NCBI RefSeq assembly: GCF_009914755.1
Contig: NC_060945.1
DNA length: 64,000 bases
Reading direction: 5' to 3' (one strand)
DNA from: the human T2T-CHM13v2.0 reference genome, Homo sapiens
This document shows, piece by piece, positions 1-64,000 of this stretch. Made by a program: the position numbers and the translations under genes. Numbering within the stretch: the first letter of the stretch is position 1; every line of letters begins with the position of its first letter. The notes under the pieces are model-generated. The model saw nothing but the letters and a program-made list of their open reading frames with translations. It was not told the origin of the DNA and did no database searches.

Positions 1-1477
1 GGAAATGTATATCCTTGGCATAAGTGATGAGGCATTAGGAACATTGTAATATTACGAATTATGTTATTCCTAACCAATATAAGCTTCTTACAACTTGATA
101 TGAAGACTGAATGCCTCAGAAATAGCTGCAAGAAAAAAATGTATATTTTCCTAGGTGATAGAGTTTGATGATCACTAAGTTGTATTTTTAAAAGTGCCAT
201 AAACACTGACCTGAAGTTGTTGCAGGGCTTACTGTAGAAAAATTCTCCAAAGATGCTGGAATAACGTAAAGTTGATTTAACACATGAGTTTATGATATAA
301 ATACATTACAAAACATTGAGTACACCTTGAATATTCATTCAAAGGGCATCTGATCCTTTGGAGTTCCTATTTTATCCTCTGCCATGCTAAGCCTTCCTAT
401 TCATTATTTGGTTGTAATACATTTGATAAATTTCCAGAGTCTGCATATTCTCTCTATGCAGTTTACTTATGCAAAAAGTTTGCTTTATTTTATATCTATT
501 TAAGAAAGATATCCGTTTATTAATCATAGTTCTATAGAATAATTTACATTTGAGCCAACTAATATAACATGATACGCCACATCTTGGCATACCTAGAACC
601 ACTTGTTTTACACTAAAACATATGAAGGTAACAATTGCAAAACAATCTTTCACATAATGAATATTTCCTTGGAACTAAGTGGTATATAAGTAAAAAGTGC
701 TTTGCACATAGAAGACAAAAGCTGGCAATTTTCTTCAAACTTTAACATGTTTGATAGTTTTAAAAGGATAGACTCACCTATGCAAGATATAAAGGAAATC
801 AAAGCATATCTCATGAAAAGTCATGTGGTGAATTTGTTTTTATTCAAGACTATATTGATGATAAGTGGGCTAAGAAGTATATTCGTTTCTACTAACTAGG
901 TGGTTTATTTCAGCATTTCATCATTTTTGAATTGTGTTGGTTCTATAAAACCTATTGAAGTTTTGTAAATGATACATGGTAGAGTGTTGACACTGAAGAT
1001 AAAATAAAATTTATGTGACTTTTCATAAATAATATGGTTAAATTTTTTATGTTTGACAGTGTATTATACACAACTTCAAGATATCTATGTAATTCTTAAC
1101 TAAATTTAAAACTATAAATTTGAAAATTCACATGATACAAATGGATATTAAACTGAAATACCTACAATTAACTTGGTACCGTGTTTATAAATGTGTTTTA
1201 ACACAATTCAACAAGTTAAATGTAACTTCTACTTGTTGAGAATATTCTTGGGCTGATGTTGTAAAACAGTTTATTACATTTGTGGTACTAATTCTAAATT
1301 AACTCAAAGGATATGGTTTCATTGAATAAACATTTAATTTTAAAAATCACAAACTCTCTTCCCCCAGATGATCCAAATATAGGAAATCGTGAAAAAAAGT
1401 TTCAGCATATCTGTCAATTTGCTTGCCAGAACAGACCATCAGAAACCAATGCACATTCAAATAGAGATAGTAAGATG

Positions 1478-1660
1478 ACAACTTTGGGGCCTGTTGGAGG
1501 ATGGGCGGTGGGAGGAGGCAGAGAATGAGGAGAAATAACTAACAGGTGCTAGGCTTAATAACTGGGTGATAAAATAATCTATACAACAAACTCCCATGAC
1601 ACAAGTTTACCTATATAACAAACCTGTATATGTACCCTGAAAAGTTAAAAAATAAAAAAT
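1478..1660 (+). mobile_element. L1 3'UTR fragment (older L1PA, about PA11-14)
   Basis: Contains 'aataactaa..ctaggcttaata.ctgggtgat.aaataatct.tacaacaaac.cccatgacacaagtttaccta' followed by an A-rich tail. Confidence 0.8.
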
Positions 1661-2812
1661 GAAAATATTCATTTTTCCATGCCAAAAAAGAAAAATGACT
1701 ATGAAAAAAATCAACTAAAATTGTTCAAAGATAAAAACATTACAAACAAACTAGTATAAAGGTTAAGAGGGCAGACATTAGGATCAGACCACAGAGGTCA
1801 GAATGCCTAAGTCTAAATGACTGTGTGAAAAAGGCCATTTACCAAAAGTATCTGTGTTTTGGTCTTCTCCCTGATTGGGGGATAGTAATGACATCACATA
1901 AGAGGATTAATGTAGAGAGTAAAAATGTTGATAGATAAACCACCTGTTCTAGCTAATAATAGCCAGTAGTAGTTTTCAGCTCATCTGAATCAAAGATTTA
2001 AAATAGACAGTCTCTGCTCAAACAGCTGTGACATGGGTCCAAACCATCAGTAGAGGAAGGACTAAGAATTTATCTTCTTGCTGAACAGCAGCTGCAACAT
2101 GTTGCAGGAGACTCAATCAAAGAGGAAACTATGCTTGATGAAACAATGCTCTGAAGAGAAGCAACTAGAGATCTACAATCTCATATCTACTATTAGAAAA
2201 TAAACAAAGAAAACTCCTGGATGTTTTTATGTATTTGATTTAGAGGCAAACATACCGATTGATCTCATTTTGTAGCAAAAATTAGTTGAACTAATTAAAT
2301 AGTTAGGCTATTTAGAGTTTCTCTTTATTCCCCTCGGTGTAGATATTTATGTATTGGCTAACTTTCTAACATCCAAAAATTTCGGAATTCCAAAATGTAT
2401 TTGGTCCCAAGGTTTATGGGTAAGGGATTGAATCTGGATGACCTTGGCAAATTACTACTGTTCTCAACAATACTCAATAAGGACACTGTGTTTGTTGAAT
2501 TGAATTGAATGAAGGATAATTAGAATGGAAAATTTGGAACAATCTAAGCATTTACAATCGTATTTTTTATTATTTTTGATGTTCCATATTTCTTCTTTTT
2601 TGGTTTATTCTTATGTTAAAATTATTTATCATTTTAAAAATTAATACTTAATTTTTATAAATAGGTAACTGGAAGGGATCAAACTCATTGACTCTACTTT
2701 TTTCTTCTTTTTTTAGCTCCTCAATTAGAAATCGGACCTTGCCACTGGATTTTACAATCTAACAATGTCTAGAGAGAGTTCCTGAAGTCAGGGTGTGCTT
2801 GAACGGTGCAAA

Positions 2813-3087
2813 GAATGCGTAAGACCCACAAACTTCTGTGCATGCCAACACTCTCAGAATCTCCTTGGAATGCATAAGACCCACAAACTTCCGTGCATGC
2901 CAACACTCTCAGAATCTCCTTGGAATGCATAAGACCCACAAACTTCTGTGCATGCCAACACTCTCAGAATCTCCTTGGAATGCATAAGACCCACAAACTT
3001 CTGTGCATGCCAACACTCTCAGAATCTCCTTGGAATGCATAAGACCCACAAACTTCTGTGCATGCCAACACTCTCAGAATCTCCTTG
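2813..3087. repeat. Minisatellite, 5 x 55 bp
   Basis: Unit GAATGCATAAGACCCACAAACTTCTGTGCATGCCAACACTCTCAGAATCTCCTTG starts at 2813, 2868, 2923, 2978 and 3033. Only two substitutions across all copies. Confidence 0.97.
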
Positions 3088-3297
3088 ATATTTGGTATTT
3101 TATAAACTTTTTCTCATTGATAAGTTTCTTCAAATGCGGTTTCTTCAGATTTCACTTTTCTCATGTAAATGTGTCACCTCAGGCAATAAGACATGTTCCT
3201 AAGGTCAAGCATGATTCCACTTCCTCCCTGGTATATTGCTAGAATTTTAATTTCATAGCTTAATGATTCAAAGAAATCAAATAATGTTCACACATAC

Positions 3298-3449
3298 CTA
3301 GGATATCAACGCTGTTCAAATCAATATGGAAAGTGACCAGTTGGCTGGATTTATTTGCTTCAAGGCCTTGAATCAGTTCTTCTTTTACATTTTCATCTGA
3401 CACCCACTGGGCAAAGAAAAGGTCAAATACGACTATAATGCTGCCATTT
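3298..3449 (-). CDS. TMPRSS15: Enteropeptidase coding exon 4 (SEA domain C-half with GSIIV motif)
   Basis: ttgcag|A AAT GGC AGC ATT...GAT ATC CTA G|gtatgt gives (E)NGSIIVVFDLFFAQWVSDENVKEELIQGLEANKSSQLVTFHIDLNSVDIL, contained in ORF 3260..3511. 152 nt; cumulative 496 nt. The gene continues beyond the left edge, and I could not find the next exon in 1-3297. Confidence 0.98.
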
Positions 3450-4959
3450 CTGCAAAGCAAAAGAGGATATAAGAGGAAAAAGTCAGCCATCTTCCACTGA
3501 TTTGTGTTCAATTCATGTTAAATGTCTTTGAAATTCTCTATAGTTATCATCTTGCTAATTCTCATTATACCTGTGTAAGGTAGTCACTTCAAATCTTATC
3601 TTTATTTCATGAGGGAAAGAAAAAGTGAATTGAAAGACTAAATGCTTTTTTGAGAAGAGAAACTCCAAAGTAGATGCAAAATTGAAATCTGAGTTTTCTG
3701 AGTTCCACGTTCAAGTACTCATCCCCAGGCCAGGATGTTCCTGAGACCCTTGTGTTAAAATCACGTGGTCTCTTTGCACTTACTCTGATTTTACTGTTTG
3801 GAGAAAAGAAGGGTATGGATTTGTAGTTTTTCATGGATAATTTCTAAGTTGGGGGAAATCTAAGGTAGTTTCACTGGTTTCAAAGAAAATTTTTCTACAT
3901 AGTTTTAAAAGGCCTGATAGCAAGCTTATGGCAACTAATCTATATCTCCCTCTTCTTCTCTATTTTGCTTAATATAAAATATCAAAATATGCCCTGATTT
4001 CAAGGGATAGAAAGAAAACAAGGGTATCTGGGTCTATTAGGGATTCACAAGAAATTCAATCTCAGGTCCATGAGTCGGGATTGTCTTGCCTGCATGATCT
4101 CCAAACATAGCATTAGAGTTCAGCCATATAGCCCTAATCATCTTCCCCCTTGATTTTATCCCCTGCTCTGTACCATGCATTTTAAAAGGTAACTTTTTTT
4201 CAGTGTAAAGAAAGAGAAAAATGAATAAATTTTTGGTGAATAGGGATACTTGGGAGATTTTTGCCCTCCTGCTTACATTTCTATTTGCCATATGCTATCA
4301 TTTTAGGGTATGACCACTTGGGAGACAAACTATAGCTCTGATATTTATTCTATACCCCTCAATAAACTCTAGGCACTCACGGTATACTTGGCTGCTTAAG
4401 ACACAGACTAGGGCAAACTAAATTTTGCATGATATGTTTGCTGGTTTTGAATTATGGGAGTTATATATTCTTGTGATATATGTAAGTTTATGAGCTTGTT
4501 GAAGGATTTTCTCAAGTCCAGTAGAATTCTTTATTTATCTCTCCATCTATCTATCTTGATAGAACCTACAGTAAATGTTATTTTTTCTTCCATGACTGGA
4601 TATAGAACTAGAATATTCCTGAAAGATCACAGTAGATCAGCATCTCCACTAGGGGGAGTATATTCCTTCTTCGTGTCCATGGCACTATTCAGTTTCACAG
4701 TAATTCATTTCCAGGAAGCTGGTCTTTCATTTTTAAAATGAACAAGATGATATAATATTTTTGATATAATATTTTTATAATTCACATGTATTAAATAAAT
4801 TATATAAAATGATAGAAGGTTTAACTTTCTAATCATTTGCTTAAATTATAGTAGCCAAATCTTGTAAATGAGAAGGTTCCCTAGTAACTGTTTAGTTCAG
4901 GGTTTCCCAAACTTACCCATACATGAAATCACTGTTGTCCTTGGTAATGATACATTTCG

Positions 4960-5775
<816 letters not shown>

Positions 5776-7267
5776 TCTAACAAGCATACAACTGTCAGCC
5801 CCTATTCCATGTTTATATGAACAGAAGGTAATTACTCTATTTTTGAAGCTGAATATTGGCCAATATTTTCATTTTAGCAATGAGGACACTGAGGCTTAGA
5901 GTAATGTAGGTAACTTTGCCTAGGGTTATACAGCTTGTTAGTGTCAGAGATAGAAAAGAAACCTAGGGAATCTGTTTCCCTAATGTGTTTTTATATAATT
6001 CCCATCCCCCCACACTCAACAACACTTTTATCAATTCTATTCTGAACTATTTATCAGCAGGAAAGAGGCTACAGCACATTTACCCTAAAGGCATGTCCAG
6101 GTATTTTATTCTGTTGCATAGTTAGCAGAATTTTATATACAAATAGATGAAAAAAACAGCTGGTTGGATATTTTTGGGGAGAAGGGAAAGATATTTATTT
6201 CTGCAATACTTCCAAAAGATAGAGCACTGCCTTTTTTCCTCCTCCTCTTCTTCCTTCTTCTTTTCCTCCTACTCCTTTTTCTTTTTTACATTATGTCTTC
6301 CTAATCAACCTCACTTTCCAAGATAGTTAAATGGACAGGATTGATTGTGGTTAAAATGAAGTGAGAGTGAACAATATTAATTATTTTCTCTCTCTCCAAT
6401 CCCCCATCTTCATTTTATCTTTGGTTGCAGACCAGAAAACTTAAATTCTGATTAAATCTGTTTTATTTCTATGTAATTTCACCGGTTCAATTTGACTGAA
6501 CACTTGCTTTCATTTTATTTGAGTTACGGAGTAAAAGAGGTAAGGTATTTTGGGCAAAGAAAATACAAATCTGGAATTTTGCTTCACTGAGTTGAAAGTA
6601 ACTGGATTAGTTCATCCTCAGGCATAAAACATTTTTCTTTGAAAGGTGTGTTCTCTTAGTTGTGAATTATGCATTACATTTAATAATTTATACTTTGCAA
6701 GGATAGGAGTTGCATATCCTATATCCACATAAAGTTGTAGCCTTTAAAATTTATTTTCTTATTTAGTGGAAATGTTGAGATGAGAGAGATAAAGCAGAAA
6801 TAAAAAAAGTTGTAATAATCATTTGTGATTCACCTCATAAGAAAGCTGAAGCTGTTTAGTTGTTTAGTAATGAAATGAGAATTCTTCCTTTAGGTTAAAA
6901 AAAATGACCATTTTCATTTCAAAGTACTAGTCCTTGTAAAATAACAGTTTTTCTCTAAGGCAGAGAAATCCTACTATGGTACAGAAAGCTTGAGTATAAT
7001 AGAGCAAAATATTAGTTATCTCATATATTCCTTAATGATATTGGTAACCTTTAGGGCTGCTGAGTAAACAAGTCTTTCCTTTCCTAACTTTGTGGCTTAT
7101 CTGTGCTCAAAGGGCAAAAGAAACTGCATGTTGCCACAAAGGGTAAATAGTTCTTTATTAAAATAATCAAATGCTAAATGTTCTGGTGAAAGCACTTTCC
7201 ACAAAGCAGAATGAATGAAAGTATTCCCCAAATAGACCAAACCATTTGCTTACCCTGAAGAGTAGCT

Positions 7268-7271
7268 ACAC

Positions 7272-7316
<45 letters not shown>

Positions 7317-7319
7317 CAC
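7268..7319. repeat. (CA)n microsatellite
   Basis: Interrupted CA run. Confidence 0.95.
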
Positions 7320-7810
7320 CCCAAAATCATACAAGTTAGTAAGTGGCAGAGATTGGCATTAAATATTGTGAAAGTAAGAGAAAATAGTTCAATGACTAAA
7401 TCTAGTATTGGAGTGCTAGAATTTGATCATATACACATACATGGTGTGAGTTTAATTAAAATCTATAACAAAAATGTAAATAGGTATTTTAAAGGATTTA
7501 TAGATATACAGTTGACGTAGGTACTGTTAGGTGAGAACTCAGTTATTTCTGTTTCTGATTTTATCAATTGGATTTTTAAATTAAAATAATTTATAAAGTT
7601 AATAATGAGTCTTCTACTGTTTCCTATGAGTGGAATACGTATATTTGTAGGTGATTATTTAAGGTAAAGTAATCCTAAGTGTTTCATTGTTACTCTCTCT
7701 CCTGCTCCTGATTTCCTTTTTCTATCCTCCTCTTCTAGGTCTCCCAAAAGAGCAACAATGTGATTTATCTAACAGACGTTTTTATGAAATTCCTTTGCAT
7801 TGCACTTTTC

Positions 7811-9316
7811 AAAAACTCACTTCTGATTTAATGGCAGCTCAGCTACCACCAGAGGGAAGTATCTCTACACTGATGAAGTACATTATTTGACAGTCATTAT
7901 AAAATATTTGTCAAGGTCTGGGCACGGTACTGGCCTCCTAGGTAGCTATAAAGGAGGGGAAACAAACAATCCCTAAGCTCAAATAATTTACAGTTTCATA
8001 TGTGGTGATTTTGTCATCTAGAGAAATAAAAGATTACTTACTAAATATCAGAAAAATTTGGGATTTTGGTAGCCCACCAGGCCTATATATAAAAGTCTAT
8101 ATTCATCAAATTTTCCCAACCTAATGTAAGTGAAGTTATCCAGCATGTTGTAGACATGTAAACATAAAGGGTTCCATTAGCAAAACTATTCTGATAAACT
8201 CTGCAATGGACACTGTGCTTTCTGTATGGATTTCACTAGGCAAAGCCCAATTCAAGAGAGGCAGGCACCTAGAATACCTCTCCTTAAAGGAGGTTAAAGC
8301 CTTTTGGAAATAAATCTGAATTGATGCTTTACTGCAGCTCTCCAGACTCAATCCTCTACAAAACTAGAAAAGAGAAATTCGTTTCATTCACCACAACGTA
8401 GACAAATAGCTTAAAGTGAACCAACAAAAAATAAAACTTTCCCGTGTAATGTTACACTCACAAAATAAAGACTAAGTACGCATTTTTATTAGCATTTTGA
8501 AAAAGTTAAAATAATTAACCTTTCCTGCATGTCTGTGTTTCTCCTTTTAGTTCTGATATTGGACCAATGAAAGAGGCTAAGAGATTATACACTCTGGAAA
8601 CAGAGGGAAGGGACTATGTACTGTAGGTAGGAAGGAAGACAGCAGATGGGTGTAGGGGCAGCTCCTGGGATTAAGATGTCAGAAATATGCAATAGAGTAA
8701 AGAATGATATGATAGATAAGGAAATAAAGAAAATAAAGACAAGAGAAAGAAAGAAAGAAGAAAAAAAGAGAAAGAGAAAGAAAGAAAGATGGAAGGAAGG
8801 AAAGAAAGACAAGAGAAAGAAAAGAAAAAGAAAGAAAGGAAAGAAGGAAGGAAGGAAAGAAAGAAAAGAAAAAAAGAAAGGAGGGAGGGAGGCAGGGAGG
8901 GAAGGAAGAAGTAAATTAAGGAAGGAAGGAAGGAAGGGAGGAAGATTAAACCTTTTTGCATAAAAAGATAAAGCTTTCATTGTGTCTGTATTTGATAAGA
9001 TTAAAAATTCACCTCTGATTTAATAGTAGCACAGCTACCACCAGGGGAAACCATCTCTACACTGATGAAGTATATTATTTGAGAATCATTATAAAATATT
9101 TATCAAGGTTTGAGCACTGTACTGGCCTCCTTGGTAGCTATAAAGAGGGGAAAGAAATAATTCCTAAACTCAAATAATTTACAATTTTAAATATAGTGAA
9201 TTTGCCACTTAGAGAAATAAAAGATTATTTACTAAATATCAAAGAAAAATTCTGCGATTTTCATAGCCTACCAGGCCTATATATAAAAGTCTATGTTCAT
9301 CAGGTTTTGTTCCAAC
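7811..9316 (+). repeat. Local direct duplication of ~310 bp (7811-8120 and 9003-9316)
   Basis: Colinear blocks such as 'atctctacactgatgaagta', 'tagagaaataaaagatta' and 'ccaggcctatatataaaagtctat' occur in both copies; roughly 80% identical by eye. Confidence 0.93.
8715..8945. repeat. Polypurine (GAAA/GGAA) low-complexity tract
   Basis: About 230 nt almost entirely A/G; source of the spurious ORFs at 8585-8980. Confidence 0.95.
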
Positions 9317-9979
9317 AGGAGATGGGAAGGCACTGAGGTTTCTTTTGACCATTAAATAAGCTTCATTTGACCTTCTGCCATTGTTTTTCTAAGCATAATC
9401 TCTTTTACCTTTGATTTGACTTTCCTACCTCTTTTTGGTCACTAAAACTAAGGATTCTGTTACTGATGTCAGAACTTTTGTGATGATCCGATACCAATTA
9501 TTTTGTCCTTAGGATCTTTGATTCAGTTGTTCCTTACCTGAGATGTGAGACTAACCTTTCTATAAAGTCAGGCTCACTGTGTATCTCCAATGTCCTACCA
9601 GTCCCCTATGACTTTAATTTGGCACGAGTTCATTGTCACACTCTTAGGTTTATATTTAGCACATTCATGATGTCTCAACATCTTCTTAGTAGCCCTCAAT
9701 GCCAGCTCTATTATATCCTCAACATGCTACGTTATTTTTTATCTTTATCCGAAATGGCTTTCCTTGTCTTCTCCACTCAAGTAGTCCCTATCTATGCCTT
9801 TCAGACACTGTCCCACATTTTTCATAAAACTTTCCATGACCCACCCTTTCAAGTCAAGGGACTCCTTCACACAGTAACATGCCTGTGCTTTTGGAGAACT
9901 ATTTAAGAATTCTCAAGTTAGTTTATTTCTTGTAACAAAAAGTTAAAGCCATGGTAACTGTATAATTATTTTTATAGCC

Positions 9980-10074
9980 ATAGGATGAAGATTAAATGAA
10001 AAGATGCTAATCTCTAACATAATATTAATAGGATGAAGATTAAATGAAAAAATGATAACCTCTAACATAATATT
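9980..10074. repeat. Tandem duplication, 2 x 48 bp
   Basis: 'ataggatgaagattaaatgaaaa(g/a)atg(c/a)taa(t/c)ctctaacataatatt' at 9980 and 10028. Confidence 0.9.
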
Positions 10075-10104
10075 CATTATGTTAATAACAGCTGCTAAAT
10101 AATT

Positions 10105-10430
10105 TTTCATTCATTTGCTAAGACTTTATAGAATACATATGCTGTGGTGGGCATTAGTTAGGTTCTGAAAATACAGGTATCAAAGATACATTCTCTGCCC
10201 TAAGAGAGCTCCTAGCCTAGTAAGGAGATAGACAAATCAACAATTATGCTATAGTGTGAGAATTGTACTTTAAATGTAGATACATGGTGCTAAATGCACA
10301 GGGGGAAGAAGTACCTAAACCAGACTAGAGTGTCAGTTAAGTGTCCCAGGGAAGGCGACATGGACTGGTTCTTAATGGGTTGTGAGGATGGAATATAAGA
10401 AAGGATGCAATAATAAGGAGAGAAAATGAG
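10105..10430 (-). mobile_element. L2 remnant (probably continues at ~12680-12960 beyond the THE1 insertion)
   Basis: 'ttcattcattt...ctctgccctaagagagctcctagcctagtaaggagatagac' resembles the reverse of the L2 3' end. Confidence 0.55.
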
Positions 10431-10438
10431 AGTGCCAG

Positions 10439-12675
10439 TATATTAATCCATTTTTACACTACTATAAAGAAATACCTGAGACTGGGTAATTTATAAAATA
10501 AAGAAGTTTAATTGGCTTACAGTTCCACATGGCTGGGGAGGCCTCAGAAACTTACAATCAGGTTGGAAGCCTAAGGGGAAGCAAGGACCTTCTTCACGTG
10601 GTGGCAGAAGAGAGAAGAGTGTGAAGGGGGAAGAAGCCCTTATGAAACCATCAGATCTCATAAGAACTCACACACTGTCATGAGAACAGCATGTGGGAAA
10701 CTGCCTTCATGACCCAATCACCTCACACCAGGTACCTCTCTCAACATGTAGGGATTACAATTGGAGATGAGATTTGTGTGGGGACACAGAGCCAAACCAT
10801 ATCATTCTGCTTCAGGCCCCTCCCAAATCTCATGCCCTCACATTTCAGAACACAATCATGCCTTCCCAACAGTCCCTCAAAGTTTTAACTCATTTCAGCA
10901 TTAATTCAAAAGTCCAAAGTCCAAAGTCTCATCTGAGACTAGACAAGGCTCTTCTGCCTATGAGTATGTAAAATCAAAAACAAGTTCATTACTTCCAAGA
11001 TACAAAGGGGTTACAAGCACTGAATAAATGCTACCATTCCAAATGGAAAAAAATTTGGACAAAACAAAGGGGCTACAGGCCCCATGCAACTCCAAAATCC
11101 AGCAGGGCAGTCATTAAATCTTAAAGCTCCAAAATAATCTCCTTTGACTCCATGTCTCACATCCACGGCATGCTAATGCAAGGGGTGGGCTCTGATGGTC
11201 TTGGGCAGCTCCACCCTAGTGGCTTTGAAGCATACAGCTCCCCTACCCCCACTGGCTGCTTTCACAGCTGGCATTGAGTGTCTGCAGTTTTTCCAGGCAC
11301 ACGGTGTGAGATGTCAGTGGATCTACCATTCTGTGGTCTGGAGGACGGTGGCTGTCTTCTCCAGAGTCAGCCCAGGGGGGACTCTGTGTGGGGGCTCTAG
11401 CCACACATTTTCCTTCTGCACTGCTCTAGCAGAAGTTCTCCATGAGAGTTCTGCCCCTGCAGCAGACTTCTGCCTACATATCCAGATGTTTCCATACATC
11501 CTCTGAAATCTAGGCAGAGGTTCCCAAACTTTAATTCTTGACTTCTGTGTACCTGCGGGCCCACGTGGAAGTTGCCAAAGTGTAGAGCTTGCACCCTCTT
11601 AAGCAATGGCCTGACCTGTACACTGGGCCCTTTTAGCCATGGCTGGAGCTGGAGTGGCTGGGACGCAGGGCACCAAGCCCCAAGGCTGTACACAGCAGTG
11701 GGGTCCTGGGCCCCATCCACAAACCATTTTTCCTCCTAGGCCTCCAGGCCTGTGATGGGAGGTCCTGCTATGAAGAACTCTGACATGCCACGGAGACATG
11801 TTCACCATTGTCTTGGCGAATAACATTTGACTCCTCATTACTTATGCAAATTTCTGTAGCTGGCTTCAATTTGTCCCCAGGAAATGGGTTTTTCTTTCTG
11901 CCACATAGTTAGCCTGCAAATTTTCCAAACTTTTATACTCTGTCACCTGTTGAAAATTTTGCTGTTTAGAAATTTCTCCTGCCAGATACCTTAAATCATC
12001 ACTCTCAAGTTCAAAATTCCACAGATCTCTAGGGCAGGGGCAAAATGCTGCCAATCTCTTTGTTAAAGGATAGTAAGAATAACCTTTGGTCCCTTTTCCA
12101 ATAAGTTCCTGATCTCCATCTGAGATCACCTCAACCTGGACTTCATCGTCCATATCACTCTTAGCATTTTGGTCAAATCCATTCAACAAGTCTCTGAGAA
12201 GACTCCTTCCCGTCTTCTTCTGAGTTCTCCAAACTACTCCAACCTCTGCCTGTTACCCAGTTCCAATGTCACTTCCACATTTTCGGTTATCTTTATGGCA
12301 GTACCCCATTCCTGGTGCCAATTAGTCTTTTTTCACACTGCTATAAAGATACTACTCAAAACTGGGTAATTTATAAAGGAAGGAAGTTTAATTGACTCAC
12401 AGTTCTGCATGACTGGGGAGGCCTCAGGAAACTTAAAATCATGGCAGAAGGTGAAGAAGCAGCAAGTACTTTCTTCACAAGGTGGCAGGAAAGAGAGAGA
12501 GTGGGGGAAACTGCCACTTATAAAACCATCAGATCTCATGAGAACTCATCCACTATCATAAGAACAGCATGGGAGAAACTGCCCCCATTCCAATCACCTC
12601 CCACCAGGTCCCTCCCTCAACATGTCGGGATTACAACTTGAGATGAGATTTGAGTGGGGACACAGAGCCATATCA
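10439..12675 (-). mobile_element. Full-structure MaLR element, THE1D-like (LTR 12321-12675, internal 10805-12320, LTR 10439-10804)
   Basis: Two LTRs ending in ...ccatatca (reverse of TGATATGG) flank typical THE1-int sequence. Degenerate 5-bp TSD gccag/cccag. Same orientation as TMPRSS15. Confidence 0.92.
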
Positions 12676-14174
12676 CCCAGTAACGAAAACATAGATAAAA
12701 GAGAGAAAGCAGGATGGTTTTGAGGGTGTACAGATGATGTGGCAGGACTGAGGCAGAACGCTGTGTCGAGTTGGGGAGGAGAAACAGAAGGCCAGAGTGT
12801 GTTTTGGTGACAGAGCCATGCAGTACACCTGCATTTAGTATGATAGCACTAGAAAAAGTCTTTAGGTATTTAAGGAGTGAGATATGAAGATGGAGAGACA
12901 TTTATTCTCTAAAAAACTAGTAACTACAAGCAGGATCAGTGGATGAAAATCAAAGAAAGAAATAATTTGGTGATAATAATAAAGCATGTTCTAGTACCTA
13001 AAGTTATAAATAATAAACAAAATATACTAATAATCATGATTATTTAATAGGCTGTTTGTAGGATGTCCACAGCAATATTGAAAAAAGATTCCTAATTTTT
13101 GTTAGTCACATTACATGAGAAAATTAAATTTAAGCAGTATGAATCTCTTTCTTTTGTTGGACTAGAATGAATTTTCTTTAGTCTGTGAGCATTCCAGCTC
13201 AAAGCAGTCAAGCAAAGGCTAGACTACACAAGAAAAGAAAAAAATTTTTCTTGCACTATCACACAAACTGTATATACAACCTGACATGTAATGCCTAATA
13301 ACGTTAGTAAAAATTTCTTGACTCTGTCATATCTCCCCAACAATATTTTAAATTCCTCACAGCAGAGATTTTATACCTTAATCATCACATAAATTACTCA
13401 TGCCTAATTTATTATTAATGTCTGTTATAAATTAGTCACTTAACCCAAAGGTGCCCTTTGTAAGTAGGCAATTAAAAACCAAATAGCCTATCAAAACAGA
13501 GAGAGAGAAAACCAGTTCTAAATATACCAATACAAATTAAAATGTCTTAATGATAGTGGTTGAATGAGCTCTTTAATAAAAGACTTTCTCTTAATATCTG
13601 TATTCTCAGAACCTAGTTAAATGTCTGTTTCTAAGTAAGCCCTATATGTGTGTTAAGTACATAAGCGAGCAAATGAATGGATGACTACCTGAACATTTAT
13701 TTAACTCTATGTTGACAGGATAAAAATATTTGCTTCAGTTTTCCAGTATCTCTTTAATATATGTTTTGCCTATTTTTTGAAGTACTCTTTTTAGTGATTC
13801 TACCCTCCCCTTGTGCAAAGCACAGAACAATATTTTATATTTTCATCTTTATCTTTATTCTACTATAGGGGGATTTTAAGTTAGCAATTTATGTTGTATT
13901 TCAAAGCATGCTGTATCTCTCATAGAATTTTAGGGATATTAACCCTGAATAAACTGAAGATTATTTTGGGAAGATAAGGAAAATTCTGCTTTCTAAAGAT
14001 TACAGAAACTACAAGGTAACTTAGTTTCTATCATATCACATTTGAAGAACTGATTTTAAAAGCCTCAGATGAAACAAAAAAAATGTGTCATTTTTCAGGA
14101 GGAGGTAAAGAAAAAGTAAATAATGATAATTTTCATTCTAACCAAACAGATGTTTAAATCTTCATGTATGGCAT

Positions 14175-14192
14175 TCTCTCTCTCTCTCTCTG

Positions 14193-14225
<33 letters not shown>

Positions 14226-14252
14226 TTCTCTCACATACACACAAACACACAC
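14175..14252. repeat. (TC)n(CA)n microsatellite
   Basis: Compound dinucleotide run. Confidence 0.92.
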
Positions 14253-15974
14253 TTACTTTTGATACTTTTGATGTATCCATGAACCATATAAACTGTACAG
14301 AGATACTGTAGACTCTACCTCATTTTCAGCTTGCCTCCAGTTTTTACTAAAACAACAATGAGGTCATTATGAAAAAAAAACACATTCCTACTAAATTATA
14401 ACAGTATTACAATCTAAATGATAAAAAAGCCCCTTATAGACTTCTGGATAGATCAGTACACCTTTAAATCCAGTGACGGATTCTTATAAAGGCTATTTCT
14501 CCACTCGTTTAACTCATTCCACTCTGACTTTCTGAGTATTTTTCTATATGCTAACTCCAGCAACTAGCATTGTCAATTCATAGAAGAGTAACACATGCAT
14601 AACCATTAAAAAGGAAAAAAATAAGAGAATAAAAAGATTGTAAACTTAGGTACTGTTTACCCTAGTCTGAGTATAGATTATCCCATCAGTTTTCCCATAA
14701 AGTTAACGAACACTTTAACCTACACAACTTTAAAAATCAGAGTGGAGAACAAGGAAAACTAAAGGTGGAAGCACAGGGCTTGCGTGGAAAAAGGTCTATG
14801 GCCATTTAGCAAATGAACAAAATAAGGCACCCAGAGGGAGAGTAGCCACTGAGAAACATACAGCAAACACTGCTTGGACAATTCCTGAATATGTGACTCT
14901 TTAGCCTTAACTTTCATTGCTTCACTCTGTCTTGAGTACTTTTTTAATATAAAAATTAGTAGTAGAGGACAGCATGAATGTTTTAGACAGACAGACTAAT
15001 GGCAGCTTGACATTGGAAAAGTAACCTAGCCTCTCTGAACCACACATTAATAATTCACGACAGACTGATAATCTAAAACTTCACAAACCCCTAGTGAGGA
15101 AAGCATTAGGTGACATACACAAGTACATGGTAGTAATGGTACACAGAAGAACAAATTGACAAGCTTGTGGTGATCTTCTGATTAGTACTGAGTATTTAGT
15201 TTGCTAAATGAATTGGTACACCAGGAACACCATCAGTCCATATATACTTGCCATTTTTCTTTTTAAAAACAGGGCTAAAGTATCTTAACCTTTTCAAAAA
15301 TAATGTAATTTTTAGGGAGCAAAATGTAAAACATCTGAATTTTTTTAGTGTTATTATGATGCCTTATTATTTATCTAATTGAAGACATAAACCTTAAATA
15401 TCAATGGACAATGTAGACAAGAAAACTGTAATAATTTCTATCAGACTGTCAGCTGCACAAAAGCACAAAAAATATGTAATTTTAAGGCCCTGGAATATAA
15501 TAAATAATACATGAATAAAAGTAAAATTAATATTCAGGTTTTATAGGTCGCAGTGTCTTGAAAACCCATAGGGAGGCTGTTGTCCTCTGCTATTGAGCTT
15601 GTACATTGTGCTTTCATTTCAAATTGTGGGCTTGGAGCTTTCAGCTACCTTCAACTGCAGTGCAGCAGCTGCTTAAAAACTAAGACTTACTTACTCTCAC
15701 GGTAAAGGAGTATGGAAGATGGCCAGCTGTAACTAAAGAATATTGCCATCAGTCTAGCTTACTTAGATGTTTTTCTCCATGCTCATCTTGGCTTTCATTG
15801 TTCTCCTTCCTGTTCCAGATTTACTGTCATCCTTCTTATTTCTGTAGAAAAAGAGAAGTTTCCTTTTCCATTGCATCTTGAGCCCACCCATCTATGGTGA
15901 AAAGCAAACCCACCCTCCCTAGAAGTTGTTATATTCTGTGGGCTCTGCTACTCTAACATTCTCATATGAAAGGA

Positions 15975-16501
<527 letters not shown>

Positions 16502-17527
16502 AAGTCACAAAAGGCTTGGCCTGAAATAGAGATTCAACCAGTGAGTTTCCTTTTTGCCAGCTTGTCATAGGATCTCTGTTTTACCTAACCTTCTGGAATA
16601 TTGTCTTTCTTTCTGTGCTTTTTAAATGTGAATTATTGTGAAGGCTTTGCTCTCTTCCCTTTTTCAGCTACCCCAGGTCTTGATCAGTCTTTAACTTTTT
16701 TTTCTTGGAATCCTCTCCCTTTGTCTTTTTCATTTTTAACTTAATTTTATAAATTTACATTTTTCTTTCTTTTATATTACATGTATTTTTAACTTTCCAG
16801 TTGACTTGTATCTCTATTCCAAAAGCCCTTTGGTAGTTTGTAGTTTAGAAAACTTTAGGTTCAGAGAGATGTCAGCAAGATTGTCAAACTCTCCTTCATG
16901 ATACAACAGCAACAACAACACACAGGTCAATTTTTTTTGTGACAAATACAAAAGCTAATTGTTTAGAAAATAGATCTTACAATAGAAATAAGAAAATAGT
17001 TCTTACAAAATTTCCATAATTTCCATATGTTACAGATTCAAACATTCATAGTGTGGAATTACATCATTACATTATTAATCTAAGATTCGTTAGTTTATTG
17101 AGCACCTACTTTACTTTAAGCAATCTTATGCCCTCTGGGTACACAGTGGACAAGTACCTTCTCTCTAGGTATTTATAGTATAAATGAAGCAGGGTGATAC
17201 AATATTATTTTATTAAATGACAAGCAAGCTTTTTCCAAATGTTCGTAGCAAGTCAAATACTATATCTGCATCTGTACCCTCTCCATGTGTCTCTGCAAGA
17301 TTTTATTGTCAGTAGAGAGAAACATATTAACATAAGATCAATTATCAAAAGTTATTATTATTCGCTACTAAAATGAAAGTTTATGCTGTGCCACTTTGCT
17401 TAATCCTCAAAAAATGTTGAAAAATTTAAATATTCCTCTTTTCCTATATATAGTGATGCTATTTTACAAATATTAGCAAAAAAATCACTAATTTTCCATC
17501 AGTAGAAAATTTTTGAGCTATACTCAC

Positions 17528-17595
17528 TCAAATTGTAAAACTCTTGAGTTCTTATATTCATTCTTCAGATTGCTTGATAGAAAGATCTCATCTAT
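17528..17595 (-). CDS. TMPRSS15: Enteropeptidase coding exon 3 (SEA domain)
   Basis: ttttctag|ATA GAT GAG...CAA TTT GA|gtgagt gives IDEIFLSSNLKNEYKNSRVLQF(E). 68 nt, phase 2; intron 2 is only 252 nt. Confidence 0.98.
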
Positions 17596-17847
17596 CTAGA
17601 AAAATATAAAAGATTGAATGAGTATACTAAATTTAGGATTTTAACTTTTGTTGAAAAATTTATACAAAGCAATCTTTATGTTCTGCTTAGAGTTGGGGCA
17701 ATTTTCTCCATAGTAATGGGGCTCATACATTTGAGTATCTTGGGCATATTACATTTATTCTCTAGTTGTTTCACAGTGAGAAAATGGTGTTTTCAGCAAG
17801 TAGTTAAACTGTGTTATAAAATTTGAAACCAGCTGTCAGTCTCCTAC

Positions 17848-17978
17848 CATTTGCTGAAGGTCAAAAGCAAGAACTTTGAAATCCACTGAGAGTTTGTCTT
17901 GCAAATTAGGATTATATGTAACTCCGGATGTTATTTTAAATGTCGCTCTGGCTTCATGACTCTGTCCAAGTGCTGCAC
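17848..17978 (-). CDS. TMPRSS15: Enteropeptidase coding exon 2 (start of SEA domain)
   Basis: tctag|GT GCA GCA CTT GGA...CAG CAA ATG|gtagga gives (G)AALGQSHEARATFKITSGVTYNPNLQDKLSVDFKVLAFDLQQM. 131 nt; cumulative 276 nt = 92 codons. Confidence 0.98.
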
Positions 17979-19144
17979 CTAGATAAATTAATAAGGAAAA
18001 AACACTAAGATTTTGGATTATGAGTAGGAGAAAATATGCACATTCTGTTAAGACATAGAAGTAAAGCTCTCGCCTGATGTGTTAGCTCTGTAGTTCTTGC
18101 TTTTTCTTTGTAGTCTCATGTTTCAAAATCAGCTGCTTTCTTTCACCAGCTGTCTGATTGTTTTAAAAGATTGGAAACTAAACCTTTTCTCCATTCTTTC
18201 AATATTTTTTTTCTTTTCTTTGAAGTCTAACCCACACTCCAAGCTTCCAAATTTTCATTATTATTGTTATTGAGATTCCTGTTGGAAGATACACGGACTG
18301 ATGAACTCCCACCAATCATGGGAAGTGACTCAGGGAAACATGGTGAGAAGTGAACCATTAAAAGTTTTGTAGTTGCTTTCAGATACTTCTTGAACACCTA
18401 GCATCCAGGGACACCACTGGGTTTTGACATATGAATTCCTGTGAAGATTTCAGTGTTTTGGTTACTTTGAAACATGACTTTGAGGCTACTTCTTTCATTC
18501 TAATAATTATAAAAATGGCATGCATGACCTTGTGCCATTAGCTGGTGACTGTCTTTGTTGAAGACGTTATTTAGAATGCTGTAGAAAATAGATAACCTCA
18601 CTAGGAAAAAAAAATGTAAAAAAAGAAGGTTAACGAATTAAATATAAACATGGATAATAAAATGTGTCATTAAGTCCTACATAATCCCTTTATCAGCATA
18701 TTTTCATTGACACTGATTTATGTTTAAAATGAATTGCTTCAACTGAAACTCACAATAATGAACTCATTAGTAAATATAATAATAATGACATATAATTCTC
18801 ACAATAATCTGGTGCGAGAAGACGTAGTTTCTTCTTTTCTGAGATAGGGTAATTGGAGTTTAGAACGATTAAGAAAATTTCTCAAGGTAGTAAAGGTCTT
18901 AGGCAACAGATCTGGAATTTGGTCATTGAAATGACTGACTCTACAACCCAGGATCTCTATATAATACATTGACACCAAACTATCCCATTAAGAGGATAAT
19001 TAGAAATAATAATTCAGGCAGTATGTGTGCATATAGTCTAAATAGCTTTAATTGCATAATTGATGTAACATATTATTTATACTATTTCATTTGTATTTTA
19101 AATACTCAAAATTACATTGAAGTTTGCATGTTTAAATGTAGAAT

Positions 19145-19450
19145 ACAAAGAAGGACTGAGGAACTACAACAGATTAAAGGAGACTAAGGAAGCGTAATAA
19201 CTAAATCTTATATAGGAATCTGCATTGGATCTTAAGCTGGTAAAGGGCATTAGTGGAAAAACTGGTGAAATTTGAATAAAGTATGTGGTTCAGTTAACAA
19301 TACTGTAGAAATGTTAATTTTTTGATTGTGACAATTGTACTGTGGATAAACGAAATATTAACATCCAAGGAAGCTGGGTTATATGAGAACTCTGTACAAT
19401 TTTTGCAACTTTTAATAAGTCTAAAGTGAAGTCAAAAAAAGTATAAAAAA
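19145..19450 (+). mobile_element. Old L1 3' end (L1MC/MD-like)
   Basis: 'cattagtggaaaaactggtgaaatttgaataaag...gaactctgtac..tttttgcaacttt...aagtctaaa'. Confidence 0.7.
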
Positions 19451-19472
19451 TGTTAAAAGTAGTATGTGCTTT

Positions 19473-21402
19473 GAAAGCCCTAAAGACTCTGCAAAAAGGC
19501 TCCTGAAACTGATAAATGACTTCAGCAAAGTTTCAGGATACAAAATAAATGTACAATGTCAGTTGCATTTCTATACGCTAAATACATTCAAGCTGAGAGC
19601 CAAATCAAGAATTTAATCCCATTGTCAATAGCCATACAAAAGATAAAATACTTAGGAATATCTCTCACCAAGGATATAAAAGAGACCTACAAGGATAACT
19701 ACAAAACACTGCTATAAAAATCAGATAACACAAACAAATGGAAATAATTCCATGCTAATGGATTGGAAGAATCAATGTTGTTAAAATGACCATACTGCCC
19801 AAAGCAACCTACAGATTCAATGCTATTCCTATTAAACTATCAAACTCATTTTTCATAAAATCATAAAAAATGATTCAAAAATTCATATGGAACTAGGAAA
19901 GAGCCAGAATAGTCAAAGCAATCCTAAGCTAAAAGAACAAAGTCAGAGGCATCACATTACGCAACTTCATGCTATACTATAAAGCTATAGTAACTAAAAC
20001 AGCATGGTAGTAGTACAAATACAGATACATAGTCCAATGAAACAGAATAGAGAACCCACAGTAAAGTAAAGCTACACATCTACAGCCATCTAATCTTTAA
20101 CAAAGTTGACAGAAAATAAACAATGAGGAAAGGACTTGCTAGTTAATAAACAGTGCTGGTATATCTGGCTAGCCATATGCAGAAGAATGAAACTGGATCC
20201 CTACCTTTCACCATATACAAAAATTAACGCAAGATAAATTAAAGATTTAAATTAAGACCTCAAACTATAACAATCCTAGAGGAAAAAAGGAAAACATCAT
20301 TCTGGAAATTATGCTTGGCAGAGAATTTAGGACTAAATCCTCAAAAGCAGTTGCAACGAAACCAAAAATTGGCAAGTGGGGCCTAATTAAACTAAAGATC
20401 TTCTGCACTGCAAAATAAACTATCAAGAAAGTCAACATACAACCTATGGAATGGGAGGAAATACTTGCAAACGATGCATCTGACAAGGTCTAATATCCCG
20501 AATCTATAAGGATCTTAAATAATTGCACAAACAAAAAACAAATAAACCCATTAAAAACTGGGCAAAAAACATGAACAAGCACTTGTCAAAAAAAGACATA
20601 CAAGTGGCTAACAAATATTTTAAAAAATACTCATCACCACTAATCACCAGAGAAATGTAAATCAAAACCACAATGAGATACCATCTCATGCTGGTCGGAA
20701 TGGCTATTACCAAAGAATCGAAAAACAACAGATGTTGACAAGGCTGCAGAGAAACAGGAATACTTATACACCGTTGATAGAAATGTAAATTAGTTCAGCC
20801 ACTGTGCAAAGCAGTTTGGCTATTTCTCAAAGAACCTAAAACAGAAATACCATTTGACCCAGCAATCCCATTACTGGGTATATATCAAAAAGAAAATAAG
20901 TCATTCTACCAAACAGACACACGCACTCACATGTTCATCACAGCACAGTTTACAATAGCAAAGTTATGGACTCAACCTAGGTGCCCATCAACGGTGTACT
21001 GGATAAAGAAAATGTGGTACATATGCATTGTGGAATAAGATGCAGCCATAAAAAAGAATGAACTCATGTCCTTTGCAGCAACATGGATGCAGCTAGAGGC
21101 CATTATACTAAGCAAATTAATGCAGGAACAGAAAAAACAAATACCACATGTTCTCAAGCATAAGTGGGAGCTAAACAGCAGGCACTCGTGGACATAAAGA
21201 TGGCAACAATAGACACTGGGGACTACCAGAAGGGGAAAGTGGGAGAGGGGCAAGGGTTGACAAACTAACTTCTGGGTACTATGCTCAGTACCTGGGTGAT
21301 GGGATCATTCATACCCCAAACCTCAATATATGCAATATACCCAGGTAACAAGCCTGCACATGTGCCCCCTGAATCTAAAATAATAGTTTAAAAAGAAAAA
21401 AA
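19473..21402 (+). mobile_element. 5'-truncated L1PA15/16-like LINE in intron 1, antisense to the gene
   Basis: Decayed ORF2 3' part plus 3'UTR 'gacataaagatggcaacaatagacactggggactac...ccccctgaatctaaaata'. Degenerate TSD aaaagtagtatgtg / aatagcagtatgca. Confidence 0.92.
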
Positions 21403-21894
21403 TAGCAGTATGCATTATGATCTCTGATGTATTGGTAAAGCATTAACTCGAATCCCTTTTTATATTTAGCTGTTCACTGTTAAACAGTATTATCACTTAT
21501 AAATATTTATTTTCTCTTTCACTTGTAAAATAACTAACCTTTGTATGTTTATTGAACAACAGGGATTCCAATGGACTTTCAAATGCTTATAGATCCTTCA
21601 AGTTATTCACAGCAATTAAATAAGACCAAAACAGCCATTTTTCTAAAAGTTTAATTCAATCTGTATTGTATTTTAGTACTTTGTATAATTTTATAAAATA
21701 TCCACACTTTCTTTCCCTTTAAAATATAGCCCGTGTGTATGTCTATAGTTTTTAAATAGACCAGGAATTATACTAAAATTATTTAATAAAACTATGGCAT
21801 GTGCATTACATTCTAATTTAAACTTACTTATTTACTAGAATAAAATAGCTAACCCAACAATTGTGAATTTAATAGGTAAAACTAAAATCACTCA

Positions 21895-22239
<345 letters not shown>

Positions 22240-22339
22240 TTAAAAATGTAAAAAATTGTTTTTAAGAGAAAATAAACTGTTAATACGTAGGTTATTGCTA
22301 TGCTTTCAATTTTTTAAATTTACCCTATAAATGAATAAG

Positions 22340-22560
22340 TGGTAAGATGGACTATAAGTTCCAGAGCGGGATTGTCTAGTTTGGAATCTTACTTCTGCTA
22401 CCCACTAATAATGTGAACTTAAGCAAGTTACTTCTAGTCTCTGTCTCAGATCCCTCATCTGTAAAACGAGCATACCAATAAGCTTTCATATGTTGTAGCT
22501 ACACAATACATTTGAAGGTATTTTAAAAGCTGTTGGTACAAAGTTAGCTCTAACTAAGAG
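22340..22560 (+). mobile_element. MIR remnant
   Basis: 'tgtgaacttaagcaagttacttc...tctcagatccctcatctgtaaaa'. Confidence 0.65.
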
Positions 22561-23128
22561 TTATCATTTCTTATGCTTTTTCTGTTTATCGGAGTTGCTA
22601 CTCAGTTTGTGACCTTTTTAAGTCTACATTTATATCCAAGTTATTTTATATTAGTAGAATTAAAATGGTTAGACTGATAAGAGAATGAAGATAGAAATAA
22701 ACAATATTTTCTGTTAACTTTGCATGTTTATCTACTTACATATTCAACAACATGTTAATATGTTTGTGATTTAAATTATATCAAAACAAAATCAGGGGCC
22801 ATGAAATCTACTTGATTATATGTTGAAACCAAGATACTTATTTAACATTATTTATTTTAAAAACTACTCAGTCTCATGCTTAAATTCTGCATTAAGTTTC
22901 AAATTACATACCAATTAATTTTCCTAATATTCTCTGAAGGGAACTACAGAGAAGTACATGAAGGCAACATAAATATTTTGTCATGAAGATTAATTTGAAA
23001 TATTAGATGGAAAGCCCAAAATAATGCATTTAGTTGGCAATGAATAAAATAGACTTACAGAATAACTGACACTAAAGTGTGTACATTCAGCTGAGAGCAC
23101 CTTCACGAGCCAACTCCATGTGACTTAC

Positions 23129-23273
23129 CTCGTTGGGATTCCTTGATTGTCAGGCAGGATACTGCAATTAATCCAGCACAGAGCACTACCAATATGGCAA
23201 AGAGAGCTGCAAACATGATTTCATAGGAGCTGAGAGAATGATGCCTAGAAGATATGCCTCTTTTCGACCCCAT
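23129..23273 (-). CDS. TMPRSS15: Enteropeptidase coding exon 1 (Met1-Arg48 plus first base of Gly49): cytoplasmic tail and type II signal-anchor
   Basis: Reverse complement reads ATG GGG TCG AAA AGA... = MGSKRGISSRHHSLSSYEIMFAALFAILVVLCAGLIAVSCLTIKESQR, which I recognise as the human enteropeptidase N-terminus. It ends at a consensus donor AG|GTAAGT; 145 nt, phase 1. Confidence 0.98.
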
Positions 23274-23700
23274 TTTTGGTTTTGAAGGCTTGCTAATTTA
23301 AGAACTGAAAGAGAATATAAATAATTCTACCAACTGAAGAGAAAAATCTCTCAAATTTTTAAAGATGTGTAAAGCAACAACCACCTGTCTACATGCATAC
23401 CAGTCAGTGTAAGTGAGTTGTGTATGTCTCTTTGGCAAAATTATGTCTCTATACATTAAGTATCATTAAAAGGGTAGTTAATCTTTAAGAAGATATAAAT
23501 GAGTAAAGATGCCTAGAGTTGTAAATGTTAACTACCTGAACAGGCCATTTGCCAAGGTGAATCAAATTAAATTCATGTTGTAAACAAAAGACATTTTATC
23601 ATTTTGAGAACTATTAAGAAAAATGTGAAATTCATGACAGACAAATTAGTCACTAGGCACATGCATCTGATATTCATAGAGAGAGTTCCTAACAGATCAA
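23274..23700 (-). promoter_or_regulatory. TMPRSS15: TMPRSS15 5'UTR / proximal promoter region with HNF1-like site (23477-23489)
   Basis: Non-repetitive sequence directly upstream of the ATG. GTTAATCTTTAAG resembles the HNF1 consensus GTTAATNATTAAC. The extent is arbitrary and the TSS cannot be determined from sequence. Confidence 0.5.
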
Positions 23701-24989
23701 CCTTCTACCCTCTGACTCAGATGATTCTTAAGACACTTCTCTTATATGTTGATATAGACCTTCTAAAAATAACTTTTAGGTGCAGATGTATATAAAGCCT
23801 AACATATATATACTCTCTCTGTGTACATATACATATACATGTATTCCTTATGGAAACAATCAAAAGTGTTGCAAACTTTGTTATGTCACCCAGGTGAAGT
23901 TATGCAATGTAAGGCAGTATTACATAAGGGAAAGTACACTTAAACAAGGCGTTCTATGGCTACTCTTTATGGCCTTGTGCAGTTATTAATGAATGGTAGT
24001 ACCTGTCATAAGAGGAATAAAATATGTGTTTCTATTCTAAGAAAATAGTCTGGGTGGGGAAGACATTGCTCACTTGCCCTGGACTTTATCTCTTTAAATA
24101 TGCCAATTAGAACAAGAGAACAGGTTAAGATAATCATAGTTATAGTTGTAGATATATGCTTTATGGAAAAATCAAAGTCATTTTCTGATAATTAAATTAC
24201 GGTTTAGCATTGGGATTATTCACACCATGAATAATGATGAGTTCAGGAACTTTAAAACACAAAAATTAAAACTAAATAAAACCGAATCTATTCTGAAGTA
24301 AACCAATGTGACTTTTATTCTGGTAAATAAAACTGGCAGGAGGTAAGAAAGTTTTAGATTGGAAACCCCTAACACACTGAAATTGTGGCATATTATAATG
24401 GGCTAAGATGAACAGTAGCTGCTTTTCTTCTTCTTTACCCATGAAAGAAGAGAATTGCCTGTTGCCCCCAAACTCAAGAATTTTTGCTGATAAAAATAGA
24501 ATTATGAGTAAACAAATGTATTTCATTGAAAATATTTATATTTTTAGCTAATTGACTTAAATATATATATGAAATATATATATGAAATCAGAGACACCAC
24601 TTATGGACTTGGGAGAAGTTTATTTTATTTATATTCTAGGGGACAATTACAATAGGCCAGACCCTCTGATAAAATTGGAACCTACAAAAAGCGCCTCTTG
24701 AATTTGGAAAGCCAAAGTGAAAGCACAATGACTGTTTTCTTTGTATGGCTAGTGCAGAAGCAAACCCTTTTTAGAATATCATATAGCGCTTTAAGTTACA
24801 TTTCTTTTGACTTTATAGAAGGAAAGCAGAAGACAGTGAGTTCACATGTCTGCTTCAAGCATAGCATGGATTAATGGATAAAATATTAGATTGAAAGCCC
24901 AAAATAATGCATTTAGTTTCAGAAACAAAACTTTCACTTTCGATCACAAATTCTCCTCAAATAATGTTTTAAATAATTATATTTAGTAT

Positions 24990-26960
24990 CAAGCAAATGA
25001 GTGAAAGAATAGCTTTTTTAAAGAAGGCAATAATTTATGGAGGACAGACTGAAATTAAACAAACAGATGAATGTGAAAAATCAAATCACATATCTTGAAA
25101 TTTTTTGAAAAGTTATTAAAATAAAACAGGACTTGCCCTATCAGGTAACAAAACTCGTTACAAAGCTGTGATATAAAGAGAGTGTTGTATCAGTCCCAGC
25201 AAAGAAAACTGTCTCAGCGGAATTAAGTGCCCATAAGTGTGATTTGCATATGGAAACTTCATATATGAAAAACGTAGGGCATTAATAATAGGTTAGAAAA
25301 GAGTGGCTCTTCAATACATAGCGCCGCATTGATTTGTTCTCCATCTTCACATGAAGAACTTCAGATCTTCATCTCACACCGTGAAGAGACATAAATTCCA
25401 GGTGGATTAAGCATATATAAAAAGCACGGAAAAATTTTAGAAGAAAATATAGAAGAATGTCTTTCTAATGATAAGGTATTGAAGGAATTTTTAGAAAAGG
25501 ATTCAAAAATAAAAGGAAAAATCATGAAGAACATTGATAAATTTAGCCAATAGTAACACTGACTTTTCTTTTTTTAAAACAAAGTGTATCTAAAAAATAA
25601 AACCCTAAGCCACAGACTTGTGTTTTTTTCTTTATAATTTTTTTCAAACTGCATATGTTTTCATTCAGCTATGACAGAATTGAACTGAGGCAAAAATTTT
25701 GGTATGAGGTACTTACATTTATTTTAAAGGCAGTCCAGAAAACCTCCATGAGAAGGGCTGGGAAGTGAAGAGATGGAGGGTGATAAAGCCAGTGAAGACT
25801 GGGTGTGATCAAGCCAGTTACCATCATAGGCATCTGGAACATAAGTCTGCTTGGGACCTGCGTGAGACAGTGGGAACGCGTGTCAGAGCTATCCCACTTA
25901 GGGGGAAATAGAGTGGAATATTCATTTGCCAAAAAGCCATGCTCATTGGTTGAGGTTAGCTTCTGGGACGTCAAGTCTGGCACTTCGAGTTACTCTGTGT
26001 GAGTAGAACATCCAGGGAAGCTGACTTCAGTGTGCAGAGATGAATGAGAGGGCCTGTGAGTATAGAATCCTTACAATAGCTGCTATGGCTTACAAATAAA
26101 AAACACTCTTCAGAGATTAAAGAGATTTTCTATTGACTAACAGATAAAAGACAAGTAGCAGGCAATTGACAAAAAGGGCAAAACCAAACAAAAAAGAAAG
26201 AAAACAGGAGCACACAAATGTCTATAGGTGGTCAATGTTAGTAGTAGTTATGGAATTCTAATAAAAATAAAAAACTGACCTTAGACATATAAGCAAAAAT
26301 TAAAAGCCTTAGCAATACTTAGTAGTGTCATTCATCGCTTGTCTGAGTGAAGATTCAAATAATCAAGTTGAATAGCAATTTGGTTAATATCTAGAAAAAC
26401 TAAATGCACACATACAATCTGACCTCCAAATTCTCTTTCCAGTTAAATCTGGGACAAGTAGACAATGAGATAACATTCATTATAATACAATTATAATAAA
26501 ATTGTAAGCCCTACAAAATATAGGGAAAACTTAAGTGTTCATCAATAGGAAAATGAAAAAGTGAAGTGTATTATGTTTATAGAATAAAATGTTATACACA
26601 AGTTTAAAGTACATGAACTAAAGTTGTATGTACTAAACTAGAAATAATAAAACAAAATTATATGCAAAGAAACAAGTTTAGAGGGTTATATGTGATGTTG
26701 CACAGCCTAAAGTAGAAAAGAAAATCATTTGTTTAGTGATGCAATTCTGTGGATAAGAGTGTACCCGGAAACGATAAATAGAAAATCCGTATGATGGTTA
26801 CTTCTGAGGAGAAAAGGGGTTGGTTAATATAGAAATAGAACAACAAGGTGTATTTGTATTGCATTACTTCTGTTAAAATATTTGAAATACATTAATGAAC
26901 CACATAAACTTTGACACAGTTAGAGGAGTAGGACATGTGAGTTAATATTCTGCATTTTTA
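24990..26960 (+). mobile_element. Highly decayed L1ME-like ORF2/3' fragments, interrupted by an LTR
   Basis: Remnant ORF2 motifs 'ggacttgccctatcagg..caaaact..ttacaaagctgtgat', 'ataaattccaggtggattaa' and 'aagtgttcatcaatagga'. Confidence 0.6.
25665..26085 (-). mobile_element. ERVL-type LTR (LTR33/LTR41-like)
   Basis: GC-richer block with 'aagccagttaccatcataggcatctggaac...gggacct..gagacagtg...cagagctatcccac'; family assignment is from memory. Confidence 0.45.
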
Positions 26961-27076
26961 AAAAAATAGATCAAAAGTTAAAGGGGAGACATAAGATTGA
27001 AGTCTCTGTGGTATTATTAATAATTTTCATCTTACCAAATAATTATTAAAATTGAAAGAAACTTTATGTGCTAAAC

Positions 27077-27334
27077 TTTCTTTTTCTTTTTTTCTTTTCT
27101 TTTTTTTTTTTTTTTTTGAGACAGTCTCATTCTGTCACCCAGGGTGGAGTGCAGTGACATGATCTTGGTTTACTACTAACTCTGCTTCCTGGGCTCAAGC
27201 AATCCTCCCACCTCAGCCTCCTGAGTATATGGGGCTAAAGGTGTGTGCCATCATGCCCAGATAATTTTCTCTTCCCCCGCTTTTTTCTTTTTGTAGAAAT
27301 GAGGTCTCACTTCGTTGTCCAGGCTGGACTTGAA
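27077..27334 (-). mobile_element. AluJ, 5'-truncated
   Basis: 'cctgggctcaagcaatcctcccacctcagcc'; T-rich tail at left. Confidence 0.88.
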
Positions 27335-28429
27335 GGAGCTTTTCTATTGTGAAAAGTGTAGAAGTTACAAAAATGTCCCCATTAGCCAAGTCACTGAATG
27401 CCCATAGGAGAATAAGATAATTATTTTAAACATATACTTGAGACATTTAACCGTATAAGATAAAACGCTTTATGTGAAGTGGAAACAAATGAATACATAT
27501 TTGGGATGGCAAATAAAGAGAATATACAGCTCTAGATAGGGAAGATCACTAACTTAAAGAAAATTTCAGTGAGTAAATTGTTGTGTACCATTTTGGTAAT
27601 AGGAATGACATATTCTGGTTAGGTGAATAATGAAGTAGAAAGAGACTTGAGGATAGTTGGGTATGGAGTGGGTGTAGCCAATGCTTTAGTTTTTGAGACT
27701 CCTAAAGGTGGATTATAATTATTTTTGCCTAGGGCAAATAAAAGGGTAAGAATAGAACAGAGAAGAAAATTAAGAGTCTGATAAGCTCTTGATAATGTTA
27801 TAGAAGCAAACAGACCATGTGCACAACATATAGTGTTCATTTGTTCACAAATAAGTGGTTTTATACTCTGACTGTATGAAGTAGCAGTAGAAATTGCAGA
27901 GTTCCTAAAGATTAAAGCCATGAACACTTCTGTGAAATTTCATTCACTGTTCAACACAAGATGAGAAAACCCAAACAGCTTTCACCTTTAAATAATTTTG
28001 TGTGGCTGGGTTGTAATCAGATAAATATCTCTAATACAGTTACATTTTTAGAAACTAATATAAAATAAGAAAATATGTATTCTTCGTCAAAAATACTTCT
28101 GGACATTTCAGAGACTTCTTTTTTCTCCAAAAATACCAGTGCCATAGTCAATGAACACTCCTAGGATTGATGGTTCCAAGTTGATATGAGCTTAAGAAAT
28201 ACACATTTGCTTTTCTCCAAGACTGGTAATTATTTCTTTGACTTTCTATATAATTTTAACATGTTATTCTGAGATCTAATTGGCAAATTCTTTGTATTTT
28301 AGGTTTTTAAAGGGGTGGTCATCTTTATTCACACACAGTCTGAGGACTATTTAATAAACATCTTAACTAGGCACAAAGGAGAAGGTGGACCTTTAAATAT
28401 TATTAAATGTCTTTATCATTGAGGATTCT

Positions 28430-29440
28430 TAAGTACTGCAATCTAAGAGATTTGCTTACTGGATATTTTTGTTTATTTTTTTGATCCTTGAAAAATTTGG
28501 CTGGATATAAAAATTTGGTGCTATTCTCTGGTACTGAATATTGAACTAGTCCTCCTTTATTGTTATAAAATAAAAGAGTTATAGTTGTAACGATCAATTC
28601 AATTTTAATTGAGTATGTATCATCATCAGTCAGGTTGTTTTAAAAAAAGAAGTGTGTTTAGAAGAGCTGCTGGATTCCATATTCCATGAGTTCATTCATA
28701 TGTGAGAAATCTTCCTCTTTCTTTTATACTTGACTGATAATATATTGATGCATGGGTAAGTGACAAGTTTTTTTTCCTTGGAATTCTGAAGATTTTTTTA
28801 ATAGTGTGTTTTTTTTTCTGCCACTGAACATAATTGTGCCAATGTATGATGCTAACCCTTTTTCTTACTTTTGTATGTGACATGTTTTATATCTGCCTGA
28901 ATGCTTACAGAATTATGTTTTCATACTTGAAGTTCAAAAGAGAGTAAATTGGCATTGATTATTCTGAATTAATCTTTCTTAGAATGTGATGTACCTTTTT
29001 CAGTTTCCCTTTTATCTCAGGAAAAAAATCCTTTATTAAAGCTTCAAATCTTTTTTTGTGTTTTTGTTGTTCAATTTACTAGAATTCATAATGGGGTTAG
29101 GGTCCAATTTTCCTTAGGATGAATTATCTTAGTCATTTATCTATATCTCTACTTTTCTTGTAATTATTTCATTATATCTGTATCTCTCTCATACATTTCA
29201 ATTATATGCAATGTTCAACTGTGTATTTCTGTTCTCTGCCATCCCTAATTTACAAATTTGTGTAATGCTGTTGCTTTGTTGTAATTGATTTTCATAATTA
29301 TAATCTTTCTATTTTATTCAAATTCTGGATTTTGTTACTGGGTTCTTATTGTCTTCAACTCATTTATTAAGTTTTAAAAGTAATAAATAGTACTGTTGAA
29401 AATTTTTCTTTGATTGAGTTTGCTTCCAAAATCAGTTTTT
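28430..29440 (-). mobile_element. Ancient L1M remnant
   Basis: T-rich sequence with antisense-L1 motifs such as 'tttggctggatataaaaatt'; heavily diverged. Confidence 0.45.
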
Positions 29441-29459
29441 GGAAATATTTTCTATACAA

Positions 29460-29610
29460 TCTCCCCCCCTTCCCCCCTTCACCCCTCCCTCCTTTCCCCC
29501 TTCCTTCCTTCCCTCCCTCCCTCCCTTCCCTCCCTCCCTCCCTTCCTTCCTTCTTCCCTCCCTCCCTCCCTTCCTTCCTTCCTTTCTTCCTTCCTTCCGT
29601 CTTTCCTTCT
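29460..29610. repeat. Polypyrimidine (CCTT/CCCT)n tract
   Basis: About 150 nt of C/T; source of the spurious ORFs at 29410-29704. Confidence 0.95.
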
Positions 29611-32373
29611 TAGGTATATTCACATGTCTTCCACACTGTTTCTTTCCATCTGGTTCATGCTTGTCGTAGTCCTACCTGTGTTATTTTTCATTGTTTTCCC
29701 ATAGAGTAGGTTAATGTCCTTACATTTTTATGAGCTACAGTTTTGAAGAAATTAACCTGGATATGCATTTTTTTTTTTTTTGCAATTTAAGTGGTTAGAG
29801 AAAGGTTTTGAGGCAGGAGTATAAATTCACATGAGGCTGTATACAGCCTTCTTTTGATGGCCCATATTTCCTTCTCTTTTCTGCAATTTTGTTAAAAATC
29901 CTGTACAAAGGTTCCTTTGTACTAATGTGAGGTTTATTCTATCTGTGAATGTGTGTGGGATGCCACTGGGATGCCACTGTGCTACATACTATTCTCTACA
30001 ATTTAATGAGTAGCATTAAGAATTGACAAACTCCTAATGGCTCCTCCCATCTCCACTGGGATCCTGTAGCAGTCACTGATCCCTAGGGTTTGCTAGTCCT
30101 CAGATATTTTCCCTATCTTTATTTCAGGTTGCCTGCTTACCAGTCACCTGTTTTTCTACAGACTGCAAAATATTAATGAAAATTAGAACTTTTTTGAGTT
30201 TCTTTTCAGCAAAATGATGGGGAGGGGAGAGTTTGTAGATGAATAATAGAAAAAAAAAAGAGCCATGTTGAATTCCCTACTATTTTTGTTATTGGATGGA
30301 GTGTATGCCTCAACTTTATTTTTCTATTTGTTTTTTGTTTTCCTGTTGATGAGTTTTTGTGATTTTTTGACTGGTTTGAAACCAGTTTATAAAATCGAAT
30401 TATATTCTGGAGAAGGAGGTTTTAAGCTTCAGCTCCACTCAAATTTTATTCAAAAGTCCATGTAACTTCTGACCTAAAGAACTAAAGACTATGCCAATTT
30501 TATTCAACTTAAGGATATATCAACTTTATTCAGCCAGAATAATACCTAAATATTAATATAGATGTTATAAAACCTCACTGGCTCTAAGATTGTATGCATG
30601 GACAATATCATTAGTTATTTTATCTACACTATTAAAAATACTACCAAATCTAGTATTTAGCTGATTACTACTTTACAGAAGGATACAAGAAAACTGAAAA
30701 TTCACAAACTAAAAATGCTTTAAATTAATAATAATCTCTTGCATTGTTTACAATCCCATTAAACAGCAGTTACATTCCTCTGCTACTTCTAGGTTAATCA
30801 TAAAGGAAGTCCTTAAGTATGATACATGCTAGAATATTCTTTTTGAAATATTTTAATTACTAAAAAGTGTATTTGCCATTCAAAAGGATGGTGTGTTGTG
30901 AAAAATATCACTAGACATGTTGACAGAAGACCCAGCTGTATATATAAGGATTGACACTTACTAGGTATTCTTAGGCATTTTGTTAAAACTTTTTTTTTTT
31001 TGAGCTTCAGTTTTCTACTTTAGAGAACAAAGTTATTGATCTTAAAATCACTTTCCTTTCTACAATTTTATGACTTCATGATTTTTATGGTTCCTTCCAA
31101 AGGAAAGTATATGATTTATGTCTCTTTACATTAAAAAGTCTTTTTTTCCCTGAGATTTGTTTCAGATATTCACCTAAAAATCACCTATGTGAGACTATCT
31201 TTTAAAACATTTTCTGAAGATCTTCTCCTTCATATCTCCCACTGACCTTTCATTCTCTTTGCAATTCCTTTTTATCCTCCTCTTGTCTGACTACAGTGAA
31301 ACCATATTTACTTTCCCTTTGCTAATGCAAATTCTTGCTTCCTCGCCCTTCATCCTTTGTTCCCACTCCACATGTGGTTTTTTACCTTGCCATATGAAAG
31401 TCACTCTCACCAAGCATATTTCCCTAATCTACTTTTGTCTGTAAAGTGGATTATGAAACTTTTGAATGAAAGGCATTATACCAGAACATGCTAAACCGCA
31501 TAGCACTTAACTCTTCTGAAGGGAAGAACTCTATTCATGGCAGTATTCAAAAATAGACCTGTATTTCGGGGAAGAAACACGAACCAGGCTGGGAAAGATT
31601 GCTTTTTCCTCGTAGGGGTTACCACACTTTTTACAGCATCCTACTTGGTTAGTAGGAAGCTTTGAAAAAAATATCAGCATGTTCTTCCCAATCAGCTGCT
31701 AGTTTAGATCATTTTCAAAGAAATCCCCTGTGTATCCAGAATCCTAACCAATTCACAATTCTATGATTTCAGATTGTTGTGCCAGCCACATCTGTAGCTC
31801 AGGCAAGATTTATCTTCTCACCATGTTACTTTTTAACTTTAATAATCCTAGTGCCCAGAGGTCAAAAGATTATTTGATATTGAAAGAGAGTGAGCCTACT
31901 TGTCAGATTTTCTCAATGCTCTTTTATCTAATTTCCCTGCTATCATCACCAAAGTGTTATACCAACATTTACTTTGTCCACAGAATCAGTTTTCCACATC
32001 CGCTTGCTAAGTTCTGTCTTAACACAATTCCAGGAAGCTTGTTCTGTTTTCTTTTCTAAGCGAAAGAATAAAAATAAAATCCAATTAGGAGATCACCGAA
32101 TTAAAGAACTAAAAGTTCCTGACATGGTTTGGACCTCTAAATTCCCAAGTAAAAATTTGCATTTCATGTTTCTGACTATGTCTTTTTAGCCACCATCCAA
32201 ATAAATTCATTGGGTAATATTTCGTACTAGGTAAATACATAGCTTCTTTGCTGCTGTTTTATTTTTAACGATGTCAGTTTCGAGAACAAAGTGGCCAGGT
32301 ATGTAGTGTGATTTTGCTTAAATAATTTGTACTGTACCTAGAATTATGTGTTTGATTAATGTGTCTAGTAACC

Positions 32374-32397
32374 CTGCTGCTGCTGCTGCTGCTGCTG
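32374..32397. repeat. (CTG)8 trinucleotide repeat
   Basis: Eight perfect CTG units. Confidence 0.95.
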
Positions 32398-32831
32398 AGT
32401 TGGGTCCATTAACATTAAAAATAAAATAACTCACAAAAACCAGGAAGGCTGCATTATTAAGTCATTTTTTTACGACAGGGAAGTCAATGACAGAAGCATG
32501 ACCCTGGTAAAATTGGTTAGGTGTAGGGAATTAAACGGCATAATAACATGTTCAGTTAAATTCCTTACATTAGATCCTTGGAAACGTTGTGTAAAAATAA
32601 GATAAATTTTAAATAAATATAATTGTGGTGGTGATCATTCTCTATCTGTATTCATTCTTCCCTTTCGCCTTTTAGAGACGAAACTAACTGAATTTTACCT
32701 GTGCACCACAAGCTACCTGCCCTAGTTTTCAATCTTTCTTCAGTTTAGATGTGGTCATGTGTAGGTTGCTTTTTCAATAAAATTGTAACTATGAGTTTGA
32801 ATTAGAAATTTAAGTGTAATTCATAATGCAT

Positions 32832-33070
32832 TTTCCCCTTCCTGCCTTCCCTCCCTCCCTCCCTTCCTCTTCCTTCCTTCCTTTTCTCTCTCTTTCTTCC
32901 TTCCTTTCTTTCTTTCTCTTTCTTTTTCTTTTTCTTTCTTTCTTTTCTTTCTTTTCTTTCTTTTCCTTCCTTCCTTCCTTCCTTCCTTCCTTCCTTCCTT
33001 CCTTCCTTCCTTCCTTCCTTCCTTTCCTTCCTTCCTTCCTTTCTTTCTATCTTTCTTCTTTCTTTCTTTC
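32832..33070. repeat. (TTCC)n/(TTTC)n polypyrimidine tract
   Basis: About 240 nt of C/T including a long perfect TTCC run. Confidence 0.95.
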
Positions 33071-33089
33071 AGATGCATTATGTGTCTAA

Positions 33090-33602
<513 letters not shown>

Positions 33603-33849
33603 TAATTAAAATAATTTGTTTACAAAGTGCTTACTTGTTTATGTGATAGTAGTAATTATTTAGCTATAATATTTTAATGACATGCTTTTTCTTCCAGTAA
33701 CTATTTCAGCATAGAAATATTATAGACTTAAGGAATGCATAGAAACTTAATAGACTGTCATTAGAATGTTAAGATATTATTTCTCCTTTTTATTTCCTTT
33801 AATTTTTTAAAATTCTTACAATTTAAGGTGTTTATACTCCATTTTTAAC

Positions 33850-36047
33850 AGTTTTTTTTAAGATACACACCACTGCACATATTTAATGTATACAATTTGA
33901 TGAGTTCAGACAAATGCCAACAATGTAAAATCATCACCATAATCAAGGAATAGACATGTCCTAACAGCTCCCATTTTCTTTGTGTCCCTTTACTTCTTGT
34001 GTGTGTGTGAGTGTGTGATTTTTGAACATAACGTGAGCTTTCAACTCTTTCTTACCAAATTTTGAAATGCACAATATCATATTGTTAACTCTAGGCACTA
34101 TGTTATACAGCAAATTTCTATAACCAGTTTATCTTGCATAATTACAATTTTATACATATCGAATTCTTCATTTGCCCAACTCTGCAGCCCTTGGCAATCA
34201 TTATTGTATTGTCTGCTTCTATGAGTTTGACTATTGTAGATACCTCATATAATTAGAATCATGAATTATTTTTTCCTGTGTGAGTGGCTTATTTCACTTA
34301 GCATAATGCGTTCCAGGTTCATCCACGTTGTTGCAAAAAGCAGAATTTCCTTCCCTTTTAAGGCTGAATAATAATCCATTTTATGCATATATCACATGCT
34401 TCTTTATCCATTTATCTGTCAAAGGACACTTAAGTTGTTTCCATATCTTGGCTACCGTGAATAATGTTGTAATAAACGTGGGACAGAGATGCAGATATCT
34501 CTTTGTGACCCTGATTTCAATTTCTTGGGATATATACCCAGAAGTGGGATTTCTAGATCATATGGTAGCTCTATTTAAAAATTTTTAAGGACCTCCGTAC
34601 TGTTTTCCATAGCTGTTGCATCATGTTACATTCCTACAAACACTGTATAAGTGTTTCAATTTTTCTACCTTCTTGCTAGCCCTTATCTGTTTTTTTTTGA
34701 CAGTAGACACCCTAAAGGTGTGAGGTAATATCATTCATTGTAGTTTCGATTTGTATTTCCCTGATGATTAGACATTTTGAGCACTTTTTTACACACCTGC
34801 TGGCCATTTCTGTGTCTTCTTTGGAGAAATGTCTATCAGGGTGCATGCCCATTTTTAAATTCAGGTTACTTGTCTTTTTGCTATTGATTTGTGAGTTCCT
34901 TATATAGTTTTGAAATGTATCCCTTATCAGATGTTCGTTTTGCAAATGTTTTCTCCTATTCTATAGGTTGCCTTTCAATCTGTTGCTTCCTTTCCTGCAC
35001 AGGAGCTTTTTAGTTTGACATAGTCCCACTTCTCTAGTTTTGCTTTTATGTTCTATGATTTTAGTGCCATAGTCAAGAAATCTTTGCCAAGACCAATGCC
35101 AAGAAGGTATTCCCCTATGTTTTCTTCTAGAAGTTTGACAGTTCAGATCTTATGTTTAAGTCTTTAGTCCATTTTTGTTTGATTTTTGTGAGTGGTGTAA
35201 GGCAGAGATCTATTTTTGTTTTTTTGAAGGTAGTGTCTAGTTTTCCCAGTTCTACTTTTTGAAGAAATTATACTTCCTTACCCATTGTGTATCCTTAGCA
35301 CTGTTGCTAAAGATGGGTTGACCATATATGTATGAGTTTACAGCTGGTCTCTTTATTTTGTTCCACTTAATATATCTGTCTTTATGCTAGTACCATACTG
35401 TTTTAATTACTATGGTTTCTACCACTTCTATTCTGTAAAGTCCTGGAAGTCTTAGCCAGAACCATTAGGTAAGAGAAAGAAATAGAAGGAATCAAAATTG
35501 TAAAGGAACAGAATAAAATGTTCTCTGTTTGTAGATGACATCATCTTGTGTGTAGAGAACCCTAAAACTCCACCTACACAAAATGTTAGAACTAATAAAC
35601 AAATTGAGTAAATATGCAGGATACAAAATCAACGTACAAAAAATCAGTTGTATTTCAAAACATTAACAAGGAACCATTCTAAAAATAAGCTAAAAAACAA
35701 TTCCATTTACAATAGCATAAAAATCATACAATATTTAGAAATAAGCATGGGGGTGAAATACTTATACAACGAAAACTGCAAAACATTGATGACGGAAATT
35801 AAAGGAGACACAGATAAATGAAAAAAAACATGGCTTTCTATGGATTGGACGACTTAATATTGTTGAAATATAAATATTAGCCAAATTGATCTACAGGTGA
35901 AATGCTATATTCATCAAAATCCTAATGGTGTTTTTTACAGAAATAGAGAAAAGAATCCTAAATTTCATTTGGAACCACAAAAGACCCAGAGTAGCCGAAG
36001 AGATCTTGAGAAAGAAGAGCAAAGCTGGAGACATCACACTTCTTGAC
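33850..36047 (-). mobile_element. Old L1 (about L1MA9-L1MB2) with inverted 5' segment (35416-36047 reads on +)
   Basis: Antisense 3'UTR/ORF2 at 33850-35415 switches to sense ORF2 at ~35416. TSD tttatactccatttt(t/a)aac at 33831-33849 and 36048-36066. Confidence 0.9.
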
Positions 36048-38682
36048 TTTATACTCCATTTTAAACTTTACTTTTTCAGAATATCCTAGAGCAAAATTCA
36101 TATTATCCTTATATATCTTTTGAACAGTAGAAATTTGTAGACTTACTATTATCATAAGGCATTTGTTTTTACAGCCCAGTGTTCCATCTCCTTGGTTAGT
36201 AATATTCTCTTGAAGACATTGGCCCCTTGTACCTTATCCATATCATTACAGAGTGGGGATGATACTGGTTAATTTTTGAAATTCTAATACTTAGCCAAAA
36301 TGTGAAACTCTTTGATAAATTCACAAACTATCTGCAGCATATTGTAAAGAACTTTAAATGTAGTTATCTTGTTTATGAGTTTAAATTATCTAGATGACTT
36401 TTGACTTTCTTTATCTTTTGCTATTGGACATGATAAACTCATTCATTCAAGAGTACATACACTTCATGCCCTACTAACACCTTAGATGTACTTATCTATT
36501 GATGACACATTTTCTATGCTCTTTACTTTGTATTAACGAGATTACAAATCATTGATTCTCAAGTAAAGCTGATACATACCAGATTTTGAGATACACCATG
36601 GCAGTCAACGTCAACTGTCTTCATAAAGATAGTGGTAAATTAAGCACGTCAACTTACATTTTGACTAATAATACAATTAATTTTTATGTATAAGATAGTA
36701 ATTTTAACTGTGCTTGAATATCAAACCAACTATAATAAGAAAAAAATCATGTCAATTGTAACATTTCAGCCAATTTTTACATAAAAGGCCTTAGAAAGGT
36801 AATTTCAAGATTTTGGAGTATGTATAACCTAATCATTATTTATTTGGCACTTCTATTTTAAATTGTCTATTACCTTTTCTCACATAAAAAGAGCCATGTT
36901 TTTACAAGTTGAATCAGAAGTCTCTACTCTGTGAGGGTAAGAAAGCAACAATTAACCATTCCAGAACTTTACATAATCCTATGATTGTCTCCCTCTCTTA
37001 TATAAAACATTCTGCCACAGCAAACAAGCAGGTGCAATTACAGCCAGACTGAGATTTCTGGAGATAAAGAATAAACAAAGATGGCATGAATATGTCCTAA
37101 AACACAGTAATCTAATTAAAATATGCAATTAAAATAGTTAATGCAATTTTCTATGTCAAGATACTACAGAAAAAAGAAGATATGTTTTGAAACATTTTAA
37201 GACTCCTACTACATAAGTTAGTATCTATACTGAACAAGATTTGGTGTGCTCACAATTTAATTAACTTCAGGCTCTCAATAACCGTGTGATAAAAATAGAG
37301 CCTAAACCCCTCAGAAGTCTGTATCTGCTAGATGTTTCTGATCTAGAAAATAAAATTAACTCTTCAGTGAAATGATCCAAATAGATTGCCAAGAGCTAAT
37401 CTTGCTCAATGTGAATCGATCCATATTAAGAAAATAATTAGGAGAATGCTGTTATCAGAGGCAGCAATGTGTCAGTCAAAAGGGTAGCCTACACACATAT
37501 AAACACGTATACACACAATCACACACATACACACATACACATTCATGCACAAACATACATATATTCACACACATACACCTACTTGGAATATAATTGCCAG
37601 AAATGCTATATCTGTTTCACAAGGAATTTGTTCAAACAAATGTAAAAAGCTATGCTATTGGGAGAAGTTGAGCTTGGCTAGCAATTTAAGAAAAGCAATC
37701 ACTTGGATCCTGGTCTCTTTCTTCAGCTAAAAGGTAATGAAATGTATTGCTCATTTGTTCTTTCTGTCATGTCCAATTAAAACAAAAGAAATGAAACTTC
37801 TCTGTCTCTTCCAAACAGGCTCTCCCCTATGGTTTCATTTCACCCATTAGATACTTTAATGCTTGCTACTAGCTGGAAGACGATACCCAAAATACAGTGT
37901 CTAAGGGATACCTTACTTCTGTGGATTAGAGGTGAGAGAGTTAAGAACCTTATTTTAAAAAGTGTTCTGTGGTCTTTCTGCATCTCTTATCATTTTTATC
38001 TGTTGTAGCGATGGCTAAGTGGAAAGAGAATGTCATTCTGCGGCCAGTACTGTGGAATACTAACAATTTTACAGCCACATACGTAGAAGCGACAGTGGCC
38101 ATATCTGTGTGCGAATGGTGTTATCTGCCTCTCTACATCAGCTGGATGGGCTACAACCTTAAACTTGGGTCAACCTTTCTGCCCTTAGGGATTGATCTAT
38201 ACGTGGCCTCTTGCTGAAATAGGGAAAATGTTACCCCCCCAATCATCTTTTACCCTGTAGCCCTGCCCATTCATCTCTTTGATTTGGTCTACGTATTCTT
38301 TTGCTCTATAATCTATTAACTATTAAACGTTATAGCTGCTACTTATAGCTGTGTTTTTAGTTCACAGAAGACAATATTGTGATTTAAATATTTAAAAATA
38401 ATATTGACCAATCTCTGCTAGAAAACATTGTTAAAATTGGAATCTCCAGAGAAAAGAAATGGGCACCTCTTTGTGACAATGGCTGTTGATTCAGCGTATG
38501 CTATACATGGTAGATCAATGCAAAAACAACGGAGTTCATACTATTTGCAATTATGGGATTGCCTCATTAAAAAATGCTATCATACTGCTCTGAAAGCCGA
38601 CCATACAAGTTAGATCATTCTTGTCATACCCAACTAAATCAGCGTTGAGCCAGGGGGAAAAATCACTCAGTGAATGTGCAAT

Positions 38683-39345
<663 letters not shown>

Positions 39346-41478
39346 CCAGCCTGGTAGAAAAGTATCCTTCTCTGCTTCACTGACATGAAACTTAGCCATG
39401 CATCTGTAGTCGTTCCTGTAGGTGGAAAATACATCCTGCCCTGGTATGTGACTGTTTTTGGATAAAGAAATGGGAATACAAGCAAATCAGAATGTGATTG
39501 GTTATGTCTTTTTTCCCCCTTCTACCATGAGAAAAGTAATTTCCCAGATACAATTGTTCTGTCAACATGGGTTGCAAAGTGAAGATATGTGAAGGAGAGT
39601 AACAGCTAATCAACAACGGACACACAATGTGAACAAGAAATTGACATTTGTTTTTGTTTGCTACTGGGACCTGAAAGTCATTTTTTTAAATGTAGCATAC
39701 CGTAGCCTAGCCTGAGTGATATGGTAATTTTAAAAATATGTATAGGAAAAGGAGGGCTGTAATTTCCTCAGCACTAGACTAGACATGAAAAATTTGAAGT
39801 TTTCTTCACATTTTTCTAACAGTGTTACCTGAAATGGTTATTGAATTCCTCCAATGCTAGCTTCTGCGTCTATGCAATGAATGGTTTGGATGAGGCAATG
39901 TTAGCCACCTTTAACATCCTTTGAGTCTGTGATTCGAGTAAACCTCAAAGCATGGCTGAAGTCACCATTATTTAGATTTGCTGAAATCTCCTTCTTTTTA
40001 TTACTTCCTTATTAAGTAGCTAGGTGGCAGTTTGTGGTTGAATAGAACACAAAGTCTATTGAATTTTCTATTTCTATGTGGCTAGGGAAAGATCTTCAAT
40101 ATTTGGAAGGTATAATAAAAATTCTCAAGTTGTAGCGAAGGTTAAATTAACCACTAGCCATACCTTGGATTTAGTAAAACCTGCATGTTACCTAAAACAA
40201 TTAGTAATTTGCCTTTGACTTAGTGATATTTGTCATTGTTAAAGCTGTCACACTAGGTCAATAGATGCAACAGGTAACAAAAGCACTTGATCTTACTGCT
40301 GTATAAAATAAGCTTTTTATCTTGGACTTTCTGTTAAGTTCCGTTAAGAGAGTTTTTCAAATAGCATGGCCAGGCTTTGGCACTGAGGATGATACTGCCT
40401 GCGAGATTCACAATGTAGATGTCACTTTGGCTCTACTCAGATAAGAGGTATCACTGCACTGAGTCACAGCAATATAGAGTCAGATGGTTTTCTGCTATGT
40501 AGGCTTTCTCCGTTCAACCCCAAGAAGTATCTAGGGAGGATTTCAAAAGTGTATGGCTTTAACACTTAAAACATCATTCCTAAATATCATCCTGAAGCTT
40601 GTTAGAAATGTTGAATCACTCTAGATTTATTAAATAAGGATGTGCATTTTAAGATCTCCAGGTGACTTATATGTACACTACATTTCTAAAAAGGGAGAGC
40701 TTGGAGAAACTAAGATATTCTCTTTTGTAGCTGTTATTTTACATATATGACACGGAGGACTATATCACTAAACACTATACCACTAATATTGGAAAATATC
40801 ATAGCACTAATATAGGATCAATGTAACTTGCAATGATGTAAAAATATGCAGCATATTTCAAATGGATTCTCAATCTTCAAATATTATGGAAGAATCTTGA
40901 TTTGGTGTTTCAAGATCTTGGTCACAGTTTTCAGTACTCCACTCTGATTGTAAAGGGAAGGCAGTTTGCATAGAGGTTGAAAGTATTGGTTCTGGGTCTA
41001 ATTTTTTGAGCTAAAACCTTGGCGTCTTGTTACTGTGTATAAAACTGTGGATAGTTTTTACTTAATTTTCCTGAATTTTATTTTCTCATCAACATTATAG
41101 GGATAATAGTTACCTAATAGTTAAGGAAAATCTTTAGAAAAGTTATTTGAGACCAGATGTTTCTATCCCTGGTCAGTTAACAATTTTTTCTTTCTTAGGG
41201 TTCATTAATGAAGTTGTAACCAGTGTTTTAATTTAGGAATGCCAAAGGTCAGTATATATTTTTGTAAGATAACTATATGGTTTCATTAAAGAAAAATATT
41301 TGACATATGCAATTTCTATTCCTTTGTTTGAGGATTGTACTCTGTCTTTTGAATGCTCTTCTCCTTAATCTATTTATGGAATGGTTTGCTCCTTTATGTA
41401 AGACATGAATAAGATTTTTCTGATACAAAAGTTTCCCCAGGAAGATAATGGATTAAGCCTTATGGAGACTTTAAGTAA

Positions 41479-41948
<470 letters not shown>

Positions 41949-42159
41949 CTGAAGGCAAGTATTACTCTTAATGAAAAATAAATGGAAGGTGAAACCTTTG
42001 GTGACTTGATACTTTACCTTCTTATGTTTATTTAAAAAAAAAAATCACAATGTGGTTTACCTCTGATTGAAGATGCATGTAACTTGAGCAACAGATCCCA
42101 AAACATCACTTCATGATGTTATTTTGAAAACAGGATAAAATGATATGAATCATATAATG

Positions 42160-42400
42160 ATAATTACTTACAGTTAATGATCATTGACTATGTACTATGT
42201 GTAATTCTAGGAATTTTACATGCATTTAGTTATTCTCACGATAACCCTATGATGTTAAACAGTAGTAGCGTGGCAGGTGCTACAATTATTCCCATTTATG
42301 AGATGTGGAAACTGAGGCACAAAGCATTTAAATAAATAGCCTACGGTATCAAAGCCGATGACTAACATTTTCAGAAAATAAATTCAGATAGTCTGGATCT
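42160..42400 (-). mobile_element. MIR remnant
   Basis: 'attattcccatttatgagatgtggaaactgaggcac'. Confidence 0.75.
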
Positions 42401-42419
42401 TAACACTAAATTCAATAGT

Positions 42420-43440
<1,021 letters not shown>

Positions 43441-44530
43441 TATGCATCTCTATGAAACTGAGAAAATACTGATTCTCTAAAAAATAAAATATTCCCTGAT
43501 ATTAACAGATTATAGCTCAAAGTGATTAGCATAATGGCAGGGAGATTATAATCATTTAGTAATGTTCAGTATCATCCTTATCTTCATCTTCTTTTTTTTC
43601 TTCTTGAAAAATTAACTGAAGTATGATCACAAAGCAAAACATAAAGGAGACATTCAAGAGTGCTTTATTTAAAGAAAGAGAAGTTTCAGCCTGGCATCAA
43701 TAATTTGCCTAAATATTTTAACTGAAAGAGAATGCTTTCACACGGTCTCAAAAGAAAAGCCATTTTCTTTTCATCTGAAAACAAGTGTTTTAAATTTTTT
43801 TTATCAGTAGATTCATAGTGTTATCTGAGGTCCTACATTTATTCTTTAAGCTTATATTTACCTCAACAATAATTTCCAAAAATCATCACCTCTGCTAACT
43901 TGAGAGAAGATTCTATTTTCCAGTTACTGAATGGTCCTTTTTCATGCTATTCAAATCTGAATATCTTGCTTAAACTCCAGTGCCCAGACTGCTCCCAATT
44001 GTCTAGTAAAGCTCTCAGCCCAGCCAAACGTTGTGGAGAAACTATACAGCAATTCCTTTTTGCAACACTCTTGTTTTGACATCTCAGTGAGTCTATTTAC
44101 ATGTAGTAATTTCTCAGTGCCAGTTAAAGTCAGAAAAAGTGATTCACTGTGGCATTCTTGCAAAATATGACAGATGGGCTCATTAGTCGTTTGATTCATA
44201 AAAGCCATCATGTTGTTTTGCTTAAAATAAGAAGCAAAAAATAAGCAAGTCCTTGATAGGTTTAATTCAGATCAGAGCAAAGTAATGCCAACTCTGCAGA
44301 TTCATGTAAAGAACCGACAAAAGGAGCCGGGGGAAAAAGGACTGTGCAAATGAATGCATTATTCTTTGTAAAAAAGTTATGAGCCATAAAGTAATGGTTA
44401 AAAAAGAGCTAGGCATCTGCAACTAGGCAAAGAGATTAGAAGAAAGCAACAACAACTAGTAAGTTATATGCTATTTGTTGTGTTTTCTTGATGTAAATAT
44501 AGCAGTAGAAAGAATGAAGACATTAAATGA

Positions 44531-44697
44531 GAATTAAGAGAATATATGTATTCATATATATTAATTCATATATATTATATTATATATGAATATTATATAT
44601 TCATACATGTGTGAATTCATATGTATGAATATATATGATATAATAATTTTATGAATATATGAATACATATGAATTAATATGCATATATATTAATTCA
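44531..44697. repeat. AT-rich imperfect palindrome
   Basis: tatatattcatacat (44594-44608) is the exact reverse complement of atgtatgaatatata (44621-44635), around GAATTC; further complementary blocks lie outward. Confidence 0.8.
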
Positions 44698-44931
44698 AGA
44701 TGCCAGAGACATTAAGAAAAGAGTAATCCCTATCAATGGATAAATAATATGATACAGAATAGTATTTGTTAGTAAAGAAGTGAAAATTTAAAAGAATATA
44801 TATTTGGTGTGTCAACACCAAAATGTCTTCCAGAAAACTCTGGTAGAGTAGTTGCATGCCAACAGAAAACTATTCTTATGGAAATTTTCATTTACATTGA
44901 TTAGCTATTAATGTTTTGTTGCAATCAGCAA

Positions 44932-45438
44932 ACCTGACTACTATAAGGACTCCACAGTCAAATTTGAATTTAAAATTATGGATGGTAGATTGTCAAATCT
45001 TATTTGTTGTCTTGCCTTTAAACAATTCTAAAAGAAAGGCTTCATATCTTGCAGAATTTTTAATTGTTAAGTAATATCAATAATTAATAATAACCCAGGA
45101 GATTAGTGAAAAGAAGTTTCCCATTGTAACTCTTCATTGAGCAAAAGACTTCTGTCAGTCAATTAAAAACATCTCTATTGCTGGAGAAATAATGGTTCTT
45201 TCACTTTCTTATGAGTTGTGTCCATTTCTGTGATGGTCTTACATGATATGTGAATGAATCATAAGTTATTTCTCAAACTCTTAACAAGTATTTATGTATC
45301 TGTGTAGATCAATAATTTAATTACCTGTGTAGAAATAAGAACTTATGAAAGCTTCAAATGTTGTGAATAATAACGTAGTGGAAAATTCTTTTGCCTCATC
45401 CACATTTGGGAGAAAATGCTTAAAAAAATCTCCCAAAT
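44932..45438 (+). repeat. Inverted repeat, left arm
   Basis: Reverse complement of 47419-47910. Confidence 0.97.
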
Positions 45439-46163
45439 ATATCTCTACACATTTTTCATGGATATTTTGATAATTCAGATGCATCAGTATTCTGGGCTTC
45501 AAGCACTCTTGCTGTAAAAAACCCTTAATAACCTAAATGCAATACAAGAAAAATACATTATTTGGTGGCAAAAGATAAATAGAAAAACATTAACATTGAT
45601 TTTATGCTCTGTGCCAGGCTCTGTGCTATGAGTATTAACAAAATATTAATAAAATATCTTTTTATTCACCTATTTATTTGCTTCCTAAATATTTGTAAGA
45701 ACTCTTTTATAGCCTGCATACCTTTCTCTGTAATGATGTCTTCCTTTTCTTTTCCAGCTTCAAGGGCCCACAATTACTTTATTTTACGAACCCTTATTTA
45801 GCAACTATACACAACACACACTCACAGTGACAAACAACGTAAGTAGTTGTACTGTGCAGATAATAACTCACTTAATCCTCATGTGTTCTATGAAGTAGGA
45901 ATTATTATTATCTACTTTTTATGCAAAATACCAAGGAGTAGTATAGTTAATTAACTTATCTATTGTCACTTAGCAAATAAGTGGCAGATTCAGAATTCCA
46001 GCTCAGGCACATGATCTGGCTACAAAATGAAGCTCTCACGTAAAATACTGTGATATGTAAGAGAAGAAATTTTATAAGGGGCTTAACTCAATTACCTCCA
46101 CTTTCTGACTTGAAAACTATTTGATTTTATTAAAACTTCATGATATGTCAACAAAATATAAAC

Positions 46164-47204
46164 AAAAGTCAATATGCTAAAGATGAAGAAAGAAAATCCT
46201 TACCTGTTTTCATCTTTAAACAGCTCTTCTGAAGCATGCAAACCCTCTTTTTGGTCTACGCTATGTGATAAAAAGCTATTTGTTTTAGCCACAGTTAATA
46301 GAGGACTTTAGTAATGTCAACAAAATTGGTTCCATTTTGAAAGTCTGTTGAACTTCACCTATGATATTTCATGCATTGTCAAAGATTTGTTTTATTTCAA
46401 AATTATGCATTTTCATTGATAACATTTGAAAAATAAGAATGTGGAAAAAATGTGTTGCCAAATGGTTTGTCAATTAATAGTTTAGTGATCACATATTTCA
46501 TTTCTTCCTAGATGACGCACATGCCGTAATCTAACTGACTTCTTTTTGCCACAGGCATTAAAAAGAACAAAAAATGTCTCAGTTGGATTTTATGAAACAA
46601 ACACATAAAGGAAGTGTTCGCCTCTGCATTTCTCCCCTCCGCCATGCCTGGTTTAGAGTGATTAATCCCTTTTGGTGTTTGTTAAAAAACATGTTATTGA
46701 TGTTATTAGAAGCCCATTTCATTGTAATTAATATCACTGGTTATTAGCTGTTCTTACAAAGGAAATGATTGGCTCTAGGCATCAACTTATGTAAGTTGTA
46801 TAAGGCAGCAGCCCTCTGAGAACAGATTCACTTCTCTCTCCTTTGCTAGCTCATTTGTGTCTGTCTGAAGCATGCAGTGTTAATTGCGTAGCCCAAAATC
46901 TACCCGCTCCTTGCTCTTTGCCAACAGAGCCCCAGTTTTTATCAGATTGTGAAAGTGTACAGCTTTTTTAGAATTATAGTCAGTCTAACCCTCTAAGCCA
47001 CACACACTTATTTTCCATTCTCCTTGCCTTACTTACTATTACATTTAAGGGAATAAAAGTCAACATGCTGAAGATGGATAAATAAAATTCTTAACTGTTT
47101 ATTTCTTTTAACAACTGTTCTGATGCATGTAAACTCTCCTTTTGGTCTATGCTTTGTGAATAAAAAGCTATTTATTTTAGCCACAGTTAATAGGGGACTT
47201 TAGT
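46164..47204 (+). repeat. Direct duplication of ~150 bp (46164-46312 and 47055-47204), MLT1-3'-end-like
   Basis: Both copies share 'aaaagtcaa.atgct.aagatg...ttttggtcta.gct.tgtga..aaaaagctattt.ttttagccacagttaatag.ggactttagt'. Confidence 0.88.
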
Positions 47205-47418
47205 TGCAGGCAAAAACATTCATTACTACTTCACCATCTGAAATAGACCTGCTCAGGACCGACCTACTTCCACAAAGGCTGACCGATCAAAACATGACTG
47301 AGCATTTATATTTTATCATTGTTTACCTAAGAAATATACTTATTCAAATCATTCTTCTAACCAGGAAAGTGTTTCTCTACCTTTTAGAGAAAAAAACACC
47401 TCAGTGTTTCAAATCTGA

Positions 47419-47910
47419 ATTTGGGAGTTTTTTAAAACATTTTTTTCCCAAATGTGGATAAGGCAAAAGAATTTTCCACTATGTTATTATTCACAACATT
47501 TGAAGCTTTGATAAGTTCTTATTTCTACACAGGTAGTTAAATTATTGATCTACACAGCTAAGAGTTTGAGGAATAACTTATGATTCATTCACATATCATG
47601 TAAGGCAGTCACAGAAATGGACACAACTCATAAGAAAGTGAAAGAACCATTATTTCTCCAGCAATAGAGATGTTTTTAATTGACCGACAGAAGTCTTTTG
47701 CTCAATGAAGAGTTACAATGGGAAACTTCTTTTCACTAATCTCCTGGGTTATTATTAATTATTGATATTACTTAACAATTAAAAATTCTGCAAGATATGA
47801 AGCCTTTCTTTTAGAATTGTTTAAAGGCAAGACAACAAATAAGATTTGACAATCTACTATGCATAATTTTAAATTCAAATTTGACTGTGGAGTCCTTATA
47901 GTAGTCAGGT
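47419..47910 (-). repeat. Inverted repeat, right arm
   Basis: Reverse complement of 44932-45438, lacking a ~15-bp block. Confidence 0.97.
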
Positions 47911-49412
47911 GACTTGGGTGCGTTAAAGGTATTCAGTTTCATAAGGGAAGCTGAGCATAAAAGTTTGGAAAATTTGCAGGCTGACAATTTGATAGAAAGG
48001 AAAAACCCATCTTCCGAGGAGAAATTCAAGCAGGCTGCAGAAATTTGCATAAGTAACAAGGAGCCAAATGTTAATCACCAAGACAATGGGAAAATGTCTC
48101 CAGGGCATGTCAGAGGTCTTCATGACAGCCCCTCCCACCATAGGTCTGGAGGCCTAGGAGAAAATGATTTTGTGGGCCGGTCCCAGGGCCCCCTTGCTAT
48201 CTGCAGCTTATGGACTTGGTGCTCTGCATTCCAACTTTGGCTGAAAGGGGCCAATGTAGAGTGCAGGCCATGGCTTCAGAGAGTGGAAGCCCAAAGCCTT
48301 TTCAGCTTCCACATGGTGTTGAGCCTGTGAGTGCACAGAAGTCAAGAATTGAGGTTTGGGAACCTCTGCCTAGATTTCAGAATATGTATGGAAATACCTG
48401 GATGTCCAGGCAGAAGTTTGCTGCAGGGTGGGGCGCTCATGGAGAACCTCTGCTAGGGCAGTGCAGAAGGAAAATGTGGGGTTGGAGCACACAGAGGCCC
48501 TACTGGGGCACCACCTAGTGGAGCTGTGAGAAGAGAGTCACTTTCCTCCAGACCCCAGAATGGTATATCCACCAACAGCTTGCCCTGTTCACCTGGAAAA
48601 GTTGCAAACCCTGAATGCCAACTCATGAAAGCAGCTGGGAGGGAGGCTCTACCCTGCAAAGCCACAGGACAGAGCTGCCCAAGACCATGGGAACCCACCT
48701 CTTGCATCAGCATCAGTGTGACCTGGATGTGAGACCTGGAGTCAAAGGAGATCATTTTGGAGCTATAAAATTTGACTGTCCTGCTGGATTTCAGACTAGC
48801 ATGGGCCCCCTAACCACTTTGTTTTGGCCAATTTCTCCCATTTGGAATGGCTGTGTTAACTCAATACCTGTACCCCCAGTGTATCTAGGCTTTTGATTTT
48901 ACAGGCTTATAGGCAGAAGGGACTTGCCTTGTGTCAGATGAGACTTTGAACTGTGGACTTTTGAGTTAATGCTGTAATGAGCTAAGACTTTGGGGGACTG
49001 TTGGGAAGGCATGATTGGTTTTGAAATGTGGGGACATGAGATTTGGAGGGGCCGGGGTGGAATGATATGGTTTGGTTCTGTGTCCCCACCCAAATCTCAT
49101 CTTGAATTATACTCCCATAATTCCCACGTGCTGTGGGAGGGAACCAGTGGGAGATAATTTGAATCAAGAAGGCAGTTTCTCCCATACTGTTCTTATGGTA
49201 GTGAATAAATTTCATGAGATCTGATGGTTTTATCAGGGGTTTCCACTTTTGTGTCTTCATCATTTTCTCTTTCTGCTGCCACGTAGGAAGTGCCTTTCAA
49301 CTTCTGCCATGATTCTGAGGTTTCCTCAGCCATGTAGAACTGTAAGTCCAATTAAACCTCTTTTTCTTCCCAGTCTTGGGTATGTCTTTAGCAGCATGAA
49401 GACAAATTAACA
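47911..49412 (+). mobile_element. 5'-truncated THE1A-like element (internal 47911-49062, 3' LTR 49063-49412)
   Basis: THE1-int motifs followed by LTR TGATATGGTTTGG...'atcaggggtttcc.cttttg'...'gtccaattaaacctctttttcttcccagtct'. No 5' LTR present. Confidence 0.92.
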
Positions 49413-52028
49413 TGCCTACGTAGATGTATGAACAAAGTTTCTAGTTCTAGTGTTTGTAATTTGAGATTACTTATACTATACTTGCAGCTTTGCCTAGTTT
49501 TCTTCCTAAAATGTTCAACTACATGTTACTCTCATTGAGTACCTTAATATATTTCACATCCATTAAGAATTTTAAAGAGAGATATGTATTTTTGCTCAAA
49601 TAATTTCTTAATTTAAATATAGTTTTAATTCACCAGAGCATGAATCCAAGTAGTTAAAAATATGTATGTTGTATGTTCAGCTCATGAATCTTCCCATTAT
49701 ATTTACTATTACTGATTGATGCATGTTAGCACTTATCACCTTTTCACAATGTTAGCATCAGTCTTTGTGAAAGCTGTACCTCTTAGTAAATATCTGAAAA
49801 TATTGCATTAAAATTAAAATTTGGGGTCACAAAAAAGTCACTGTTAGATGTGTATCAATGCTGGTGAATAATCATATTTCACAATTAGTGACACCTTTTT
49901 CTATCTGCTTGAAGAAGGTTATATAGCATTCTGTTTTTGATAGTTTAAATGGTTTCTCTCAAAAGATGTGTAGTATCTGTCCAAAACATTTGGTCCCATA
50001 AAAAAGAAACTATGTTTTGCCTTGGGTAATTTTATGTTGCTTGATCAAAGATCTAGTTACTTATTTTGGCAGCAGAAAATATATTGGTGAAGGTGTTCAC
50101 CTAGAATGAAGCTTCAATTCTATGGGGATAGATTCATTCTTTATCTTGGTGGTGGTTGCTCAACCAAAACTGGGCATTTTTCAGCTTGTCCAACTAGTGT
50201 GGCAATTGTTATTAGGAAACTTCTTTGACGAAATCATCACTTATGCCATACATATCCAATAAAAGAAGAGCAGAATTACTACAATCTGCTGCTCTGTATG
50301 CTGGTGCAATAACACCAAATATTAGCTTGTCAAATTCATCTTATGCAAGTTTGTGATCAAGGTTTTCCAATCATTTCCGGATACAAGTAATCATGAGACA
50401 CAGGGAAAACAAGGAGAGGTCTGGGCCCACCAATGTAGCTCTGATATTCCCTTCTTGCAGCAGTGGAATGCACTCTGGTCCACAATATATCAAATGTGTA
50501 ATAATGTATGCAGCTAGATTATTTACATAGAAGAGAGTTCTTTTGGTCTTAAAAGACATTCTTTTTATTCTTATAAATTATACAGCTTTTGTGACATTTT
50601 CCAGGCAAATGTGCTCCAAAACTCTACACATGTTAGTTTGCTTAGCATGTACAGTCTTAGAACAGATATATCTGACTAAAAGCAATCCATAGGAAGGAAC
50701 TCTCCAGCTAGCAAGACCATTAGTTCATTTGTTATTAGCAAATTAGCAAATTGTCCAGATCACCATTTTTCTTTGCTGTAAAGTCTCCCAGTAAAAAGAG
50801 AAAAAGAATTTTATACTTGCTGTGTTAGTTTATAGAATAAAAATTTGTGCTCCATCAAGGCTACAAATGTCTTAAGAACCAGCCTAGCCCAAGGATGTTA
50901 TTGCTTTTATCCTGAAATGTTTTATATTATAATAAATATCCTGTGTACTTACTTTCCAGCCAGGTTTTTCCTTTGTAATTGCTGTATTTTATGCAGGTTG
51001 ACATACTTCTTAATATGGTCTCACATTGACCATATTATGTAAAGTTTTATCATGGCCCTATCCCTTGATTCTGGGTCTCTTGGTCCATTCTTTCTGTTTT
51101 CCATTGAAACTTCGGAATTTCTCCCCTGTTTCTTTTCTTTCTTTGTCTTTTCAAAGATGATATTCAAGGAGAGTAGTTAAATATGTTGATTCAAACAATA
51201 GCTTGTATGGCAATTTAAATTTCATTTTAAATTATTGTATATACTTTTCCTTCTTTTCTCCAATAAGAACTTTTTTCCAAAGTATAGTTGTGTTCAAACT
51301 ATGAGTCCACTAAAGCAATTATAATTAAATAACTTGAATAGTTTAATTTAAAATGATTTCTCATATGCATAAAATTTTTCTTACTAAAATTTCCATTTAC
51401 TTTTACAAGTTTTTCCACTTTAGAAAATATAGGATTTATCTATGCAATCAAAAATGCCTACTAGAGCCTTTTAGCTTTTCTCTTTCTGAAATGAAAATGA
51501 AATGTACCAAATTACCTTTGGTAAATGCACTTTCTAATTCTTCTATGCTACTTCCACATATTGATTTCTATAACAGAAAAAGTATATATGTTTACTAAAG
51601 TGTGTCAATGACTTTCTTTTACTTTTAAGAAAATAAGTAAAATTATTGGGTGAATATTCAAGGAATTTTAATAAAGTTTTCTTACATTTATCTTCATCTT
51701 CAGATCCTTGCATTGAACTGAAAACTTTAATTCTGAATAATTTGTAGCTTCCTGAATACATTTTGCTTTGTCATGAACTCATCCCTTCATATAAAGTATT
51801 CTCTTACACTTGGGTTTCTGGATTATCATTTCCTCCATTCCTCTTTCCTACTTGGAGGCCTCTTATTTATCCTTTAAGCCATATTCCAAGAGTTTTCTCC
51901 TCTGATAATACTTCTCTGAACTCTTCTATTATTTGTAGTTTGAGACACTATGTCTTCATCAATTTCCTGAGCTATTTATGTAATATTTAGTAACATTATG
52001 AAAATAATAGAATCTTACTTTTGTGTCA

Positions 52029-52485
52029 TGTTAAGGGTTGAATTGTGCCTCGCCAAAATACACATGTTGAAGTACTAAATCTCAGTACCTCAGATTGCCA
52101 CCTTGTTAGGAAACAGGGTCATTGCAGATGTAACTAGTGAAATTAAGTGGAGGACATAATGGAGTAGGGTGGGCTCCTAATCAAATCTGAAAGGTATCCT
52201 TATAGGAAAGAAGGTTATGTGAAGACACAGAAATACAGGAAGAATGAACCGTGAAATGGGAGACAGAGATTGGAGTTATGCTTCCATACGCTAAAGAAAG
52301 CATCAGGCTACCAGGAGTCGGGAGAGTCAAGGTAGCATCCTTCCCTAGGGGCTTCAGAGAGACCACAGCCCGGCCCACGTAGATTTTGGATTTCCAGCCT
52401 CAAGGACAAGGAGATAAGAAATTTCTGTTGTTTAAAGCCACCAGCTTGTGGCACTTTGTTTAGGCAACCCTAGGAAACTGATTGA
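52029..52485 (+). mobile_element. Solo MLT1B/C-like LTR
   Basis: 'tgttaagggttgaattgtg...gggtcattgcagatgtaa...aaatttctgttgtttaaagcca...ccctaggaaact'; TSD tgtca on both sides. Confidence 0.88.
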
Positions 52486-53072
52486 TGTCATGAAATTTTA
52501 GATGTCTTGGGAAACAGTAAAATTCTTCTCTAGTTTTTATACTCATCAATCATGATGTGATTTTTTTTCTTCTCCGAAAAAGTGGGGACTAATTATTTGT
52601 GAGAGTTAACTATTTTTGTCAAGTAAGTAATGCAAAGATTCCCGTGTACCTTTCTCGGAAAGATAACTTTGTATCATGGCAAAAAATTGAACATTTAATA
52701 AGTAACATGGTGAAAAATCCCAATTTAGAAAGTGTATGAGTTTACTTTTTTCATGTTAATACTAACTAGCAGCCAATATGCTGACACTGAACATACCTTA
52801 AATGGGGGAAATGGAGTCATTGTTGCACCTGACCACTGCTAGCAATGTTTGTCCTGGTAAGTATTTAAAACATTTTAGTGTCTCAAAAGATGGAAAAGAA
52901 TGGCCTAATCCACGCTGACTGATGAGAATAACTCAGGAACAGCAAATTAAAACCAAATTGGTGTTATCCACATCTTGTGCAACTCTTGTGTTGAAAATAA
53001 AGGAGCAGGAAAAACTTTTTGATTAAATTTCTGGAACTTCTGCCTCATTTATCTTAAAAATAACAGAGTTTA

Positions 53073-53348
53073 GGCCTGGCATGGTGGCTTATGCCTGTAA
53101 TTGTAACACTTTGGGAGGCAGACGAGGGCAGATTGCTTGAGCCCAGGAGTTTGAGACCAGCCTGGGTAACATGGAGAAACCCTGTCTCTAGAAAAAATAC
53201 AAAAGAATTAGACAGGCATGGTGGCTGAGGTGGGAGAATCACCTGAGCTTGAGAGGTCAAGGCTGCAGTGATCCATGATTGTGCTACTGCACTCCAGCCT
53301 GGGTGAGAAAGTAAGACCTTGTCTCAAAAAAAAAAAAAAAAAAAAAAA
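53073..53348 (+). mobile_element. AluJ with small internal deletion
   Basis: 'gcttgagcccaggagttt', 'aggtcaaggctgcagtga'; TSD aaaataaca(g/t)agttt. Confidence 0.92.
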
Positions 53349-54725
53349 GAAAATAACATAGTTTGAGGATATAAAGAATACTCATTTCAGATTTTGGTAA
53401 GGGCCGAGTATGTTCAGATATACCTTCTAGCTGTTATTATTAACTTTATACATTTTCCTAAAATGTTATGATGAGTAGTTTGTTTTGGAGTTTTGCAGAT
53501 AAACTGTAATTAACATTTTTCTTATTTTGAAAAGTTGAAAAATATCTGTCCTTCAGTTTCTGGAATTTGTCCAGTTTGTTTTTAAAAAAATAAATGATCT
53601 GGCAATTGGATACTCACTACTTACTCTGAAAAGCCATTGTTGCCAATTTGGCAGGTCCAATACAGGGGTAAGGAGCTCTTTCACATGGATCCATTTGTTA
53701 TACTACTGCTCTGCGGTGCAAGATTAAATTAATCTCTCCTTTGTTTTTTCTTTCATGTGAAATGGCTTCAAATATTTTATTTTGGCTAGTATCAACCTTC
53801 TAAAAAGATAGCATATACGTGTTCGTACATCCAGCTACTTCAATAAAAGGAAGACTCACCATAATCTATACCTGCAGCTACATCTACATTGCACGTATAC
53901 TCATATCTATAGCTAATCTCTATCTCTACACACAGAGATACATGCACATATATACACACATTTATATATGTACACACATAAGTATAAACATGCATAAATA
54001 TTTTTATATTATTGTTACTGTTCAATTACATATATATGTATTATATATCTTAGAATCAGAGAGCTAAATATTCCATTTTTTGTGTCTTTTTCTATCTTCA
54101 GTTTTAAGATGCTCTTTTCCTAGGTAATTTAATATCCATTTCTCTTAGAGAAGATAACAGAAGCAGACACATATCCAGAATAGTGATTTTTAAAAATATC
54201 TATGTAAACAGTCATAAATCTGGTGTATTTACACAACTATTTGCAGAACAATTATTATAGTTTGGATTACTACCCTACAGGAACATAACTGCTTTGTAAG
54301 CTTTCTAAAATATTTTTTTCTAATAATCTCTTACTTCTTCTGAATAGGAGGTATATATTAGCTATATCATTTGATAAACATCTTAATCCATCCAATGTTT
54401 TAGAAATATTTGAAATAGAAATTACATATTTGGAAGAAAGATTATTAAAAGGCACTATTAGTTACTTCTAAATAAATACATTTAAAAACTCATCTATTGC
54501 TCATAAATTAAACATCATGCATAAGTTATCTAGCCTTATATAATTATAATTTGATTGGACAAATTGAGTCTTTCATCTGTACTTAGAATTTATTTGTAAG
54601 TACTTTAAAAATAGATATTATCTTTTCTAAATTTTTTTCATCCTTGATGTTCCTTGAGGAAAGAAGTCCTTGGAGGAAGCAATAACCTCTACCTTGTATT
54701 TATATCCATCCTTTTATTTCACTTA

Positions 54726-58127
<3,402 letters not shown>

Positions 58128-59728
58128 AAACATTATTAATTTCTTTCTAGATCATCTCTTATACCAGAAAATGGTAAAATTAAAAGACATCTTTTTTAAA
58201 AATGTTAAGGAACAGTAATTAATATTGTTTCATATTTGTATGGTGCTTTATACTCTCTATCACAAATACCGTCTCATCATTTCACAGTAAGAATAACTGC
58301 CAGCACCATAAGCTATACCTGGCCCTGAGTCACAGTAGGAAAATCAGCAGCAACAAATACCTGATAACAAACAATAATCTATTTTAATTATATGCAAAGT
58401 GTATATGCTTGTATGTACTTATTTATTGTGAAAATTATGAATCAGAAAACTTTTCTGTTAGACATGACTGTATATCAATTTATGTAGATTTAATTAATGA
58501 CTTCAAATAATTATAAAATAATGCTTTAATGCTAAACGTTGTAGAACATTCTTTTGTTTTCCATAAAATCATGAAGCCCAGTAGTCTACATGATTTTCTT
58601 CGAAATCTTTTAATTAATCAGGGCTCTGAATTCTTTCTTATAAATCTTCTTTCTTATAGTTAAAAATGTTGAAAACAATCAACTCTAAAAGTCAATTCTC
58701 TCTTTATAGTCAGTTCCTGATAATGTCTCCCAAATGATCCTCAGAAATTACTGCTGGCCATTTGAGGTTTACACATATTCATCTCTGTATTTGCTTTTAC
58801 AAACTTACCCATGGAAAATGATCTTTTTGTTATAATGCTTTGCATTGAAGTAGTTCATTATATTTAAAAATTTCAATTAATTTTGCTAATACCTCATGTT
58901 GAAGGAGCAAGAATTTCTATGATCATATAATTGATGGAAAAACTGTAGCACAGAGAGTTTAAAAGATTTACCCAGAGATATTCATCAAGATAACAGTTTA
59001 GTTGATGATAACAATGCAGAATAACCTATTTTTAAGCAGTTTTTATTCTTTACTCAAAGTAGTCTTTTCTAAGTATATAAAGAAGTTTTGAATGAATTAT
59101 AAAAGTAATGAATTTTTTAAACATACAACATTTAAGTATTATGGTCATCAGAATATAAAATATATAGCACAGAACTTTTATACTAACTGCATTATTTTTC
59201 CAATTCAAATAGCATTGGTCATCGTGTTTTATAGAAATAGGGTTTTGAATGTGGGAGTGTTATCTCTTGACACTAGACAGTAGAATTTACAAAAGCATTG
59301 TGATGAAAGTGACAAGAATCAATAATGGGAAGGAGAGGTATAAATTAAATTGGATTTATGGATGGAAAAAAAAGAGACTAGTTAGATTTAGAGGCAGAAA
59401 ATTACAGCACAAAGAGAGACTAGATACCATCTTTAAAGCTCTTATTGAAATGTAAAATATTTTTAGTAGATAGCAGTGTAACCCAGTTCAGAGAGATTTA
59501 TCGAAAGCTAGAAATCACTTGAGAACAGAAAGCAGAGATCTTAGATAATGACTTCAAAGGCACAAAATGTTTTCATGAGGGAAACTTGTAAAGGTTGTGG
59601 GGTTGTTGTGGATAAGTTTTATAATTACACAGTACCATGGGACCATAGATGACTAGGCAAAATTCTCAAGGAAAGTTGTAGACACATTTTACCTATGTGG
59701 AACTCACACAGAAGAAAACTGTAGTGAT

Positions 59729-60166
<438 letters not shown>

Positions 60167-60621
60167 TCAGAATCTTAGTCATATGTGATGATCAGGATGA
60201 ATTGTAGGATCATATGGCTTATTTTTCATATTTATTATCCCATGCTATAAGTAGCACCTATTTTCAAGGTTTGAAATTCTTATAAGCTACTCAATTTAAA
60301 AAAAATCAGAAAATATTCATTGATTTTGTGTACTTTTGAATAATTGTGTATTTAACAAATGGTTTGCTAAATTCTTGTCATGACCTGTTCATGTAAATAA
60401 ATTCTTATCATGACCTATTTATATAATTGACATTCATTGTAGTATCTTTTATAACATTCTTTAAAGGTCTGATTTAAAAGAAAATTAGTGTAATATAGTG
60501 ATTGTTAATAATATAGTTGTTGGACTTTTTCTGCTTAAAGTATAATTACTTCGATGTTACAGAATGATCAACCTACTAACAGCAATTGTTTAGATGAGCT
60601 ATTTGAACAATTGAACAATCA

Positions 60622-60970
<349 letters not shown>

Positions 60971-60972
60971 GA

Positions 60973-61638
<666 letters not shown>

Positions 61639-62841
61639 CAGGACACATTATTTTAAAGAATCTCTGATGATCAAAGTTGTTCCTTAGTTTAACGTAATCT
61701 CCTACTCATTCCTCCTCTTCTTTCATTGCTACTTTACTATAACTGTCCTTTGTGTTGTTAAAATTCCTATCTTTCCAATAATACTGTTTTACTTTAACAT
61801 CAATGAATTGTTTTTTCTTAGTTACCTTGAGTCTTATTTTGATTAATTTTATTTAAAAATATCCTGTATTTCATCTGCTCTCTCCATCAGATATGGCTGT
61901 TTCCTAAGAACGATGTTTATCCTACTTTGCTCATTATTAGCTTTTGGCATGGATGGGCTTGACGTATTTGCTAGCAGATTATCTACTATAAGTAATAAAA
62001 CATTCTGGCACCACATTGCTATTTGTGTAAACCAGACAAATGTTTTCTGTACTTTTTTCTCCTTACATATATTTTTCATTCACTCTTGCAAACTTTTGCT
62101 CCAAATATAAGTTAAGCTATAAAGTAGTTATTTATATTTTTAAATAAATTATTCAAAGTAATCAATGCTAGGTTTTCCTTAATGATACACAACTTCCTAG
62201 ATGTTCTTAGGAGAAAAAACTCCCTTGCATCACACAAAGCCAAAATATTGCTACCTTGAATATCACATTTCTTATCCCGGTAAGTTTGGGACAGTTTATC
62301 TGGCTCTCTCAAGGACATCCAGCTAGTTGATCAGAGTTCAAATACTGCTCTGTTTATTTTGTTATACAGATATTCCATGGTAATTTCTTCCAAGCTTAGA
62401 TAAAATATTTCCTCAAACTTTTATTATGATGATTTCATTCTAGGGTTAATGCAGTGTTCTGAAAGAATAAAATCAGTTTTGAAATGAAGTATATTTTAAT
62501 ACGATTCTGACGTATCAATTCTATTTGGCCTGAAAAAATCAGTTCGGGGTACCATACATAGAGTTAATCACCAAAGGTATTAGGAAGTGATTACTGGATA
62601 GATTAAGAACAGGTGATGGGATGTAGGTTAATTAGAATTAAGTTCAAATATACCTTGAATTAAGTTCAAATATACTGACCCATCTTCCTCCCCAACCTCC
62701 AACTATCCATGGACACTTTGCATGTGTATATTTACAAATTACAAAGAAATTGGCAAACTAGCCCCGATTAAATAGTGCAGAGAAACAAGAGATGAGGAAA
62801 AACGGCAGGGAAGCTACGAAAAGAAAAAATAAAATAAATAA

Positions 62842-64000
62842 AAGATGGCAGAATAGAAGCAGCTCAGGTGTGCTGCTCTCGTAGAGAACAGAGGGGCTGG
62901 TGAACACTGACTCTGCAGGCCGATCGGCTGAGAAACCATGCTGGGATCAATTAAGGCAGCAGGGGACACAGAAAGCAGGGAAGAGTGAAGCTGGCACCAG
63001 CCTGTCTGGGTTCAGCATGGAGCCAGGAGAACCTCTCCAACACAGGAAACTGAATGAGTGACAGCCCCTTGGGACACTCACGCTCTCCACAGGGACCTGT
63101 GTAAAACTGAATGAGAGAATCCTCCTGGCATCCCCGGTCTCCCCACTGCACTTCTAGACTGAGGCAGAAAGTCAACTGGACATATTGCCGGGACAACTCT
63201 TGATTCCAAGGGAACCTCTACAAGCCTTGTGCCCTGGAGCAGACCAGCACTGGTGCCATAGCCCCAGTGGAGGCCACAGTTGTGGTGCCAACAATAAGAT
63301 TGCTCCACCTCACCTTGCTAGACAAGGCTCAGTGCCAGCTACTGGCCCAATAGTCCCACTTCTGTCCGAACTCAGCCAGTGGCTGCAGCCTCCTCTTGTT
63401 CCAGGAAACACCTGAATGGCAGAGCTGGCAACCTCACCCTCTGACACCGGTAGACAAGCAGGCAATGCTTTCTAGAGCTTCCAGCTAGCAGTACCGCTTT
63501 TGTGTGAACTCAGCCAGAGGGTGCAGCTTCCTGTTGTGGCGGGAAGCACCTGCACAGCAAAGCAGGCAACTGAACCCACTCCTGCCACTGGTAGCCAGGT
63601 GGGCAATTCCTGCTAGAGCTTCTGGCCAAGTGGTCCTGCTTCTGTTTGAACTTGGCTGGCAGGCACAGCCTCCTCTTATTGCTAGAAACATCCGGATGGC
63701 AGGGTGGGTGAATCCACTCACAGCACACTCCCCGCCCCTTGTAACCAGGCAAGTCACACCTGCTAGGGCTTCCAGCCTCGTAGTCCTACTTCAGCCTGAA
63801 TTTGCCAAGGGTTGCAGCAGCCTGTTGCCCCAGAAACACCCAGCAGCACTATTCACAATAGCAAAGATACGGAATCAACCTAAATGCCCATTAACGGAAG
63901 ACTGGATAAAGAAAATGTTGTATATGTACATCACGGAATACTACATAACCATAAAAAAGGATTATTTCGTGTCCTTTACAGGGACATGGTTGAAGCTGGA
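62842..64000 (+). mobile_element. Older primate L1 (about L1PA13-16/L1P4): 5'UTR (62842-63842) joined directly to the ORF2 3' end (63843-64000)
   Basis: Starts with the YY1 motif AAGATGGC. GC-rich 5'UTR with ~140-bp tandem units, then 'gcagcactattcacaatagcaaagat..ggaatcaacctaaatgccca', which is terminal ORF2 sequence. Confidence 0.8.

What the first reader, a model, noticed from the sequence alone, without database searches (positions are those of the whole stretch)
44932..47910. ~500-bp inverted repeats with an identity step around a 2-kb spacer: candidate recurrently inverting segment upstream of TMPRSS15
Seen: 44932-45438 is the reverse complement of 47419-47910, with a 1980-bp spacer, and I do not recognise the arms as a known transposon. 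By hand alignment the outer 302 bp (44932-45233) have only 3 mismatches, including a perfect 172-bp run. The inner ~200 bp have about a dozen differences plus a ~15-bp indel. Established: near-identical inverted repeats mediate NAHR inversion polymorphisms and are homogenised by gene conversion. Inference: an old inverted duplication whose outer part is still exchanging, so the spacer may exist in both orientations, 22-25 kb upstream of the enteropeptidase start codon. Short-read assays would tend to miss it.
Basis: partly seen in the sequence, partly recalled or inferred. Interest (0 to 1): 0.8.

Follow-up and report, generated by a model that had tools for sequence, protein, structure and literature searches.

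The report
Old inverted duplication scar upstream of TMPRSS15
Two half-kilobase copies of one unique sequence face each other across 2 kb of DNA upstream of the enteropeptidase gene; they look like the fixed scar of an old break-repair accident, and nothing found here shows that the segment between them still flips.

Summary
44932-45438 is the reverse complement of 47419-47910: 507 against 492 bp, with 15 mismatches and 3 indels over 491 aligned columns (96.9% identity), around a 1,980-bp spacer. The arm has only these two copies in the whole assembly, so it is not a dispersed transposon.

New here: the outer end of the right arm is fused, through 4 shared bases (47907-47910), to the interior of an older high-copy 2.3-kb LTR element. 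This copy of the element lacks its first ~760 bp, including the 5' LTR. The repeat was therefore made, or trimmed, by a non-homologous rearrangement: an inverted duplication with a deletion. Arm divergence (K2P 0.031) puts the event very roughly 10-30 Myr ago.

The "identity step" is only marginal. Permutation p is 0.042, or 0.088 if three clustered mismatches count as one event. The pattern looks more like a gradient towards the inner junction than a step. One past gene-conversion tract is possible but not needed.

No inversion is listed at this locus in any catalogue I could search, including one of 612 inverted-repeat candidates. In that study only 6 of 319 unflagged inverted duplication pairs were polymorphic.

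Verdict: an ordinary, probably fixed, inverted low-copy repeat. No other human or primate haplotype could be examined.

The parts
44932..45438 (+). Left arm of the inverted repeat (507 bp), probably the source copy
   Evidence: Only two copies exist in the assembly. The left flank 44696-44931 is single copy.
45439..47418 (.). Spacer, 1,980 bp, single copy in the genome
   Evidence: self match plus two 60-70-bp matches at 79-81% on contig 4 to spacer positions 410-477. The longest stop-to-stop frame lying wholly inside the structure is 85 aa.
47419..47910 (-). Right arm (492 bp), reverse complement of the left arm, probably the derived copy
   Evidence: Its outer end abuts the interior of an LTR element.
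47907..47910 (.). 4-bp overlap (AGGT) shared by the end of arm homology and the start of LTR-element homology: a microhomology junction
   Evidence: Arm homology runs to 47910. Element homology starts at 47907.
47907..49410 (+). 5'-truncated copy of a high-copy 2.3-kb LTR element (THE1/MaLR-like; the name is recalled). It covers element positions 761-2312 of 2,316. The 5' LTR and about 395 bp of interior are missing.
   Evidence: 5,317 first-look candidates, 40 scored, the 39 besides the self match at 82-84%.: full copies are about 2.3 kb with terminal direct repeats of about 350-370 bp, and positions 1-760 match nothing near the repeat.
45282..45296 (+). 15 bp present in the left arm only
46161..46312 (+). 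First copy of an older direct repeat inside the spacer (85% identical to 47052-47204)
47052..47204 (+). Second copy of the direct repeat inside the spacer

Best explanation
This is a locus-specific inverted low-copy repeat left behind by one old non-homologous rearrangement, and it is now a fixed, passive piece of structure. An LTR element of a high-copy 2.3-kb family already lay to the right of the present spacer. A break or stalled fork there was repaired by copying about 505 bp from some 2 kb upstream in inverted orientation. The copy was then joined to position ~761 of the element through 4 bases of microhomology. This removed the element's 5' LTR, about 395 bp of its interior, and an unknown amount of flanking DNA. 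The event belongs to the classes 'inverted interspersed duplication with deletion' or 'dupINVdel'. The two differ only in whether the spacer was inverted in the same event. Shown: the anatomy, the copy number, the truncation and the microhomology. Inferred: that duplication and truncation were a single event, that the left arm is the source, and an age of roughly 10-30 Myr. Since then the arms have diverged by 3.1%. Their uneven identity may record one conversion tract in the outer ~300 bp (my odds about 40%). The pair remains a possible but weak substrate for NAHR inversion of the spacer. No function is indicated.
For: The arm has exactly 2 matches in the 3.1-Gb assembly (2 candidates, 2 scored). 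The spacer and the left flank are single copy. The 400 bp immediately right of the right arm belong to a family with 5,317 first-look candidates. Of the 40 scored, the 39 besides the self match are 82-84% identical, and 38 of those 39 start at query positions 1-3. Three fetched copies are 2.27-2.35 kb with terminal direct repeats, and each continues about 760 bp upstream of the point that corresponds to 47907. The window copy matches element positions 761-2312 only. Positions 1-760 match nothing in the window except a separate full copy at 10441-12675. Arm homology ends at 47910 and element homology starts at 47907. Arm K2P is 0.031, against 0.106-0.127 between the two LTRs of the three fetched copies and 0.188 for the window's other copy. 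The junction is therefore younger than the element family. Collins et al. 2017 (PMC5338099, passages seen) list dupINVdel and iDUPdel among the complex-variant subclasses they resolved. The arms differ at 15 sites plus 3 indels, which an assembly duplication would not show.
Against: The ancestral state was not seen, because no outgroup or second haplotype is available. A two-step history fits equally well: a longer, older inverted repeat whose right arm was later cut by a deletion reaching into the element. In that case the polarity of the arms is unknown. The inner junction (47418/47419) shows no microhomology. The age rests on assumed substitution rates (recalled values of about 0.5-1.0e-9 per site per year) and would be an underestimate if conversion has occurred. 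The absence of a listed inversion is negative evidence only. It also depends on hg38 coordinates (about chr21:18,425,100-18,428,300) that I derived from recalled gene coordinates.
Confidence: 0.55

Rival explanations
1. Two-step history. A longer inverted duplication arose first. A later simple deletion with 4-bp microhomology then removed the outer part of the right arm together with the 5' third of the LTR element. The end of homology is then a deletion breakpoint, not the end of the original copy.
For: The anatomy is the same as for the best explanation. A 4-bp microhomology is typical of end-joining deletions (established knowledge). The homology boundary would coincide with the junction by necessity.
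Against: It needs two independent events at one spot. Nothing in the single haplotype distinguishes it from the one-event model.
Confidence: 0.25
2. The arms are an active NAHR and gene-conversion substrate, and the 2-kb spacer is polymorphic or recurrently inverted in humans or among primates.
For: The arms are inverted, 96.9% identical and contain perfect runs of 172 and 76 bp. Identity is uneven, with 3 mismatches in 302 outer columns against 12 in 189 inner columns (permutation p = 0.042). Table S1 of PMC13629690 (part 1 read) marks as polymorphic several inversions flanked by repeats of only 140-300 bp, for example HsInv0147, HsInv0031, HsInv0045 and HsInv0098.
Against: No entry on chromosome 21 at 18.39-18.45 Mb (hg38) appears in the 612-candidate table. 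That table merges 1,528 calls from five long-read, Strand-seq and optical-map studies of 195 people with paired-end predictions. Nothing appears at the T2T or hg38 coordinates in the supplements of PMC10150506, PMC12350169 (one file cut when stored, one unreadable) or PMC13721702. In PMC6748972 only HsInv0045 (28.0 Mb, hg19) turned up on chr21 (12 of 18 files searched). Base rate: 6 of 319 (1.9%) unflagged inverted duplicated pairs of 1-50 kb were polymorphic in 54 people, and these arms are shorter than that class. The step loses significance (p = 0.088) if three adjacent mismatches count as one event. In the same table, repeats of similar size typed 'IR' (HsInv0062, HsInv0064) are marked not polymorphic.
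Confidence: 0.06
3. A clean inversion made by staggered breaks, which leaves inverted duplications at the ends of the inverted segment. The arms would be a by-product of an inversion, with no DNA lost.
For: An inverted duplication flanking a segment is the footprint this model predicts (the model is recalled from work on Drosophila inversions; no paper was read here).
Against: Without loss of DNA, the missing 5' part of the LTR element should now lie inverted at the left end of the spacer. The full element matches nothing anywhere in 44000-47906. The spacer has no dispersed-repeat matches at either end. A deletion must therefore be added, which turns this model into the dupINVdel form of the best explanation.
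Confidence: 0.03
4. A DNA transposon or foldback element with ~500-bp terminal inverted repeats.
For: Long terminal inverted repeats around a 2-kb body.
Against: The arm has only two copies in the genome and the body only one. The same search tool did pick up 60-70-bp matches at 79-81%. No target-site duplication is present: the flanks read ...CAGCAA and GACTTG.... The longest open frame lying wholly inside the structure is 85 aa. The right end sits inside another element, and the rest of that element is not on the left side.
Confidence: 0.02
5. An assembly artefact: the second arm is falsely duplicated.
For: None found.
Against: The arms differ at 15 sites and 3 indels. Each arm has its own unique junctions, one of them inside a recognisable truncated element.
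Confidence: 0.01

Closest known systems
Complex structural variants with a copy-number change beside an inverted piece (dupINVdel; inverted interspersed duplication with deletion, iDUPdel), as classified by Collins et al. 2017 (PMC5338099; passages seen)
   Same: One segment is duplicated in inverted orientation, DNA is lost at the junction, and one junction shows microhomology.
   Different: This case is old (arms 3.1% diverged) and presumably fixed, and it is small (0.5-kb duplication). It was inferred from one haplotype using a truncated LTR element as the marker, not seen as a variant against a reference.
Inverted-repeat-flanked polymorphic human inversions (InvFEST HsInv series; PMC6748972, PMC13629690)
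   Same: A pair of inverted repeats brackets a few kb. Arm and inverted-segment sizes fall inside the range of that catalogue (repeats of 140 bp to 190 kb, inversions of 197 bp to 4.4 Mb).
   Different: Both orientations have not been reported for this locus, and it is not among the 612 candidates. Its arms are unique sequence, not SINE, LINE or segmental duplication.
Arm-to-arm gene conversion in large sex-chromosome palindromes (recalled; a paper on a Y-chromosome palindrome appears only in a reference list seen)
   Same: Inverted arms around a spacer, with a stretch of higher identity that conversion could produce.
   Different: Those arms are tens of kb to Mb long and nearly identical throughout (recalled). 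Here the arms are 0.5 kb at 96.9%, and the unevenness is only marginally significant.

Membership tests
NAHR-mediated polymorphic inversion | Two repeats in inverted orientation flank the segment | tested here: met
NAHR-mediated polymorphic inversion | Long tracts of uninterrupted identity able to support homologous exchange | tested here: inconclusive
   The longest perfect runs are 172 and 76 bp. The thresholds I recall for mammalian cells (roughly 130-450 bp) bracket this value. No threshold was read in a paper here.
NAHR-mediated polymorphic inversion | Both orientations observed among haplotypes | not testable with these tools
   Only one human assembly is held. The locus is not listed in any catalogue searched.
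Segmental duplication (definition as used in PMC13629690 Methods: inverted pairs of 1-50 kb taken from the UCSC track, at least 90% identity, not made entirely of other repeats) | Length of at least 1 kb | tested here: not met
   507 and 492 bp. Criterion read.
Segmental duplication (same definition) | At least 90% identity and not a dispersed repeat | tested here: met
   96.9% over 491 aligned columns. Two copies in the genome.
Terminal-inverted-repeat DNA transposon | Target-site duplication at both ends | tested here: not met
   The flanks read share no duplicated bases.
Terminal-inverted-repeat DNA transposon | Several copies in the genome | tested here: not met
Terminal-inverted-repeat DNA transposon | A transposase frame or a recognisable remnant of one | tested here: not met
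   The longest stop-to-stop frame lying wholly inside the structure is 85 aa. No protein search was run.
dupINVdel / iDUPdel complex rearrangement | A duplicated segment in inverted orientation | tested here: met
dupINVdel / iDUPdel complex rearrangement | Loss of DNA at the junction | tested here: met
   The LTR element lacks positions 1-760, which full copies carry.
dupINVdel / iDUPdel complex rearrangement | Duplication and deletion arose in one event | not testable with these tools
   This needs the ancestral arrangement from outgroup genomes.

The most novel reading that the evidence does not exclude
The arms still exchange, so the 2-kb spacer flips at low frequency in humans or differs in orientation among apes, with conversion keeping the outer 300 bp alike. 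In addition, in TMPRSS15 pre-mRNAs that start far upstream, the two arms could pair into a duplex of about 480 bp that is not made of Alu sequence. Such a duplex would be a plausible target for RNA editing or for double-stranded-RNA sensing in the duodenum.
Probability: 0.05. Interest if true: 0.45.

Novelty: new member of a known kind. Interest (0 to 1): 0.18.

Why it matters
As it stands it matters little. Small inverted low-copy repeats are common in the human genome, and most are not polymorphic. The useful result is methodological. A truncated LTR element at the edge of one arm gives the polarity and the type of the founding event from a single haplotype. It also gives a sharp prediction: species without the right arm should carry the full-length element. 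If the spacer did prove to flip, this would be one of the few inversions mediated by short, unique-sequence repeats, close to an alternative upstream region of the enteropeptidase gene.

Tried and rejected
- **Dispersed-repeat origin of the arms or spacer:** rejected by whole-genome searches.
- **Known RNA family:** an Rfam scan of 43000-50000 at E up to 1 found nothing inside 44932-47910. It found only Alu-type SRP and miRNA-like matches at 43087-43376 and a weak match in the AT-rich tract at 44595-44637.
- **Transposase frame:** none.
- **Missing 5' part of the LTR element:** sought in the whole window and not found near the repeat.
- **Extra homology beyond the arm ends:** none in a sensitive self-BLAST of 38000-54000 or in the extended alignment.
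- **Error-prone repair synthesis as the cause of the inner excess of differences:** the one paper read (PMC4937565, abstract) reports about a two-fold rise in variant density beside deletions. That is far too small to give 12 differences in 189 bp, so at most it adds a few.
- **Literature:** a full-text search for TMPRSS15 + inversion + inverted repeats returned 0 papers. The main texts of PMC3961182 and PMC6748972 do not mention chr21 or TMPRSS15.
- **Not held or unreadable:** Porubsky et al. 2022 (Cell) is not held. The supplement of the ape T2T paper PMC12058530 is unreadable. A listing in either would not have been seen. bioRxiv supplements are closed.

Full report
**What is there.** The window is human chr21 (T2T-CHM13, from the hub note). 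The repeat finder and a gapped alignment confirm that 44932-45438 (507 bp) is the reverse complement of 47419-47910 (492 bp), around a 1,980-bp spacer. Over 491 aligned columns there are 15 mismatches (10 transitions, 5 transversions) and three indels: 15 bp at 45282-45296 and two of 1 bp. Identity is 96.9% and K2P is 0.031. Of the 19 inverted pairs of 150 nt or more in the window, this is the longest and most similar. Most of the others fall at the same places as the multi-copy direct-repeat families listed in the same call, and one such copy shows the SRP-RNA likeness of Alu elements.

**It is not a dispersed repeat.**
- Searched against the whole 3.1-Gb assembly, the arm finds only itself and its partner (2 candidates, both scored).
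- The spacer finds only itself and two 60-70-bp matches at about 80% on another chromosome. This shows the search can see old repeats. By eye that piece resembles a MIR core, which is a recalled resemblance and not a test.
- The 236 bp left of the left arm are single copy.
- The flanks carry no target-site duplication.
- The longest stop-to-stop frame lying wholly inside the structure is 85 aa.
- No Rfam family matches inside it.
- A transposon with long terminal repeats is therefore rejected. An assembly artefact is rejected by the 18 differences between the arms and by their distinct junctions.

**The new observation: the right arm ends inside a truncated LTR element.**
- The 400 bp directly right of the right arm belong to a very abundant family. 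There were 5,317 first-look candidates and 40 were scored. The 39 besides the self match are 82-84% identical, and 38 of those 39 start at query positions 1-3.
- Three fetched copies (L007-L009) are 2.27-2.35 kb long with terminal direct repeats of about 350-370 bp. This is the build of THE1-type MaLR elements; the name is recalled and no repeat library is available here.
- The window copy aligns to positions 761-2312 of the 2,316-bp copy in L007, at 47907-49410. All three reference copies, and a separate full copy at 10441-12675 on the minus strand, continue for about 760 bp upstream of that point.
- Those 760 bp (the 5' LTR plus about 395 bp of interior) match nothing else in the window.
- Arm homology runs to 47910 and element homology starts at 47907. 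The two therefore overlap by four bases, AGGT.
- LTR elements integrate full length (established knowledge). The truncation is thus a later rearrangement, and its breakpoint is the outer end of the right arm.

**How it most likely arose.**
- The simplest reading is one event. A break or stalled fork near the element was repaired by copying about 505 bp from 2 kb upstream in inverted orientation. The copy was then joined to element position ~761 by microhomology, with loss of at least 760 bp.
- This fits two of the complex-variant subclasses named in Collins et al. 2017 (PMC5338099, passages): inverted interspersed duplication with deletion, or dupINVdel if the spacer was inverted in the same event. 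The present sequence cannot tell these two apart.
- On this reading the left arm is the source and the right arm is the copy.
- A two-step alternative fits the same anatomy and leaves the polarity open: an older, longer inverted repeat whose right arm was later cut by a deletion. I give it about 0.25 against 0.55 for the one-event model.
- A pure staggered-break inversion without loss of DNA is disfavoured. It predicts the missing part of the element, inverted, at the left end of the spacer, and it is not there.
- The inner junction (47418/47419) shows no microhomology.

**Age.**
- Arm K2P is 0.031. The two LTRs within each of the three fetched copies differ by 0.106-0.127, and those of the window's other copy by 0.188. 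The repeat is therefore about a quarter to a third as old as those insertions.
- With recalled rates of 0.5-1.0e-9 per site per year, 0.031 corresponds to about 15-30 Myr. The comparison with LTR pairs suggests the lower end or somewhat less.
- Conversion would make this an underestimate.

**The identity step.**
- A maximum chi-square scan puts the best change point at 45234, with 3/302 against 12/189 mismatches. The permutation p is only 0.042, and the longest-run test gives p = 0.0225. The post hoc Fisher p of 0.0017 does not allow for choosing the break point.
- Counting the adjacent mismatches 45234/45235/45237 as one event gives p = 0.088.
- Adding the three indels as events gives p = 0.0037, but moves the change point to the innermost ~28 columns. 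That stretch is rich in A runs and lies next to the inner junction.
- The pattern is therefore a gradient of differences rising towards the spacer, not two clean levels.
- One conversion tract of 170-300 bp in the outer part would explain it. So could chance combined with slippage-prone sequence.
- Error-prone repair synthesis can add only a little. The paper read reports about a two-fold rise in variant density beside deletions (PMC4937565, abstract).

**Is the spacer known to flip?** I could not look at any other human haplotype or any primate, so the evidence below comes from the literature only. I placed the repeat at about chr21:18,425,100-18,428,300 in hg38. I did this by matching the hub's gene span to recalled hg38 coordinates of both gene ends, which agree to within 170 bp.
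- The 612-candidate table of inverted-repeat-flanked inversions in PMC13629690 merges 1,528 calls from five studies of 195 people, paired-end predictions and inverted duplicated pairs (abstract and sections 4, 7 and 13 read; Table S1 part 1 read). It has no row with a coordinate starting 18424-18429. It also has no chromosome-21 row anywhere in 18.39-18.449 Mb.
- Searches by T2T or hg38 coordinates found nothing at the locus in the supplements of PMC10150506, PMC12350169 (one file cut when stored, one unreadable) and PMC13721702.
- In PMC6748972 the only chr21 rows concern HsInv0045 at 28.0 Mb, hg19 (12 of 18 files searched).
- A full-text search for TMPRSS15 with inversion and inverted repeats returned no paper.
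- Not seen: Porubsky et al. 2022 (not held), the ape T2T supplements (unreadable), and bioRxiv supplements.
- Base rate: in PMC13629690 only 6 of 319 (1.9%) inverted duplicated pairs of 1-50 kb not flagged before were polymorphic in 54 people, against 155 of 612 overall. The arms here are shorter than that class.
Size alone therefore does not exclude flipping.
- I put the chance of a detectable polymorphism at about 5%.

**Context.** The repeat lies 21.7-24.6 kb upstream of the start codon of the selected transcript. The hub table gives the gene a span reaching 105526 on the minus strand, with upstream exons of other transcripts. For those models the repeat is intronic (an inference from the table). 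If so transcribed, the two arms could pair over 479 bp, with an uninterrupted helix of up to 249 bp and a cofold energy of -763.8 kcal/mol, against -90.0 and -100.8 for the arms alone. This is a calculation on the sequence and not evidence of transcription.

**Verdict.** The repeat is best read as the fixed scar of an old inverted duplication with deletion. The evidence for continuing exchange is weak, and no evidence was found for two orientations. It is a new example of a well-known kind of structure and of low interest, unless haplotype or primate comparisons show otherwise.

Noticed in passing
window 44542-44694: An AT-rich, partly self-complementary low-complexity tract (units such as ATATATGA and ATATATTATTCAT) lies about 240 bp left of the left arm. 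It has self-inverted matches at 72-82% and a weak mir-297-like Rfam match. Palindromic AT-rich tracts are known break-prone sites (recalled). Whether this one bears on the rearrangement is unknown.
   Followed up: partly
window 46161-46312 and 47052-47204: A 152-bp direct repeat inside the spacer, 85% identical with copies 891 bp apart. It is older than the inverted repeat, and neither copy recurs elsewhere in the genome.
   Followed up: partly
window 10441-12675 (minus strand): A full-length copy of the same 2.3-kb LTR family inside a TMPRSS15 intron. Its two LTRs differ by K2P 0.188, so it is older than the three genomic copies fetched.
   Followed up: partly
window 19747-21097 and 56486-57834: Collinear direct matches at 72-81%, 36.7 kb apart (families D6-D9). 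The second set lies in the long masked stretch 54726-58010. They are probably two copies of an old dispersed repeat and not a local duplication.
   Followed up: no
window 45848-45915: The only part of the spacer with other genomic matches: two on contig 4, 60-70 bp at 79-81%. By eye it resembles a MIR core (recalled).
   Followed up: no
window 46560-46920: The most GC-rich part of the spacer (0.39, against about 0.30-0.33 around it). By eye it has several TAAT-type motifs. Whether it is a conserved non-coding element could not be tested without other vertebrate genomes.
   Followed up: no
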